A DNA stretch of 64,000 nt from Vicinamibacterales bacterium. Lineage in GTDB: Bacteria > Acidobacteriota > Vicinamibacteria > Vicinamibacterales > UBA2999. Below are positions 1-64,000 of this stretch, piece after piece (the first letter of the stretch is position 1; every line of letters begins with the position of its first letter). The DNA is taken from positions 107,374-171,373 of the forward strand of contig JAWKHS010000005.1 of the NCBI GenBank assembly GCA_041394705.1, in the 5' to 3' direction. The position numbers and the translations under genes are program-made. Under the pieces are notes generated by a model. It was not told the origin of the DNA, made no database searches, and saw only the letters and a list, made by a program, of their open reading frames with translations.

Positions 1-339
1 GCCGGGGTCCCCCGCCTCGTCGGCGAAGGGAATGGCGTCGGTCGGTTCGAACACGAGCGTGAAGTCGCCCACTTTCAGGACGTCGTTCGGCGCGAGCCGC
101 TCGGGATCCGAGCCCAGGCGCCGCCCGTTCAGGAACGTGCCGTTGCGGCTGCCCAGATCCTCGACGGTGACCGTCGCGCCGGAGCGGACGAAGCGGGCGT
201 GGCGCCGGGAGATGCGGGCGTCGTCCAGGATCAGGCCGGCCTGGGCACGGCCCAGGGTCGTCTCGCCTTCCGGAAGCGCGTGGGACGCGAGACGCCCGTC
301 CAGGGCCTGGACGCGGACGATCGGAGACTGGCGGCGCAT
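1..339 (-). CDS. FHA domain-containing protein, N-terminal part (ORF continues past the left window edge)
   Basis: Reverse-strand ATG at 339-337. My own translation reads MRRQSPIVRVQALDGRLASHALPEGETTLGRAQAGLILDDARISRRHARFVRSGATVTVEDLGSRNGTFLNGRRLGSDPERL... This carries the FHA signature (G-R ... S-R-x-H-A ... D-L-G-S-x-N-G-T-x-x-N-G). It is absent from the ORF track because no stop codon lies inside the window. Confidence 0.8.
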   Translation of the reverse strand, partial: MRRQSPIVRVQALDGRLASHALPEGETTLGRAQAGLILDDARISRRHARFVRSGATVTVEDLGSRNGTFLNGRRLGSDPERLAPNDVLKVGDFTLVFEPTDAIPFADEAGDPG

Positions 340-350
340 CGGGCGGAACG

Positions 351-1829
351 TCAGCGGAGCTTGGAGTGCCGCATCCCGTAGGCCCCGTAGACGAGCAGGC
401 CCAGCACGAGCCACACGCCGAAGCGCTCCCAGGCAGGGGCCGGCAGTCCGGCCATCACGAACACACAGGCGAGCGCGCCCAGCGGCGCGACGACCCAGAC
501 CAGGGGAACGCGGAACGGCCGCGGCCGTTCGGGCTCCAGCACGCGGAGCACGAGCACGCCGATCGAGACGAGGGTGAAGGCGAAGAGCGTGCCGATGTTC
601 GTCAGGTCGTAGGTTTCGGCGGCGTCGCCGATGGCCGCCGCCAGCGCCACGACCACGCCCGTCACGAGCGTCGTGGTGGCCGGCACGCCCGTGCGCGGGC
701 TCACGCGGGAGGCCCACGCCGGCAGGAGGCCGTCACGGGCCATCGCGAAGAAGATCCGCGGCTGGCCGTACTGGAACACCAGCAGCACCGCCGTCATGGA
801 CACGGCCGCGCCGAGTGCGACGATCCAGCCGACGGTGCTGTAGCCGGCGATCTCGAGCGCGCGGGCCAGAGGGTCCGCCACGGCCAGTTGCTGGTACGGC
901 ACCATGCCGGTCAGCACGGCGCCGACGATGACGTAAATCAGCGTGCAGATCGCCAGCCCGCCGAGGATGCCGATGGGCAGGTTGCGCTGCGGGTTGATGG
1001 TCTCCTCGGCCGCCGTCGAGATGGCGTCGAAGCCGATGTAGGCGAAGAAGACGATCGCCGCCCCCTGGTGAATGCCCGTGAACCCGTTGGGGGCGAACGG
1101 CTGGTAGTTCGCGGGGTTGATGCTCCGGAGCCCGACGGCGATGAACAGCCCCAGGGCCAGCAGCTTCACGACCACCATCACGTTGTTGGCGCTGGCGCTC
1201 TCCCTCGCACCGCGCAGGAGGAGCCACGTGATGAAGGCCACGATCAGGAACGCGGGGAGGTTCAGGAGGATGGGCACGCCGAGCAGATGCGGGGCCGAGC
1301 CGATGAGGGCGTGCACGTCGGGATTCGAGCTGAGCGCGGCCGTCCGGTAGCCCGTGGTGAGCCAGACCGGCAACTCCAGGCCGAAGCCGCGCAGGAGCGT
1401 GGTGAAGTAGTCGCCCCACGAGATGGCCACGGCCACGTTGCCGACGGCGTATTCGAGGATGAGGTCCCACCCGATGATCCAGGCGACGAACTCCCCCAGC
1501 GTGGCGTACGCATAGGCGTAGGCGCTGCCGGCCTGCGGGATCATGGCCGCCAGTTCCGCGTAGCAGAGCGCCGCGAGCGCGCACGCACCGCCGAGCAGGA
1601 GGAACGAGAACACGAGCGCCGGGCCCGCGCCGTACCGGATGATCGCGCCGCTCGGATCCGTCTGGCCGGCGGCCGCCGTGCCAATCGCGCCGAAGATCCC
1701 GGCGCCGATGACGGCGCCGATAGCCAGCATCACGAGGTCCCCGGCGCCCAGCACGCGGCGCAGCGACTCGGCGCCGCCTTCGTGGGCGGTCAGTGCGGCG
1801 ATGGGTTTGCGTCGGAGCAGGGATGCCAT
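351..1829 (-). CDS. APC-superfamily amino acid permease
   Basis: 492-aa ORF with about 12 hydrophobic segments. The N-terminal LGAGDLVMLAIGAVIGAGIFG motif is typical of amino-acid/polyamine/organocation permeases. The overlapping ORFs 366..1856(+) and 733..2316(-) are Arg/Gly/His/Pro-rich artefacts. Confidence 0.9.
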   Translation of the reverse strand: MASLLRRKPIAALTAHEGGAESLRRVLGAGDLVMLAIGAVIGAGIFGAIGTAAAGQTDPSGAIIRYGAGPALVFSFLLLGGACALAALCYAELAAMIPQAGSAYAYAYATLGEFVAWIIGWDLILEYAVGNVAVAISWGDYFTTLLRGFGLELPVWLTTGYRTAALSSNPDVHALIGSAPHLLGVPILLNLPAFLIVAFITWLLLRGARESASANNVMVVVKLLALGLFIAVGLRSINPANYQPFAPNGFTGIHQGAAIVFFAYIGFDAISTAAEETINPQRNLPIGILGGLAICTLIYVIVGAVLTGMVPYQQLAVADPLARALEIAGYSTVGWIVALGAAVSMTAVLLVFQYGQPRIFFAMARDGLLPAWASRVSPRTGVPATTTLVTGVVVALAAAIGDAAETYDLTNIGTLFAFTLVSIGVLVLRVLEPERPRPFRVPLVWVVAPLGALACVFVMAGLPAPAWERFGVWLVLGLLVYGAYGMRHSKLR

Positions 1830-1879
1830 CCGATCGGTGGACCGCGGCTAGGTTAGTCGCGCTCGGCTGGCTGGCGCAA

Positions 1880-2938
1880 TCAGGGAATGGCGTCGAACCG
1901 GAACACGGAGTCCGAGGTGGCCGCGATGAGCTCGCCGGCGGGGCCGAACGCGATGCCGACCAGGCCGGGGCCGGCCACCACGGGCCGCCGCGGCGCGCCG
2001 ATCGACACGCGGTGTACGGCCGCCGCCCCGGCCAGCGCGTCCACGACGTGCAGGACGCCGTGCCGGTCGAAGGCGAGCCCCTGGGGACGCCCGAACGCCC
2101 GGTCGATGACCTCACACCGGCCGTCGGCGTCGAAGCGGTAGACGGCGTCGTGCGTCGCCAGCGTGGGTCCGGTGACGTACAGCCGCTCGTCCGGTCCCAT
2201 CGCCAGGTGATAGGCCGCGACGCTCGGGGGGAGGGTGGCGAAGGTCTGCGTGCGCGCGCCGTCGGGCGCCACGCGGTGAATCGTGCCCGTCCGATCCCCC
2301 ACGAAGAGGGTGCCATCGGGCGCGAACGCCAGTCCGCACGCCACGCCGAGCTCGGTGGCGAACGGCTCGGCGCGTCCCTCGGGGCTCACGCGGTAGACGG
2401 CCCCATCGAAGCGGCTCGACACGTGGAGCACGCCGGCCGGCGAGAAGGCCAGGCTCGTCGCGTTGACGATGCCCTCGACGAACGGCTCGCGCCCGCCGTC
2501 GGGACCGATGCGGTAGACCGAGACCGGCACCTGCTGGCCCCGCGGGCCGCTGAAGGCACAATAGAGGCGGCCCTCGCCGTCGAAGGCCGGACTGTCCACG
2601 GTGTGGAGGCCAGTGGCCAAGGGCACGCCGACCGTGACGAACGCCGTGGCCCCGGGGGACCACGCCGCCCGGACCGGCACGGCCCCGGGGTTCCGCAGTA
2701 CGGGCACCTCCACCGCCACGCGGTCCGGGGAAGAGAACAACACGCGAGCGGCCGCGCCGCCGATCGAGACCGCGGCGTCGGCGGCGGTCACGGGAGGCAG
2801 ACCCTTGCCACGCAGCCATAGCCGCGCCCCAGGCAACACGCACGGCGGGTCGATGCCGGTCAGCGTCGGGACGGCGGGAGCCACGGCGCCGATCGTAGCG
2901 CACGCGGATGGGCCTCTGGTACGATCCGCCGATGACAT
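1880..2938 (-). CDS. IPT/TIG domain + NHL/SMP-30-like beta-propeller protein
   Basis: 352-aa ORF. The N-terminal PTLTGIDPPCVLPGARLWLRGKGL...AVEVPV is IPT/TIG-like. It is followed by repeated blades (GLAFSPAGVLHVSS, GLAFAPDGTLFVGD, GLAFDRHGVLHVVD, GIAFGPAGELIAAT) as in NHL/SMP-30/gluconolactonase propellers. An in-frame GTG at 2884 is an alternative start that removes the divergent overlap with the next gene. Confidence 0.75.
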   Translation of the reverse strand: MSSADRTRGPSACATIGAVAPAVPTLTGIDPPCVLPGARLWLRGKGLPPVTAADAAVSIGGAAARVLFSSPDRVAVEVPVLRNPGAVPVRAAWSPGATAFVTVGVPLATGLHTVDSPAFDGEGRLYCAFSGPRGQQVPVSVYRIGPDGGREPFVEGIVNATSLAFSPAGVLHVSSRFDGAVYRVSPEGRAEPFATELGVACGLAFAPDGTLFVGDRTGTIHRVAPDGARTQTFATLPPSVAAYHLAMGPDERLYVTGPTLATHDAVYRFDADGRCEVIDRAFGRPQGLAFDRHGVLHVVDALAGAAAVHRVSIGAPRRPVVAGPGLVGIAFGPAGELIAATSDSVFRFDAIP

Positions 2939-3639
2939 GCCCCGGCTGCGGCCAGGAGATGGCGGCGCTGTCCCTGGCCGGCCATTACGGGCGAACCATC
3001 GCCATCGACGTCTGCCACGGCTGCAACCACGTCTGGTTCGATGCCCAGGAGGACCTGCACCTCGCGCCCGGTGGGGTGCTGGCGCTGTTCGAAGACATGG
3101 GCCGGGCCGCGCAGGAGGCGCGGACCGTCGTGGCGGCGCGCAAGCCGTGCCCGCGATGCGGCTCGGGCCTCCTGCGGACGCGCGATCGCATCAAGACGAC
3201 GCCCTACGAATACTTCCGGTGCACGCAGGGCCACGGGCGCTTCATGGGCTTCGGCGCGTTCCTTCGGGCCCGCCGCTTCGTCCGGGACCTGGATGCCGCC
3301 GAAGTATCGCGCCTGCGCGCTGACGCCCGCGTCATCAAGTGCGTGAACTGCGGCGCCTCGACCGACATCACCGTGGAATCGGTGTGCCAGTACTGCCGGG
3401 CGCCGATCGCGGTGCTCGACGCCGACCAGCTCTCGAAGACGCTGGCCGACCTCGAGGCGGCAGAGGCCGCACGGGGCAAGGTCGATCCATCGTGGCCGCT
3501 CAAGGCCGCGCAGGTGCGGCGTGAAACCGAGGCCGCCTTCGCCGCACTGCAGGGCGGCCGCGGTACGACGCCCCACCTGGACCTCATCGAGGCCGGCCTG
3601 GCCTTGTTCGCAAACGTCATCAGCGCCCTTCGTCGCTAG
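2932..3639 (+). CDS. zinc-ribbon (zf-TFIIB-type, CxxC...CxxC) domain protein
   Basis: The track ORF is 2908..3639. I prefer the ATG at 2932 (MTCPGCGQEM...), because zinc-ribbon proteins usually begin at the first CxxC and TGGTACGAT sits 6 nt upstream. Three CxxC pairs are present: CPGCG...CHGCN, CPRCG...RCTQGH, CVNCG...CQYC. Confidence 0.7.
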   Translation: MTCPGCGQEMAALSLAGHYGRTIAIDVCHGCNHVWFDAQEDLHLAPGGVLALFEDMGRAAQEARTVVAARKPCPRCGSGLLRTRDRIKTTPYEYFRCTQGHGRFMGFGAFLRARRFVRDLDAAEVSRLRADARVIKCVNCGASTDITVESVCQYCRAPIAVLDADQLSKTLADLEAAEAARGKVDPSWPLKAAQVRRETEAAFAALQGGRGTTPHLDLIEAGLALFANVISALRR

Positions 3640-3667
3640 TGTTCCGAACCGAAGTTCGGTGACAAGT

Positions 3668-3690
3668 GATCCGGGCGCGGCGCCCGGATC
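3668..3690. terminator. GC-rich palindromic hairpin between convergent genes (possible bidirectional terminator, no U-tract)
   Basis: GATCCGGGCGC-G-GCGCCCGGATC has perfect 11-nt arms. It lies in the 173-nt spacer between the zinc-ribbon gene (+) and the HNH gene (-). Two weaker 6-bp hairpins flank it. Confidence 0.35.
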
Positions 3691-3812
3691 GCCAGGCACG
3701 ACGACCGAACATACGGTGAGTATTCGAGCGAGAAGCAACGCCGCGAGGCGGGATGCCCCGCCCGGAGCATGTCAGCGAACGTCGGTTGCGGGACACGAGG
3801 TCCGGGCGGCGC

Positions 3813-4349
3813 TCAGCTGTCGTCGTCGAGCTCGAGGTTCCAGTAGAGATAGTCGCGCCAGCTGTCGGGCGTCCGCCTGAGCCCGATCGTGATGCGGAGC
3901 GCCGGGGCCGTGTCGGGACGCCGCGGCGGTCGGACGAGGTGCATCCCAGCTTCTGCCGGAGTCCGGCCGCCCTTGCGCCGGTTGCAGGCGACACAGCAGG
4001 TGACGATGTTCTCCCAGTCCTTGCGGCCCCCCTGCGAGACCGGAATCACGTGGTCGAACGTGAGGTCCTGGGTGGAATGGTGCCGGTTGCAGTACTGGCA
4101 GGTGTGCTGGTCACGCGCGTAGATGTTCGCGCGTGAGAAGGGCACGTAGTCGAATCGCTTCTTGATCCGCACGTAGCGGAGCAGCCTGATCACCGACGGC
4201 AGGCGCAAGCTGAACGACACCGCGCGGATCTCGCGGTCGTGCGACGCGATGATCTCTACTTTCCCCTGGCACCAGAGCGTGACGGCCTTCTGCCAATGGA
4301 CGACCTTCAGCGGCTCGTAGGTGGCGTTCAGGAGGAGCGTCTGCTCCAT
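3813..4349 (-). CDS. HNH endonuclease
   Basis: 178-aa ORF with the HNH/zinc motif CQYCNRH...LTFDHVIPVSQGG...WENIVTCCVACNRRKG. Confidence 0.9.
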   Translation of the reverse strand: MEQTLLLNATYEPLKVVHWQKAVTLWCQGKVEIIASHDREIRAVSFSLRLPSVIRLLRYVRIKKRFDYVPFSRANIYARDQHTCQYCNRHHSTQDLTFDHVIPVSQGGRKDWENIVTCCVACNRRKGGRTPAEAGMHLVRPPRRPDTAPALRITIGLRRTPDSWRDYLYWNLELDDDS

Positions 4350-4363
4350 GGGTCGTGACGCTC

Positions 4364-4392
4364 ATTGTGGACAGCCCCGCACGGCGTGTCAA
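4364..4392 (-). promoter_or_regulatory. sigma-70-type promoter of the HNH gene: TTGACA - 17 nt - CACAAT
   Basis: The reverse strand reads TTGACA CGCCGTGCGGGGCTGTC CACAAT, followed by 14 nt and then the ATG at 4349. The -35 is perfect, the spacer is 17 nt, and the -10 matches 4 of 6 positions. Confidence 0.55.
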
Positions 4393-4490
4393 GGTTCGCG
4401 CCCCGTAAAGGACTGTCAACCAAGGGCTTAGCGGACGCTCTGTTCGGACGGTGCACACAACCGCACCGTCGGCCGATACTCTGGGAGCAC

Positions 4491-5006
4491 GTGCGAGCCC
4501 TCGTCCCCGTCGTCCTCACCGCCGCCTTGTCCGCGGCCTGCGCCTCGGGCCGCGCCGTCCCGCGTCCCGGACCGGCGGGCGCGGTCGGCCCTCCCGCCGG
4601 GGAGGTCACGCCGGAGGCCTCGTCGCCGGGCGTCGCGCTCGGCCATCGGCTCGTGGCCGACGCGCTGGAGCTTCGCGGAACGCCCTACCGCAACGGCGGC
4701 ACGGACCCGCGCACCGGCTTCGACTGCAGCGGGCTGGTCAGCTACGTGTTCAGCCGCCGCGGCCTGGCGGTGCCCCGGCAGACCAGCGCCCAGTTCAAGG
4801 CGGGCGAAGCGGTCCCGCGCGACAGGCTCCAGCCGGGCGACCTCGTGTTCTTCTCCACCGTCGCGCCCGGCGCGTCTCACGTCGGCATCGCGATCGACGA
4901 GGACGAGTTCGTCCACGCGCCCAGCAGCCGGGGCGTGGTCCGCGTGGAACGCCTCACCCTGCCCTATTGGCGGACGCGGTTCATCGGCGCCCGCCGGATC
5001 CGCTGA
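4491..5006 (+). CDS. NlpC/P60 (C40) family peptidoglycan peptidase, lipoprotein
   Basis: The track ORF is 4365..5006. I place the start at the in-frame GTG at 4491, giving VRALVPVVLTAALSAACASG, a signal peptide with a lipobox. C40 catalytic motifs are present: GFDCSGLVSYVF ... GDLVFF ... SHVGIAI ... FVHAP. Confidence 0.85.
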   Translation: MRALVPVVLTAALSAACASGRAVPRPGPAGAVGPPAGEVTPEASSPGVALGHRLVADALELRGTPYRNGGTDPRTGFDCSGLVSYVFSRRGLAVPRQTSAQFKAGEAVPRDRLQPGDLVFFSTVAPGASHVGIAIDEDEFVHAPSSRGVVRVERLTLPYWRTRFIGARRIR

Positions 5007-5024
5007 TCGCGGCGCCCTCCGCCC

Positions 5025-5732
5025 TCAGCCGGCGGGCGGGTCGGCGGCGCCCATCCGGCCGAGGATGATTTGCTGCCGCCGGAGGAGGCGCCGCGTCGGC
5101 CTCGCGGGGTTGTGCACGCGGGGATTGATGATGGCGCCCGCCATCAGCGCCGCCTCGGCCGGCCCGAGATCGGCCGCCGACTTCCCGAAATACGCGCGGG
5201 CCGCCGCCTCGCACCCGAAGATGCCATCGCCCCATTCGATCGAGTTCAGGTAGATCTCGAAGATGCGCCGCTTGGACAACGCCGCCTCGAGCCGCCGCGT
5301 GATGATGAGCTCGATCAGCTTGCGGGTCGGATTGCGCGACGGCGACAGGTACAAGTTCTTCGCCAGCTGCTGCGTGATCGTGCTGGCGCCGCGCAGGGCC
5401 ACGCCGTCCTCGAGGCTCGATTCGATCGATTCCCGCAGCTGCTGGTAGTCCACGCCTTCGTGCTGGAAGAACGCGCTGTCCTCCGCCACCAGGACCGCCC
5501 GCTTCAGCTGCGTCGAGATCCGTCCGTAGGGCACCCACCGGCGCCGCAGGGTGAACGTCCTGCCGTCGCGCCGGGCCTCGTCGCGCCGCAACTCGATGAA
5601 CGCGGTGGTGTCGGGATTCTGCGAGACGAGGACGCGCACGTCGGGCAGGGTGAGATAGACGTACGCAATGTAGGCGAACGCGACGCCGAGGGCGCCGGCG
5701 ACCCAGCGGGGCCATCGGGAGCTGCGCGCCAT
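5025..5732 (-). CDS. mtgA: monofunctional biosynthetic peptidoglycan transglycosylase (GT51)
   Basis: 235-aa ORF with an N-terminal membrane anchor. GT51 motifs are present: EDSAFFQHEGVD, GASTITQQLAKN, RKLIELIITRRLE, KRRIFEIYLNSIEWG. TATAAT lies 8 nt upstream of the ATG. Confidence 0.9.
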   Translation of the reverse strand: MARSSRWPRWVAGALGVAFAYIAYVYLTLPDVRVLVSQNPDTTAFIELRRDEARRDGRTFTLRRRWVPYGRISTQLKRAVLVAEDSAFFQHEGVDYQQLRESIESSLEDGVALRGASTITQQLAKNLYLSPSRNPTRKLIELIITRRLEAALSKRRIFEIYLNSIEWGDGIFGCEAAARAYFGKSAADLGPAEAALMAGAIINPRVHNPARPTRRLLRRQQIILGRMGAADPPAG

Positions 5733-5789
5733 TCCCGGGGATTATAGGGCGCGCTCGCCTCCGGAGGCGCCTGCCGCCGCGCGCCAGCG

Positions 5790-7259
5790 TCAGCCAGCGA
5801 CGACGATCTTCAGGCGCGTGCCGGCGGGAGGCTGGACGTTCACGGCGAATCCGTTCATGAGCGCCAGCCGCGACGCGGACACCAGGCCCTGTCCCGCGCG
5901 CTGGGCGATCGACTGCCAGGAGTCGTCGGCCCGCGACGTGTAGAGCGCGATCTCGTTGGGCCGGATGTTGGAGGCCTCGCGGGTCGACAGCTCGCGGAAC
6001 GACCGGAGGGCCGCGTCGAACTCGGCGTCGACGCTCGGGAACTCGGCCTCGGGCGCGACGCCCGCCACCATGTACACCTGGCGCCCGACGGGCAGGTGGG
6101 CGGCGCGCAGGCGGACCTTGCCGATCTCGCGGGCCTTGCCGTGATAGAGCCCGACGAACGCGTCGATCCCGTTCACCTGCTCGACGCCGCCGCTGTCGAG
6201 CGTGAAGCCCAGCCCGCGCATGTGCCGCCTGGCCCCGTCGGCGAGGGATGGGCCGCGTGCCGCGTCCGCCGCCCGCAGCACCATCAGCACCGTGCCGCCG
6301 TCGGGTTCGGCGATGACCTGGTCGCTGGTGTTCTGGACCGTCCAGGCCTCCGGGAAGTCGATGGCGATGCGGAGATCGGGGTGCAGGAAGCGGTGTCCGC
6401 GCACGACCCCTTCCGCCGGGTTGTCGCCATACGCCATCCCCGCCACGTGCTGCAGAAAGTCATCCCGGTTGCGCGCGCGTTCGCCGCCGTCGGCCGCCGC
6501 CGCGACCGGAGTGGCCTTCGCCACGCGGGAGCCAGGATCTGGATGGGTCGACAGCCAGTTCGGGATGCCTCGCTCGCTGAGGGCGTCGAGCCGAGACAGG
6601 GTGGCCAGGAAGCGCGGCACGGCGTTCGGATCCCAGCCGGCCTTCGCTGCATACTCGACGCCGAGCCGATCCGACTCGAGCTCGTCGTCGCGGCCGTATT
6701 TCAGGAAGAGCGTTCCCAGCCCCATCGAGGCCACGTCGCGGAACGGCGCGACGCCGGGAATGAAGATGCTGGCCAGGAGCACGCCGAGCGACCCGCCCGC
6801 GGAGCGCGTGTACTGCTGCGAGGCGTGGCGCGCCGTGACATGCCCCACTTCGTGCCCGAGGACGCCCGCCAGCTCGGACTCGTCGCCCAGATGCGCCAGC
6901 AACCCGCGTGTGACGTACACGTAGCCCCCAGGCAGGGCGAACGCGTTCACCACGGGGACGTCCACCACGGTGAACGTCCAGGGCAGCGTGGGACGGTGTG
7001 AGACGGCGGCGATCCGTTCGCCCACGCCGCTGACGTAGCGCTGCAGCGCCTCGTCGTGGTAGACGCCCATCTCCCGACGGATCTCCGCGTCGCCCTGCCT
7101 GCCGAGGGCGATCTCCTCGGCCTCGCTGATGAGCGTCACCTCGCGGCGCCCGGTGACGGGATTGGAGGCGCAGGCCGACGCGACCAGCACGGGGAGCACC
7201 AGCCAGGCGAGCCGTCCGCGGCGCCACGCAGCGGAGGAGATGCGAGTCGTTCGGACCAT
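5790..7259 (-). CDS. M48 family zinc metalloprotease lipoprotein with C-terminal LysM-like domain
   Basis: The track ORF runs 5790..7358. The internal ATG at 7259 gives MVRTTRISSAAWRRGRLAWLVLPVLVASACASNP (lipobox) and has GGAG 9 nt upstream. The HEVGHV zinc motif is present. The C-terminus (YTSRADDSWQSIAQRAG...LALMNGF...GTRLKIV) resembles LysM. Confidence 0.85.
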   Translation of the reverse strand: MVRTTRISSAAWRRGRLAWLVLPVLVASACASNPVTGRREVTLISEAEEIALGRQGDAEIRREMGVYHDEALQRYVSGVGERIAAVSHRPTLPWTFTVVDVPVVNAFALPGGYVYVTRGLLAHLGDESELAGVLGHEVGHVTARHASQQYTRSAGGSLGVLLASIFIPGVAPFRDVASMGLGTLFLKYGRDDELESDRLGVEYAAKAGWDPNAVPRFLATLSRLDALSERGIPNWLSTHPDPGSRVAKATPVAAAADGGERARNRDDFLQHVAGMAYGDNPAEGVVRGHRFLHPDLRIAIDFPEAWTVQNTSDQVIAEPDGGTVLMVLRAADAARGPSLADGARRHMRGLGFTLDSGGVEQVNGIDAFVGLYHGKAREIGKVRLRAAHLPVGRQVYMVAGVAPEAEFPSVDAEFDAALRSFRELSTREASNIRPNEIALYTSRADDSWQSIAQRAGQGLVSASRLALMNGFAVNVQPPAGTRLKIVVAG

Positions 7260-7446
7260 CAGGTGCGTCTCCGCGGGCCGAAGCGCCGCTGCTGAACGGC
7301 GGCCCGTCGGCGGGCCGAAGTGCAACTGCCGTACCACGGCGCGCTTCCGCGCGCGCACTTTGCGGGCGCACGTGACGTGCGCCGCGGCCCTGCCGCGCGC
7401 CGGCAGCGGCGGGTCGCAAGGCGACAGTCGATGTCGCCAGGAGCGG

Positions 7447-8373
7447 TCAGGTCGTCGCGGGATCCGCGTCCATCGACGCCGGCTCGACCAGGGGCACGCC
7501 CAGGTCGGTGAGCATCCGGCGCAGTTGTCCGATCACCGACGGCGGCGTGGGCCCGAGTGGCGCGCGCGGCAGTCCGCCGTCGTAGCCCATCAGGTCGAGC
7601 GCCGCCTTGAGAGCGGGCACGCCGTGCAAGCCTCCGATGGTGCGGGCCAGCGGCGTCAGCGTGCGCTGCAGGGCACGCGCCTCGAGGAACCGGCCCGCGC
7701 GCACGTGGTCGAGGAGGTCCGCACACAGGTCGGGCACGAGGCCGGCCAGCGCCAGGATCGCGCCATGGGCGCCGGCGGCGAGGCCGGTGAAGTACGTGAC
7801 GCCGCTGCCCGCCAGCACGAAGAACTCGGGGCCCGAGCGCGAGATGTAGTCCGCCAGCAGCGACGCATCGCTGCCGGATTCCTTCATGCCCACGATGTTC
7901 GGATGCTCGGCCAGCAGGCCGACCGCGTCCGGTGGCAGGGTCACGCCCGTGTACATCGACACGTTGTAGAGCAGCACGGGCACGGGGCTGGCCTCGGCGA
8001 CGGCCACGTAGTGGCGCACGAAGACGTCGGCCGTCATCATGTTCTTGAAGAACGAGGGCGTCCGGACGAGCACGGCGTCGGCGCCGGCGCGGGCCGCGCG
8101 CAGCGTCGCGGCGATGGTGGCCTTGGTGGACTCGGCCCCCGTGCCGGCGATGAGGGGCCGCGTGGACGGCATGGCCGACCGCGCGGCGGCGATGACTCGC
8201 TCGGCTTCGGAGTCGTCGAGCATCACCGCTTCGCCGTTGGATCCCAGCACGACGAGGCCCGTGAGCCGCGTCTGCATGTACCGCTCGACGTTGCGGTGCA
8301 GGGCCGCATCGTCGACGGTGTCGTGGTTGAACGGCGTGACGATGGGCGTGTACAGACCAGCGAGCGGAGACAT
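7447..8373 (-). CDS. dihydrodipicolinate synthase/N-acetylneuraminate lyase (DapA) family enzyme
   Basis: 308-aa ORF. Motifs: TPIVTPF, VLGSNGE, LYNVSMYTG, and the Schiff-base lysine context IVGMKESG. It starts 9 nt after the stop of the upstream ABC permease gene. The exact substrate cannot be called from sequence. Confidence 0.85.
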   Translation of the reverse strand: MSPLAGLYTPIVTPFNHDTVDDAALHRNVERYMQTRLTGLVVLGSNGEAVMLDDSEAERVIAAARSAMPSTRPLIAGTGAESTKATIAATLRAARAGADAVLVRTPSFFKNMMTADVFVRHYVAVAEASPVPVLLYNVSMYTGVTLPPDAVGLLAEHPNIVGMKESGSDASLLADYISRSGPEFFVLAGSGVTYFTGLAAGAHGAILALAGLVPDLCADLLDHVRAGRFLEARALQRTLTPLARTIGGLHGVPALKAALDLMGYDGGLPRAPLGPTPPSVIGQLRRMLTDLGVPLVEPASMDADPATT

Positions 8374-8382
8374 GCCCCGAGT

Positions 8383-9327
8383 CTATCGCGGTTGCGCGGC
8401 CTCGGCGGCGCTCGGCGAGGTGCGGCCGAGCAGGACGTTCGTGGCCAGGACGACGAGGAAGATCGCGAGGGCCGGCGCGAGCATCCAGGGCGCCCGGGCG
8501 AGCGCCGAGACGTTCGCGGCCTCGCTGAGGGCCGTACCCCAGCTGGGAATCGTCTCGGGGAAGCCGAGCCCGACATACGAGAGCGTGGCCTCGGTCAGGA
8601 CGAAGCTGGGCACGAGCAGCGCGGTCTGCACACCCAGGAAGCCGCCGCAGGCCGGCAGCAGGTGCCGGGTCACGATTCGCCACCGTGACGCGCCGAGCGC
8701 CCGGGCCGCCTGGACGTACTCCTCGCGCACCTCCGCCCGCACGATGGACCACACGCCACGCGCGACACGAGGCCATCCCAGCAGCACGAGGATCGCCGCC
8801 AGCGCGACGACGACTGTCGAGGTCGGCAGCACGAGCGGCAGGGCCGCCCGAAGGGCCACCACCGCGTAGAGGGCGGGGATCACGATCAGCACGTCGCCGA
8901 ACCGGAGGATGCCCTGCTCGACGACGCCGCCCGCGAGTCCCGCCCAGGCCCCGGCGAGCGCTCCGACGACCAGCGTGACGGCCGTCGCCAGCAAGGCGAG
9001 CCCGAGCGACGCCCTCGCGCCGTGAAGTACGCGGGAGAGGACGTCGCGACCGAAGCCGTCGGCGCCCAGCAACAGGACGGGCGGCGATCCCGCCGGCGCG
9101 GACCAGGGCAGCGCCGCGCGCCGCGCGGTGTCGACGTCGAAGCGCTGTTCGAGCCGGTCGACCAGCACGAGCGGATGCGCGTAGAAGCCGCCGCCGTCCA
9201 TGTGGACGCGCATCGGGGGCGCGTAGAGATAGTCGTCGAAGCGCTGGACGGGTCCGTACGGCGCGGCGAACGGGCCGAAGAGCGCGACGGCCGCCAGGGA
9301 CGCGACCAGCCAGCCCGCCCGATTCAT
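8383..9327 (-). CDS. ABC transporter permease (peptide/nickel, DppC/OppC-like)
   Basis: The real start is the internal ATG at 9327 (MNRAGWLVASLAAVALFGPF...). It overlaps the stop of the upstream permease by 4 nt (ATGA). The typical GADGFGRDVLSR motif and the EAA-like loop ARALGASRWRIVTRHLLP are present. The remaining 316 N-terminal codons of track ORF 8383..10275 are an Arg/Gly/Ala-rich artefact. Confidence 0.9.
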   Translation of the reverse strand: MNRAGWLVASLAAVALFGPFAAPYGPVQRFDDYLYAPPMRVHMDGGGFYAHPLVLVDRLEQRFDVDTARRAALPWSAPAGSPPVLLLGADGFGRDVLSRVLHGARASLGLALLATAVTLVVGALAGAWAGLAGGVVEQGILRFGDVLIVIPALYAVVALRAALPLVLPTSTVVVALAAILVLLGWPRVARGVWSIVRAEVREEYVQAARALGASRWRIVTRHLLPACGGFLGVQTALLVPSFVLTEATLSYVGLGFPETIPSWGTALSEAANVSALARAPWMLAPALAIFLVVLATNVLLGRTSPSAAEAAQPR

Positions 9328-10286
9328 CGGGCGCCCCGCGTCCGCACCCGCGGGTCGACGGCGGCGTGCACGACATCGGCGATCGTCGTGCCGATCGCGA
9401 GCGCCACCGCGCCAGCGGCGCCGCAGCCGGCGACGAGCCAGACGTCGCGTGCGCGCAGCGCATCCATCATGAGCCGTCCGATGCCCGGCCAGGCCGTCAC
9501 GATCTCCACCACGAAGCTGCCGCTGAACAGGCCGCCGACGATCACGCCGTAGGTGCCGAGGACGGGCGCGAGGGACACTGGCCAGGCGTGACGCCGAACC
9601 GCCGCGTCCACGTCGAGTCCGCGCGCCCGGCTGGCAACCACGAACGGGCGGCCCATCACCTCGCCAATGGCGCCGGCCTGCAGACGCTCCAGCGTGGCGG
9701 CCAGGGGCAGCGCGAGCGCGAGCGTCGGCACCGGCAGGTGCCGCGCGAGGTCCACGGCCCACGCGACACCCGTCACTCCGGCCGACGTCATGCCGCCGGC
9801 CGGCAGCCAGCCCGTGACGGCCGCCACGTAGACCAGCGCGAGGGCACCGACGAGCGGGGGCACGGAGAGCACGGCCAGCGACACGGCGCGCACGGCACGG
9901 CTCCCGCGGTCCGTCCTGGAGCCGGCGTATCGTCCAAGCGGCACGCCGATGGCCGTGGCCACGACGAGGGAGACGACCGCCAGGAGACCGGTGTTGAGGA
10001 AGCGCTCGCCCACCAGGTCGGCGACCGGGCGGCGAAACAGCGTCGAGCGGCCGAGGTCCAGCCGGAGCAGCCCGCGGAGCCAGTGGCCGTACTGCACGAG
10101 AAACGGCTGGTCGAGGCCGAGCTCGGCGCGCAGCGCCGCCCGCTCCGCGTCCGTCTGGTCCAGTCCGGCCACCGTGGCGGCATCGCCGGGGGCACTCCTG
10201 GCGAGCACCAGCGTGAGCGACGCCACGACCAGCGCGAAGACAGCGCCGCCCGCCACCCGACGCGCCGCGAACCACGCCAGCGACAT
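9324..10286 (-). CDS. ABC transporter permease (peptide/nickel, DppB/OppB-like)
   Basis: Internal ATG at 10286 (MSLAWFAARRVAGGAVFALVV...), 5 nt after the stop of the binding-protein gene. It has a six-TM profile and the loop SRARGLDVDAAVRRHAWP. The long N-terminal extension of track ORF 9324..12053 runs in another frame across the binding-protein gene. Confidence 0.9.
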   Translation of the reverse strand: MSLAWFAARRVAGGAVFALVVASLTLVLARSAPGDAATVAGLDQTDAERAALRAELGLDQPFLVQYGHWLRGLLRLDLGRSTLFRRPVADLVGERFLNTGLLAVVSLVVATAIGVPLGRYAGSRTDRGSRAVRAVSLAVLSVPPLVGALALVYVAAVTGWLPAGGMTSAGVTGVAWAVDLARHLPVPTLALALPLAATLERLQAGAIGEVMGRPFVVASRARGLDVDAAVRRHAWPVSLAPVLGTYGVIVGGLFSGSFVVEIVTAWPGIGRLMMDALRARDVWLVAGCGAAGAVALAIGTTIADVVHAAVDPRVRTRGAR

Positions 10287-10291
10287 GGACG

Positions 10292-12034
10292 CTACGGCGC
10301 GGACCCGACCACGCTGAGCGTGTCGGCGCTCCAGAGCAGTTGGGGCCGGTTCACGGTCGGCACCTCGTGTCGCACACGGGAGCTGACGGCGACGTACACC
10401 CGGGGCGCGGCGAAGTAGAGCGCCGGCAGGTGCCGGCTGAACACGAGTTGGGCGTCGCGGAACAGGCGGACGCGCTCGGCCTCGTCGACGGCGGCGGCCT
10501 GGCGCGTGACGAGGTCGTCCAGCTCGCGTTCCCAGTCCGTGGCCGGCGTGGGTTCCGCGATGTTCCAGATGTGCGCGCTGCCGCTGCTCATCCAGAAGTC
10601 CCGCTGCATCGCAGGATCGGGATCCGACGTGACGTAATTGAAGAAGATCGCCTCGAACGAGCCGGACATCAGGCGCTCGATGAGCGCGCCGGGCTCGAGC
10701 GGCACGACGTCCACGCCGATGCCGACCGCTTCGAGGCTTTCCTTCAGCACCTGCGCGCCGCGCTGAAGCGACGTATTGGATTTGAAGGTCAGGACGGTGA
10801 AGCGCGCCTCGTTCCCCGCCTCGTCTTCGAGGAACGCGTCGGCGTCCCGGTTCGCGAGCCCGAGACTCGCCAGGAGCGCTTCGGCCTTCGACCGGTCGAA
10901 CGCGTAGCGTGGCAGGTCCGGCCAGAACCACTGGCGGTTTCCCGGAGTGACGGGGCCGTGCACGGGGACGGCCGCGCCCAGGTAGACCGTGTTGGCGTAG
11001 GCCTCGCGGTCGACGGCGTGGCTGATGGCCTGCCGGAACTCGTCGGTGGGCAGCCACCTCCGACGAGGGTCCTTCGCCCACGCGCTTGGCCGCAGGTTGA
11101 AGAAGAAGACGTCCGGGTCGAGGGCCACGCCGACCTCGATCACCCGGACCGCCCCTTGGCGCTCGAGGTCCCGGGCCCTGGCGTAGTCCTCGGCGCGCAG
11201 CTGCTGCTGGGTGAGGTCGAGGCGCCCCGCTTGCAGCCCCAGCAGCTCGGCGTTCTGGTCGGGCACGATCTCGACGACGAGGCCATCGAGGTACGGCAGG
11301 GGCTGGCCGGCCTCGTCGCGGCGCCAGTAGTGGGGGTTGCGGGCCAGAATCAGCCGCTGTCCCGGCTCGTAGGAGCTCAGGACGAACGGCCCCATCCCGC
11401 TCATCTCGGCCGGTGGAGTCGTCGGTCCCCATGCCTGGGACATCGTGCCGTCGGCCTGGGCCCGTCCGAGACGGTGCTTGGGCAGAATGACGAAGTTGTC
11501 GAGCAGACGGAGACCGGGCCCGAAGGGCTTGGGGAACGTGACCACGACGGTGCGGCTGTCCGGCGTCGCGACGGTGAGCGGCTGATCGTCGATCAGGAGG
11601 TTCCCGGCCAGGACGCTCTTGACGGCGGGGTCGGCGATGGCGGCGAACGTGAACGCCACGTCCTCTGCGGTGAACGGCTCGCCGTCTGACCAGCGGAGTC
11701 CCTCCCGCAACACCAGCGTGTAGACGAGCCCATCGGGAGACGACGTCCAGCGCTCCGCCAGCCACGGCTCGAGTTCCTGGGTGGCCCGGTTGACCCGCAC
11801 CAGGCGGGCCTGCGTCAGGAGCGTGACGAACTCGGTCGCGTAATCGCGCGAGACCAGCCGGTTGAACGACCGGGGTTCGGAGCGGAGCGAGGCGACGAGC
11901 GTGCCGCCCCGGACGGGCGCCTCGACGGCGGGGCGTGACGGGCCGGGGCCAGGCCGTCGGTCGCTCCACCAGAAGAGGGCGACGAGCCCAACCACGATCA
12001 CGGCGACGAGGGGAAATCGCGAGTGTCGGTTCAC
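10292..12034 (-). CDS. ABC transporter substrate-binding protein, family 5 (peptide/nickel)
   Basis: The track ORF starts at 12151 with TTG. Codons upstream of the in-frame GTG at 12034 are A/T-ending and not gene-like. The GTG start gives VNRHSRFPLVAVIVVGLVALFWW, an N-terminal anchor. The body matches SBP family 5: GTLVASLRSEPRSFN, LVRVN, YTLVLREGLRWSDGEPFTAEDV, NPHYWR. The start is uncertain. Confidence 0.85.
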   Translation of the reverse strand: MNRHSRFPLVAVIVVGLVALFWWSDRRPGPGPSRPAVEAPVRGGTLVASLRSEPRSFNRLVSRDYATEFVTLLTQARLVRVNRATQELEPWLAERWTSSPDGLVYTLVLREGLRWSDGEPFTAEDVAFTFAAIADPAVKSVLAGNLLIDDQPLTVATPDSRTVVVTFPKPFGPGLRLLDNFVILPKHRLGRAQADGTMSQAWGPTTPPAEMSGMGPFVLSSYEPGQRLILARNPHYWRRDEAGQPLPYLDGLVVEIVPDQNAELLGLQAGRLDLTQQQLRAEDYARARDLERQGAVRVIEVGVALDPDVFFFNLRPSAWAKDPRRRWLPTDEFRQAISHAVDREAYANTVYLGAAVPVHGPVTPGNRQWFWPDLPRYAFDRSKAEALLASLGLANRDADAFLEDEAGNEARFTVLTFKSNTSLQRGAQVLKESLEAVGIGVDVVPLEPGALIERLMSGSFEAIFFNYVTSDPDPAMQRDFWMSSGSAHIWNIAEPTPATDWERELDDLVTRQAAAVDEAERVRLFRDAQLVFSRHLPALYFAAPRVYVAVSSRVRHEVPTVNRPQLLWSADTLSVVGSAP

Positions 12035-12266
12035 TTGTTGGCCGACCGGCCAAGATGTTGGCCGATCGCCTTTCTTACCGCTTTCATCGAAGAAAGCGGG
12101 AGGTTTGCACGCAGATTTTGCGATCGTCGCAGTTTCTGCGGCAGCAGCCAATCCGTTGACCGGCTGCGCCGTTCGGGGAGCGCCCCGAGACCGGCTGCCA
12201 TCCTAGGCCATCAAGTTATTTCAGTTCAACAACTTAGGGGCAGACTCCGGGCGCGAAGCCCGAGGG

Positions 12267-12282
12267 TGGCACTCACCCTGCC
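12267..12282 (+). promoter_or_regulatory. sigma-54 (-24/-12) promoter candidate TGGCAC-N5-CTGC
   Basis: TGGCACTCACCCTGCC has GG at 12268-69 and GC at 12280-81, so the spacing is GG-N10-GC. It lies 24 nt upstream of the ATG at 12305, with GGAG at 12295-98. A sigma-54 activator is encoded in the same locus. Confidence 0.6.
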
Positions 12283-12304
12283 ATCCATATCGGCGGAGTT
12301 CGCA

Positions 12305-12514
12305 ATGGACAGCAGCACCCAGGACCTGACCGGCTTCCCGTCCGCCCCTCAGTTGGGACGCAGCGTGTCCATCGAACGCGCCGCCGAGATTCTCGGCGTC
12401 TCGCGGAGAACTGTTTACTACCGCATCAGCGAAGGCGTCCTGCAGACCATCCGCACCAGGGGTGGTTCCCAGCGGGTCGTCGTGGAGTCGCTGACGGCGC
12501 CAGAGAAGCACTAG
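12305..12514 (+). CDS. small helix-turn-helix (excisionase/MerR-type, HTH_17-like) DNA-binding protein
   Basis: Internal ATG of track ORF 12023..12514, preceded by GGAG. The 69-aa product is MDSSTQDL...SIERAAEILGVSRRTVYYRISEGVLQTIRTRGGSQRVVVESL, the classic excisionase-family HTH. Confidence 0.7.
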   Translation: MDSSTQDLTGFPSAPQLGRSVSIERAAEILGVSRRTVYYRISEGVLQTIRTRGGSQRVVVESLTAPEKH

Positions 12515-12540
12515 CCACCCCCGGAACAGGACTGGACCCA

Positions 12541-14226
12541 ATGACTCGTCGCCTCCTTGCCGTCATCGCTGCTCTCGCAATCGCCGTTCCGGCGGCCGCC
12601 GCGGGCTCGCAGCGGCGTGCTCGTCTGTCTGCCGACCTCCGAGCGGAAGTCGGCCGGGGGAACACCAACACCGTGCAGGTGATCGTCGACGGCGACGACG
12701 CGACGATCAGCCGCATCCTGTCGCGCCACCCGCTGGACCTCAAGCGGCGGCTGCGCCACGGCGCGGTCGTCGAGGTGCCTGCGGGCCAGCTCGACGCCCT
12801 GGCCGGCGACCTCGACATCGGCAAGCTCTCGTCGAACGCGCTGGTCACGTCGCACATGGCACTGACCACGGCGACGACGGGCGCCGACGCTGCCCTCGCG
12901 GGCCTCGTCGAGACGCTCGGCGCCGTGAACGGCTCGGGCGTGGGTGTGGCCGTGATCGACTCCGGCATCGCGCGCCACCGGTCGCTGAACGGGAAGGTGA
13001 TCGCCCGGGTGGACTTCACGGCCGACGGGCGTGGGCGCGACGGCTACGGCCACGGCACGCACGTGGCCGGCATCGTCGCCGGCAGCGCCCTGCCGGGACG
13101 CAACGGCGGCGCGGCGGGCATGGCCCCCGGGGCGAACCTGATCGACCTTCGCGTGCTCGGTGACGACGGCTCTGGCGACGTCGCCTCCGTCATCGAAGCC
13201 GTCGACTGGGCCGTCGAGAACCGCGGCCGCTACAACATCCGCATCATCAACATGTCGCTCGGCACCGCGGTGACGCAGTCCTACAAGGACGACCCGCTGG
13301 ACCAGGCCGTGGAGCGCGCCGTGCGCGCGGGCATCCTCGTGGTGGCATCGGCCGGCAACCGCGGCCAGACCGAGGACGGCCGCATCGTGATGGGCAGCAT
13401 CACGGCCCCCGGCAACTCCCCGTACGTCCTGACCGTCGGCGCCGTCCGCGCCAACGGGACGGTCGGCCACGAAGACGACACGCTGGCCCCCTGGAGTTCC
13501 CGCGGTCCGACGCTCTACGACTACGTCATCAAGCCCGACATTGCGGCCCCCGGCAGCATGATCACGGCCGCTGGCGTCGACGGCTCCACCCTGGCCCAGA
13601 TTCGTCCGGACCGGCTCATCGGCCGCGGCGCGAACGCCTACATGACGCTCAGCGGCACCAGCATGTCGGCGGCCGTCGTCAGCGGCGCGGCGGCCCTCCT
13701 GATCGATGCGAACCCCCGCCTGACGCCGCTTGGCGTCCGCCTGGCTCTTCAGGCCTCGGCCGACTTCCTGCCCGACGCCGGCCTCCTCGGCGCGGGCGCG
13801 GGCGACCTGAACCTTGCCGGCGTGCTGCGCGACGGCGCCAAGCTGCCTACCCGCACGACGGCGGACCTCTTCCCGGTCAGCTGGGGCGTGAAGGTCAACC
13901 AGGAAATCGTCAACTGGAGCGGCGTCCGCGGTGACGCGTTGGTGTGGGGCGACACGCTGGTCTGGGGCGACGCGCTGGTCTGGGGCGACGCGCTGGTGTG
14001 GGGCGATACGCTGGTGTGGGGCGACACCCTGGTGTGGGGTGACACGCTGGTGTGGGGCGACACCTTGGTCTGGGGCGACGCGCTAGTCTGGGGAGACACC
14101 TTGGTCTGGGGCGAGGCGCTGGTGTGGGGCGACACCTTGGTGTGGGGCGACTCAATCATCTGGGGCAATTCCATCATTTGGGGCAATTCGATCATCTGGG
14201 GCAACTCCATCATTTGGGGAAACTGA
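12541..14226 (+). CDS. secreted S8 (subtilisin-family) serine peptidase with C-terminal Trp-hexapeptide repeat tail
   Basis: 561-aa ORF. The signal peptide is MTRRLLAVIAALAIAVPAAAAG. Catalytic triad contexts are VAVIDSGI (Asp), GHGTHVAG (His) and SGTSMSAAVVSG (Ser). The last 98 residues are 16 tandem hexapeptides. Confidence 0.92.
   Translation: MTRRLLAVIAALAIAVPAAAAGSQRRARLSADLRAEVGRGNTNTVQVIVDGDDATISRILSRHPLDLKRRLRHGAVVEVPAGQLDALAGDLDIGKLSSNALVTSHMALTTATTGADAALAGLVETLGAVNGSGVGVAVIDSGIARHRSLNGKVIARVDFTADGRGRDGYGHGTHVAGIVAGSALPGRNGGAAGMAPGANLIDLRVLGDDGSGDVASVIEAVDWAVENRGRYNIRIINMSLGTAVTQSYKDDPLDQAVERAVRAGILVVASAGNRGQTEDGRIVMGSITAPGNSPYVLTVGAVRANGTVGHEDDTLAPWSSRGPTLYDYVIKPDIAAPGSMITAAGVDGSTLAQIRPDRLIGRGANAYMTLSGTSMSAAVVSGAAALLIDANPRLTPLGVRLALQASADFLPDAGLLGAGAGDLNLAGVLRDGAKLPTRTTADLFPVSWGVKVNQEIVNWSGVRGDALVWGDTLVWGDALVWGDALVWGDTLVWGDTLVWGDTLVWGDTLVWGDALVWGDTLVWGEALVWGDTLVWGDSIIWGNSIIWGNSIIWGNSIIWGN
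13930..14223 (+). repeat. in-frame tandem repeat, 16 x 18 nt (+6 nt), encoding (G-D-[AT]-L-V-W)x12 then (G-[DN]-S-I-I-W)x4, G-N
   Basis: I read the repeat unit by unit: ggtgacgcgttggtgtgg / ggcgacacgctggtctgg / ... / ggcaactccatcatttgg / ggaaac. Differences between units are almost all synonymous: ggc/ggt/gga, gac/gat, ctg/ttg/cta, gtg/gtc, atc/att, tcc/tcg/tca. Confidence 0.95.
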
Positions 14227-16562
14227 AGCCCGAGCGTTGCCACTTCGAGAATTACTGGGCAGCGAGCACTCGACTGCCGTCGTAGGAACCCGAGGTAATA
14301 TATGAAGCCGCTCATCATCTGGGGCGAGTAGCCAACCGTTTCCTCCCGCTGTGGTAGACACTCGTCGTAGCGCCATCGGTCGTGTCTACCTCTGGGCGGT
14401 GCCGGCGGCCGGAATAGGGACGTTGGCGTGGGCTGTCACTGACCTCCTAGCCCATTCCCCGTCCCCTTACTGGATCGCGCTGGCGACTCTGACCGCCCTT
14501 ACCGGCTCGTTCACGGTAAAAATTCCTGGCATGGTGGCTCGGCTGTCGGTTTCCGAGCCATTCGTCTTTGCGGCTGCCCTCCTGTTTGGCCCCGCCGCTG
14601 GCACTGCTACGGTAGCGATCGACGCGTGCGTCATGTCGCTTCGGCTAATGCCGAGCTTGCGGACGCCTCACCGTGTTCTGTTCAACGTCGGCACCCTGGT
14701 ACTGTCGGTCGCGAGCTCTTCGTGGGTATTCTTCATCCTTTCTGGCATTGACCCGCGGGCACCGGAATACCCTTCAGTCGACTCCTTTATCTGGCCGCTT
14801 TACGCCTTCAGCGCTTGCTGCTTCTTTGTGAACAGCGGGTTGGTTGCGCTGGCGTTAAGCGTCGAGCGCAAGAGCTCGCCCGTAACGATCTGGCGAGAGC
14901 AGTTCATGTGGCTTTCGGTGAACTACTTCGCCGGCGCTTCGGTGGCTGCGCTCATTGTCGTCTTCGCCCGAACTGTCGACGTCGCGATACTTGGAATCGT
15001 CATTCCGCTGATTGCCATTTCTTACCTAACATTCCGCACAACCCTGGGCCGTCTAGACGACGCAAACAAGCACCTTGGCGACTTGAATTCGCTATACCTG
15101 TCGACCATCGAAACGCTCGCGATGGCGATCGACGCCAAGGACCAAGTGACCCACAGTCACATCCGCAGGGTACAGCGATACGCCACCGGCCTAGCGCGCG
15201 CGCTGGGAATACAAAACGAAAAGCAAGTCAAAGCAATCGAAGCGGCAGCACTCCTGCACGACATGGGCAAGCTGGCAATCCCTGAGTTCATATTGAACAA
15301 ACCCGGCAAGCTCACTAGTCGGGAGTTCTCGGTGATGAAGACCCACGCAGCCGTCGGGGCTGACCTGTTGTCGTCTATCCGGTTTCCTTACCCCGTCGTG
15401 CCAATCGTGAGACACCATCACGAGAACTGGGATGGAAGTGGCTATCCGGACGGCCTCCGCGGTCCCGCAATTCCAATCGGAGCCAGGATCCTCGCCGTTG
15501 TCGACTGCTACGATGCTCTTACTTCTCATCGACCGTACAGGCCAGCGCTCTCGGCCAGTCAAGCCCTAGAGATTCTGACGCAGCGGCGCGGCAAGATGTA
15601 CGACCCACTGGTCGTCGATGCATTTGTTCGCGAGCATGCCTCACTGAGCACGCAGGCCGAGTTGCAGGACTTCCCAACCGTTCTGCTCGCGACTCAGGCG
15701 GACGCCACGCCTGAACCCATTGACGACAAACTTGAGCAGCAAGACACGCCAATCGAGTCGCTGCGCCTTCTGGCCAGCGTGTCGGCGTTTCCAGGAGGTC
15801 CTCCAACTCGAGTCGTGTGCCGGCAGCTTGTCGACAGCTTGCACGCACTCGTGCCGTTTGACACGGCGGCTGTGTTCGTCCTTAGCGAGGCTTCAAGCGA
15901 TGCCGAGGTGCTGTATGTCGATGGCTCCGCCGCGCATGTCCTCACCGGGCAGCGTATCCCGATAGCGGAGCGCCTCACTGGCTGGGTTGCTGCACACCGG
16001 ACGGCGGTGTGGAATTCGGACGCAAGGCTTGATCTTGGACCGATGAATGCGAGCACCACGCTTTCGCTCGGCTCCAGCCTGCCGCTCTACCAGAACGAGA
16101 CTCTCTTTGGCGTGCTCTCGCTTTACGGTCGCCCCGAGCACGAGATCACCGTTGGCCAGCGACGCGCGCTGGAGTCATTGCTTCCCATTCTATCGGCACA
16201 CATTGGCGATTCCCTGGCACGTCCTGGTACTGCGATTGACTGCACCGCACCGCAGCCTCGAGAGGCAGCTTTGTCTGCGCTTGAGTCGCTGCTTTCACAC
16301 AATCGCCGCAGCAGCTCTGAGGACGCGGTTGCAATCGTGGCCGTCGCGATGTCTGCGCTAGTTTCAGACGGTGCGCCGCAGAATTCACTAGAAGCAGCGA
16401 CCCGGACTCTTGCGGTTCGGCTTTCGCCAACCGTCGCATCAAAGCGATGTGTTCTAAAGATTGCCGATGGGCATCTGCTCTTGTGCGGACTGGATAGCGT
16501 GGACGCCACCGAACTTGAGCAAGAAGTATTGACGGCGGCGAAAGTCTCGGCCCTGCAGCCAT

Positions 16563-19466
<2,904 letters not shown>

Positions 19467-19530
19467 GCGCGTCGACCGCCCCGAGGCGGTGTGGCCGTCG
19501 CTGCCCGGGGACCGGTGGGACCTCGGCGCC

Positions 19531-20544
19531 TCAGTTCGTGGCGGCCGTCAGCATGCCTTTCAGATGCTTCGCGATGTCCTCGTGCGTGGCGAACCAGACG
19601 CCGGGCTTGCTCTTCATGTGGCGGATGAGGCGGTCCAGCATCGCGACGCGCGAGCGGTGCCCCGTGTAGTGCGGATGCATCGTCAGGACGTAGAGGCCGC
19701 GCTCCTCCCAGGCCACGTCGAACTCCGACTGGAACACGGCCAGCACCTGCTCCGGCGACGGCATCGAGCCGTCGGCGGCGCCGAAATACGGCGCGTCGTC
19801 CACGATGCGCTCGATCGGGAGCTCGACCAGCCCCGTGGGCTTGCCATCGAGGTTCACCTCGTAGCCGTCGTCGCTGGCCATGAGGCTGCTGTCGTACAGG
19901 AAGCCCGCGTCCACGACCTGCTTCAGCGTGTACTTGCTGAACTTCCACGACGGCGCCCGATAGCCGACGGGCCGCTTGCCCATCGCCTTGGTCAACGTGT
20001 CGATGGACTGGGTCAGCAGCCGCAGTTCCTCCTGCTCGTCGTTCAGCACGGGCAGCCGCTCGTGGATCCAGCCGTGGATGCCGATCTCGTGCATGTTCCG
20101 CGACAGGATGTCCGGAATCATCTGCGGGTGCAGCAGCGAGCTCACGGCCGGGATGAAGAACGACGCCGGCACCTTGTGGGCGTCCAGCAGGCGCAGGATG
20201 CGCGGCAGCCCGTCCACCGCGCCGTACTCGCCGCGCGACAGCACCTCGTAGTCGAGGTTGCCCTGGGACAGCGCCATCGTGGCGTTGTCCACGTCGAATG
20301 AGAGCGCCACGGCGACCCGGTTGCCGCCGGGCCACGAGGCCGGCTTCAGGCGCCGTCCGGCGCCCACGTGGAACATCTCGGCCTTGAGGTCGTCGAGATT
20401 CTTGGTCACCCCCGGCAGGGGGTTCGCGCGCGGCGCGGCCGCACCGGCCGGCGCCTGAGCTCCGGCGTTCTGTTCTGCGCATCCGGCGGCCAGGCTCGCG
20501 ACCGCGACGACCGCGGCCACCGACATCAAGCGTGTGATCTTCAT
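19531..20544 (-). CDS. polysaccharide deacetylase (NodB/CE4-like) family lipoprotein
   Basis: 337-aa ORF. The signal peptide MKITRLMSVAAVVAVASLAAGC carries a lipobox. Deacetylase-family motifs are present: ALSFDVDN ... FFIPA ... HEIGIHGWIHE ... GYRAPSW. Its ATG overlaps the stop of the GMC gene (ATGA). Confidence 0.8.
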   Translation of the reverse strand: MKITRLMSVAAVVAVASLAAGCAEQNAGAQAPAGAAAPRANPLPGVTKNLDDLKAEMFHVGAGRRLKPASWPGGNRVAVALSFDVDNATMALSQGNLDYEVLSRGEYGAVDGLPRILRLLDAHKVPASFFIPAVSSLLHPQMIPDILSRNMHEIGIHGWIHERLPVLNDEQEELRLLTQSIDTLTKAMGKRPVGYRAPSWKFSKYTLKQVVDAGFLYDSSLMASDDGYEVNLDGKPTGLVELPIERIVDDAPYFGAADGSMPSPEQVLAVFQSEFDVAWEERGLYVLTMHPHYTGHRSRVAMLDRLIRHMKSKPGVWFATHEDIAKHLKGMLTAATN

Positions 20545-22160
20545 CCTCGTGCCTCCGAGCGGGCGCCGCCCAGCGCCTCCGCGATGTGATCGGCCGACCG
20601 CAGCGTGAGCGCCGCGAACGTCAGCGTCCCGTTGGTGCAGCCAGCCGTGGGGAGCGTGGGCGCCCCGACGACGAACAGGTTCTCGTGATCGTGCGTGCGT
20701 CCGTGGCCGTCGGTCACGCTGGCGGCCGGGTCCGTGCCCATGCGGCAGCCGCCGGCGGGATGATCCCAGTAGGTGCCGATGTCCAGGTCGTGCATGACGC
20801 CGTTGTGATTGGCGGCCAGCCGCGCGAACACACCGCGGATGTGCTCCACCGTGGCCGCACGCCGCGCCTCGGTGGCCGCGTCGGCCCTGTGCGCGACCTT
20901 CGGCATCGGGTCGCCGTACTGATTCTTGTGTGCCGGGTCGAGCGTGAGCTCGCTCGTGCGGTCGGGGTGCACGTCGTAGTACGCGCGCACGCGTGCCGTC
21001 GCCCGGCGGGTCCGGGACCGCCAGTCGGCCATCAGCGCGTCGCCGAGCATCACGCGTCCTTCGGCGTCACGCAGCCGCGGCTCGCGGAACACCGGGCTTT
21101 CCCACACCCGCAGGTCGTGCCGGACGAATGGCTTCGTGCGATCCGCCCGGAAGAACTGCCTGGAGATGAGGCTGTGCTGCGGGTTGATGCCGGGGTAGAC
21201 CTCGGCGTCCAGCTCGATCTGCGTCTGGACGAACGCGTGACCCGCCATGAACTTGCCGACGAGGCCCGACGAGTTGGCCAGGCCGTTCGGAAAGCGCCGG
21301 TCCGCGGAGAGGAGCAGCAGATGCGGGCTCCACGCATAGCCGGAGGCCAGCACGAACGTCTTCGCCCGGTACTCCACGGTTTCGCCGGGCCGATCGCGAT
21401 GGAGTCCCTGCGCCGCCGCGATCCTGGGTGTCGCCCCGCCGCCGTCGGCGGCCACCAGCTTCCTGACGAGGGTGCGATCGTGCAGGGTGATGGTCTTCGC
21501 CGCCAGCAGACGCTTGAACGTCGCGTCGGGCGCGTAGCGGGCCTCGGTGGGACACACCGCACACGTGTTGCAGCGCCGGCACTCGCCGCGGCCGTCGTAG
21601 GGCCGCGTGTTCTTGGCCTGCGGCGTGCCGCCGAACGGAATCCCGCTCTTGTCCGCCCATGCCTTCAACTGCAGCAGGTTCCACGAGAGCGGCATGCCGG
21701 GCATCGGATACGGCTCCGAACGGGCATCCTCGGGAAACGGACTCGGGTCTCCGGACACGCCGATGCGCCGCTCCGCCTCGCAGTAGAAGCGTTCCAGCTC
21801 CGTCCACGCGATCGGCCAGTCGGTGGCGAGGCCGAACATCGATCGGAGCCGGGTGTCCTCCTCCGAGAAGCGGTTGGTGACGCCGCCCCAGTGCATGGCC
21901 GATCCGCCGACGACCATGGACCGGGAGATCACGCCCTCGCCCGCCTGGTCCGGAATGTGGTCGCCCGGCCACGGCGCCTCGCCGTACTCGAGCACGCGGC
22001 GGCGCTGCTCCCATCGCCGCTGGGCGTCGAACATCCGGTCGCCCGCCTCCACCACGACGATCGACGTCCCGGGGCGGCGCTCGGACAGCTTCCAGGCCAG
22101 GAGCGCGGCGGAGATCCCGCCGCCGATCACGACGACGTCGGCCTCGTAGCGCGGCATCAT
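20541..22160 (-). CDS. GMC family FAD-dependent oxidoreductase (gluconate 2-dehydrogenase flavoprotein-subunit-like)
   Basis: Internal ATG at 22160 of the 1138-aa track ORF. The 539-aa product starts MMPRYEADVVVIGGGISAALLA (the GxGxxG FAD fold). Other motifs: GGSAMHWGG, CxxCxxC segment GECRRCNTCAVCP, and C-terminal HPAGGCRMG ... NLFVVGAPTLPT. The ATGA overlap with the small-subunit gene supports this start. Confidence 0.9.
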   Translation of the reverse strand: MMPRYEADVVVIGGGISAALLAWKLSERRPGTSIVVVEAGDRMFDAQRRWEQRRRVLEYGEAPWPGDHIPDQAGEGVISRSMVVGGSAMHWGGVTNRFSEEDTRLRSMFGLATDWPIAWTELERFYCEAERRIGVSGDPSPFPEDARSEPYPMPGMPLSWNLLQLKAWADKSGIPFGGTPQAKNTRPYDGRGECRRCNTCAVCPTEARYAPDATFKRLLAAKTITLHDRTLVRKLVAADGGGATPRIAAAQGLHRDRPGETVEYRAKTFVLASGYAWSPHLLLLSADRRFPNGLANSSGLVGKFMAGHAFVQTQIELDAEVYPGINPQHSLISRQFFRADRTKPFVRHDLRVWESPVFREPRLRDAEGRVMLGDALMADWRSRTRRATARVRAYYDVHPDRTSELTLDPAHKNQYGDPMPKVAHRADAATEARRAATVEHIRGVFARLAANHNGVMHDLDIGTYWDHPAGGCRMGTDPAASVTDGHGRTHDHENLFVVGAPTLPTAGCTNGTLTFAALTLRSADHIAEALGGARSEARG

Positions 22161-22735
22161 CGTCCCCCGGGGCCGAGCGCCGGCGGCCGGGCGTCCGAGC
22201 CCTGGAGCCCGCGGCACGCGTCGCGACCGATCGCGCGCGCATACGCGGCGTCGTTGGCGGCGGCGCCGCGGAAGTAGTGCGCCATCAGGTCCGTGGCGAT
22301 GTGACCGCCGTTCGGCCGAACGGGCAAATCGCGAATCCCGGCAGCGTCGATGGCCTCGACGACGACGCGGCGCCGGTCGGCATCGGCCAGTCCCAGGAAC
22401 GAGCCCCCGGCGCGTCGATCGAGGTCCGCCAGATGCCCGGCATAGCGGTCCGCCGGCGAGGCCGGCAGGGATCGCAACGCGGTGACGCCATACCCGGAGT
22501 CGCGCTCGGCGCCCGGCCGGTAGTCCCGCAGCCACTGGAGGAATCGCTCGACGGCCTGTTCCTGTCCCTGAGGCGTCAGCGTGGCCGGCAGCACGACCGC
22601 CGCGAGGGCGCGCACGGCGGGCAGGTGCGCGGGTCCGAAGGCGGCCTGCGCCGCAGCGGCGACCCGGCGGGGCCGCCCGACGGCCAGGCCCGCAAGGGCC
22701 GATTGCAGCAGTCTTCGCCGGGGCAGCATCGGCAT
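22157..22735 (-). CDS. gluconate 2-dehydrogenase subunit 3 (gamma-subunit-like) family protein with Tat signal
   Basis: The track ORF starts with TTG at 22783. I prefer the ATG at 22735, giving MPMLPRRRLLQSALAGLAV, a twin-arginine signal. ATGs at 22756 and 22729 are alternatives. The small size and its position directly upstream of the GMC subunit, with a 4-nt overlap, match the gamma subunit of membrane-bound sugar dehydrogenases. Confidence 0.65.
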   Translation of the reverse strand: MPMLPRRRLLQSALAGLAVGRPRRVAAAAQAAFGPAHLPAVRALAAVVLPATLTPQGQEQAVERFLQWLRDYRPGAERDSGYGVTALRSLPASPADRYAGHLADLDRRAGGSFLGLADADRRRVVVEAIDAAGIRDLPVRPNGGHIATDLMAHYFRGAAANDAAYARAIGRDACRGLQGSDARPPALGPGGR

Positions 22736-22907
22736 CTCGGTGAAACTCTGGTGCATCCTGAGCCAGCGCGCGATGCGAGTCAAGCGTACGGCGGCAAGCG
22801 CGGTGTCCCCCGGGCTGCGCGGGAGCCACGCGCGCCACGGCCGCCCGGCGAAGTCCTGCTACGATGGAACCTCGCCCCCCGCCAACACCAGAGAGGCTCC
22901 TCACACG

Positions 22908-23900
22908 ATGACCGCACTCACCCGTCTCGCGATCCGGTCCGTACTGCCGGCCACCGTCCTGGCCCTGTTTGGCGTCGCAGCGCCCGCGTCGGCGCAGACC
23001 ATCGGCACGTTCCCCTTCGCGCTCCAGCCATACTGCAACCAGGTCACCATCACGATCACGCAGGAAGGCAGCACCTACCGCCTGGCGGGGTGGGACGACG
23101 CCTGCGGGGCCGCAAAGCGGTACCCGTTGCATGGCACCATCGTTCCGAACCCTGACGGCACGCTCCACATCTCGTTTACCGTCACGCGCACGAACGGCAT
23201 TGCCGTCGAGACCAGCGTGCCCAACTTCAACGTCGGCACCTTGGGCGGCACCTGGACCGATAGCGCGGGGAACACTGGCCCCTTTCTGCTCGGAGGTGCG
23301 CCCGGCGGCAGCGGCGCCAGGCCCGGGCCCACGTCCACGATTCCCGCCAACTCCGTCACCACCGTGAACATCGTGGACGGGTCGGTGAACGCCGCCGACG
23401 TGAACGCCGCGCAGGTGCAGCTGCGGGTCAGCGGCTCGTGCGCGAGCGGCCAGGCCGTGCGTTCGGTGAACCAGGACGGCACGGTCGTGTGCGGCGCCGT
23501 CACCGGCCCGACGACCATGGGGAACGAGATCTCCGTACTGAACGGCATCACGAGCACCTGTGAAGAACTGGACGCGCTCTCGTTCGGCACGGTCCCGACG
23601 GGCACGCTGTCCTGCACAGCGGCGGTGAGTGCGAATTTCGGCCACACGAACGGCACCGTCGATCACCTGGAGTTCGACGTCGCGACCGTCACGAACGGCT
23701 GCAACGGCCTGAACCGGTCCGTCTTCGAGATGCCGGCCACCGCGGCCACGGAGGCCGGCATCGACGTGACCGTGCCCGTGCACCGCTGGCTCGGCACGGT
23801 CTCGGCCGGGCCGCTCACCGTCTACCTGAACGCGCGCACGCTCGGCACGACGGCGAACGTCCTCGCCTCGCAGTTCACCTGCACCTTCACGCCGCAGTAG
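22908..23900 (+). CDS. secreted hypothetical protein (Cys-containing, tail-fibre-like central motif)
   Basis: Internal ATG at 22908 of track ORF 22581..23900, with AGAGAGG upstream. The signal peptide is MTALTRLAIRSVLPATVLALFGVAAPASAQ. The central stretch IPANSVTTVNIVDGSVNAADVNAAQVQLRVSGSCASGQAVRSVNQDGTVVCG resembles a motif seen in tail-fibre-like and cell-surface proteins. No function can be assigned. Confidence 0.7.
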   Translation: MTALTRLAIRSVLPATVLALFGVAAPASAQTIGTFPFALQPYCNQVTITITQEGSTYRLAGWDDACGAAKRYPLHGTIVPNPDGTLHISFTVTRTNGIAVETSVPNFNVGTLGGTWTDSAGNTGPFLLGGAPGGSGARPGPTSTIPANSVTTVNIVDGSVNAADVNAAQVQLRVSGSCASGQAVRSVNQDGTVVCGAVTGPTTMGNEISVLNGITSTCEELDALSFGTVPTGTLSCTAAVSANFGHTNGTVDHLEFDVATVTNGCNGLNRSVFEMPATAATEAGIDVTVPVHRWLGTVSAGPLTVYLNARTLGTTANVLASQFTCTFTPQ

Positions 23901-23920
23901 CGGCGCCGTCGTCTGTCGCC

Positions 23921-23950
23921 GGGCCCGTCTCCGCGGCGCGGAGCGGGCCC
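23921..23950. terminator. strong GC hairpin between convergent genes
   Basis: GGGCCCGTCTCCGCG-G-CGCGGAGCGGGCCC forms a 14-bp stem with one bulged T. It sits in the 63-nt spacer between the secreted protein (+) and the Cys-cluster protein (-). There is no U-tract. Confidence 0.4.
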
Positions 23951-23963
23951 GCGCCATGTACGG

Positions 23964-25115
23964 TCAGGCGGGACCGGCCAGCGACGCCGCCAGCGACGCG
24001 CCATCGGCGTAGTGGAGCAGCAGGCGATCCGCCTCGCCGACGGCCGTCACGAGCGTCGTGCGGTCCAGACGCCGCCCCGCCTCCGCCGCCGCTCGCCCAC
24101 ACTCCACGCGTAGCACGGCCAGCGACAGGTCGAGCCACCCCACCAGCCCACGCGCGGCGTCAGCGTGGTAGGTCAGCCACGAGCCGAAGGCGCGCGCCGC
24201 CAGGTAGCGCCTGACGGTGACGGCGGCGTCTGCCCACGCCGGCTCCACCCACCGCGCGTCGGCATCCGCGAGATTCGGTGGAGCCGCCGGCCAGGTCCAC
24301 GGCGCCCGGCAGGCCGCCCTCGCCATCTCGAACAGCCGACCCCGGCGTGCGGCCGCGTCGGCGCCGCCCGGCGCGGACCGCAGCGGGCGCTCGGCCTCCC
24401 GCAGCCGGCCGACGGCCGCTTCGAGCGTGTCACCGGCGGGCCGCCAGGCGCGCAGGTCCTCGGCATCGGCCCGGAGGCGTTCGAGAATGTCCTCCGGCGC
24501 GCCCGTGTCCGCGGCAGGCCCGGCCAGCGCGCCAACGACGTGCGCCTCCCACGCCGACAACCCCTCGAGATCACACAACACGCGATCCGACAGACGCGGC
24601 GGCAGCGCGCCCCTGGCGTCCAGGCCTTCCGGCACGGGCACATCGGGCACGGCCGGCGGCCCCGGCACCAGGGTCACGGGCTCGTCGTAGTGGACCAGCA
24701 TCGCCGCCGCGGTCGGACACGCGTGCGACAGCGAGACCCGCACCCCCCGGTCGTCGACCAGGCAGACGCGCGGAAAGTGCTGGCACGTCGCCGGCAACGC
24801 CGCGTGGCCGAGGCTTGCGTGCACGGCACACCGGTGGCCGCCGCCAAGCGCCGGGACGTGGAACACGCACGCCCCATCCACGTGGCGAAACGTTCCCGCG
24901 ACGCCGTCCGGCGCCTCGGCCGACTCCTCGAGCCAGCGGGGCGACCCATCCACCGTCATCAACCGGCAGGCGATGACGGCGCGATCGATGCCCGCCACGA
25001 CGCCGTCGTCGACGGGCACGGGCCACCCCGCACGGCAACAGGCGCCGCTGTGCCGGCACGCGTACCCGGTGTGGCAGGAGAGCCACCACGTGGTGACAGT
25101 GGGCGGGATGCTCAC
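23964..25115 (-). CDS. YkgJ/FliB-family cysteine-cluster (putative Fe/Zn-binding) protein
   Basis: The GTG at 25115 overlaps the stop of the upstream cysteine-synthase-like gene (GTGA). The 383-aa product starts VSIPPTVTTWWLSCHTGYACRHSGACCRAGW. It also contains DGACVFH ... HRCAVHASLGHAALPATCQHFPRVC, the pattern of the CxxCxxCC/UPF0153 family. The N-terminal 321 codons of the 704-aa track ORF are an alternate-frame artefact. Confidence 0.6.
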   Translation of the reverse strand: MSIPPTVTTWWLSCHTGYACRHSGACCRAGWPVPVDDGVVAGIDRAVIACRLMTVDGSPRWLEESAEAPDGVAGTFRHVDGACVFHVPALGGGHRCAVHASLGHAALPATCQHFPRVCLVDDRGVRVSLSHACPTAAAMLVHYDEPVTLVPGPPAVPDVPVPEGLDARGALPPRLSDRVLCDLEGLSAWEAHVVGALAGPAADTGAPEDILERLRADAEDLRAWRPAGDTLEAAVGRLREAERPLRSAPGGADAAARRGRLFEMARAACRAPWTWPAAPPNLADADARWVEPAWADAAVTVRRYLAARAFGSWLTYHADAARGLVGWLDLSLAVLRVECGRAAAEAGRRLDRTTLVTAVGEADRLLLHYADGASLAASLAGPA

Positions 25116-26023
25116 GAACGGTAGAGGGCGCCGGCCAGGTATTTGAGTCCAGAGTCGCAGACCACCGTCACCACGCGCGCGCCGGGCGGCAGGCGCTTCG
25201 CGCGTTCCAGCGCCATCCACACGTTGGCGCCCGTCGAGGTGCCGCCCCAGATCCCTTCCTCGCGGGCCAGGCGCCGGGCCGTCTCCATCGCGTCGCGGTC
25301 CGTCACGGCGAGGACCGCCTCCGCCAGGGACGGATCGTAGTTGCCAGGAACGAACCCGGGCCCGGTGCCTTCGATCCGGTGCCCACCCGTGGGAGCATGG
25401 CCGGAGAGGGCGCGGCTCTCGGCGGGCTCGCCGGCGATGCACCGGACGCCGGGCACCTTGGCCTTGAGCGCCGCCGCATTGCCGGCGAAGCAGCCGGCCG
25501 TGCCCACCATCATCACGAACTCGTCGAGCCGGCCCCCGAGGGCGGCAAGCATCTCGTCGGCCATGGCGTGATACCCGGCCGGGTTGTCGGGGTTGTTGAA
25601 CTGGTCGGTCCAGAACGTGTTCGGCTCCGCCGCCAGCGTCCGGGCGCGGGCGATCATGGACTGAATCAGGCTCGCCGTGATCTTGCCGCCCTCGCTCGGG
25701 AGCACGTCGAGGCGGGCGCCGAACGCCCGCATCGTCTGCAGCTTCTCTTCCGAGAACGCGTCGGAGGACACGAAGTGCGCCTGATAGCCGAGGGCGGCGC
25801 ACACCATGGCGAGCGAGCTTCCCGTGCTGCCGCCCGTGTACTCGACCACGCGGCCGCCGGGCCGAAGCGCCCCGCGGGCCACGGCGCCCTGGATCATCGA
25901 GAGCGCCATCCGGTCCTTCATGCTGCCCGTGGGATTGGCGCCTTCCCACTTCACCCAGACCTCGACGCCATTGGCGGGTGCGAGCCGTTCCAGCTTGATG
26001 AGTGGTGTGCCGCCGATCTGCAT
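25112..26023 (-). CDS. PLP-dependent cysteine synthase family protein (CysK/CysM-like)
   Basis: 303-aa ORF. Motifs: GGTPLIKL, NPTGSMKDR (PLP lysine), GSTGSSLA, GTAGCFAG, and a GTSTGA-type C-terminal motif. TAAGAT lies 6 nt upstream of the ATG. Confidence 0.9.
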   Translation of the reverse strand: MQIGGTPLIKLERLAPANGVEVWVKWEGANPTGSMKDRMALSMIQGAVARGALRPGGRVVEYTGGSTGSSLAMVCAALGYQAHFVSSDAFSEEKLQTMRAFGARLDVLPSEGGKITASLIQSMIARARTLAAEPNTFWTDQFNNPDNPAGYHAMADEMLAALGGRLDEFVMMVGTAGCFAGNAAALKAKVPGVRCIAGEPAESRALSGHAPTGGHRIEGTGPGFVPGNYDPSLAEAVLAVTDRDAMETARRLAREEGIWGGTSTGANVWMALERAKRLPPGARVVTVVCDSGLKYLAGALYRS

Positions 26024-26111
26024 GGGGGCATCTTAGAACGTGCAAGGACCGGTGAGCAGGAATACGGGACCGGGCCATCTCCCCTGGCCCCGGGTCCCGG
26101 ATCCCGGGTCA

Positions 26112-27572
26112 CTACCGCTCTTCAGACACCTCCGCGTCGGCCTCGATCTCCACCAGGTACTCGTCGCCGATCAACCGGGCCTGGACGAGGGTGTTGGCCG
26201 GACGGATTCTCCCGAACCGCTCACCGTGGGCGCGCGCCACGGCCTCCCAGTGCGCGACGTCCGACACGAAGATCCGCGTACGAACGACGTCCTCCAGGCG
26301 GCCGCCGAGCGACTGGAGCGCGCCGGCAATCTTGTCGATCGCCGCGTGGGTCTGCGCGGCCGCGTCGCGGCCGCCGAGCAGGCGATCGCCATGCGTGGCG
26401 GTGGTCCCCGACACGGCGATGCGCGATCCCGTCCGGACGGCGCGGGCGTAGCCGCAGGCCGGCTCCCACGGCGTGCCGCTGAAGCAGTGCCGCGTGCCGC
26501 GGGGTCCGGGGCGCACCTCGTACGGCGGCGGGAACGCGTCCAGGTGGTGACTCAGGTCGCCGGAAGCCGTCAGGAACGGCGGCACGCGGTACTCGTCGCC
26601 ACAGTCTCCAGGAATCGGCGCCAGGGTGGCGATGGCGGCCTCGAGGTGGGCGCGGTCTTCCGCCGTCAGGTGGAGATCGAACATGCGGACGTTCTCGTCG
26701 ACATGCGCCCGCTCACCCAGCCGCGCGCCCACGATCACGGCGGCCACCCCCGATTGATCGAGGATGTACCGGGTGGCGACGTTGGTGAGCGAGACGCCGT
26801 GCCGCTCCGCCACATCCTGGGCCGCGCGCAGGACGCGCTGCAGCGCCGGCCAGCCGCCGGCTTCGCGGATGAAGCGCCCGTACTTCATCTGCGACCACGT
26901 GCCCTCGCGCTCCCAGTCCGGTTCCGCCCGGCCGAGCCAGCGATCGCTCAGCCACCCGCCGCAGACGGTCCCGTACGCCAGCAGGTGCACGCCGAACTCG
27001 GCGCAGACGCCGGCCAGCGCACCCGCGGCCCGGCGATCCATGAGCGAGGCGCTCACCTGGTTCGACACCACCTCGATGCCCGTGGCCAGCGCCAGCCGGA
27101 GGTGCGCCGCATCCACGTTGGTCAGGCCGAGGTGACGGATCAGGCCCTCGCGCTTGAGATCCTGCAGATGGAACAGGGCGTCGAGCCACGCGGGGTCCGC
27201 GTAGTTCCAGGCGTGGAACTGCAGGAGATCGATCGCGGGCACGCGCAAGCGCTCGAGGGAGCGCTCCACGGCCGCGCGGACGTCCGCCGCGGTCACCGGT
27301 CCCGGCTTCGGCACCCACTTGGTGAAGAGCTGCAGCCGCGACGGGTCGCCCAGGGCGCGGCACGTGCCGGCGATCACTTCGGCCGATCCGTAGTGGTCGG
27401 CCATGTCGAACGCGGTGAGGCCAGCCGCCACGTAGGGCTCCATGGCGCGGGCGGCACGCACGGGATCGAGCGACGCGCCGTGCCGCTCCATGTCCGCCAC
27501 CTGCCACAAGCCGGTGACGACACGCGGAATCGGGAACCCGGGAGCGAGCGCGATGCTGGGGACAAACGCCAC
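26112..27572 (-). CDS. aldo/keto reductase fused to a C-terminal RidA (YjgF/TdcF/L-PSP) domain
   Basis: In-frame GTG at 27572, preceded by AGAGGAG 7 nt upstream. The AKR part carries FDMADHYG, IDLLQFHAW, HLGLTNV and AAVIVGARL. The last 125 aa or so (ARAVRTGSRIAVSGTTA...AAAQTHAAIDKIAGALQSLGGRLEDVVRTRIFVSD...PANTLVQARLIGDEYLVEIEADA) are RidA-like. Confidence 0.8.
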   Translation of the reverse strand: MAFVPSIALAPGFPIPRVVTGLWQVADMERHGASLDPVRAARAMEPYVAAGLTAFDMADHYGSAEVIAGTCRALGDPSRLQLFTKWVPKPGPVTAADVRAAVERSLERLRVPAIDLLQFHAWNYADPAWLDALFHLQDLKREGLIRHLGLTNVDAAHLRLALATGIEVVSNQVSASLMDRRAAGALAGVCAEFGVHLLAYGTVCGGWLSDRWLGRAEPDWEREGTWSQMKYGRFIREAGGWPALQRVLRAAQDVAERHGVSLTNVATRYILDQSGVAAVIVGARLGERAHVDENVRMFDLHLTAEDRAHLEAAIATLAPIPGDCGDEYRVPPFLTASGDLSHHLDAFPPPYEVRPGPRGTRHCFSGTPWEPACGYARAVRTGSRIAVSGTTATHGDRLLGGRDAAAQTHAAIDKIAGALQSLGGRLEDVVRTRIFVSDVAHWEAVARAHGERFGRIRPANTLVQARLIGDEYLVEIEADAEVSEER

Positions 27573-27588
27573 GGGCGAACTCCTCTGC

Positions 27589-29082
27589 CTACTCCGGCGG
27601 CAGCACGGCGAACCGCGCCGCCAGGTCGACGCCTCGCGCCGCGAGACGCCGCGTCTCACGCACGTACACCACCGAGCCGATGGCCATCACGATGGCCCAG
27701 ACCGGCGTCGATCGGAAGTACCACGCCGCGGCCGGCCCCGTCAGGTCCTTCCACGTGTGGACCCCCAGGAACACGGCGAGGACGACCACACCAGCGACGG
27801 CCACTGGCAGTTGCAGCGCGCGGGACGGCAGCACCGACACCCGGGCCGCGATGGCGGGACTGCGCCGCGGCAAGGTCACGACCGACACCGCCATGAACAG
27901 GAAGTTCACGAGCATCGACGTCACCAGGATGTCCACGCCGAGGAAGAAGTCCCCGGCCACGTGGCTGCCGATCACACCGAGCGTCGCCATGCCGGCGCTG
28001 GCGAGGATGGCGGCGTACGGCGTGCGGCGCGTGGGATGCACGGCGGCGATGACCGCCGGCACGATGCCGTCCTCGGCCCAGGCGAACATCAGCCGCGACA
28101 CGCCGAGGAGCATCGCCGGGAGATCCTTGATCAGGGCAACGGCGGCGCTGGACACGATCACGACGGACCAGAAGGGCGGCAGCACGTAGGCGAGGAGGCC
28201 GGGCGCCGTCAGGTCGCGGGTGCGCGAGAGGTCCGCGACGTAGGCCCACGGCACCGTGTGATAGACGGCGGCCGTGAACAGGAAATAGAAGATGGCCACC
28301 GAGCCCACGGCGATGAAGATCGCGAGGGGCAGGTCGCGGCCGGGGTGGCGGGCTTCCCCGCCGGCCTGGGCGATCGAATCGAACCCGATGAACGACGCGA
28401 AGAGCGTCGCCGCGGCGGGCAGGAGGACGCGGCCTCCGCCCATCGGCATCTCGGTCCGCCAGGTCTCCCCCTTCAGCGCGGCGGCCGCGAGGAAATCGCT
28501 CGGGTCGTGGCTGAACCCCGCCACGATCACGACGCCGCCGAGCGCGAAGGTCAGGAACATCAGCGGCACCATCAGGCGCTCGTACGCCTTGACGCCCCGC
28601 AGGTTCAGGCCGGCTGCCGCCCACAGGAAGCCCAGCGCCACCCCCACGCGCACGGCGCCGGACTCGAGCCACACCGCGACGCCCCTGGCGTCGAGCGCCA
28701 GCGCGATGTCACGCAGGAACGGCGCGATCAGGTAGGAGACGACGCCGATGGCGACCGAGAGCGAGAACCACTGCGAGAAGGACGCGATGAACCCGAGATA
28801 GGGCGAGAGCGCGCGGCTGGCGTAGACGTAGCTGCCGCCGGCGCGCGGCATCGCGGACGCCAGGATGGCGTAGGCCAGGCCGGCGAACACGGCCGGCACC
28901 GCGCCGAGGACGAAGGCGGGCAGCACCCACGATCCCACGCCCGGCACGTTGCGCTGGATCATGAAGGGGATCACGTTCAGCCCGGCGCCCACCATCGAGC
29001 AGACGCCGGTGGCGGTCAGGCCCAGCAGGCCCATCTCGCGGGCGAGGCTGGCGCCTGGCCGGGTGCCCCCCGGCGTCGTCAT
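27589..29082 (-). CDS. APC-superfamily amino acid permease
   Basis: Internal ATG at 29082 (MTTPGGTRPGASLAREMGLLGLTATGVCSMVGAGLNVIPF...). It overlaps the stop of the upstream oxidase gene (ATGA). The product is 497 aa with about 12 TM segments. Confidence 0.9.
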   Translation of the reverse strand: MTTPGGTRPGASLAREMGLLGLTATGVCSMVGAGLNVIPFMIQRNVPGVGSWVLPAFVLGAVPAVFAGLAYAILASAMPRAGGSYVYASRALSPYLGFIASFSQWFSLSVAIGVVSYLIAPFLRDIALALDARGVAVWLESGAVRVGVALGFLWAAAGLNLRGVKAYERLMVPLMFLTFALGGVVIVAGFSHDPSDFLAAAALKGETWRTEMPMGGGRVLLPAAATLFASFIGFDSIAQAGGEARHPGRDLPLAIFIAVGSVAIFYFLFTAAVYHTVPWAYVADLSRTRDLTAPGLLAYVLPPFWSVVIVSSAAVALIKDLPAMLLGVSRLMFAWAEDGIVPAVIAAVHPTRRTPYAAILASAGMATLGVIGSHVAGDFFLGVDILVTSMLVNFLFMAVSVVTLPRRSPAIAARVSVLPSRALQLPVAVAGVVVLAVFLGVHTWKDLTGPAAAWYFRSTPVWAIVMAIGSVVYVRETRRLAARGVDLAARFAVLPPE

Positions 29083-30290
29083 CGACGCGGCGAGGACGCG
29101 GGAGCCGCCGGCGCCCCGGGGGCACGCATGGACGCGAAGAGGGCCGCGTGCGTCTCCACGATGCGCGCCTTCTCGGCCTCGTTCACGTCCGTCGTCCAGA
29201 CGTCCCGCTCTGACGTGCCGCCCAGCACGATGCCATCGGTGCGCGGCATCATGTGGATGAAGAGTCCGCGCTGCGAGTTCGGGATGTTGACCCCGCCGTT
29301 GGTGCTGTAGTGCACCTCCGGCTGCGCCGGCAGCAGCACGAGCAGCCCCTTGAGCGGCATCAGCTCCTCGTCGCCGAAGAGAGCCTTGGCGCCGAGTCCG
29401 GTGCAGTTCACGACGAGGTTCTCGGAGAGCGCCATCACGTCGCGCGGCGACTCGAACCTGCGGATCACGAAGCGGCCGCCGAAGGCCAGCACGTCGTCCA
29501 TCAGGGCCGGCAGGTAGATGTTCGGCTCGATACGCAGTTCCGGCCGTTCGATGCAATAGGTGGTCGGGAACGGATGCTCACCGGGCTGGAGCAGCGTCTG
29601 CTCGCTCTGCAGGTGGCGCGGCAGGAGCGCGTTCTCCCCGCGCGCGGCCTCGGCGGAGTCGGTCGGGGAGTAGTTGGTGATCCACGAGATGCCGTAGCGG
29701 GTCCCGGCCATGAACTGCAGCTGGCGGTAGGCGATCTCGGCGGCCTGCACGAGCTGGGTGCTCCACTCGGGCGTCCGCTTCGCGAACTCGACGAGCCCCG
29801 AGGTGGGCGTCCAGGCCGCCAGCGAGAAGTTCGACGTCACGTCCGGCGGCACGCGCTCGGCGTAGACGGTCACGTCGAAGCCCCGCCGCTGCAGCTGCCT
29901 CGCCGTGGTGAGCCCGACCACGCCGGACCCCAGGACGGCGGCCCGGCGCTGGCCGTGCGCCAGCGCCATGTCGGCGGCCATCGTGGCCGTGCCCCAGGAG
30001 AGGGACATACCCGATCCGCCGTGTCCGTAGTTGTGGATCACGGTCTTCTGGTCGAGCCGCCCGTCCTTCAGCACGAAGCCTGACGGGCGGTGCGGCCGGA
30101 GCCCCACCGTCTGGCGGATGACGCGGTCCATCGACGCGCGCACGAGCGGCAGCTGCACCATCGGCCGCCGGGTCGCCGCCGGGGCCACGGGCGCCGTCCG
30201 CGCGGGCGCCTTCGATGCGCAGGCCGGCAGTCCCAGTCCGGCCAGCGCCAGGCCGGCGTTGCTCAACAGGGTGCGACGGTTCACGGGCAA
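29079..30290 (-). CDS. FAD-dependent oxidoreductase of the D-amino-acid-oxidase (DAO) family, Tat signal, circularly permuted segment order
   Basis: 403-aa ORF. The Tat-type signal is MPVNRRTLLSNAGLALAGLGLPAC. The DAAO C-terminal signature VGLRPHRP...VIHNYGHGGSGMSLSWG sits at residues 62-100. The dinucleotide-binding fold AAVLGSGVVGLTTARQLQRRGFDVTVYAE follows it at residues 117-145, which is the reverse of the canonical order. NLVVNCTGLGA and GIVLGGT come later. Confidence 0.85.
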   Translation of the reverse strand: MPVNRRTLLSNAGLALAGLGLPACASKAPARTAPVAPAATRRPMVQLPLVRASMDRVIRQTVGLRPHRPSGFVLKDGRLDQKTVIHNYGHGGSGMSLSWGTATMAADMALAHGQRRAAVLGSGVVGLTTARQLQRRGFDVTVYAERVPPDVTSNFSLAAWTPTSGLVEFAKRTPEWSTQLVQAAEIAYRQLQFMAGTRYGISWITNYSPTDSAEAARGENALLPRHLQSEQTLLQPGEHPFPTTYCIERPELRIEPNIYLPALMDDVLAFGGRFVIRRFESPRDVMALSENLVVNCTGLGAKALFGDEELMPLKGLLVLLPAQPEVHYSTNGGVNIPNSQRGLFIHMMPRTDGIVLGGTSERDVWTTDVNEAEKARIVETHAALFASMRAPGAPAAPASSPRR

Positions 30291-30299
30291 GTCCGCCGG

Positions 30300-31724
30300 T
30301 CAGCGGGCGTGCGCGACGTCGTGCACGACGTCGTAGTAGTAGCGCACGAACCGGTACAGCTCCGATTCGTTGATACGTTCCTGGTCGCTGTGGGCGCCGA
30401 ACCCCTTCGGGCCGTCCTCCACGTCGATGGCGGGCCCGACGCCGTAGCACTGCACGCCCTTCGCCCTCAGGTAGGCCATGTCGGTGGCGCCCGTGCTCAT
30501 CGTCGGCAGCGTCAGCACGTTGTAGTGCTTCTTCACGCCGGCCTCGATGGCCTCGAACATCTCTGTGTTCAGGCGCGAGACGCCGTTCGGACGGACGTCG
30601 CGGGCGCCGAAGGACACCTCCACCGAGGGGTCGTTGACCACCTTCTTGACCATCTCGAGGAAGGCCGCCGGATCCTGGTCGGGCATCATCCGCACGTCGA
30701 GCGTGGCCGAGACTTCCGACGGGATGACGTTGGTCCGGTAGCCGGCCTGGATCATGGTCGGTGAGATGGACGTCCGGATCGTGGAGGCGTGCCGGGGTTC
30801 GTTGTCGAGGAGGTACTCGTCGGCGGCGTCCTGGGCCTTCGGATCGCTGGCGTTCAGGATGGCGCGATAACGCTCGGCCGAGGCCGGATCGGAAATGGTC
30901 GCCAGGCGCTTGAAGTAGGCGGCGGTGGTCTCGTTGAAGCTGATGGGCGGCTTCCACTTGGCCACGGTCGAGACGGCCGTCGACAGCTTCACCACGGCGT
31001 TGCTCCTGAGCGGTACCGACCCGTGGCCTGCCGTGCCGCGCGCGGTGAGGGTGATTGCCCGCGGAATCTTCTCCAAGGTCTGGATGGACGCGAACGTCAC
31101 CTTCTCCTTCTCCCGGTTCAGGCTGCCGCCCTCGGCCAGGCAGTACTCGGCGTCGATCTTGGGGAAGCGCTCGGGCTCGGTCATGTGGGCGATGCCGTAG
31201 CGGACCGCACCTTCCTCGCCGGCCTCGAACAGGGCGATGACGTCGCGGTCGAGCTGCACGTTCTGGCGCTTGAGCAGCACCATCGCCATGATGGTGGCCG
31301 TCACGTTGTCCTTGTCGTCGACGGTCCCGCGGCCGTAGATATAGCCGTCGGCCCGGTCGGCGCTGAACGGCGGATGCGACCACTTCTTGGCGTCGATGTT
31401 CACCGTGTCGGTGTGGGCCATGAGGAGGAGCGGCCGCTTCCGGCCGGAACCCTTCAGGCGCGCCACGAGGTTCGGGCGATTGGCCTCAAGCGCAAACGTC
31501 TCGGTCGGGATGCCCTCCTGCTCGAGGACCCCCCGGATGTAGTCCACGACGGGCTTCTCGATGCCGGGCGGCGTCGTCGGCGGGTCCGTCGAGTCGATCC
31601 GGACGATGGACTGGAAGTGCTTCAGCGTCTCGGCATCGGCCGCCGTCCAGTCGATCGCGGGCCCTTGAGCCGAGGCGACAGCCACGGCTCCAGCCACGGA
31701 AAACAGGAGTGCCAGTCTACGCAT
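30300..31724 (-). CDS. exported M20/M25/M40 family metallopeptidase
   Basis: 474-aa ORF. The signal peptide is MRRLALLFSVAGAVAVASAQG. M20 motifs are present: LLLMAHTDTV, GRGTVDDKD, ALFEAGEE, and GATD in the C-terminal part. TGCTACCAT lies 7 nt upstream of the ATG. Confidence 0.9.
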   Translation of the reverse strand: MRRLALLFSVAGAVAVASAQGPAIDWTAADAETLKHFQSIVRIDSTDPPTTPPGIEKPVVDYIRGVLEQEGIPTETFALEANRPNLVARLKGSGRKRPLLLMAHTDTVNIDAKKWSHPPFSADRADGYIYGRGTVDDKDNVTATIMAMVLLKRQNVQLDRDVIALFEAGEEGAVRYGIAHMTEPERFPKIDAEYCLAEGGSLNREKEKVTFASIQTLEKIPRAITLTARGTAGHGSVPLRSNAVVKLSTAVSTVAKWKPPISFNETTAAYFKRLATISDPASAERYRAILNASDPKAQDAADEYLLDNEPRHASTIRTSISPTMIQAGYRTNVIPSEVSATLDVRMMPDQDPAAFLEMVKKVVNDPSVEVSFGARDVRPNGVSRLNTEMFEAIEAGVKKHYNVLTLPTMSTGATDMAYLRAKGVQCYGVGPAIDVEDGPKGFGAHSDQERINESELYRFVRYYYDVVHDVAHAR

Positions 31725-31872
31725 GCGCGGGATGGTAGCACGGGGGTTTGCCGTGCTCGCCCGGCCGAGCTCAGCGCCAAAATGCGTCGGTGGATCGACA
31801 AAATTGTCAGCTCAACCGCAAAATGACGCCGCGCCGACACCCGTACGCCGGGGTCTCGACGGGCCCCGCAGG

Positions 31873-31888
31873 TGGCAAACGCATTGCA
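31873..31888 (+). promoter_or_regulatory. sigma-54 (-24/-12) promoter candidate TGGCAA-N5-TTGCA
   Basis: TGGCAAACGCATTGCA has GG at 31874-75 and GC at 31886-87, so the spacing is GG-N10-GC. It is a near-consensus match, 17-23 nt upstream of the ATGs at 31905 and 31911 of the PilZ gene. It overlaps the GTG at 31872 used by the ORF track, which argues against that start. Confidence 0.6.
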
Positions 31889-31904
31889 AACTCGTCAGCC
31901 CGTC

Positions 31905-32693
31905 ATGTCCATGTCGCCCCGTGTCGGAATAGCGTGCCCTCGGCCCACTGAGCGCGCCGCCATTTCCGAGTGGTTGAGTGCAGCCGGCTTCGAGCCGCTC
32001 GTTCTGGTCGATGCCTGCTTCGTGACCACCGAAATTTCGGGGCCCCCGCCCGTTCTGGTTGTCGCCGACGCCAAACTGCTGTCGGCCCAGTTCATCAACG
32101 CCCTGCGCAAAGGCGATCCCAACCGTCCAATCCTGGCCATCGGCGATGCCGGGGACCCGAACGAGCCGGCCCTGACCCGGAAGGGCGTGGCGTTCCACGT
32201 CCGCCCGTTGGACGAGCAGGCGCTGGTGCTCGCCGTCTCGCTGGCGCAGGCCGAGAACCGGCATGCCCGCCGGTCCGCGCGACGCACGCTCCCCCGGCTG
32301 GCGTCTTCGATCGAAGGGGCGCCCGCGGTCCTGCTCGACGTCAGCAACGAAGGCCTCCGGCTGGAGATGGATTCCAAGGGTGGCGTCAAACTCCTGCCGC
32401 AGTTCCTGGTGCACGTGCCCATCCTGAAGATGGCCGTGCCGGTCCAGCGCGTGTGGGTGCGGTCGGCGGCGACCGACGCCGGGCGCCGCGTACAGTGCGG
32501 GGCCTCCCTGCTGGCTCCGGACGAGCGGACGCAGCGGATCTGGCAGCGCCTGGCGATGCCCGGCACGCGCATCGTCACCGAGCAGCCCGCGCGCGTCGGC
32601 GCCGAGGGCCTCTTCGGCCGCGTCTCGAACCTGATCGCTCAGGCGCCCATCGTCGGCTCGCTGGCCCACCTGCCCTGGCGCGGCCGTTCGTAG
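31905..32693 (+). CDS. PilZ domain protein with N-terminal receiver-like (degenerate REC) domain
   Basis: PilZ c-di-GMP motifs are present: RRSAR (RxxxR) followed by LLDVSNEGLRLE (DxSxxG). The N-terminal 120 aa have a CheY-like alternation (PPVLVVADAKLL ... PILAIGD) but lack the N-terminal acidic pair. The start is ATG 31905 or 31911. The track start GTG 31872 is unlikely. Confidence 0.75.
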   Translation: MSMSPRVGIACPRPTERAAISEWLSAAGFEPLVLVDACFVTTEISGPPPVLVVADAKLLSAQFINALRKGDPNRPILAIGDAGDPNEPALTRKGVAFHVRPLDEQALVLAVSLAQAENRHARRSARRTLPRLASSIEGAPAVLLDVSNEGLRLEMDSKGGVKLLPQFLVHVPILKMAVPVQRVWVRSAATDAGRRVQCGASLLAPDERTQRIWQRLAMPGTRIVTEQPARVGAEGLFGRVSNLIAQAPIVGSLAHLPWRGRS

Positions 32694-32786
32694 CCCCAGC
32701 CGTGCCGGTGCAGGCGCACGCAGGGCGGCGCAGCGACACAAGTATTACAGTCGCCTCGCGCGTGACTTGCTAGTGTAGGCGTCGCG

Positions 32787-33692
32787 ATGCAGCCCATCTC
32801 CACCATCTACGGCCGCAAGGCGGCCACCGGCCTCAACTGGATCACCTTCATCGCCATGACGGCGTACCACATCGGTGCCGTCGCGGCCTTCTTCTACATC
32901 GACTCGGGAGCCATCCTCGCCGCCGCGTTCCTCTGGTGGCTGAGCGGCAGCCTGGGCATCGGCATGGCGTACCACCGCCTGCTCACCCACCGCGGCTACA
33001 AGTGCCCGAAGTGGGTCGAGTACTTCCTCACCCTCTGCGGCGCGCTCGCGCTGGAGGGCGGCCCGATCTTCTGGGTGGCGACCCACCGCATCCACCACCA
33101 GCTATCCGACAAGGACGGCGATCCCCACACGCCGAAGGAAGGCGCCTGGTGGGCGCACATCGGCTGGATCATGTTCGGCAAGGCGATGCACCACGACACC
33201 GAGATCCTGAAGCGCTACGTGCCGGATCTCAGCAAGGACCCGTTCCACGTGGCCCTCACGAAGTGGCACTGGGTGCCGCAGGTGGTGGTCGGCCTCATCC
33301 TGCTGGCGATCGGCGGCCTGCCCTACGTCCTGTGGGGCGTCTTCTTCCGCACCACGCTCGGCCTGCACGCGACCTGGGCCGTCAACTCGGCCACCCACAT
33401 GTGGGGCTACAAGACGTTCCGGACGCGCGACGACTCGCGCAACCTCTGGTGGGTCGGCCTCATCGCCTTCGGCGAGGGCTGGCACAACAACCACCACGCG
33501 CACCCGGTCTCGATGCGCCACGGCCTGGCCTGGTACGAGTTCGACCTGAACTACATCCAGATCAAGCTGCTCGAGAAGCTCGGTCTGGCCTGGGACCTCA
33601 AGGTGGCCCGCCGTCCGAAGGACGCCTCCGAAATCGTCCCGCAGGAGACGCCGGACGCCGTGGACATCTCGGAAGCGGCGCCCGTAGGATAG
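32787..33692 (+). CDS. acyl-CoA/acyl-lipid fatty acid desaturase (delta-9-type, membrane)
   Basis: 301-aa ORF with the three histidine boxes HRLLTH, HRIHHQLSD and GEGWHNNHHAHP, plus four TM segments. Confidence 0.92.
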   Translation: MQPISTIYGRKAATGLNWITFIAMTAYHIGAVAAFFYIDSGAILAAAFLWWLSGSLGIGMAYHRLLTHRGYKCPKWVEYFLTLCGALALEGGPIFWVATHRIHHQLSDKDGDPHTPKEGAWWAHIGWIMFGKAMHHDTEILKRYVPDLSKDPFHVALTKWHWVPQVVVGLILLAIGGLPYVLWGVFFRTTLGLHATWAVNSATHMWGYKTFRTRDDSRNLWWVGLIAFGEGWHNNHHAHPVSMRHGLAWYEFDLNYIQIKLLEKLGLAWDLKVARRPKDASEIVPQETPDAVDISEAAPVG

Positions 33693-33715
33693 GGCGGGGC
33701 TCGGGGCTCGGGGCT
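33691..33715 (+). repeat. G-tract element AGGGCGGGGCTCGGGGCTCGGGGCT (left arm of a 25-bp inverted pair; G-quadruplex-type motif)
   Basis: It starts inside the TAG stop of the desaturase gene. It has four G-runs separated by 1-3 nt. Its partner is at 33835..33859. Confidence 0.8.
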
Positions 33716-33729
33716 GCTGAATGCTGAAG

Positions 33730-33765
33730 GAGCCGGCACCGGTGGGTGCCGGCTCTTTCTTTTCC
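33730..33765 (+). terminator. rho-independent terminator of the desaturase gene
   Basis: GAGCCGGCACC-GGTG-GGTGCCGGCTC forms a perfect 11-bp stem with a 4-nt loop, followed by TTTCTTTTCC. It lies 38 nt after the stop codon. Confidence 0.8.
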
Positions 33766-33834
33766 TCGCTCTCCAAAGTCAACCTGCGCAGCCGCGACGC
33801 CCGGGCGGATGGCAAAGGGCTGTCCCGAAACCCG

Positions 33835-33859
33835 AGCCCCGGGCCCCGGGCCCCGCCCT
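33835..33859 (-). repeat. right arm of the inverted pair (reverse complement AGGGCGGGGCCCGGGGCCCGGGGCT, 23/25 identical to the left arm)
   Basis: Compared by hand. The only mismatches are two T/C positions. It ends 5 nt before the TACAAT box of the histidine-kinase gene. Confidence 0.8.
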
Positions 33860-33876
33860 CTGACTACAATCCCTCC

Positions 33877-34782
33877 ATGACCCGCCGGCAGTCGGCCACC
33901 GTCGCGTTCATCGTCCTGTGCGTGGTGCTGGTCGCCGCGGCGGTGTCCCTGAACGTCGGCTGGATCCTGAGCGGCGAGCGGCACGTCGCGATGCTGGTGT
34001 TCGGTGTCGTGGCGTTCGCCCTCATCATCGCCGGCATCATCATCTACACGGTGTTCCTGGTCCGCGAGCTCAGGCGCACGGAGCAGCAGGACAGCTTCCT
34101 GAACGCCGTCACGCACGAGTTGAAGACGCCGATCGCGTCGATCCGGCTGTACCTGGAGACGCTCCAGGCGCGCGAGACCTCCGAGGCGCAGCGCCAGGAG
34201 TTCTACAAGGTCATGCTCGACGACACGACGCGCCTCCAGTACACGGTGGAGCAGGTGCTGAGGGCCGGCGTGGCCAGCCAGCGCCGCAAGCTCGCCCACC
34301 GGGCGCCCGTGGACCTGGCGACGCTGGCGGTGGAGTGCATCGAGACGACGCGGCGCCGGCACCACCTGGCCGACGAGGCCGTCACGCTCGCGGCGGCGCC
34401 CGCGCAGGCGATGCTGGTGGACGGCGACGCCGACGAACTGCGGACGGCCATCGGCAACCTGCTCGACAACGCGGTCAAGTACTCGGCCAAGGCCGTCCGC
34501 GTCACCGTGGAACTGGCCTCGCCGGCGCCGGACACGCTGTGGGTACGCGTTCGCGATCGCGGCGTGGGCATCCCGCGCCGCCAGTTGCGCCGCATCTTCA
34601 ACCGCTTCTACCGTTTCCAGGCCCGTGGCTTCAGCGTGAAGGGCACCGGCCTGGGCCTCTACATCGTGCGGTCGATCGCCAGACAGCACGGCGGCCGCGT
34701 GTTCGCCGAGAGCGCGGGCGAGGGCACCGGCGCGACCTTCACGCTCGAACTGCCCAAGCTCTCGCCCGGGACGGCCTCGTGA
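33877..34782 (+). CDS. sensor histidine kinase (2 TM, HisKA + HATPase_c)
   Basis: Internal ATG at 33877 (MTRRQSATVAFIVLCVVLVAAAV...). The track start at 33721 lies inside the terminator hairpin. The kinase boxes are present: H-box VTHELKTPIASI, N-box LLDNAVKYS, G1 RDRGVGIP, G2 GTGLGLYIV. TACAAT lies 6 nt upstream. Confidence 0.9.
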   Translation: MTRRQSATVAFIVLCVVLVAAAVSLNVGWILSGERHVAMLVFGVVAFALIIAGIIIYTVFLVRELRRTEQQDSFLNAVTHELKTPIASIRLYLETLQARETSEAQRQEFYKVMLDDTTRLQYTVEQVLRAGVASQRRKLAHRAPVDLATLAVECIETTRRRHHLADEAVTLAAAPAQAMLVDGDADELRTAIGNLLDNAVKYSAKAVRVTVELASPAPDTLWVRVRDRGVGIPRRQLRRIFNRFYRFQARGFSVKGTGLGLYIVRSIARQHGGRVFAESAGEGTGATFTLELPKLSPGTAS

Positions 34783-35504
34783 GCCGCATCCTCATCGTCG
34801 AGGACGAGCAGCACATCGCCGAGGGCCTGCGCTTCAACCTGGCCGCGGACGGTCACGACGTCACCGTCGTGGGCGACGGCCTCGAGGCGCTGAAGGTCCT
34901 GCGCGACGAGCGCGGCGCCTACGACGCGGTGGTGCTCGACGTGATGCTGCCCAGCCTCGACGGCTTCGAGGTGGCGCGCGCGCTCAGGGCCGAGAGCGAC
35001 TACGTCCCGATCCTGATGCTGACGGCGAGGTCCAGGCCCGAGGACGTCCTGCAGGGCTTCGAAAGCGGGGCCGACGACTACCTGCCGAAGCCGTTCGAGC
35101 TGGCCATTCTCCTGGCGCGTCTGCGCGGCCTGCTCCGCCGGCGCGAATGGCTCCGCGGCCCCACCGAGCCCCAGAAGCCCGCACAGCCACCACCGCCCCC
35201 GGCCGACGTCCTGGAATTCGCCGGCCACCGGTTGGACCTGCGGGCCCTCGAGCTGCACGCGCGCGGACGGGCCTACCGCCTCACCGTCATGGAAGCGGAC
35301 CTGCTGGCCTACCTCGTGCGCCACGCCGGGCAGGTCGTGTCCAGGAAGGCGATCCTCGAGGACGTCTGGAACCTGCACGAGGACACGGACACGCGCGCGA
35401 TCGACAACTTCATCGTGCGGCTGCGGCGGTATCTCGAGGTGGACCCGGCCAAGCCCACGCTGATCGCCACGGTCCGGGGCGTCGGCTACCGCCTGCAGGT
35501 GTGA
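34779..35504 (+). CDS. OmpR/PhoB-family response regulator
   Basis: The GTG at 34779 overlaps the kinase stop (GTGA). The sequence reads VSRILIVEDEQHIAEGL ... VVLDVMLPSLDG ... PILMLTA ... KPF. The C-terminal winged helix is LTVMEADLLAYLVRHAGQVVSRKAIL...VRGVGYRL. A Pro-rich linker (QKPAQPPPPPA) joins the two domains. Confidence 0.92.
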   Translation: MSRILIVEDEQHIAEGLRFNLAADGHDVTVVGDGLEALKVLRDERGAYDAVVLDVMLPSLDGFEVARALRAESDYVPILMLTARSRPEDVLQGFESGADDYLPKPFELAILLARLRGLLRRREWLRGPTEPQKPAQPPPPPADVLEFAGHRLDLRALELHARGRAYRLTVMEADLLAYLVRHAGQVVSRKAILEDVWNLHEDTDTRAIDNFIVRLRRYLEVDPAKPTLIATVRGVGYRLQV

Positions 35505-36693
35505 CGCCGCGCGGGCCGGCGGGCCCGGCCAGGGCCAGCCACAGGAACGCGGTCGTCTGGGTCGGCCGGAAGTTGTCGTCGCTGACGAGCATCACCGTCG
35601 TCTCGCCCGCGGGTCCCGGAGGCCCGAACGCCATCCCCTCGAAGTTGGACAGGGTCGCCAGCGCGGGAGGCAGCCGGGACCGCCACTGCGCCAGATCGAC
35701 CACGAGGCGCTTGCGCGCCAGGACAGGCGCGGCGCCCGCCAGCGAGTCGAGCCCCGACACGTCGTCGGCGCCGTCCAGCGTGACCTCGAACAGGCGGACG
35801 GGGTTGTAGGCCGGCGCGCCGTCGCTCGCGAGCAGGCACGCCCGTTCCAGGGCCAGGAGCGTCGAATCAGTGAGCGCGAGCAGGTCGGACAGCCCGTTCT
35901 CGCCGTCCTCACAGGCCGGACCGTACCCGGCCACGCTGGGCGTCGGCTCGAGCTGGTAGGCCCACTCGCGGCCGGGTCGCCACGCGGGCGGCCCCGGTAC
36001 GAACTCCACGAGCCGGACCACCCCGCCCCGGGCCGCGCTGGACACGGGCCCGTCCTGGGCCAGCGGCTGCTCGAGGCCACTCAGCAGGCGCCCGTCCGGC
36101 GTGCGCGTCAGGCTCTCGAGGCCCAGGTTGTGGCGGACGCCGTGCGTGCGATCGGCGGGATCGATCGTGAACCGTTCCCGCGGCCGGACGCCGCCGGTCA
36201 CCACGCCCTCGCGCGTCGCGAAGAGCACCTGGGGCTGACGCGCCACACCGCGGCGGTCCACGTGGCCCTCGTGGGACACGGCCAGCGATCCGTCGCCCAG
36301 TACCGCCAGGCCTTCCATGTCGAGGGCGGTCAAGGCATCGGGCGGCGCGCCCGGGCCCGCCGTGATGAACGTCACGCCGACCGGCATGGGGTCGAGCGAC
36401 GGCGAACCGGAGACGTCGAACCACAGGAGCCGGGGGCGCACGATGTCGTCGGAGGCGGCCATCCAGCGGCGGGAGGCCGAATCGTACGCCAGCGCCGACA
36501 GGCTGCCCACGCGCACGCCGTCCAGCGGTGGCCACGTGCCGGCCCAGATGGCCGAGGCGCCGAGCAGCCGGACCTCGGGCGGATCGCCAGCCCGGCCGAC
36601 GGTCGCCGGAAGCACGGGGGCGCAGGCCGCGCCGGCGGCGAGCGCGGCGACGAGCGCGAGAATTGGCGATATGCTCGACGGGCGCCATCCCAC
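35410..36693 (-). CDS. esterase-like activity of phytase family protein (exported)
   Basis: Family motifs are present: NLGLESLTRTPDGRLL, GLSDLLALTDSTLLALER, NFEGMAFGPP...VMLVSDDNF. The start is uncertain. I chose the in-frame GTG at 36693, which gives VGWRPSSISPILALVAALAAGAACAP. GTGs at 36714 and 36705 and the track ATG at 36834 are alternatives. The 3' end overlaps the response-regulator gene by 95 nt (convergent). Confidence 0.75.
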   Translation of the reverse strand: MGWRPSSISPILALVAALAAGAACAPVLPATVGRAGDPPEVRLLGASAIWAGTWPPLDGVRVGSLSALAYDSASRRWMAASDDIVRPRLLWFDVSGSPSLDPMPVGVTFITAGPGAPPDALTALDMEGLAVLGDGSLAVSHEGHVDRRGVARQPQVLFATREGVVTGGVRPRERFTIDPADRTHGVRHNLGLESLTRTPDGRLLSGLEQPLAQDGPVSSAARGGVVRLVEFVPGPPAWRPGREWAYQLEPTPSVAGYGPACEDGENGLSDLLALTDSTLLALERACLLASDGAPAYNPVRLFEVTLDGADDVSGLDSLAGAAPVLARKRLVVDLAQWRSRLPPALATLSNFEGMAFGPPGPAGETTVMLVSDDNFRPTQTTAFLWLALAGPAGPRGVTPAGGSRRPGPWRSAWAWPGPPRDTAAAAR

Positions 36694-36706
36694 GAGGAGA
36701 GTCACG

Positions 36707-37228
36707 ATGCTCACACGGTGTCTTGGTTTCGGTGTCCTGCTGCTCGCCGCCACGTCGTCCGCCTTCGCCCAGACCGACCCGGCCATGACGGCCATCAAGG
36801 GGCAGTTCGGCATGATCAGCGGCGTGGTGTCCAAGACCGCCGAGAAAGTGCCCGAGAATCTTTACTCATTCAAGGCCACGCCGGAAGTCCGCTCGATCGG
36901 GCAGCTGCTGGCGCACATCGCCGACGCCCAGTTCTCGATGTGCGCGGCGGCGGCCGGCGAGAAGCCGCCGCAGATGGGCATCGAGAAGGGCAAGACGTCG
37001 AAGGCCGACATCAGCAAGGCCGTCAACGATTCGATCGCGTACTGCAACGGCGTCATCGCCGGCATGAACGACCAGAAGGGCATGGAGGTGGTGAAGTTCT
37101 TCACGGGCCCATCGCCGCGCCTGATGGTCCTCTCCTTCACCATCTCCCACAGCTACGAACACTACGGGAACCTCGTCACCTACATGCGGCTGAACAAGAT
37201 GGTGCCGCCGTCGAGCGAAGGACAGTAG
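36707..37228 (+). CDS. DinB family protein (exported)
   Basis: Internal ATG at 36707, preceded by GAGGAG. The sequence reads MLTRCLGFGVLLLAATSSAFAQ (signal) ... IGQLLAHIADAQ ... SHSYEHYGNLVTYMRL. This is the DinB/YfiT-type His triad spacing. Confidence 0.8.
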   Translation: MLTRCLGFGVLLLAATSSAFAQTDPAMTAIKGQFGMISGVVSKTAEKVPENLYSFKATPEVRSIGQLLAHIADAQFSMCAAAAGEKPPQMGIEKGKTSKADISKAVNDSIAYCNGVIAGMNDQKGMEVVKFFTGPSPRLMVLSFTISHSYEHYGNLVTYMRLNKMVPPSSEGQ

Positions 37229-37297
37229 GCGTCTGACGACCCGCAGGGAGCAGGGACCAGGGATCGCGGACGGGCGCCGAGGCGGAACGACCGCCCG

Positions 37298-38302
37298 GTG
37301 CCCGGACCGCTGACGCGCATGATGCGAGTGCCGGCGTCCTTTCGCCGCCACCGGGGCGTGCTCGTCCGCGCCGGCGCCATCCTGCTGAGCGCGGTCGTCG
37401 TCCAGGCCTGTTCGCCCGTCTACTGGCTGGGGGCGAAACTGCTGTACGAGACCGCGCCGCCACCGCCGGTCGTGGCGCTGGCCGTGCCCTACGACCCGGC
37501 CGCCCCGGACGACCCGAAGCGGCAGCTCGATCTGTATCTGCCGTCCGGCCGCGGCTTCCCGCTCGTGGTCTTCGTGCACGGGGGGGGCTGGGCCTGGGGC
37601 GACCGGACGCAGCGGTTCGGCGGCGCCGACATCTACCGGAACATCGGTCGCTTCCTCGCCGATCACGGCATCGGCGCAGCCGTGATCGGCTACCGCCTGC
37701 TCTGGCCCCTCGACTGGCAGAGCCAGGTCGGCGACGTGGCGCGCGCGGTGGCGTGGGTGCAGGCACACGCGGCCGACCGCGGCGGACGGGCCGATCGCGT
37801 GTTCCTCATGGGCCATTCGGCCGGTGCCCAGCTCGCCGCGCGCGTGGCCACGGATCCGTCGTGGCTGGAGAAGGAGGGCGGCACGCCGTCGGGCATCTGC
37901 GGCGTCATTGCCGTGAGCGGCGCCGCCTACGACCTCGGCGACATCGAGACCTACCGCGCCGGCTTCGATCCCCTCTACTTCGCCGAGCGCTTCGGCGGCA
38001 GCCGCCTGGACGGCTCCTGGTGGCACGACGCGTCGGTGGTGCCGTGGCTGGACGCCGGCGACCCGCCGTTCCTCGTGATCTCGGCGACCGGCGAGGACGC
38101 GGGCCTGCGCCGGCAGTCCGCGCTCCTGCACGCCGCGCTCGGCAAGGCCGGCATCCCGTCCACGCTCGTGACGGTGCAGGGCTCGAGCCACGAGCGCATC
38201 ATCCTGGAGCTGAGCCGCGACGACAAGACTGCGGGGCCCGCCGTGCTCCGTTTCCTTCGCGACACGCCCTGTCCCCGCGCGGCCGGGGCCGGCGGCGGCT
38301 AG
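37298..38302 (+). CDS. alpha/beta hydrolase (esterase/lipase-type)
   Basis: The oxyanion motif VFVHGGGW and the nucleophile elbow GHSAG are present, with a C-terminal SSHE. The N-terminus carries a hydrophobic anchor. The start is GTG 37298 or ATG 37319. Confidence 0.85.
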   Translation: MPGPLTRMMRVPASFRRHRGVLVRAGAILLSAVVVQACSPVYWLGAKLLYETAPPPPVVALAVPYDPAAPDDPKRQLDLYLPSGRGFPLVVFVHGGGWAWGDRTQRFGGADIYRNIGRFLADHGIGAAVIGYRLLWPLDWQSQVGDVARAVAWVQAHAADRGGRADRVFLMGHSAGAQLAARVATDPSWLEKEGGTPSGICGVIAVSGAAYDLGDIETYRAGFDPLYFAERFGGSRLDGSWWHDASVVPWLDAGDPPFLVISATGEDAGLRRQSALLHAALGKAGIPSTLVTVQGSSHERIILELSRDDKTAGPAVLRFLRDTPCPRAAGAGGG

Positions 38303-39504
38303 TCGCGAGGCGAGTCGCCCGGCGGGAGGAAGGCGCTGAAGTCGCGCGCGAGCCGCTCGGCGTAGGCGCTGACGAGTTCGGACACGCGGGCGTGGCTGGG
38401 CGAGGCGACGATGAGCCCCGCATGGTGGGCCTTGTCCATGCGCCACACGATCTCGGGGTCCGAGAAGCTGGAGAGATCCGGCCGTTCGTCCTTCGTGAGG
38501 CACGTGACCAGCCCGGCGTAGTCCTCGCGCAGCACCGGCGGCACGTACGGCGTCTTGCCGCCGGCCAGTTCCACCTTCGCCCATTCCTGCCAGAAATTCG
38601 CGCCCGTGGCGGCCTCGACGAGCTCCACGATGTGCGCGCCGCCGACGCGGGCCGACGTCTCGAGGAAGTACCAGGTGCCGTCGGCGCCCTTGATGAACTC
38701 CGTGTGCGACACGCCGCGCACGAGGCCCAGTGCCCCGAGCACCGCGCGGTTGGTCGCCAGCGCGGCCCGCTCGTCGGCCGATCCGTGCGGCAGGAGCCGG
38801 GTCGTGAAGACGCCGCCGCCGTGGGAGACGTCGAACGGCGGGCGGCCGTAGCCGCTGGCGACCGCCGCCAGCACGCGGCTGTGATCCACGAGGCTGTCCA
38901 CGTGGAAGACGTCGCCAGGGACGAACTGCTCGAGCAGGTAGTACGACGCCTGGTCGCCCAGGGCGTCGATGTGCTGCCACAGCTCGGCCTGCTGCTGCAC
39001 CTTCCTGATGCCGATGGTGCCGGCCGACAACCGCGGCTTCAGCACCCAGGGCGGAGACACCTCGGCGGTGAACGCGCGGATGGCGGCCTCGTTGAGGACG
39101 TGGACGAAGCGCGGCACCGGGATGCCGGCGTCGCGCGCGCGGAGGCGCATGGCGAGCTTGTCGCGAAAGTAGCGCGTGGTCGTCTCGCCCATGCCGCCGA
39201 CGCGGAGGTGTTCGCGCAGGGCCGACGCCTTCTCGAGATCGAAGTCGTCGAGCGGCACGATCCGGTCGATGACGACCTTCCGCGCGAGGTGGCTGGCGCC
39301 GAGCAGCAGGTCGTCGAGCTCCCAGCGCTTCCGGTCGTCCTTGACGAAGTAGACCTCGTCGAGGCTCTCGCGCGGCCAGTCGGCGTCGCGCAGGCTCTCC
39401 GACGTCACCAGGAACACGCGGGCGCCCTGGCGCTTCGCCTCGCGCAGGAACTCCTGCCCCTTGTGGTAGGACGCGATGCAGAGAATGGTCAACGGCTCGG
39501 GCAT
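38299..39504 (-). CDS. ATP-grasp domain-containing protein (carboxylate-amine ligase-like, substrate unknown)
   Basis: 401-aa ORF. ATP-grasp features are present: FRDKLAMRLRARDAGIPVP, PWVLKPRLSAGTIGI, YLLEQFVPGDVFHVD, HTEFIKG..GTWYFLETSARVGG. Its stop overlaps the hydrolase stop (CTAG). Confidence 0.8.
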   Translation of the reverse strand: MPEPLTILCIASYHKGQEFLREAKRQGARVFLVTSESLRDADWPRESLDEVYFVKDDRKRWELDDLLLGASHLARKVVIDRIVPLDDFDLEKASALREHLRVGGMGETTTRYFRDKLAMRLRARDAGIPVPRFVHVLNEAAIRAFTAEVSPPWVLKPRLSAGTIGIRKVQQQAELWQHIDALGDQASYYLLEQFVPGDVFHVDSLVDHSRVLAAVASGYGRPPFDVSHGGGVFTTRLLPHGSADERAALATNRAVLGALGLVRGVSHTEFIKGADGTWYFLETSARVGGAHIVELVEAATGANFWQEWAKVELAGGKTPYVPPVLREDYAGLVTCLTKDERPDLSSFSDPEIVWRMDKAHHAGLIVASPSHARVSELVSAYAERLARDFSAFLPPGDSPRD

Positions 39505-39548
39505 GGTGGCGGCGCCTCGGCGCCGGGCCGCATGCTACCATCTGCCGC

Positions 39549-40370
39549 GTGAGCGTCTTCGACGAGACTCCGTCCGATCCGTCGCCAGGGCGCGGGCCGC
39601 TCATGGCCGTGGCCGGAGTGGTGGTCCTGCTGGCCGGGGCCGGTGTGTGGTACGTCACGAGCCGGCCCGAGGCGCCCGACACGGCCGAGGCCCCGGCCGC
39701 CGCGCCGCGGCCGGCACCGGCGCCGACGCGCAAGGCCGAGCCGCCGCCGCCCGAACCCGCGAAGCCCGAGGAGCCCGCCCCCCGCCGGACCGCGCCACGC
39801 AAGGCGGAGGCCCCGGCCCCGGCGCCCGCGGAAACGGCGGCGCCCGACACGGCCTCGCTCGTCGTCGAGTCGGACGTGCCCGGCGCATCCGTGTTCGTCG
39901 ATCGCGAGTTCGTGGGCACGGCACCGGTGACGCTCACGAACGTGGCGCCGGGCACCAAGCGCATCAACCTGTCCGCCGAGGGCTTCGAAGGCGTGCAGCG
40001 CTCGGTCGACGTCGTGCCGGGCGAGAACACGGTGACGCTGCGCTTCAAGGAAGTCCGTCTCAACGCCTCGGTCCCGGTGTCGCACAAGCACGGCATGGGC
40101 GGCGGCTGCGAGGGCACGCTCCGCGCCACCGTCGACGGCCTCAGCTACCAGACGTCCAACAAGAACGACGCCTTCACGCTGCCCTACGCCCAGATCGAGA
40201 CCTTCGAGGTGAACTACCTCGAGAAGAACCTGCGCGTGAAGCAGAAGGGCGGCAAGACCTGGAACTTCACCGACAAGGCCGCCACCAACGCCGACGCGCT
40301 GTTCGTCTTCCACCGCGACGTGACGGCCGCGCGAGAGAAGCTCGCCAAGGGCTACACGGCCGCGCGTTAG
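39549..40370 (+). CDS. PEGA domain-containing membrane-anchored protein
   Basis: 273-aa ORF with a GTG start. It has a TM segment, a Pro/Ala/Glu-rich linker, and the PEGA domain LVVESDVPGASVFVDREFVGTAPVTLTNVAPGTKRINLSAEGF. TGCTACCAT lies 7 nt upstream. Confidence 0.8.
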   Translation: MSVFDETPSDPSPGRGPLMAVAGVVVLLAGAGVWYVTSRPEAPDTAEAPAAAPRPAPAPTRKAEPPPPEPAKPEEPAPRRTAPRKAEAPAPAPAETAAPDTASLVVESDVPGASVFVDREFVGTAPVTLTNVAPGTKRINLSAEGFEGVQRSVDVVPGENTVTLRFKEVRLNASVPVSHKHGMGGGCEGTLRATVDGLSYQTSNKNDAFTLPYAQIETFEVNYLEKNLRVKQKGGKTWNFTDKAATNADALFVFHRDVTAAREKLAKGYTAAR

Positions 40371-40420
40371 ACGCACGCACCACCCGCGCGGTTCCCGCCG
40401 GGGCCTGCCGCCGGATCTGC

Positions 40421-40449
40421 TTGCGCGCCGGCTCGGCCGCCCCTATGCT
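40421..40449 (+). promoter_or_regulatory. sigma-70-type promoter candidate of htpX: TTGCGC - 17 nt - TATGCT
   Basis: Hexamers at 40421-26 and 40444-49 are separated by a 17-nt spacer. They lie 42 nt upstream of the ATG at 40492. Confidence 0.4.
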
Positions 40450-40491
40450 GAGTTCACGGCGCCATCGTCGCCGTCGTGAGCTGGCCCACCC

Positions 40492-41388
40492 ATGATGAAA
40501 CGCATCTTCCTGTTCGTCGCCACCAACATCGCCATCGTCCTGACGGTGAGCATCGTGCTGAGCCTGCTCGGCATCGGCGGCTACCGGCTCGGCGGAGGCA
40601 GGCTCGACTACACGTCGCTCATGGCCTTCTGCTTCGTCTGGGGCATGGTGGGCTCGTTCATCTCGCTCCAGCTGTCGCGTTTCATGGCCAAGCGCATGCT
40701 GGGCGTGCAGCTCGTCGACGGCCAGACGGGGCACGAGGACGCCGACTGGGTCTATCGCACCGTCGAGCGCCTGACGCGCCAGGCGCAGCTGCCGATGCCC
40801 GAGGTCGGCATCTACAACTCGCCCGAGGTCAACGCGTTCGCCACGGGTCCCAGCAAGTCGCGCAGCCTGGTGGCGGTGTCGGCGGGCCTGCTGCGTGCGA
40901 TGCGCCGCGACGAAGCCGAGGCGGTGCTGGCGCACGAGGTGTCGCACATCCGGAACGGCGACATGGTGACGCTGACGCTCATCCAGGGCGTCGTCAACGC
41001 GTTCGTGATGTTCGCCTCGATCGTCATCGCCAACATCGTCCGCCAGGCCATCCAGAGCCGCGACGAGCGCGGAGGTGGAGGCGGGTACATGGTGGAGTTC
41101 CTGGTCCGCATGGTGCTCCAGGTGGTCTTCGGCTTCCTTGGCTTCATGGTCGTGGCCTGGTTCTCCCGCGCCCGCGAGTTCCGGGCCGACGCCGGCGCGG
41201 CCTCGCTGTCCGGCCGCCAGGGCATGATCGCGGCGCTCCGCCGGCTGCAGGGCACGCACGACCGCATCGACACGAGCGAGCCCGCGCTGGCCGCGATGAA
41301 GATCTCGGACAAGCCGTCGTGGACGGCGCTCCTCTCCACGCACCCGCCGCTCGAGGCCCGCATCGCGGCGCTCGAGCAGATGCGCTAG
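40492..41388 (+). CDS. htpX: membrane zinc protease HtpX (M48B)
   Basis: 298-aa ORF. The sequence reads MMKRIFLFVATNIAIVLTVSIVL..., with the HEVSHIRNGD zinc motif and four TM segments. It is colinear with HtpX along its full length. Confidence 0.92.
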   Translation: MMKRIFLFVATNIAIVLTVSIVLSLLGIGGYRLGGGRLDYTSLMAFCFVWGMVGSFISLQLSRFMAKRMLGVQLVDGQTGHEDADWVYRTVERLTRQAQLPMPEVGIYNSPEVNAFATGPSKSRSLVAVSAGLLRAMRRDEAEAVLAHEVSHIRNGDMVTLTLIQGVVNAFVMFASIVIANIVRQAIQSRDERGGGGGYMVEFLVRMVLQVVFGFLGFMVVAWFSRAREFRADAGAASLSGRQGMIAALRRLQGTHDRIDTSEPALAAMKISDKPSWTALLSTHPPLEARIAALEQMR

Positions 41389-41408
41389 CCGGCGCCGGCC
41401 CCGTGGCC

Positions 41409-41897
41409 ATGCCTTCCTTGCACGCCGCCGGCCGCACCGCCCTCGCGGCGGGGCTCCTCACGGTCCTGGCCGTGCCCGCGCTCGCGCGGGAGGCTCGTTC
41501 GACCGACGATGAGGCCGGGGTCCGGGCCGCCGTCGAACGGTTCCTGGACGTCCTCGGCCAGCGGGATCTGAACGAGGTCGAACGGCTCCTCGCGCCCAAC
41601 GCGACCATCGCGGTCGTGCGGCTGCGCGACGGCGCCTGGACGACGACGACGCAGACCGGCGGCGAGTTCCTGAAGGGCCTGCGGGCCCAGAGCGCGCCCA
41701 CGCCCTTCCGCGAGCCGCTCACGGGCATCAGCGTGCACGTCGAGCAGGAGCAGCTCGCGTTCCTTCGTGCCGACTTCACGGTGGTGATCGACGGCCAGAT
41801 CCGCTCGCACGGCGTGGACTACTTCACGCTCGTGAAGACCGGCGGCGCCTGGACCATCCTGAACGTGTCCTACACGTCGATCCCGGGCGCGCCGTAG
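41409..41897 (+). CDS. NTF2-like (SnoaL/DUF4440-type) exported protein
   Basis: Internal ATG at 41409. The signal is MPSLHAAGRTALAAGLLTVLAVPALA. It continues with AAVERFLDVLGQRDLNEVERLLAPNATI ... DYFTLVKTGGAWTILNVSYT, typical of the NTF2-like fold. Confidence 0.7.
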   Translation: MPSLHAAGRTALAAGLLTVLAVPALAREARSTDDEAGVRAAVERFLDVLGQRDLNEVERLLAPNATIAVVRLRDGAWTTTTQTGGEFLKGLRAQSAPTPFREPLTGISVHVEQEQLAFLRADFTVVIDGQIRSHGVDYFTLVKTGGAWTILNVSYTSIPGAP

Positions 41898-41910
41898 TCG
41901 CGCCGATGTC

Positions 41911-42191
41911 ACCCGGACCACGCTGACGGGCGACGACTGGGTCCTGGCCGACGAGGTCTCGACGTCCACGCTGCGCCTGGCCGACGAGCTCCTCCGCCGG
42001 GCCCTGCCGCGGGTGGACGACGTCCCAGCTGCGCGATCGTCGGGAGCGGCGGCCTCGCCAGCGACGAGGCCGACCAGGTGCACGTGCAGGACGCGGTGGT
42101 TAGGCAGATCACGGCCGAGATGGTCGCGCGCGACGCCCGGATGCCGTGCGCGGACGCCACGGCCCGGCCCGTCCAACGTCCGGCGGCATAG
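41911..42191 (+). pseudogene. possible gene remnant (no start codon, apparent frameshift near 42020-42030)
   Basis: Strong G/C-third-position periodicity occurs in one frame for 41911-42026 (TRTTLTGDDWVLADEVSTSTLRLADELLRRALPRVDDV). It then switches to the neighbouring frame for 42027-42191 (SCAIVGSGGLASDEADQVHVQDAVVRQITAEMVARDARMPCADATARPVQRPAA*). There is no ATG/GTG/TTG before 42013 in the first frame. Confidence 0.25.
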
Positions 42192-42223
42192 AATAGCGCG
42201 CACGGCCCCGGGCCGCGCCCCGC

Positions 42224-43459
42224 ATGATCGCAGAAACCATCGACGCCGAAGGCCACCTGATCGACTCGGGCGACCTGCAGGCCATCCTCACCACCGTCGT
42301 CGAACACGGCGCCACCTACGAGATCCTGCGGTTCGACGTCGGACGCACCAACGCGGACGCGTCCCGCCTCTCGATGCGCGTGGCCACCGAGACGCAGGAG
42401 TCGCTCGATCACCTCCTGGCGACGCTCTCCACCTTCGGCTGCTACGTCAAGGGCGCGCCCGACGCCGTCGTCCGCACCAACGACATCGCCGGCGCCGCGC
42501 CGACGGACTTCTACTCCACCACCAACCACCACACCGAGGTGCTGCTCGGCGGCCGCTGGGTCACCGTGGCGCAGCAGCGGATGGACGCCGCGATCGTCGT
42601 CGACGGCGACCGCGCCTTCTGCCGCAAGCTCCGCGACCTGGCGGTCGGGGATCGCGTCGTCTGCGGGATGCAGGGCGTCCGCGTGAAGCCGGATCTGCAG
42701 GATCGCGACAAGCCGACCTTCGGCTTCATGAGCAACGACGTCTCCTCCGAACGCCGCGTGGAAGTCGCGGTGGGCCGCGTGGCCGACATGCTCCGCGAGA
42801 CGCGGGCCGCCGGCCGGCGCATCGCCTTCGTCGCCGGCCCCGTCGTGGTGCACACGGGCGGCGGGGAGTACTTCTGCGAGCTCATCCGGCTGGGGTACGT
42901 GGACGTGGTCCTCTCGGGTAACGCCCTGGCCGTCCACGACATCGAAGCCGCGCTCTCCGGCACGTCGCTCGGCATCGACCTGTCGACGGGGCGCCCGGTG
43001 GAGCACGGACACCGGAACCACATGCGCGCCATCAACGCGATCCGGCGCGCCGGCGGCATCGGCGCGGCGGTGCAGGCCGGCCTGCTGACGCGCGGTGTCA
43101 TGCACGCCTGCCACGTCCACGGCGTGCCCTACGTGCTGGCCGGGTCGATTCGCGACGACGGGCCGCTCCCCGAGACGGAGATGGACCTCGCCCGTGCCCA
43201 GGACCTCTACGCCGCGGCGCTGGCCGACGTCGGCGTGGTCATCATGCTGTCGTCGATGCTCCACAGCATCGGCGTCGGCAACATGGTGCCGTCGTGGGTG
43301 AAGGTGGTGTCGGTGGACATCAACCCGGCGGTCGTGACGAAGCTGAGCGATCGCGGCTCCACGCAGACCATCGGCGTCGTGACCGACGTCGGCCTGTTCC
43401 TCCACCAGCTCGCCGTCGCGCTTCGAGGATCTCCCGCCCATGCACACGACGCTCGTTGA
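42224..43459 (+). CDS. LOR/SDH conserved-region protein (TIGR00300-type, archaeal-type ornithine cyclodeaminase-like)
   Basis: 411-aa ORF. The N-terminus IAETIDAEGHLIDSGDLQAILTTVVEHGATYEILRFDVG and the later VAGPVVVHTGGGEYFCELIRLGYVDVVLSGNALAVHDIE and LAGSIRDDGPLP match my recollection of this family. TAGAAT lies 29 nt upstream. Confidence 0.7.
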   Translation: MIAETIDAEGHLIDSGDLQAILTTVVEHGATYEILRFDVGRTNADASRLSMRVATETQESLDHLLATLSTFGCYVKGAPDAVVRTNDIAGAAPTDFYSTTNHHTEVLLGGRWVTVAQQRMDAAIVVDGDRAFCRKLRDLAVGDRVVCGMQGVRVKPDLQDRDKPTFGFMSNDVSSERRVEVAVGRVADMLRETRAAGRRIAFVAGPVVVHTGGGEYFCELIRLGYVDVVLSGNALAVHDIEAALSGTSLGIDLSTGRPVEHGHRNHMRAINAIRRAGGIGAAVQAGLLTRGVMHACHVHGVPYVLAGSIRDDGPLPETEMDLARAQDLYAAALADVGVVIMLSSMLHSIGVGNMVPSWVKVVSVDINPAVVTKLSDRGSTQTIGVVTDVGLFLHQLAVALRGSPAHAHDAR

Positions 43460-44282
43460 TCCCGCCACGCTCGCCGCCCACCTCGACGACCCCGCCTGGG
43501 TGGTGCTGGACGCCCGCTTCGACCTGGCCGCGCCCGACCGCGGTGAGGCGCTGTACCGCGAGGGCCACATCCCGGGCGCGCGCTATCTCGACCTCGAGCG
43601 GCACCTCTCGGGCGAGAAGACCGGCGCCAACGGGCGCCATCCCCTGCCGTCGCCCGAGGAGGCGGCGCGGCGGTTCGGCGCGCTGGGCGTCGGTCCGGGC
43701 TCGCAGGTCGTGCTCTACGACGCCGACATGGGCATGTACGCCGCGCGCGGGTGGTGGATGCTCCGATGGCTCGGCCATCGGGCGGCGGCCGTGCTCGATG
43801 GCGGTCTGGCCGCCTGGGAGCGCGCCGGCCTGCCCGTGACCTCCACCGACGAGCGGTGGGGACCGGCGACCTTCACGCCCGCGCCCGACTCGGACCGCGC
43901 GGCCGGCGTGGGAGACGTGGCGGCCCATCTGGGCGACACCCGCCGCGTGCTCGTCGACGCCCGGGCGAACGACAGGTTCCACGGGCGGAACGAGACGCTC
44001 GACCCGGTCGGCGGACACATTCCCGGCGCCGTCAACCGGTTCTACCAGCTCAACCTCACGCCCGATCGCACCTTCAAGTCGCCGGCCGAGCTGCGCGAGG
44101 AGTGGTCCGCCGTCTGCGGCGGGACCGACGCCTCGCGGGTGGTGATGTACTGCGGCTCCGGAGTGACGGCCTGTCACAACCTGCTCGCCCTCGAGCACGC
44201 AGGACTGCCGGGAGCGCGGCTCTTCCCAGGGTCGTGGAGCGAGTGGTGCGCGGACCGCTCGCGGCCGGTGGCCGTGGACTGA
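43440..44282 (+). CDS. tandem-rhodanese sulfurtransferase (thiosulfate/3-mercaptopyruvate type)
   Basis: 280-aa ORF with two rhodanese halves. Motifs include EGHIPGARYLD and GHIPGAVN. The active-site loop is YCGSGVTACH, followed by FPGSWSEW. It overlaps the upstream gene by 20 nt. Confidence 0.9.
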   Translation: MHTTLVDPATLAAHLDDPAWVVLDARFDLAAPDRGEALYREGHIPGARYLDLERHLSGEKTGANGRHPLPSPEEAARRFGALGVGPGSQVVLYDADMGMYAARGWWMLRWLGHRAAAVLDGGLAAWERAGLPVTSTDERWGPATFTPAPDSDRAAGVGDVAAHLGDTRRVLVDARANDRFHGRNETLDPVGGHIPGAVNRFYQLNLTPDRTFKSPAELREEWSAVCGGTDASRVVMYCGSGVTACHNLLALEHAGLPGARLFPGSWSEWCADRSRPVAVD

Positions 44283-44359
44283 CCGGCCGGCGCCCCTGGC
44301 GCCAACGTTTTCGCGCGGACGCTCGTCCAACCCGCTGACCAGTTTTCGGGGAGACGACG

Positions 44360-45481
44360 ATGACCTTCCGCCTGTTCGCCGGGCTGCTCGCCCTGGCCCT
44401 GACCACCACGTCCGCCACCGTCGCCGCGCAGGAGCGCTGGCGCGACGACGACCTCCGCCTGCAGGTCCGGAGCCTCGTCCGTGACGTCCTGCGCGACGTC
44501 CGGCACGTGGTCCGCGATGCCCGGCTCATCGCCCGGGACGTGACGCGCGAGGTGGACCGGGCCGTGCGGGACCTGGATCTGGACCGGGAGTGGGCCGGGA
44601 TCGCCCAGGACTCCCAGGCCCGCCAGGAGCGCCGGCGCGTGCTGCGTCAGCAGCGCGACGAACGGCGCGCCCGGTCCCGGGCCTCGCGAGAGTCGACCCG
44701 GCAGGACCGCGACCGCGAGCGGGACGCCCGCCGCTTCGCCTCGGTGTCTCCCACCGACGATCCCTGCGCGCGTGACGACTGGGGCTCCCGCGGCCGCGCG
44801 TGCGAAGTCCGCGACACGCGCCTGCCGGCGCCCGGCGGGCCGCTGACGGTGGACGCGTCACCCAACGGCGGCATCCGGGTGGAGGGCTGGGACCAGCCGG
44901 ACGTCCTGGTGCGCGCGGTGGTTCGGACCCAGGCCGACAGCGACGACGAGGCGCGCGCCCTGCTGCCGCGCGTCTCGGTCACGGCGGCGGGCACGACGGT
45001 GTCGGCCCAGGGGCCGGAGCGGGGCGACGGGCGGCGCAGCGGATGGTCCGTCAGTTTCCAGATTTGGGCGCCGCGGCAGACCGCGCTCGCGCTCACGGCC
45101 AGGAACGGCGGGGTGACCATCTTCGGCATGCGCGGCGAGTCGCGCTTCGCGACCGAGAACGGCGGCGTCACGCTGAACGACGTCGGCGGGCAGATGGCCG
45201 GGCACACCCGCAACGGGGGCGTCACCGTGCGGCTGTCTGGCGACCGCTGGGAAGGCGCGGGCCTCGACGTGGAGACCACCAACGGCGGCGTGTCCCTCTC
45301 GATCCCTCGGGGCTATTCGGCGGCGCTCGAGGTGGGCACCGTGAACGGCGGCATCGACACCGACGTACCGATGACCGTCCAGGGCCGCGTAGGCCGCGAG
45401 CTGAGGACGACGCTCGGGGCCGGCGGCCCGCTGGTGAAGGTCCGCACCACCAACGGCGGCGTCCGGATCAACGAGCGCTGA
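44360..45481 (+). CDS. DUF4097-type beta-strand-repeat protein (putative adhesin) with charged coiled N-region
   Basis: Signal peptide MTFRLFAGLLALALTTTSATVAAQ. An Arg/Asp-rich VRD-repeat segment follows. The C-terminal repeats NGGIRVEG, NGGVTIFG, NGGVTLND, NGGVTVRL, NGGVSLSI, NGGIDTDV and NGGVRINE are characteristic of DUF4097. GGGGAG lies upstream. Confidence 0.8.
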   Translation: MTFRLFAGLLALALTTTSATVAAQERWRDDDLRLQVRSLVRDVLRDVRHVVRDARLIARDVTREVDRAVRDLDLDREWAGIAQDSQARQERRRVLRQQRDERRARSRASRESTRQDRDRERDARRFASVSPTDDPCARDDWGSRGRACEVRDTRLPAPGGPLTVDASPNGGIRVEGWDQPDVLVRAVVRTQADSDDEARALLPRVSVTAAGTTVSAQGPERGDGRRSGWSVSFQIWAPRQTALALTARNGGVTIFGMRGESRFATENGGVTLNDVGGQMAGHTRNGGVTVRLSGDRWEGAGLDVETTNGGVSLSIPRGYSAALEVGTVNGGIDTDVPMTVQGRVGRELRTTLGAGGPLVKVRTTNGGVRINER

Positions 45482-45527
45482 CGCGCGGGACGACCAGGTC
45501 CGCCGGGCGGGCCCGCGCACGTGCGCG

Positions 45528-45998
45528 CTAGTGCGACAGCAGGGCGGTGACGCGGCCGGAGGCCGTCTGGTAGTACTCCGCGTCGTAGGTCGAGAAGCGG
45601 ACCAGGAGCAGCCGCGGATCGCTCGCTCCGCCCGGGAACCAGCGGCGGAACGTCGGCCGCCACATCTTCCCGATCACGACGGAGTCGGTGATCACTTCGG
45701 CCCGGCCCGACAGGCTCAGGTACACGCGCTCGTCCGGGCTCTGGAACGTCAGGGTCACGACCTGGCGCCGCTGCGACTCCCAGTCGAGCAGCGTGCGCGC
45801 GTCGGCCAGGAACCACAGCACGCGGGCGTCGTCGGGCGCGCGGTCGGGCGCGTGGATGGCGCCGAGTCCCTCGGCCGTCATGAGCACGGCTGGTTCGAAT
45901 CGTTCGAGGGTGCGCGCTGCCAGCGGCAGGGCGTCCAGGCCGCGGATGTGATCGAACGCCGGCGGCGGCGGGGTCGGGGAGGCAGGCGCCACGTGCAC
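45528..45998 (-). CDS. pyridoxamine 5'-phosphate oxidase-like (general stress protein 26-type) FMN-binding protein
   Basis: 156-aa ORF with a GTG start. The stretch LWFLADARTLLDWESQRRQVVTLTFQSPDERVYLSLSGRAEVITD...WFPGGASDPRLLLVRF is typical of the split-barrel family. Confidence 0.7.
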   Translation of the reverse strand: MHVAPASPTPPPPAFDHIRGLDALPLAARTLERFEPAVLMTAEGLGAIHAPDRAPDDARVLWFLADARTLLDWESQRRQVVTLTFQSPDERVYLSLSGRAEVITDSVVIGKMWRPTFRRWFPGGASDPRLLLVRFSTYDAEYYQTASGRVTALLSH

Positions 45999-46154
45999 AT
46001 TAGGATAGACCCTCCCGCGGTGCCTGAGTCACGCGTCGCCCGCACTTTTTTCGGCGGGGCGTGTCCTGAGGCGCCCGCCGGTCCGCCAACGCAGGCCCAC
46101 GGCGGCGCCGTCCGCCGTACAATCGGCCGGCGCCGCGGAGGGCGTGAGACGCCG

Positions 46155-46613
46155 ATGGCCGGACGAGTACGACGCATTTGGGTGAAGCGCAGCCACGGCG
46201 GCGTGATGGACGAAGTCCGGGACGCCGATCTCGTCGAGGGGCGGGGCCTCTCGGGCAGCGCCACGCAGGGCGGCTTCCGGCAGGTCACGCTGATGTCGCT
46301 CGATCGGTGGCAGGCGCTCACGGCGCACCTGGCCGGGCCGCCGGATCCCGCGGTCCGCCGCGCGAACCTGCTCGTGGACGGCCTGGACCTGGCCGACTCG
46401 CGCGGCCGCGTGCTCGCGATCGGCGATGCCCGGATCGAGATCGTGGGCGAGACGAGGCCCTGCCGGCAGATGGACGAGGCCTGCCCCGGGCTGCAGGCGG
46501 CGCTGTCGCCGCCGTGGGGCGGCGGCGCCTTCGGCCGCGTGCTGCGCGGAGGTGCGATCGCGGTGGGCGCCCCGGTGGACTGGGCCCAGGAGCCGCCGCA
46601 CGCGCCGGACTAG
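46155..46613 (+). CDS. MOSC domain-containing protein
   Basis: Internal ATG at 46155, preceded by GGAGGG. The sequence reads VKRSHGGVMDEV...GRGLSGSA...RQVTLMSLDRWQ...RANLLVDGLDL...IGDARIEIVGETRPCRQMD, including the conserved MOSC cysteine context. Confidence 0.8.
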   Translation: MAGRVRRIWVKRSHGGVMDEVRDADLVEGRGLSGSATQGGFRQVTLMSLDRWQALTAHLAGPPDPAVRRANLLVDGLDLADSRGRVLAIGDARIEIVGETRPCRQMDEACPGLQAALSPPWGGGAFGRVLRGGAIAVGAPVDWAQEPPHAPD

Positions 46614-47287
46614 AGTCCGAACACGGCCAGTCCCAGCCACGCGGTGATGCGGCCGGTGTGGGGCTCGACGAGCGCCTTGTTCCTGGCCGGGGCGTCGGGC
46701 AGATCGACCTCAGGGATCTCCACGCGGCTGCCGTCGGTCATCGCGCGGATGACCCGCTCGAGGTCCCGCGCGTCGTAGCGCACGGCGTTCAGGCCGGCGG
46801 CCTGGTAGACGCGGCCGCGCACCCACGAGAACTCGGCGCGGGAGAAGCCTGCGTCGTTCATCGCCACGACCTGGGCGCGCCAGGCCTCCAGGTAGATCTG
46901 CGAGAGGTCGGCGACGGCGCCGAGCAGGTCCGGCAGCGTGGGCACGGGCGTGGTGCCGTCGGGCCTCTGGCGCGTCAGCTCCCGGTACTTCGCCGTGAAC
47001 GCGCCGGCGCGCTCCCCGAGCGCCCGCTCGACGCCGGCCTGGACCCGCAGGAAGCGCGCCACCTGGTCGCCGGTGAGTTCGCCCGACGGAGGCGGATCGT
47101 AGGGGGTGGTGTTGGTCAGCCCGCGTTCGATGGCCGAGACGTCGCCCAGCTTCCTGACGCCCGAGGTGACGTCGGCGACTTTCTCGGCCACGGGCTGCGC
47201 GGTCCGCCACACCATCACGGCGGCGATCGCGGCCAGGACGCCGCACGCGACCGACGCCAGCAGGCACCCCGCCAGCCACTTGCGCAT
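46610..47287 (-). CDS. hypothetical membrane-anchored protein
   Basis: 225-aa ORF with an N-terminal TM segment (LAGCLLASVACGVLAAIAAVMVW). Composition is balanced and codons are G/C-ending. I recognise no motif. TAGCAT lies 7 nt upstream of the ATG. Its stop overlaps the MOSC stop (CTAG). Confidence 0.6.
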   Translation of the reverse strand: MRKWLAGCLLASVACGVLAAIAAVMVWRTAQPVAEKVADVTSGVRKLGDVSAIERGLTNTTPYDPPPSGELTGDQVARFLRVQAGVERALGERAGAFTAKYRELTRQRPDGTTPVPTLPDLLGAVADLSQIYLEAWRAQVVAMNDAGFSRAEFSWVRGRVYQAAGLNAVRYDARDLERVIRAMTDGSRVEIPEVDLPDAPARNKALVEPHTGRITAWLGLAVFGL

Positions 47288-47345
47288 GGGGCCGATGCTA
47301 TCCCAGCCCCGGTCCTGGTCCGGCGCGGTGGTCTACAGTAGGGAT

Positions 47346-47921
47346 ATGACACACCTCACTCGACCCACCTGGATCCTCGCGGCAGCCCTCGCCGCAGCTC
47401 TCGTGCCACGCGCCGCATCCGCCGACCTCCGGGCCACCGGCTTTGCAGGCAGCGCGCGGATCAACGAGACGAACAAAGGCACGTTCGGCGGGGCCGTCAC
47501 TTTCGGGGGCCTGCTCGGCATCGAGTTCGACGCATCGCGCATCTCGCTGGGCACCCTGGCCGACGTCGACGTGGCGGAAGTGACGGCGAACATCACCACC
47601 TACATGGGCAACCTCGTGGTCCGCGCGCCCACCGGCCCCATCCAGCCCTACGCCTCGGCGGGCGTGGGGGTCGTTCGCGTGACGGGCGACGTCAAGGTCC
47701 CGTTCGTGGGCAGCCTGGTCAGCGCCAGCGCCAGGGACGCGGCCTGGAACCTGGGTGGCGGCGTCTACGTGATGCCGTCCGAGAACTTCGGGCTCCGGGC
47801 CGACCTGCGCCATTTCCAGACGTCCGACGTCACGTGGGAGGACATCACGGGCCTGAACGACCTGCCGCTGCCGAAGTTCGACTTCTGGCGCGCGACCGTC
47901 GGTCTCACCGTGAAGTTCTGA
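47346..47921 (+). CDS. outer-membrane beta-barrel protein (OmpW/OmpA-like small porin family)
   Basis: Internal ATG at 47346. The signal is MTHLTRPTWILAAALAAALVPRAASA. The body has alternating amphipathic strands, Gly/aromatic girdles, and a C-terminal ...WRATVGLTVKF ending in Phe. TACAGT lies 6 nt upstream. Confidence 0.75.
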   Translation: MTHLTRPTWILAAALAAALVPRAASADLRATGFAGSARINETNKGTFGGAVTFGGLLGIEFDASRISLGTLADVDVAEVTANITTYMGNLVVRAPTGPIQPYASAGVGVVRVTGDVKVPFVGSLVSASARDAAWNLGGGVYVMPSENFGLRADLRHFQTSDVTWEDITGLNDLPLPKFDFWRATVGLTVKF

Positions 47922-47944
47922 GCCGGCGGCTCGTCCTCCCGCGA

Positions 47945-47980
47945 GGAACCCATCCCCCGGGTTCCACTTTCCCTCTCTTC
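47945..47980 (+). terminator. candidate intrinsic terminator of the OM-barrel gene
   Basis: GGAACCC-ATCCCC-GGGTTCC forms a 7-bp stem, followed by the pyrimidine/T-rich ACTTTCCCTCTCTTC. It lies 24 nt after the stop. Confidence 0.45.
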
Positions 47981-48047
47981 TCCCCCGACAGCACACGGGC
48001 GCAGCCCAGCCCCTCGCAGGTCGCGAGGCGCCGGATACCGCGCGGGT

Positions 48048-50057
48048 TCAGGGCAGGTTGTCGATGGGCACCGGCGCCAGCGTCCCCGCGGGCGTGAAGC
48101 CCAGCACCTTCCCGTAGAAGTACAACTCCGACTCGAGCGCCCGGACGATGTTCTCGGCCTTGCGGAAGCCGTGCTGCTCGCCGGGGAAGGTCACGTACGC
48201 GACGGGCAGGCCCTTCTTCCGCACGGCGTCGGCCATCATCGCGGACTGGTTCGGTGGGACCACCTTGTCGTCGAGCCCCTGGAACAGGATGAGCGCGCAG
48301 TTCAGCCGGTCCACGAAGTGGATGGGCGAGCGCTCGCGATACGTCGCCTGCATCGCCGGGAAGGGGCCGACCATCGAGTCCAGGTAGCGCGACTCGAACT
48401 TGTGCGTGTCGGTCGCGAGCACCTCGAGGTCGCTGATGCCGTAGTAGCTCGCGCCGGCCTTGAACGTGTCGTGGAACGTCAACGCCGCGAGCGTCGTGTA
48501 GCCGCCGGCGCTGCCGCCGCGGGTGACGAGCCTGGCGCCGTCCGCCTTGCCCGCGGCGACGAGGTAGCGCGCGGCGTTCACGGCGTCGCGGACGTCCACC
48601 ACCCCCCACTGCCCGTTGAGTCGCCGCCGGTACGCGCGGCCGTACCCGGTGCTGCCGCCGTAGTTCACGTCCACGACCGCGAAGCCCCGCGTCGTCCAGA
48701 ACTGCACCTCCGGATCGAAGACCGCGTCGGTGGCGCCCGTGGGTCCGCCGTGGCTCACCACGAGGAGCGGCGGCGCCGTGCCTGGGGGCGCCGCGAAGTC
48801 CGGGTTCGTGGGCGGATAGTAGAACGCGTGGGTGGCCTCGCCCCCGCTGTCGAACGTGATGGCCTCGGGGCGCGAGACGAACGCGGCCGCCAGCGTGTCC
48901 TCGCGCGAGCGCCGCAGCACGTCCCCGCTCCCGCCGTCGGCCGGCACACGGACGATCGCCGGGCCCTCGGTGTCGGAGCCTCCGACGAAGTAGACCGCGC
49001 TGCCCGTCGCCACCACCGCGTCCAGGGGCTCGAGAGCCAGGTGCCACGGTTCGAGGCGCCGGGGCTCGAGCGACAGCAGGCCCATGCGCCAGCGGCCCCC
49101 GTCCGCCCACGTCACGACGAGGCGGTCCGCCGACTGGAAGCCATAGGTCGTGGTGCCGAACTGCCACTGCGGCTTGCCGAAGTCGTTCGGCATCGCGTGC
49201 ACGGCCTCGACCACGTCGCCGCGGCGTCGGTACAGGTTCCACCAGCCCGATCGATCCGACATGAAGAACAGCACGCCGTCGGGCGACCAGCGCGGCTGGA
49301 AGACGCTTTCGTCCGATCCCCCAGCCACCTTGACGGCGGCACGCGGCACACCGCGGGCGTCGAGATCCGCGACGTACAACTCGGTGCCATCCCACGGCAT
49401 GTTCGGATGGCGCCACTGCAGCCATGCCAGGCGCGCGCCGTCCGGACTCAGGACCGGATCCGAGTAGAAGTCCGCGCCCGACGCCAGCGTCGTGCCCGCC
49501 TGCGGCGTCGAGGTGTCCAGACCGATCGCCACGATCGCGGCCGGCGGCTGCTGGCCGCTGGCGGTGTGGTCCTCGCGGACGCACAGCAGGCGGTTCCGGC
49601 CCTCGTCCACCTGACACTGCGCGAAGAAGTACCCGGGGATCGTCAGCGGCCGCGGCGCCTGGCCGTCGGCCAGCGCGTACACCCGCTGGTCGCCGAAGCT
49701 CGACGCGTAGACGGCGCCGCGATGGACCGTGAAGGCCGCCCCGCCGTACTCGTGGACGCGCGTCCGCACGTTGAAGTCGGCGGGCGTGACCTCGACGGCC
49801 GGTCCGGCCGCCGAGCGCCGCATCAGCACGCTCCGCCCGCCTTCCGAGGCCCGGCCTTCCAGCCAGTACACGTCGTCGCCGTCGAGCACGATCTGCCCGA
49901 GCCTGAGGGCGCCGGCCGTGGCGCCGGTCGCCGAGAGGGGCGACGCCCACGCGCCGTACGGCGCGACCGTCGCCGCCGTCCCTCCCCCCGTTGCCCCGCC
50001 CCCGCATCCCGCCATCGCCAACCCTCCCGCGGTGATCGCCGACGTCCACCAACGCAT
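48048..50057 (-). CDS. S9 family serine peptidase (prolyl oligopeptidase/acylaminoacyl-peptidase type) lipoprotein
   Basis: 669-aa ORF. The signal MRWWTSAITAGGLAMAGC carries a lipobox. An N-terminal beta-propeller is followed by a C-terminal alpha/beta domain with the nucleophile GGSAGGYTT, then QGLDDKVVP and GEQHGF. TAAGAT lies 6 nt upstream of the ATG. Confidence 0.9.
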   Translation of the reverse strand: MRWWTSAITAGGLAMAGCGGGATGGGTAATVAPYGAWASPLSATGATAGALRLGQIVLDGDDVYWLEGRASEGGRSVLMRRSAAGPAVEVTPADFNVRTRVHEYGGAAFTVHRGAVYASSFGDQRVYALADGQAPRPLTIPGYFFAQCQVDEGRNRLLCVREDHTASGQQPPAAIVAIGLDTSTPQAGTTLASGADFYSDPVLSPDGARLAWLQWRHPNMPWDGTELYVADLDARGVPRAAVKVAGGSDESVFQPRWSPDGVLFFMSDRSGWWNLYRRRGDVVEAVHAMPNDFGKPQWQFGTTTYGFQSADRLVVTWADGGRWRMGLLSLEPRRLEPWHLALEPLDAVVATGSAVYFVGGSDTEGPAIVRVPADGGSGDVLRRSREDTLAAAFVSRPEAITFDSGGEATHAFYYPPTNPDFAAPPGTAPPLLVVSHGGPTGATDAVFDPEVQFWTTRGFAVVDVNYGGSTGYGRAYRRRLNGQWGVVDVRDAVNAARYLVAAGKADGARLVTRGGSAGGYTTLAALTFHDTFKAGASYYGISDLEVLATDTHKFESRYLDSMVGPFPAMQATYRERSPIHFVDRLNCALILFQGLDDKVVPPNQSAMMADAVRKKGLPVAYVTFPGEQHGFRKAENIVRALESELYFYGKVLGFTPAGTLAPVPIDNLP

Positions 50058-50220
50058 GGAGCGATCTTACCGGGGGCTCGGAGCCCTCGGCTCGAAGCCA
50101 GGGTTCGGGGGCGCCGGCGTGAGGCCGTGGGCGCCCGATTGCCTCCCGACGTCCCGGGTCATCGGCGCGAGGCACTCCCGGGTCCCGAGCCCCGAGCCCC
50201 TGACTGTATAGTTACTGCCC

Positions 50221-51144
50221 GTGGCGACCCTCGGCGTCGTGGTGCCCGTGTACAACGGGGAGCCGACGCTCCATGAACTGCATCGACGCCTCACGGCGCA
50301 GTTGTCGGCCCTGGCCGACGACTGGCAGGTCGTGTACGTCGACGACCGCAGCCCCGACCGGTCCTGGGAGATCCTCGAAGGGTTCGCCGCCGCCTCGCCC
50401 CGGGTACGTGCGCGCCGGCTGATCCGGAACTACGGCGAGCACATCGCGATCACGGCCGGGCTCGACGAGGTGGACGCGGACCACACGTTCATCATGGCGT
50501 GCGACCTCCAGGACGACCCGTCCGCCATGCCGGCGCTCCTCGAGGCCGCGCGGACGACGGGCGCCGATCTGGTGCTGACGCGGCGCATGCGGCGGCAGGA
50601 CGCGGTGCTCAAGCGGCTCCTGGCGCGCCTCTTCTACCTGGTGGTGCAGTTCCTGGTGAAGGTGAAGTACGACCACCGCGTCGGGAACTACCGCCTGGTC
50701 AGCCGCCGCGCCGTCACGATGTTCCGCGAGTACCGGGAGCGGACGCGGAACGTGAACGCGATCATGGCCATCATGGGCGTGCCCACCACGACGGTGGACG
50801 TCCAGCACCAGCCCCGGGGCGGCGGGTCGAGCGGCTACACGCTCTCGCGGTCGGCGCGGCTGGCGTTCCACGTGCTGGTCGGATACTCGGAGGTGCCACT
50901 GCAGCTCGTCGTGCTGCTGGGCGTCACCATCTCGGCCATCGCCGCCGTCGCCTTCGCGCGCCTGCTCGTGGCGCCGGCCGATCCGGACCCGGCCGTGCAG
51001 GCCATCCACACGGCCGCGGCCCTCCTGGTGCTGATCGGGGGGTTCATCGTCCTCGCCATCGGCACCGTCGGCGTCTATCTCACGAAGAGCTTCGTCGAGT
51101 CGATGAAGCGGCCGCTTTATTTCGTCGCCGACCGCCGGGGGTGA
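50221..51144 (+). CDS. family 2 glycosyltransferase (polyprenyl-phosphate sugar transferase-like, 2 C-terminal TM)
   Basis: 307-aa ORF with a GTG start. Motifs: VVVPVYNGE, VVYVDDRSPD, the DxD-like MACDLQDDP, and C-terminal TM helices as in ArnC/DPM1-type GT2 enzymes. Confidence 0.85.
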   Translation: MATLGVVVPVYNGEPTLHELHRRLTAQLSALADDWQVVYVDDRSPDRSWEILEGFAAASPRVRARRLIRNYGEHIAITAGLDEVDADHTFIMACDLQDDPSAMPALLEAARTTGADLVLTRRMRRQDAVLKRLLARLFYLVVQFLVKVKYDHRVGNYRLVSRRAVTMFREYRERTRNVNAIMAIMGVPTTTVDVQHQPRGGGSSGYTLSRSARLAFHVLVGYSEVPLQLVVLLGVTISAIAAVAFARLLVAPADPDPAVQAIHTAAALLVLIGGFIVLAIGTVGVYLTKSFVESMKRPLYFVADRRG

Positions 51145-51146
51145 CC

Positions 51147-52502
51147 ATGATCCGACAGACCGCACGCGCGTTCGCCGTTCTCGCCCTGTCCCTGGCCCTG
51201 GCCCAGCCGTCCGGCGCGCAGTCGCTGCCGCGGGCCGCCTCCCCCGACGCCGTCGGGATGTCCGGCGAGCGGCTGGCCCGGCTCACGCGGGTGATGCAGG
51301 AGGCCGCCGCGAAGAAGCAGGTGGCCGGCACGGTCACGATCGTCCTCCGGGACGGCAAGGTCGTGTACCACGAGGCCGCCGGATTGCAGGACGTCGAGCA
51401 GGGACGGGCCATGCGGCCCGACTCGATCTTCCGCATCGCCTCGATGACCAAGGCCGTGGTCAGCGTCGGCCTGATGATGCTCGTGGAAGAAGGCCGGCTC
51501 TCGATCTCGGACCCGGTGTCGCGCTATATCCCGGCCTTCCAGAAGACGACGGTCCTCGGGACCAGGAACGGGCGCGTCGCCGTCGTGCCGGCGGAGCGCC
51601 CGATCACCATCCGCGACCTTCTCACCCACACGGCCGGCATCTCCTACGGGGCCGGCGCCCTGGAGCCGTACTACAAGGCTGCGGGCTTCACGCAGTGGTA
51701 CTTCGCCGACCGCAAGGAGCCGATGACCTACTGGATCGACAAGCTCGCGGCGCTGCCCTTCGAGGCGCAGCCGGGCGAGCGCTGGGTCTACGGCTACAAC
51801 ACGGACATTCTCGGTAACGTCATCGAACGGATCACGGGCCAGACGCTGGCGGCGTTCGTCGCCGAGCGCATCACCACGCCCCTCAAGATGGTGGACACCG
51901 CGTTCTTCCTGCCGCTGGAGAAGGCGTCCCGCCTGGCCGCCGTCTATGCCGTCGGTCCCGACGGCACCATCTCGCGCGCCGAGGACGGGCGTCCAGCCGT
52001 CCCCGATCTGCCGCACTCGGGCCAGGGCGCCTACGTCGGCGGACCGGGCGTGGCCTTCTCGGCCGGCGCCGGCCTCCTCTCGACGGCCCAGGACTACGCG
52101 CGCTTCATGCAGATGCTCCTGAACGGCGGCGAGCTGGAGGGCGTGCGCCTGCTGAGTCCGACCACGGTGGCGCTCATGACGTCGAACCACGTCGGCATGC
52201 TGTACCGCGACGGCACGCTCGGGTGGGGGCTCGGCTTCGAGGTCGTGGAGCGGGTCGGCCGCGCGCCCCGCTACGGCGCCGCCGGCGAGTTCTCGTGGAG
52301 CGGCGCGTACCACACGACCTACTGGGCCGACCCGGTCGAGAAGCTCGTCGTGGTGTTCATGAGCCAGCTCCTGCCGGCCGGGACCACCAACCTCACGACC
52401 CGCGTGCGGACGCTCGTGAACCAGGCCATCGTGGGACCGCCGGACGGCGCGTCGGGCTCCGCGGGGACCGGCGCGAAGTCACAGGCGCGGCCCGACCGAT
52501 AG
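51147..52502 (+). CDS. serine hydrolase (class C beta-lactamase/PBP4*-like family), exported
   Basis: Internal ATG at 51147, 2 nt after the GT2 stop. The signal is MIRQTARAFAVLALSLALAQPSGAQ. Motifs: S-x-x-K as FRIASMTKAV, YGYN (a Y-x-N motif), and a late WSGAYHT segment. Confidence 0.85.
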   Translation: MIRQTARAFAVLALSLALAQPSGAQSLPRAASPDAVGMSGERLARLTRVMQEAAAKKQVAGTVTIVLRDGKVVYHEAAGLQDVEQGRAMRPDSIFRIASMTKAVVSVGLMMLVEEGRLSISDPVSRYIPAFQKTTVLGTRNGRVAVVPAERPITIRDLLTHTAGISYGAGALEPYYKAAGFTQWYFADRKEPMTYWIDKLAALPFEAQPGERWVYGYNTDILGNVIERITGQTLAAFVAERITTPLKMVDTAFFLPLEKASRLAAVYAVGPDGTISRAEDGRPAVPDLPHSGQGAYVGGPGVAFSAGAGLLSTAQDYARFMQMLLNGGELEGVRLLSPTTVALMTSNHVGMLYRDGTLGWGLGFEVVERVGRAPRYGAAGEFSWSGAYHTTYWADPVEKLVVVFMSQLLPAGTTNLTTRVRTLVNQAIVGPPDGASGSAGTGAKSQARPDR

Positions 52503-52534
52503 GACTGCCAGCCGGTGCCGGAATCGGGGGGCCG

Positions 52535-53431
52535 ATGACGCCGCTTCCGCCCCTGAGCGCGGCGGCCTTCGCGGCGCTGACGGCCACCCTCGTCGCGGTG
52601 TGGGCGCCGCGCGTCTCACCCTCGCCGCGGGCCTGGACCTGGTGGGTACTCCCCTTTCTGGCCACGCTCGTCCTGGCGCAGGCCGCCGGCCTCGTGACGA
52701 CGGCCGGCCTCGTGGCGCTGTTCGTCCTGGTCGGGGCGTGCCGCGTGGCGGCCACGGTCCCGCACGGCGCGCTGAAGGGCTTCGCCCTCAGTGTCGTCCT
52801 CGCGGTCAGCGCCGGCATCCTCGCCCACGTGCTGCCGGGATTCGAGAACCCGCGAGTGCTGGACGCCGCGCGCCTCTCGCCCGAGGCGGCGCCGTATACG
52901 CGCTACCTGAACCTGGACAAGGGGCTGCTGGGCCTCTTCCTCCTCACGCTGGTGTCGCCGCGCGAGGCCATCCGGCGGTCGCGCCTGCCCGTCGCGGCGC
53001 TCGTCCCGCCGTTCGCGCTGACGGCGCTCGTCGTGACGATCGCGACGATGGCCGCCGGCTACGTGCGGTGGGATCCGAAGCTGCCCGGCTGGTGGGCGTC
53101 ATGGCTGTGGAGCATGGCGTTCCTGACGGCGCTCCCGGAGGAAGCCGTGTTCCGCCACGTGATCCAGGGCGGGCTCCAGACCTGGCTCGGCGCGTCCACG
53201 CGCGCGCACTGGACGGCGATTGCGGCGTCGGGCCTGCTCTTCGGGGCGGCGCACGCCGGCGGCGGGTGGACCTACGCGGGCCTCGCCAGCCTGGCCGGCA
53301 TCGGCTACGGCTGGATCTACGCGCTGAGCGGATCGCTCACGGCCAGCATCGCGGCGCACACCGCGCTGAACCTGCTGCACTTCCTCCTCTTCACCTACCC
53401 TGCGCTCGCCTCGGCCGCGCCCGTCGGGTGA
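52535..53431 (+). CDS. CPBP family intramembrane glutamic endopeptidase (CAAX protease-like)
   Basis: Internal ATG at 52535. It is polytopic and carries the motifs LPEEAVFRHVIQ, FGAAH and AAHTALNLL. Confidence 0.8.
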   Translation: MTPLPPLSAAAFAALTATLVAVWAPRVSPSPRAWTWWVLPFLATLVLAQAAGLVTTAGLVALFVLVGACRVAATVPHGALKGFALSVVLAVSAGILAHVLPGFENPRVLDAARLSPEAAPYTRYLNLDKGLLGLFLLTLVSPREAIRRSRLPVAALVPPFALTALVVTIATMAAGYVRWDPKLPGWWASWLWSMAFLTALPEEAVFRHVIQGGLQTWLGASTRAHWTAIAASGLLFGAAHAGGGWTYAGLASLAGIGYGWIYALSGSLTASIAAHTALNLLHFLLFTYPALASAAPVG

Positions 53432-53456
53432 GCGTCCGGCACCGTATACTCGCGCC

Positions 53457-55328
53457 ATGACGCGCGCCTTCCGTTCGCCCCGCCCGCTCCTGCCGGCCGT
53501 GGCCCTGGCCGCCCTCGGCGCCCTGGCCGCCGCCGCGCTCGACGCCCGCCAGCCGGCGCCGAATCCCGCCGACGGCTTCACGGTGCGGGACGAGATGATC
53601 CCGATGCGGGACGGCGTGAAGCTCTTCACCAAGATCTTCATCCCGAAGAACCAGGCGGGTCCCCTGCCGATGGTGTTCCGGCGGACGCCGTACGGCATCG
53701 ACGGCGCGGCGGGGTCCTTCGTGCGCTACTACAAGGCGCTCGTGGACGAAGGCTACATCTTCGTCTTCCAGGACATCCGCGGGAAGTTCCGCTCCGAGGG
53801 CACGTTCGTGATGCAGCGTCCGGCGCGCGCGCCCGGCGACACGACGAGCCTCGACGAGGGCACGGACACGTACGACACCATCGAGTGGCTCCTGAAACAC
53901 GTGCCGCAGCACAACGGGCGCGTGGGGATGCTGGGCGTCAGCTACGACGGCTGGACCACCATCATGGGCGCCGTAGAGCCGCACCCGGCGCTGAAGGCGA
54001 TCTCGCCGCAGGCCTCGCCCGCCGACATGTGGCTGGGTGACGACTTCCACCACAACGGGGCCTTCCGCCTGAGCTACGCGTTCGAATACGCCACGATGAT
54101 GGAGTCGGGCAAGGACGTCCAGCAGTTCAGCTTCGACCGCTACGACACCTACGACTGGTATCTCGCGCTCGGGCCGCTCTCGGCCGTGAACCGCCGCTAC
54201 CTCCGCGAGTCGATTCCCACGTGGAACGACTACGTGCGCCATCCCGACTACGACGAGTTCTGGAAGCGGCAGACGATGATCCCGCACCTGCGCTCGGTGC
54301 TGGTGCCGACGCTGAACGTGGCGGGCTGGTGGGACCAGGAGGACTTCTACGGGCCCATCACGATCTACTCGGCGCTCGAGAAGTTCGACACGGCCGGCAT
54401 GAACTACCTCGTCGTGGGACCGTGGAACCACGGCGGCTGGACGCGGGACGGCACGGCGCTCGGGCCCATCGGCTTCGGCAGCGACACCGCGGCCTACTTC
54501 CGCGACCAGGTGCAGGCGCCGTTCTTCGCCTACTTCCTGAAGGACAAGGGCACGCGCGACTTCCCCGAAGCCCTCACCTTCGAGGCCGGCGCGAATCAGT
54601 GGCGGCGCTGGTCGCAGTGGCCGCCCGTCAGGGAGACGAAGACGATGGGCCTGTACTTCGGCGCCGACGAGGCCCTGCGCCTGTCGGAAGCCGCGCCCGC
54701 CGGCGCGACGGGCTTCGACAGCTTCGTGTCCGACCCGGCGCACCCGGTGCCGTACCGCCACCGGCCCATCCAGGCGACGTACTTCCCCGGCGGCTCGAAG
54801 TGGTCCACGTGGCTCGTGGAGGACCAGCGCTTCGTGGACGACCGTCCGGACGTGCTCAGCTGGGAGTCGCCGGCCCTGACGGAGGACGTGACGATCGCGG
54901 GCGAGGTCGTGGCGAAGCTCTTCACGTCCACGACCGGCTCGGACGCGGACTGGGTCGTGAAGCTGATCGACGTGTATCCGGAGTCGCGGCCCGACGACTG
55001 GAGCCTCGCCGGCTACCAGCTCATGGTGTCGAACGAAGTGTTTCGCGGACGCTACCGCCGCGGCTTCGAGACGCCGGTGCCGATGACGCCCAACGCCGTG
55101 GAGCCGATCACGTTCAGCCTGCACACCCAGAACTACACGTTCAAGGCGGGCCACCGGATCATGGTGCAGGTGCAGAGCACGTGGTTCCCGCTCATCGACA
55201 GGAACCCGCAGACCTTCACGAAGAGCATCTTCGACGCCACCGAGAAGGACTTCGTCCGGGCCACACACCGCGTGTACCGCTCGTCCCGCTACCCGTCGCG
55301 GGTCGAGATACCCGTCGTGTCCCGCTGA
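53457..55328 (+). CDS. CocE/NonD family hydrolase (S15 X-Pro dipeptidyl-peptidase fold), exported
   Basis: 623-aa ORF with the signal MTRAFRSPRPLLPAVALAALGALAAAAL. Motifs: RTPYG, the nucleophile context GVSYDGW, and C-terminal jelly-roll-domain motifs (DVYP ... RGRYRRG ... HRIMVQVQSTWFP). TATACT lies 6 nt upstream of the ATG. Confidence 0.9.
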   Translation: MTRAFRSPRPLLPAVALAALGALAAAALDARQPAPNPADGFTVRDEMIPMRDGVKLFTKIFIPKNQAGPLPMVFRRTPYGIDGAAGSFVRYYKALVDEGYIFVFQDIRGKFRSEGTFVMQRPARAPGDTTSLDEGTDTYDTIEWLLKHVPQHNGRVGMLGVSYDGWTTIMGAVEPHPALKAISPQASPADMWLGDDFHHNGAFRLSYAFEYATMMESGKDVQQFSFDRYDTYDWYLALGPLSAVNRRYLRESIPTWNDYVRHPDYDEFWKRQTMIPHLRSVLVPTLNVAGWWDQEDFYGPITIYSALEKFDTAGMNYLVVGPWNHGGWTRDGTALGPIGFGSDTAAYFRDQVQAPFFAYFLKDKGTRDFPEALTFEAGANQWRRWSQWPPVRETKTMGLYFGADEALRLSEAAPAGATGFDSFVSDPAHPVPYRHRPIQATYFPGGSKWSTWLVEDQRFVDDRPDVLSWESPALTEDVTIAGEVVAKLFTSTTGSDADWVVKLIDVYPESRPDDWSLAGYQLMVSNEVFRGRYRRGFETPVPMTPNAVEPITFSLHTQNYTFKAGHRIMVQVQSTWFPLIDRNPQTFTKSIFDATEKDFVRATHRVYRSSRYPSRVEIPVVSR

Positions 55329-55371
55329 GAAATCCGCGCCGGCGGGCCCGTCAATCCGAATGGAGGGCGTG

Positions 55372-58356
55372 ATGATCGCGTGTCGAGTCGAAGCTCGCCT
55401 GGTCGCAGTGGTGGCGCTCGTCGCGCTGGCGACGAACGCGGGGGCCGAGCCCTCGACGGCGTCTTCGATGCCGTGGAAGGTCGGCAGGCCGGATGCGATG
55501 GCCGTCTCCGGCACGACCGTGTACATGGCCAGCCGCGGCGATCTCATCCCAAGGACGAAGGCCCTCGGGGGCTTCGGCGTGTTCGGCGCGGCGGAAGCAG
55601 TGGCCGATCCCGTCCCCGCGACGAACGGAGCAGTGGCGGCCATCATCGCCGACGGCGCCGGGGGCTGGTACATCGGGGGCACCTTCACGACGGTGGGCGG
55701 TGTGCCTCGGGCCGGTCTGGCGCGGGTGCGCGCCGACGGCTCCGTCGATTCGACGTTCGTCTGCAACGTCGCCGGCTCGGTCAACGCCCTCGCGTTGAAC
55801 GGAGCGAATCTGATCGTGGGCGGCGTCTTCACGACGCTCAACCTGGTGCCGCGCGCGTCGCTGGGCGTGATCAGCGCGACGACGGGCTTGGTCCTGAGCG
55901 CGGCTCCGTCGGTGACGGGCGGCGCGGTGAACGCGCTGTTGCTGTCGGGACCGACGCTGTACGTCGGCGGCGCGTTCACGATGGCCGGCGGACAGCCGCG
56001 CATCGGCATGGCCGCCTTCACGCTGGCGACCGGGGCGATCGTGGCGGGCTTCACGGCGAACGTCAGCTCGGGCCACGCCGTGCTCGCCCTCGCGCAGTCG
56101 GGATCCTCGCTGTTCCTCGGCGGCACCATGCTGACGGTGAACGGCGTGGCGCGCCCCAAGCTGGCCAAGGTCAGCCTCGCGACGGGGTTCGTCGATGCGA
56201 GTTGGAACGGTCTCGTGGACGACGCCGTGACCACGCTCGCCGTGGACGGGAACGCGGTGGTCGCCGGCGGAACCTTCACCACCGCCGGCGGGCAACCCCG
56301 CAGCCGGCTGGCCGCCCTCGACGCGGCGACCGGCGCGGCGACCGCCTGGCGCGCGGACACCGACGGCGATGTCAACCGGCTTCGCGTGGCCGGCGGAGTG
56401 GCGTACGTGGTCGGCACCTTCGACATGGTGTCGGGTCAGCGGCGGCAAGGCGCCGCCGCGATTACGGCCGCAGCGCCGGCGACCGTCCTGCCGTGGCAGC
56501 CGTCGCTGGCCAGGAGCGTCGTCACCCTCGAGGTCGCGGGGGGGCGGGTCGCCGTCGGGGGCACCGTCCTCCAGGGATGGGGCGCGGCGGCGCGGGGCAA
56601 CCTGGCGGCCATCGACCTGCTGACGGGCGACGTGCTCCCGTGGGCGCCCAAGGTCACGGGGGGCGTGACCTCGATGGTCGCCGCCGGCTCGCGGCTCGTC
56701 GTCTCAGGCGTCTTCACCGCCATCGATGGCGTCAACCGCAAGAACGTGGCGGCGTTCGACCTGACGACGCACGCGCTCCTGCCGCTGAGCCTGACGCTGG
56801 ACGGCCCGGTCTGGGCCTTGGCCGCCATCGGCGACACGCTCTTCCTGGCTGGCGATTTCACCGTGGTGAACGGCGCCTTCCGGATCCGGCTGGCCGCCAT
56901 CGACCTCGCCACTGGTGCTCTTCTGTCGTGGGATCCGCAAGCCGACTTGACGCCGTACTTCCTCATGGCGCGAGGAGACCGGGTCCTCGTCGGCGGATAC
57001 TTCACGTCGCTCATCGGCACGAACGGCTTCCAGGTGCGGCAGGGCCTCGGCGAGATCACGACCGGCGGAGCCGTGACGGCGTTCGACGTGGGAGCCACAT
57101 ACGGCGGCTCGACGGGCTATATCGGCGCCGCCGCCATCGCGGGAAGCCGGATGCTCGTGAGTGGGGACTTCACGGCACTCCAGGGCGCGCCGCGGCAGGG
57201 GCTCGCAGCGGTGGATGCGACCACGGGCGCCGTCCTTCCATGGGCGACCGCCGTCAGTACGCCGCCTGGCCAGCTCAGCGCCCGAGGGAACGACGTGTAC
57301 CTCGCGGGCCTGTTCACGTCGGTCGGCGGCCAGCCGCGGAACGGGTTCGCGAAAGTGGACGCCACGACCGGTGCGGTGTCGCCATGGGTGCCCTCGCAGG
57401 TCCCGTTGAGCGGTCAGTTCGTGCTCACGACAGAGTTCGGGGTGCTGTTCGTCGGCGATGTCCTCCTCGCCGACCGCCTCGCCTTCTATCCAGAGCAGGC
57501 GCTCGGTGGACCGCCGGGACCGCCGGTCCAGGTCAACGCGCGGACGGTGGGCGGCGTGCTGACGATGTCGTGGTTGCCGCCCATCATCGGGCCCCGTCCG
57601 AGCGCGTACGTGCTGGAGGTCGGCACGGGACCCGGCCTCGCCAACGTCGGGACCCTCGCGCTGGCCTCCACGTCGTTCACCATCGGCGGCGTGCCACCGA
57701 CCACGTTCTACGCGCGCGTGCGGGGAGTCAATGGCGCGGGCGCTGGCGCAGCGTCGCGCGATGTCGCCTTCACGGCCGGCGCGCCTTCGTGCACGGCCGC
57801 TCCGGAGGCGCCCTCGAAGCCATCGACGGTCGTGGCCGGCAACACCGTGATCGTCTCGTGGGCGGGTGAGCCCGGCTCCGCGCCCGCGAGCTACACCCTG
57901 CAGGCGGGCACGTCCAGCGGCCTCGCCAACATCGGCGCGATCCCGATCGGGGCCGCGACGTCGTTTTCGACCGGCGGGGTTCCCCCCGGCGCCTATTTCG
58001 TGCGCGTCGTCGGCGCCAACACCTGCGGACCGAGCCCCGCGTCGGCGGACGGCGTGCTCGCGGTCGGCGGCGCCGCTGGGCCGCCAGGCGCGCCGATCAA
58101 CCTGACGACCACGACGGCGCCGGGCTCCGTGTCGCTGTCGTGGACGACGTCCGCGGCTGGCGGCGCACCGGCAGGCCACCTGCTCGAAGCCGGCACCGGA
58201 CCGGGTCTCAGCAACCTCGCGGTCGTTCCGATCGGGCCGGCGACGTCATTCAGTGTGGGGGGAGTGCCGCCAGGGACGTACTACCTCAGGATTCGGGCCG
58301 TGAACGGCTCGGGCTCCAGCGCGACGTCCGGACTGGCGGTCGCCGTCGTTCCCTGA
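55372..58356 (+). CDS. large secreted repeat protein: about 14 beta-propeller blades (G-G-x-F-T...G...R...L-A...D...T-G) followed by three FN3-like modules
   Basis: I prefer the ATG at 55372, which has GGAGGG 6 nt upstream, over the track ATG at 55360. It gives MIACRVEARLVAVVALVALATNAGA as signal. A repeat of about 47 aa recurs about 14 times between 55675 and 57480 (GGTFTTVGGVPRAGLARVRADGSVD / GGAFTMAGGQPRIGMAAFTLATGA / GGTFTTAGGQPRSRLAALDAATGA ...). Three modules of about 90 aa at 57508-58353 share Y.L.aGTgpGL.N.g....atSF..GGVPPg.Y..R...vN..G. Confidence 0.8.
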   Translation: MIACRVEARLVAVVALVALATNAGAEPSTASSMPWKVGRPDAMAVSGTTVYMASRGDLIPRTKALGGFGVFGAAEAVADPVPATNGAVAAIIADGAGGWYIGGTFTTVGGVPRAGLARVRADGSVDSTFVCNVAGSVNALALNGANLIVGGVFTTLNLVPRASLGVISATTGLVLSAAPSVTGGAVNALLLSGPTLYVGGAFTMAGGQPRIGMAAFTLATGAIVAGFTANVSSGHAVLALAQSGSSLFLGGTMLTVNGVARPKLAKVSLATGFVDASWNGLVDDAVTTLAVDGNAVVAGGTFTTAGGQPRSRLAALDAATGAATAWRADTDGDVNRLRVAGGVAYVVGTFDMVSGQRRQGAAAITAAAPATVLPWQPSLARSVVTLEVAGGRVAVGGTVLQGWGAAARGNLAAIDLLTGDVLPWAPKVTGGVTSMVAAGSRLVVSGVFTAIDGVNRKNVAAFDLTTHALLPLSLTLDGPVWALAAIGDTLFLAGDFTVVNGAFRIRLAAIDLATGALLSWDPQADLTPYFLMARGDRVLVGGYFTSLIGTNGFQVRQGLGEITTGGAVTAFDVGATYGGSTGYIGAAAIAGSRMLVSGDFTALQGAPRQGLAAVDATTGAVLPWATAVSTPPGQLSARGNDVYLAGLFTSVGGQPRNGFAKVDATTGAVSPWVPSQVPLSGQFVLTTEFGVLFVGDVLLADRLAFYPEQALGGPPGPPVQVNARTVGGVLTMSWLPPIIGPRPSAYVLEVGTGPGLANVGTLALASTSFTIGGVPPTTFYARVRGVNGAGAGAASRDVAFTAGAPSCTAAPEAPSKPSTVVAGNTVIVSWAGEPGSAPASYTLQAGTSSGLANIGAIPIGAATSFSTGGVPPGAYFVRVVGANTCGPSPASADGVLAVGGAAGPPGAPINLTTTTAPGSVSLSWTTSAAGGAPAGHLLEAGTGPGLSNLAVVPIGPATSFSVGGVPPGTYYLRIRAVNGSGSSATSGLAVAVVP

Positions 58357-58387
58357 TCCCCTGCGCCCGGGCGGGCACAGGGACGGG

Positions 58388-59113
58388 TCACGGCCTTGGG
58401 GGGCGAATCATCGGCACGAACTGCACCGCCAGGCTGCGCTCGGTCGTGACCCCGGTGGACGTCTTCGTGAGGATGCGGAGTTCCTGGGCGCCGTAGACCG
58501 GGCCGACCGGCAGGATCATCGTGCCGCCGTCCTTCAGCTGGTCGACGAGCGCAGGAGGCACGGCTTCCGGCGCCGCGGTCACCACGATCCTGTCGAACGG
58601 CGCGTGCTCGGGCCAGCCCTGGTAGCCGTTGCCGGTCAGGACGTGGACGTGGCGGTACCCCTCGGCGGCCAGCGTATCCCGCGCCCGGTCGGCCAGGGCA
58701 GGCACGAGTTCGATCGTGTAGACCTCGCGCGCGAGTTCGCCGAGAACGGCCGCCTGGTAGCCCGAGCCGGTGCCGATCTCGAGCACGACGTCGTCCGGGC
58801 GGATCGCCAGCGCCTCGGTCATGAACGCCACGATGTAGGGCTGCGAGATCGTCTGACCGTGGCCGATCGGGAGCGGATGGTCGTCGTACGCCTCGGCCGC
58901 CACGGCGGCCGGCACGTAGCGATGCCGGGGGACGCGGGACATGGCGGCCAGGACCCGCGGATCGCGGATCCCCCTGGCGCGGAGCTGCCGGTCCACCATG
59001 CGGACCGCGTCGGCGCGGCGGTCCTGGGTGTCGCCCGCACCGGCGTCACCGCCGGGCGTGAGGGCCGACAGCGCCATCACCGGGCCCGACAGCCGCTGGA
59101 AGACGCGCCACAT
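58388..59113 (-). CDS. pcm: protein-L-isoaspartate O-methyltransferase
   Basis: Internal ATG at 59113, preceded by GAGGAGG. Motifs: RVPRHRYVP, DHPLPIGHGQTISQPYIVAFM, the SAM motif VLEIGTGSGYQAAVL, and DRIVVTAA. The 100-codon N-terminal extension of the track ORF is Arg/Pro/Ala-rich and unlikely to be real. Confidence 0.9.
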   Translation of the reverse strand: MWRVFQRLSGPVMALSALTPGGDAGAGDTQDRRADAVRMVDRQLRARGIRDPRVLAAMSRVPRHRYVPAAVAAEAYDDHPLPIGHGQTISQPYIVAFMTEALAIRPDDVVLEIGTGSGYQAAVLGELAREVYTIELVPALADRARDTLAAEGYRHVHVLTGNGYQGWPEHAPFDRIVVTAAPEAVPPALVDQLKDGGTMILPVGPVYGAQELRILTKTSTGVTTERSLAVQFVPMIRPPRP

Positions 59114-59322
59114 CGTCGGGGCCTCCTCATGGCCCCACACTACTCCCGATGCGGCCGGCCGCGCCGCACGGCGCCCCGCGCTGGAGGGCCTGCCGGCGGC
59201 GGCCTGCCGGATACCAGCTCTTGCGTACTGGCGCCGCCCGCAGTAGAACTCCGCAGGCGACGATGCCCGGCCCGCCCGGTCCCAGGGCGGTCCACGCGGC
59301 TGGACGCGGTGGTGGAGGTGGT

Positions 59323-62300
59323 ATGACGCGCACGAGACGGTTCGTTCTGGCACTTCTCGTGGCCGGCCTGAGCGTGGCCTGGCCCACGGCACAACAGCGG
59401 CCGGGCCCTTCACCGGACCAGTACGCGCGGCTCCACTGGCGGACCATCGGACCGGAAGGCAACCGCTTCTCCTCAGCCGCCGGCATCGCCGGCGATCCCT
59501 ACACCTACTACGTCGGGGCCGCGTCGGGCGGCGTGTGGAAGACGACCGACGGCGGCACCACCTGGGATCCCATCTTCGACGACCAGCCGGTGCAGTCCAT
59601 CGGCTCGCTCGCGGTGGCGCCCTCGGACCCGAACATCGTCTGGGCGGGTACGGGCGAGGGGAAGATCCGCAGCCACATCTCGCTCGGCCAGGGCATCTAC
59701 AAGTCCACCGACGCCGGGAAGACGTGGGCGCTCATGGGGCTGGAGCAGACCGGGCGCATCCCGCGCCTCGTGATCCATCCGACCGACCCCGACATCGTCC
59801 TCGCCTGCGCCCTCGGCCATGCCTATGGCCCGCAGCAGGAGCGGGGCGTGTTCCGGACGGCCGACGGCGGACGGACCTGGACGCGCACGCTGTTCACGGA
59901 CGAGAACGCCGGGTGCTCGGACATCGCCATGAACCCGAAGAACCCGCGCATCCTGCTCGCCGGGATGTGGACGCTCGAGATCCACACCTGGGGCCGCGAC
60001 AGCGGCGGCCCCGGCAGCGGGCTCTTCATGTCACGCGACGGCGGACAGACCTGGACGAAGCTGACGGGCGGCCGCGGCCTGCCCACCAAGCCGGTGGGCA
60101 AGGTGGCGGTGGCCATCTCGGCCTCGAACCCGCAGCGGATGTACGCCCTCATCGAGACCGGCGACGGCGTGCCGTGGAAGGGCCAGGAGACCGAGCGCGG
60201 CCAGCTGTGGCGATCCGACGACGGCGGCGAACGCTGGCAGGTCGTGAGCTACGACCACAACGCGATGGGACGCGCCCACTACTACTCGCGGATGGCCGTG
60301 GCGCCGGACGATCCCGACGAGGCGTACTTCCTCACGGCGTCCTTCTCGAAGAGCATCGACGGCGGCAAGACGCTCACGGTCCTCAGCCGCGGCGCCGGGG
60401 GCGACGCCATGGCCCCGGGCGGCGACCATCATGACATCTGGATCGATCCGACCAACGCGAATCGCCAGATCGTGGCGCACGACCAGGGCCTGTCCATCAC
60501 GGTGAACCGCGGCAAGACCTGGTACCGGCAGCGCCTGAAGAACGCCCAGATCTACCACGTCACCGTGGACAACGAGATTCCCTACAACGTGCTCGGCAAC
60601 AAGCAGGACGAGCCCACCTACCGCGGGCCCAGCAACAGCCGTCTCCAGGGCGGTTTCGGAGGGGACCCGGGCATCCCGCGCGCGATGTGGAACGCGGTCG
60701 GCGGCGGTGAGAGCGGCTGGGCCACGCCGGATCCGAAGAACTCGAACGTCGTCTGGTCGACGGCCTCCGGATCCGGCATGGTCGGCGGCATCGTGGTGCG
60801 CTTCGAACAGGATCGCCGCCAGTTCCGGAACATCGAGGTGTGGCCGGATCAGTCCAACGGCCCGGCGGAGGGCGTCCGGTACCGCTTCGTGTGGGACGCG
60901 CCGCTCCAGATCTCGCCGCACGACTCCAACACCATCTACGTCGGCAGCCAGCACGTCCACCGCACCACCAACGGCGGACAGAGCTGGGAGGTCATCAGCC
61001 CCGATCTCACGCTGAACGACCGAACGAAGATGGGCAGTTCCGGGGGACTCACGCCCGACAACATCGGCGTCGAGTACGCGGGCGTCGTCTACGGCATCGC
61101 CGAGTCGCCGAAGGTGAAGGGCCTCATCTGGGCGGGCACCAACGACGGCCAGGTGCAGCTCACGCGTGACAGCGGAAAGTCGTGGACCAACGTCACGAAG
61201 AACATCCCGGGCCTCATCTCGTGGGGCTCGGTGCGCAGCCTGGCGCCCTCGCGCTACGACGACGGCACCTGCTTCATCGCCGTGGACGGCCACCAGGCGA
61301 ACAGCCGCGACCCGTGGGTGTACCGCACGACCGACTTCGGCGCCACGTGGAGGCTCATCACGAACGGCCTGCCGAAGCACATGGTGAGCTACGCGAAGGT
61401 GATCTACGAGGACCCGGTGCGGCGCGGCCTGCTCTACCTGGGCACCGAGAGCGGCATCTACGTGACCTTCGACGCCGGGGACACCTGGCAGCCGCTGCAG
61501 AACGACCTGCCGCACGCGCCCGTCTCGGGCATCGTCGTGCAGGAGCACTTCAACGACCTCGTGATCTCCACCTACGGGCGCGGCTTCTGGATTCTCGACG
61601 ACATCACGCCCCTCAGGGCGATGACGCCCGAGGTGCTGACCCAGGCCGCCCACCTCTTCCCGGTGCGCCAGGCGTACCGCTTCCGCGGGATCACGGCGCC
61701 GTCCACGCCCTACGACGACCCGACCGTGGGCGAGAACCCCCAGTACGGCGCGGCCATCAACTACTACCTGAGCAAGCCCGTGAGCGGCGGCGGCACCGTG
61801 ACCATCGCGGACGCCCGCGGCCAGACGGTGCGGACCATGCGCGTGCCCGGCGGCGCCGGCCTGAACCGGGTCACCTGGGACCTCAGGTACGAGCCGACGA
61901 AGGAGATGCGGTTCAGGACCGATCCCCTCTACGGTCACGAACTGCCCCGGGAGAACGACGACACGCGCCCGCCCGCCGGCGGCGGCGGACGCATCACCAT
62001 CCTCGCGCCGCCCGGCGCCTACACCGTGAAGCTGAACATCGGCGGCCGCGACTACCAGCAACCGCTCACGGTGCTGAAGGACCCGCACTCGGGCGGCACG
62101 GAGGCCGACATCCAGAGCCAGACGACGCTCCTGCGCACGCTCGCGACGGGACTCAACTCCGGCGTGGACGCGGTGAACCAGCTCGAGTTCATGCGCAACC
62201 AGATCCAGGAGGTGCTGCGGACCTCGTCCGAGGCCGAGGTGAAGCAGATGGCCCAGAAGGTCCACGACGCGCTCACCGATCGGGAGATGAACCTCTACGA

Positions 62301-62556
62301 CCTCCGGATCACGGGCGGCCAGGACGGGGTCCGGTACGCCGCGAAGCTCCTGTCGCGGTTCAACTATCTCGCCAACGGCGTCTCCGGCAGCGACTTCAGG
62401 CCGACCGACCAGCACCAGGAGGTCGCCACGCTGCTCGCCGAGCGTCTGCAGGCGGAGCTCACGGCCATCAGGGGCCTCGTGGACAAGGACGTCACGGCCC
62501 TGAACGAGCTGCTCCGGCGCCACGCCGCCGGGCAGATCGTGACGAAGGCGCCGTAG
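59323..62556 (+). CDS. sortilin/VPS10-like BNR (Asp-box) repeat protein, exported
   Basis: Internal ATG at 59323, preceded by GGAGGTGG. The signal is MTRTRRFVLALLVAGLSVAWPTAQQ. There are at least 10 Asp-boxes (S/T-x-D-x-G-x-T-W): TTDGGTTW, STDAGKTW, TADGGRTW, SRDGGQTW, SDDGGERW, TTNGGQSW, TRDSGKSW, TTDFGATW, FDAGDTW. The product is 1077 aa. Confidence 0.85.
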   Translation: MTRTRRFVLALLVAGLSVAWPTAQQRPGPSPDQYARLHWRTIGPEGNRFSSAAGIAGDPYTYYVGAASGGVWKTTDGGTTWDPIFDDQPVQSIGSLAVAPSDPNIVWAGTGEGKIRSHISLGQGIYKSTDAGKTWALMGLEQTGRIPRLVIHPTDPDIVLACALGHAYGPQQERGVFRTADGGRTWTRTLFTDENAGCSDIAMNPKNPRILLAGMWTLEIHTWGRDSGGPGSGLFMSRDGGQTWTKLTGGRGLPTKPVGKVAVAISASNPQRMYALIETGDGVPWKGQETERGQLWRSDDGGERWQVVSYDHNAMGRAHYYSRMAVAPDDPDEAYFLTASFSKSIDGGKTLTVLSRGAGGDAMAPGGDHHDIWIDPTNANRQIVAHDQGLSITVNRGKTWYRQRLKNAQIYHVTVDNEIPYNVLGNKQDEPTYRGPSNSRLQGGFGGDPGIPRAMWNAVGGGESGWATPDPKNSNVVWSTASGSGMVGGIVVRFEQDRRQFRNIEVWPDQSNGPAEGVRYRFVWDAPLQISPHDSNTIYVGSQHVHRTTNGGQSWEVISPDLTLNDRTKMGSSGGLTPDNIGVEYAGVVYGIAESPKVKGLIWAGTNDGQVQLTRDSGKSWTNVTKNIPGLISWGSVRSLAPSRYDDGTCFIAVDGHQANSRDPWVYRTTDFGATWRLITNGLPKHMVSYAKVIYEDPVRRGLLYLGTESGIYVTFDAGDTWQPLQNDLPHAPVSGIVVQEHFNDLVISTYGRGFWILDDITPLRAMTPEVLTQAAHLFPVRQAYRFRGITAPSTPYDDPTVGENPQYGAAINYYLSKPVSGGGTVTIADARGQTVRTMRVPGGAGLNRVTWDLRYEPTKEMRFRTDPLYGHELPRENDDTRPPAGGGGRITILAPPGAYTVKLNIGGRDYQQPLTVLKDPHSGGTEADIQSQTTLLRTLATGLNSGVDAVNQLEFMRNQIQEVLRTSSEAEVKQMAQKVHDALTDREMNLYDLRITGGQDGVRYAAKLLSRFNYLANGVSGSDFRPTDQHQEVATLLAERLQAELTAIRGLVDKDVTALNELLRRHAAGQIVTKAP

Positions 62557-62594
62557 GGGCGGGGGCTCGGGGACCGGGGTGTGCGGGGGCGCGG

Positions 62595-64000
62595 TCAGCG
62601 CCTCCGCATCGCGGCGAGCTCACGCAGCGCGGTCGCGCGGATGTCGGGCCGCACCTCTGGGCCGGTGAGGCGCTCGAGGTCGGCGCGGGACTCCCGTGCG
62701 CGGCCGAGGCGGCTGTAGACGGCCGCGCGTTCGATGCGCGCCTCCTCCTGGCCGGCATCGAGCTCGAGGGCCTTCGTGAAGAGCGCCAGCGCCCGATCCA
62801 GCGCGCTCTGGCGCGCCAGCAGCATGCCGAGGCCGACGAGCGCCCGCGTGTCGTCGCCGCGGCGATCGAGGGCGCGCTGATACTCCGCGGCCGCCTCGTC
62901 CACGCGACCGGCGTCGGCGAGGAGGTCCGCGTAGTCGGTGCGGAGCGCGGCGTGATTGGGCTGCGCCTCCACGGCCGCCCGCAGGGCCTCCAGGCCCTCG
63001 CCGGCGCGGCCGCTCGAAAACAGCAGTCCCGCACGGAGCGCGATGGCAGGCGCCAGTCGCGGATCGAGGGCGAGCGCGGCCTCCTCTTCCGCGAGCGCCA
63101 GGTCGCGCCGGTCCTGACGTACGTGGGCGAGCGCGAGCCAGTGATGGGCCTCGGCGCTCCCGGGCACGGCCGCGAGATAGGTCGTCAGGGCGGCGACGGC
63201 GCCCGGCGCGTCGCCCCCGGCCAGGAGCGCGCGTCCCAGGACGAGCCGCGCGAAGGGATTGGCGCCGTCCTGCGCGATCACGTCGCGGGCGATGCGGGCG
63301 GCCTCCCCGGCCCGGCCGCCGGCGATCGCGCGGTTCCCGGCGAGCAGCCGTTCGAAGATCGGCACCATCCGCTTGGGATCCGGTCCCGTCTCGCCGGCCT
63401 GGGCCACCGCGGGCGTCGCGACGTAGCCAAGGGCCGAGAGCCGGCGCTGGGCTTCGGCACTCACCGGCGCCTGGGCGGATCGATCCGGCGTGGCTCGCAC
63501 GGACGTCTCGAGCGTCCGCTTGAGCGCGCGCGCCACGGCGGGATCGGTGGCGGCCCGGTTCCGCGCCTCGCCAGGGTCGGTCGCGATCTCGTAGAGCTCC
63601 GGCTCGGGGCCGTCGATGTACTTCCACCTGCCGTCGTCCACCGCGCGCAGCGGTGCCCATCGCATGAAGAACTGGGGGAAGTAGGTCTCGGCGTAGGCCG
63701 GCGGGGCCGGCTCCGGCGCCTCGCCCGTCCTGCGGACCAGTGGCGTGAGGTCCCGGCCATCGGTCGCCCCGAACTCGACGCCCGCCAGGCGCGCGAGCGT
63801 CGGGGCCACGTCCACCAGCCGGACGGCCGTGTCGACGACCTGCCGGCGCAGGATCCCGGGCCACGCGACGATCAGCGGCACCTTGATGGCGCCCTCGTAC
63901 AGGAACAGACCGTGCGTGCTCTCGCCGTGATCGCCGAGGCTCTCGCCGTGGTCGCCGGCCACGATCACGAGCGGCGGCGCGGCACCCTGGACGTCTGGCG
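62595..64000 (-). CDS. sulfatase-family domain fused to C-terminal TPR repeats (N-terminus lies beyond the right window edge)
   Basis: The frame stays open to position 64000. The sulfatase C-terminal motifs VIVAGDHGESLGDHGE..HG.FLYE..IKVPLIV and DVAPTLA are present. At least 6 TPR-like units follow (AEAHHWLALAHVRQDRRDLALAEEE, GEGLEALRAAVEAQPNHA, DEAAAEYQRALDRRGDD, LDRALALFTKALELDAGQ, ...). Confidence 0.8.
   Translation of the reverse strand, partial: PDVQGAAPPLVIVAGDHGESLGDHGESTHGLFLYEGAIKVPLIVAWPGILRRQVVDTAVRLVDVAPTLARLAGVEFGATDGRDLTPLVRRTGEAPEPAPPAYAETYFPQFFMRWAPLRAVDDGRWKYIDGPEPELYEIATDPGEARNRAATDPAVARALKRTLETSVRATPDRSAQAPVSAEAQRRLSALGYVATPAVAQAGETGPDPKRMVPIFERLLAGNRAIAGGRAGEAARIARDVIAQDGANPFARLVLGRALLAGGDAPGAVAALTTYLAAVPGSAEAHHWLALAHVRQDRRDLALAEEEAALALDPRLAPAIALRAGLLFSSGRAGEGLEALRAAVEAQPNHAALRTDYADLLADAGRVDEAAAEYQRALDRRGDDTRALVGLGMLLARQSALDRALALFTKALELDAGQEEARIERAAVYSRLGRARESRADLERLTGPEVRPDIRATALRELAAMRRR

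Follow-up and report, generated by a model that had tools for sequence, protein, structure and literature searches.

A candidate sigma-54 promoter with helically spaced upstream sites in front of a receiver/PilZ gene of Vicinamibacterales

How is a receiver/PilZ gene switched on in a Vicinamibacterales bacterium, and do the A-rich repeats lying upstream of it take part in the switch? This question is raised by a locus in a 64-kb window, the window being the whole stretch of DNA that was analysed (64,000 nucleotides). A first-pass annotation of this DNA had proposed that a near-consensus sigma-54 promoter drives the gene, and that helically phased A-tracts in front of it bend the DNA. We examined both proposals by comparing the window with orthologous and paralogous loci.

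The element at 31873-31888 and the gene behind it

The sequence TGGCAAACGCATTGCA, at 31873-31888 on the plus strand, has the layout of a sigma-54 -24/-12 element, with GG at 31874-75 and GC at 31886-87. Its coordinates, its GG-N10-GC spacing and its single mismatch to the consensus TGGCAC-N5-TTGCW all agreed with the first-pass annotation. It was the sole exact match to TGGCA-N6-TTGCW on both strands of the window, where dinucleotide shuffles gave 0.10. The blocks TGGCA and TTGCA were invariant in 20 orthologous Vicinamibacterales loci (the window and 19 further loci, namely 18 from genome contigs plus L056), the 6-nt spacer between them varied, and the same ATG followed TTGCA after 16 nt, or after 17 nt in L008. 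Neighbouring proteins are 80-90% identical among these loci, so the orthologues are fairly close relatives; their agreement therefore partly reflects shared ancestry, and the independent support comes from the paralogues. The latter share 30-40% identity and stand in differing genomic contexts, and nearly all of the 33 have TGGCAC/T-N5-yTGCA 12-17 nt before the start codon; GG-N10-GC with consensus flanks is present at this distance in 26 of them. Across all loci, 100 sigma-54 sites scoring at least 12 were found in 856 kb of strand; about half of them are promoters of this family, which arithmetically leaves a background of ~0.06 per kb of strand. Invariance in the orthologues and recurrence in the paralogues bear out the earlier call, and 31873-31888 is very probably a genuine sigma-54 (-24/-12) promoter of the receiver/PilZ gene beginning at ATG 31905. 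We infer its sigma-54 dependence from these patterns of sequence.

The gene itself (31905-32693, plus strand, with a conserved start at ATG 31905) encodes 262 aa, predicted to form a degenerate receiver and a PilZ-like domain; its homologues have 265-267 aa and start at the equivalent ATG. Pfam at E 0.01 returned no domain in the 262-aa protein, the receiver PF00072 included; the PilZ family PF07238 scored 13.4 bits against a cut-off of 22.5, and was matched at an E-value of at most 1 by 11 of 21 members. A receiver match in Pfam was present in some paralogues. A sequence-profile search of the PDB gave noise only, with E-values near 0.5. In a Foldseek search with the AlphaFold model (pLDDT 81, first beta strand at residues 6-10), the N-terminal half matched the CheY fold (4hnr, CheY4, E 7e-6, TM-score 0.76 normalised to target) and the C-terminal half matched a PilZ protein with c-di-GMP bound (3kyf, E 9e-5). 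The motifs RxxxR and DxSxxG, present as RRSxR and DVSxEG, were invariant in 48 sequences. The receiver pocket is incomplete according to alignment A3: Asp55 is kept, the DD pair after the first strand is absent, and Arg100-Pro101 stands where Lys-Pro is expected. The modelled product would thus be a degenerate receiver joined to a PilZ-like domain and resembling c-di-GMP receptors. It shares with the Receiver-PilZ c-di-GMP receptors (PF07238) a CheY-like N-terminal fold, a PilZ-like C-terminal barrel and both motifs, but differs from them in falling below the Pfam thresholds for both domains.

Upstream motif sites and rival readings of them

The repeats CAAAATG, CAAAATT and CAAAATG start at 31778, 31799 and 31819, with spacings of 21 and 20 nt, at the positions described by the first-pass annotation. 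They are the sole three copies of CAAAATK on both strands of the 64 kb, all within a 48-nt stretch, against an expectation of 1.02 per window. The stated rarity of A4 runs held as well, since the plus strand of the window has eight runs of at least four A and three of them are here. An expectation-maximisation search without prior bias, run on the 140 nt upstream of 51 promoters and scored by a position-weight scan, recovered a 10-bp motif, TKACGRTTYT. A column profile without gaps, aligned at the -24 element, was tried and rejected: offsets of 1-2 nt and strand flips blurred the motif. Its centres are fixed at ~49.5, 70.5 and 91 bp upstream of TGGCA, i.e. in steps of 20-21 bp, in orthologues and paralogues. 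Match offsets were -91 to -93 and -73 to -78 in the orthologues, and -75 to -78 and -51 to -53, or -95 to -99, in the paralogues. Matches of at least 12 bits numbered 33 in the 3.4 kb of fixed-offset zones compared to 29 in the other 425 kb; since these counts come from the very regions used to train the motif, the independent evidence here is its positional fixity.

Two of the CAAAAT copies fall within such sites. Upstream site 1 (GCCAAAATGCGTCGGT, 31776-31791, no strand assigned) includes copy 1, and its motif match is CGACGCATTT on the minus strand at 31780-31789, centred ~91 bp upstream of the T of TGGCA and roughly at -117 from the predicted start. Its score in the window is weak (6.8 bits), and 15 of 19 loci of the orthologue set have a motif match at -91 to -93; the site is a conserved block in alignment A2. 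Upstream site 2 (31797-31809, no strand assigned) contains the palindrome GACAAAATTGTC at 31797-31808 and includes copy 2. At 14.7 bits, its match TGACAATTTT on the minus strand (31800-31809, centre ~70.5 bp upstream of TGGCA and roughly at -96 from the predicted start) is the best TKACGRTTYT match of the whole window. Matches at -73 on the minus strand or at -76 to -78 on the plus strand were found in 16 of 19 orthologue-set loci, and the plus-strand position -75 to -78 was matched in 19 paralogues. Within site 2, A 31798, C 31799 and G 31806 are invariant in A2. The third copy of CAAAATG (31819-25) is part of a 17-nt direct repeat on the plus strand (31809-31825) that is 82% identical to the site-1 region 31768-84. 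It gave no TKACGRTTYT match in the motif scan, has decayed to CAAGTGG in L001, the closest relative, and is missing from every other orthologue; it is probably a non-functional or lineage-specific duplicate. The notion that the CAAAAT repeats are protein-binding sites thus stands for copies 1 and 2, which lie in a fixed, helically phased and conserved motif, but not for copy 3.

A further motif copy lies at the promoter itself. The sequence AAACTCGTCA at 31888-31897, which is TGACGAGTTT on the minus strand, overlaps positions -11 to -2, and a 13-nt repeat (CAAAATTGTCAGC from 31799 and CAAACTCGTCAGC from 31887, 85% identical) links this region to site 2. At the corresponding offset of +15, motif matches of at least 6 bits were detected in 13 of 19 orthologue-set loci, the distant L033 has a match of 14.7 bits, and L047 has the identical 14.7-bit match ~15 nt after a candidate -24 element. 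This copy over the -12/start region may be a candidate operator. Elsewhere in the window, ATTTTGCG, the reverse complement of CGCAAAAT, is indeed present at 12115-12122, as the first-pass annotation had noted, in front of the other sigma-54 promoter, which lies at 12267. As a site common to both promoters it was rejected: its distance of -152 is off all fixed positions of the family, and there is no motif match of at least 9 bits upstream of 12267.

The fixed steps of 20-21 bp suggest that the upstream sites are enhancer sites for a putative activator. Because they are 20-21 bp apart, sites 1 and 2 lie on the same face of the helix, and the TKACGRTTYT sites have what is expected of an enhancer, namely repeated specific sites ~80-150 bp upstream of the start whose placement follows the helix face. 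From their position and conservation, we consider it likely that the upstream sites are protein-binding sites tied to the promoter at 31873-31888; that the protein which would bind them is an enhancer-binding protein has about an even chance. The motif is, to our knowledge, unlike the sites of the activators NtrC, NifA, FleQ and AtoC.

The phased sites could instead bind a conventional factor, for example the OmpR-type regulator encoded two genes downstream, which would modulate or repress the promoter, in part through the copy overlapping the start. Ten-bp direct or inverted units at 20-21 bp are also typical of winged-helix regulators, the histidine kinase and OmpR-type regulator are syntenic in all orthologues, a motif copy covers -11 to -2, and no enhancer-binding protein gene is linked to the locus. 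Sigma-54 promoters, however, require an AAA+ activator. Sites at ~-75 to -117, quantised in helical turns, occupy the classic position of an enhancer, and the motif-bearing paralogues do not adjoin this histidine kinase/OmpR two-component system. We thus regard a conventional factor as unlikely.

Could the upstream sites belong to the neighbour? The divergent M20 peptidase gene has an extended -10 element, TGCTACCAT (31732-31740, minus strand), 7 nt before its ATG (31724-31722); the ATGGTA of this element is invariant across the 19 sequences of A2, and the M20 transcript is predicted to be leaderless. The two genes share an intergenic region of just 180 bp, their arrangement is kept in all orthologues, and the centres of sites 1 and 2 are ~58 and 78 bp from the M20 ATG at 31724, so the sites might serve an activator or repressor of the M20 gene. 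The intergenic length, however, varies from 177 to 192 nt in the orthologues, yet the distance from the sites to the -24 element is constant, and paralogues with unrelated upstream neighbours have the motif at the same distances from -24. A role in M20 regulation therefore appears improbable.

The curvature proposal of the first-pass annotation holds that three helically phased A4 tracts bend the upstream DNA and replace IHF in delivering the activator. The tracts do exist, at 31779, 31800 and 31820 with intervals of 21 and 20 nt, and such runs are uncommon in this DNA; they amount to at least three tracts phased with the helical repeat, and vector addition at 10.5 bp per turn puts them ~96% in phase. 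This resembles the A-tract curved DNA found upstream of other promoters, with the difference that the window tracts lie in a conserved sequence-specific motif and are not conserved as tracts. The 120 nt upstream are devoid of A4 and T4 runs in L005, L010, L013 and L017, T4 replaces the A4 of the window in L002-L004 and L006-L009, and no orthologue, not even L001, shares the third tract. The conserved bases are the flanking ACG/GTC, which points to recognition of sequence. Short A-tracts bend DNA by ~10-18 degrees each and IHF by ~160 degrees; three A4 tracts would thus give roughly 30-50 degrees at most. Phased bending in place of IHF accordingly finds no support in the comparison with the orthologues, and we give it little credence. 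The A4 runs would rather be the A/T-rich part of TKACGRTTYT than a device for curvature.

Even less probable is a sigma-70-type promoter formed by TCGACA (31795-31800), 18 nt and CAAAAT (31819-31824), with a leader of ~74 nt in which TGGCA...TTGCA would be a transcribed regulatory element or operator. This pair was the sole match to 9 of 12 consensus positions in 31500-33000, and shuffles gave 0.0. The -10-like hexamer, however, reads CAAGTG in L001 and is lacking in the other orthologues, conservation across the intergenic alignment is lowest in the would-be leader, and no Rfam family matched 31600-32100 at permissive thresholds. Nor would such a promoter explain why exactly the sigma-54 consensus positions are conserved in both orthologues and paralogues.

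Transcription start, leader and translation

Under the sigma-54 promoter reading, the position of the transcription start can be predicted, since sigma-54 promoters have a fixed geometry and start ~12 nt downstream of the GC. With C31887 as -12, +1 would fall at ~31899, in a predicted start zone of 31897-31902 on the plus strand. The ATG at 31905 stands 17 nt from C31887, which gives a predicted leader of ~3-8 nt; in paralogues with a gap of 12-13 nt the predicted leader is 0-2 nt. The very short leader anticipated by the first-pass annotation is therefore reproduced by the geometry, and it is fairly likely that the leader of the receiver/PilZ mRNA does not exceed 8 nt.

This depends on the choice of the start codon, as GTG at 31872 has also been used and ATGs are present in frame at 31905 and 31911. 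The reading in which TGGCA...TTGCA is kept because it encodes an N-terminal extension (MANALQTRQPV) translated from GTG 31872 finds favour with some gene callers, which lengthen homologues in this way (e.g. P0005, P0023, P0043 and P0062), and the extension aligns at the amino-acid level, but this reading is ruled out by in-frame stops (TAG 9 nt before the ATG in L005, TGA at -24, inside the spacer, in L011 and L012) and a 1-nt frameshift in L008, quite apart from the CTG found instead of GTG/ATG at the would-be start (-33) in L004, L005, L007, L008 and L010 and the ATG start of most database homologues (265-267 aa). GTG 31872 is thus not the start codon, in line with the earlier preference for the ATGs.

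No GGAG-like or Shine-Dalgarno sequence was found in 31889-31904. A start codon 12-17 nt after the -12 GC leaves no room for a ribosome-binding site, and leaderless mRNAs bypass the usual one. Before candidate start codons, TANNNT peaked at 6-7 nt with 23 and 20 counts, compared to ~1-2 per offset elsewhere, and Shine-Dalgarno-like motifs were barely enriched; leaderless-type starts thus appear common in this lineage. We also infer where the receiver/PilZ mRNA starts and how it is translated, in this case from promoter geometry and the lack of a Shine-Dalgarno sequence.

Leaderless mRNAs with a sigma-70-type -10 element 6-7 nt before the start codon are familiar from Actinobacteria and Deinococcus. 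The receiver/PilZ gene resembles them in having no Shine-Dalgarno sequence and a start codon at or a few nt from the predicted 5' end, and the classical TANNNT-N6-7-ATG arrangement is found at many genes of this genome too. It differs from them in that the promoter is of the sigma-54 type and the predicted leader is not strictly zero. A keyword search of the literature returned no report of sigma-54-driven leaderless transcripts, and nothing relevant on RpoN in Vicinamibacter or sigma-54 in Acidobacteria, absences that count as weak evidence. With its predicted leader of 3-8 nt, the receiver/PilZ gene would not be strictly leaderless; extra 5' nucleotides reportedly lower the binding of ribosomes to leaderless mRNA in E. 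coli.

A model for the locus and for the paralogue family

Sigma-54 promoters require an AAA+ activator and stay silent until this ATPase switches them on. A 967-aa ORF at 16563-19466 combines a Sigma54_activat domain (210 bits) with a GAFTGA loop and HTH_8. Activators of the GAFTGA type work with sigma-54 only, and this ORF thus indicates that the genome has sigma-54 machinery. A sigma-54-like site with one mismatch at 17476 was discarded, as it lies inside the coding region of this activator gene. Six-frame translation of the window and of 55 loci revealed no ORF with an RpoN box, and no enhancer-binding protein gene was found within 4 kb of the receiver/PilZ promoter in the 18 orthologous loci L001-L018; the nearest such gene in the window is ~12 kb away from it. 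The locus can be compared to the well-known systems glnAp2/NtrC and nifH/NifA, with which it shares a -24/-12 element (TGGCAC-N5-TTGCW, GG-N10-GC), a pair of repeated or dyad sites on a common helix face ~100 bp upstream, and an AAA+ activator with GAFTGA and HTH_8 in the genome. It departs from them in that the activator gene is not adjacent, the sites occupy positions quantised at 21 bp across a whole family of paralogues, and the start codon follows the -12 GC by 12-17 nt.

Taking these observations together, our best explanation as a whole, to which we assign a probability of about 60%, combines a sigma-54 promoter, phased enhancer sites and a short leader. Sigma-54 RNA polymerase would rest on 31873-88 as a closed complex. 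A putative enhancer-binding ATPase, not encoded next door, would bind the two sequence-specific sites, with centres at ~31782-85 and ~31802-05, 20-21 bp apart and ~117 and ~96 bp upstream of the predicted start. From there, the activator would touch the polymerase and open the promoter. Transcription would start ~12 nt after the GC, near 31897-31902, and yield an mRNA whose 3-8-nt leader lacks a Shine-Dalgarno sequence; this mRNA would be translated in a leaderless-style manner.

In Vicinamibacteria, many receiver/PilZ paralogues have this same architecture, a pattern suggestive of a single regulon. In its full form this idea is tentative, and we give it somewhat less than an even chance: each receiver/PilZ paralogue would have its own sigma-54 promoter starting at or near the start codon, and all would be controlled via a shared TKACGRTTYT enhancer at helically quantised positions, giving leaderless mRNAs. 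The promoter type itself is already known; a family-wide set of near-leaderless sigma-54 transcripts would be a novel variant of it. If this is true, the enhancer would set expression almost wholly, post-transcriptional control would have no 5' untranslated region to act on, and the combination of sigma-54 with leaderless mRNA would make an exceptionally clean on/off switch. Such a family would, in addition, open a first way into sigma-54 and c-di-GMP signalling in Vicinamibacteria, abundant and barely studied soil Acidobacteria, in the form of a defined promoter, an enhancer motif with which to fish for the activator, and more than 50 target promoters. Should no more than the ordinary part hold, what stays is a well-supported prediction of a sigma-54 promoter, with the idea of A-tract curvature dropped.

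A terminator scan found none in 31500-33000, and the receiver/PilZ gene may be co-transcribed with the desaturase gene. The desaturase gene has a -10-like TAGTGT of its own, 10 nt before its ATG.

The divergent locus and the receiver/PilZ gene

The promoter and the upstream repeats lie within a 180-bp divergent intergenic region (31725-31904), flanked on the left by an M20 peptidase gene (30300-31724, minus strand; Pfam Peptidase_M20) and on the right by the receiver/PilZ gene (31905-32693, plus strand). The window has a G+C content of about 71% and belongs to the Vicinamibacterales (Acidobacteriota), judging by related loci and the homologues of its proteins. Most homologues of the receiver/PilZ protein have 265-267 residues, and their start codon corresponds to ATG 31905; GTG 31872 is artefactual, since high G+C lengthens ORFs. 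The AlphaFold model of the protein, computed from an alignment of 48 sequences, reaches a mean pLDDT of 81. In its N-terminal half the model matches receiver domains of the CheY type (4hnr, E 7e-6), and in its C-terminal half a PilZ protein whose crystal structure contains c-di-GMP (3kyf, E 9e-5); RxxxR and DxSxxG, the signature motifs of PilZ, do not vary. The label REC-like/PilZ, assigned previously, therefore holds, with a Pfam PilZ score that is only sub-threshold (13.4 bits versus 22.5). The receiver domain looks degenerate: its first strand is not followed by an acidic pair, and the expected Lys-Pro is Arg-Pro.

A search limited to one genome per species yielded 18 orthologous loci, all with the same gene order, and a metagenome contig supplied one further orthologue. 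The conserved order comprises a D-amino-acid-oxidase-like gene and the M20 peptidase gene, and divergently the genes for the receiver/PilZ protein, a fatty-acid desaturase, a histidine kinase and an OmpR-type regulator. Across the 18 loci (L001-L018), identity to the window is 48-73% in the receiver/PilZ protein for most orthologues, and 75-91% in the M20 peptidase, desaturase, kinase and regulator encoded around it. The receiver/PilZ protein evolves faster than its neighbours, yet the promoter blocks are invariant.

Conservation of the predicted sigma-54 promoter

The first-pass annotation had called a sigma-54 promoter at 31873-88, and every coordinate it gave was right when rechecked against the sequence. 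The element, TGGCAAACGCATTGCA, is the sole exact TGGCA-N6-TTGCW in the window (0.10 expected). TGGCA-N6-TTGCA is found in all 18 orthologous loci and in the further one, 16 nt before the ATG (17 nt in locus L008); the 6-nt spacer and the intergenic DNA around the element are divergent. Besides the orthologues, the one-genome-per-species search recovered 35 more distant relatives (27-40% identity) whose genomic contexts are unrelated, and nearly all of these carry TGGCAC/T-N5-yTGCA directly upstream of the conserved N-terminus M-x-D-R-P-R-V. All loci together, 856 kb of strand, contain 100 sites of this quality, and about half of them are family promoters. These paralogues are independent support for the predicted promoter. 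With its blocks invariant in orthologues and recurring in paralogues, the earlier call stands, and we put the probability that 31873-88 is a sigma-54 promoter at roughly 85%.

The 967-aa ORF at 16563-19466 combines a Sigma54_activat domain (210 bits), a GAFTGA loop and a Fis-type HTH. Judged from this ORF, the genome has sigma-54 machinery; rpoN was not found within the window. The ORF is an unproven candidate activator for the receiver/PilZ promoter. At the sequence level, the element behaves as a standard enhancer-dependent sigma-54 promoter, of which it appears to be a well-supported further example. Unlike in textbook promoters of this class, the activator is unlinked, the enhancer motif is common to the whole paralogue family with positions quantised in helical turns, and the start codon abuts the promoter.

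Phased sites upstream of the promoter

The three copies of CAAAAT(G/T) (starting at 31778, 31799 and 31819) are all that the 64 kb contain on both strands, against 1.02 expected per whole window, and three of the window's eight plus-strand runs of A4 or longer lie at these repeats. With match positions left free, expectation-maximisation over the 140-nt stretches preceding 51 promoters recovered the motif TKACGRTTYT. Measured from the T of TGGCA, it is located at -91 to -93 and at -73 (minus) or -76 to -78 (plus) in orthologues, and at -75 to -78 and -51 to -53, or -95 to -99, in paralogues. Matches of at least 12 bits number 33 in 3.4 kb of fixed-offset zones versus 29 in the other 425 kb, a count that is circular for the motif's existence and not for its position. 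Site 2, TGACAATTTT (minus strand, 31800-09; 14.7 bits), is the top match of the whole window; site 1 (31776-31791) scores 6.8 bits here and higher in other orthologues.

The phasing of 21 and 20 nt, proposed in the first pass, is thus real and conserved, as the motif recurs at fixed offsets in orthologues and paralogues. Site centres fall near -49.5, -70.5 and -91; the 20-21 bp between neighbouring centres equal two helical turns. The A-tracts, by contrast, are not conserved. Although 31776-31812 is a conserved block in the orthologue alignment, TTTT replaces the AAAA of the window in seven orthologues, and four have no A4/T4 run. The third tract is specific to the window, where it forms one half of a local 17-nt duplication (31768-84 / 31809-25), and has already decayed in L001, the closest relative. 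In the predicted motif, the A4 runs make up the A/T-rich half, and the phasing would reflect two sequence-specific sites on one helix face. Their distance from the predicted start, roughly 96 and 117 bp on the upstream side, is that of classical enhancers bound by sigma-54 activators.

Binding of a non-AAA+ regulator to these sites is unlikely, and the idea that they serve the M20 gene is rather less probable still. The earlier suggestion that A-tract curvature replaces IHF is improbable: the tracts flip to T4 or vanish in orthologues, and three A4 tracts at face value would bend the DNA by perhaps 30-50 degrees (estimated from textbook per-tract values), far less than IHF does. A sigma-70-type promoter, TCGACA-18-CAAAAT, is very improbable. 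Nor is the inverted CGCAAAAT at 12115 a site shared with the other sigma-54-like promoter, since no motif match of at least 9 bits was found upstream of the latter (12267).

A GGTCAAA(T/A)CCCC block at -27 to -16 from TGGCA is conserved directly next to the -24 element in the L002-L009 orthologue subgroup only; at this place, many of the paralogues show T-rich sequence (TTTCCG/TTTCGCG). Within 170 nt ahead of the -24 element, three paralogue loci have short tandem repeats just upstream of the enhancer motif, of GGGAT/GGATC type in L025 and L027 and of ATGCCCA/GCATT type in L038.

Predicted short leaders and start site

That TGGCA...TTGCA is kept as a coding extension of the receiver/PilZ gene has almost no likelihood, since an in-frame TAG between motif and ATG in L005, an in-frame TGA inside the spacer in L011 and L012, the frameshift in L008, and CTG in five loci where the window has GTG mean that the conservation cannot be coding. 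With C31887 at -12, transcription would start near 31899, giving a predicted leader of 3-8 nt, in which there is no Shine-Dalgarno sequence. In paralogues, the -12 C lies 12-17 nt from the start codon in 26 of 33 cases (median 15), and the 12-nt gap in seven of them predicts a leader of 0-1 nt.

Among 680 candidate start codons from the window and loci L001-L055, TANNNT has a sharp peak 6-7 nt upstream (23 and 20 counts, versus 1-2 per offset elsewhere); enrichment of Shine-Dalgarno-like motifs is slight at best. These Vicinamibacterales seem to use leaderless mRNAs commonly, and the short leader fits the lineage. An extended -10, TGCTACCAT (31732-31740, minus strand), lies 7 nt before the M20 ATG and is invariant across the aligned orthologous loci, which implies a predicted leaderless sigma-70-type transcript; cysK has TAAGAT-N6-ATG. 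A family-wide near-leaderless sigma-54 architecture is plausible; no description of sigma-54-driven leaderless transcripts surfaced in the part of the literature reached by a keyword-based search. Window start codons with TANNNT include 2932, 5732(-), 8373(-), 26023(-), 33877, 47287(-), 50057(-), 50221 and 53457. The histidine kinase gene (33721-34782) probably starts at ATG 33877, preceded by TACAAT-N6, and not at ATG 33721 of the longest ORF.

The 13-mer of site 2 that starts at 31799, CAAAATTGTCAGC, recurs as CAAACTCGTCAGC at 31887-99, over the -12 element and the predicted start. This copy has the same offset in 13 of the 19 loci of the orthologue set (window included); the distant L033 has a strong copy at that offset, and L047 an identical strong copy about 15 nt after its candidate -24 element. 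It may be a putative operator for the protein that binds the upstream sites. The distant paralogues in L033 (about 5037-5888, minus) and L047 (about 5175-5939, minus) adjoin a sigma-54-activator-like gene with the loop GSFTDA instead of GAFTGA, and their candidate -24 element is GGGCA.

Within the window, an HD_5 (HD-GYP-type) and GAF protein (14351-16675) is encoded directly upstream of, and overlapping, the activator ORF, and the pair (14351-19466) lies within a stretch of lower G+C (60-63%); a link of c-di-GMP turnover to sigma-54 is possible. The other sigma-54-like site, TGGCACTCACCCTGCC (12267-82), precedes by 22 nt the ATG of a gene for a 69-aa HTH_17 protein (12305-12514), with GGAG in the predicted leader. 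The subtilase-like ORF at 12541-14226 has about 20 C-terminal tandem LVWGD(T/A) repeats, followed by IIWGN repeats.
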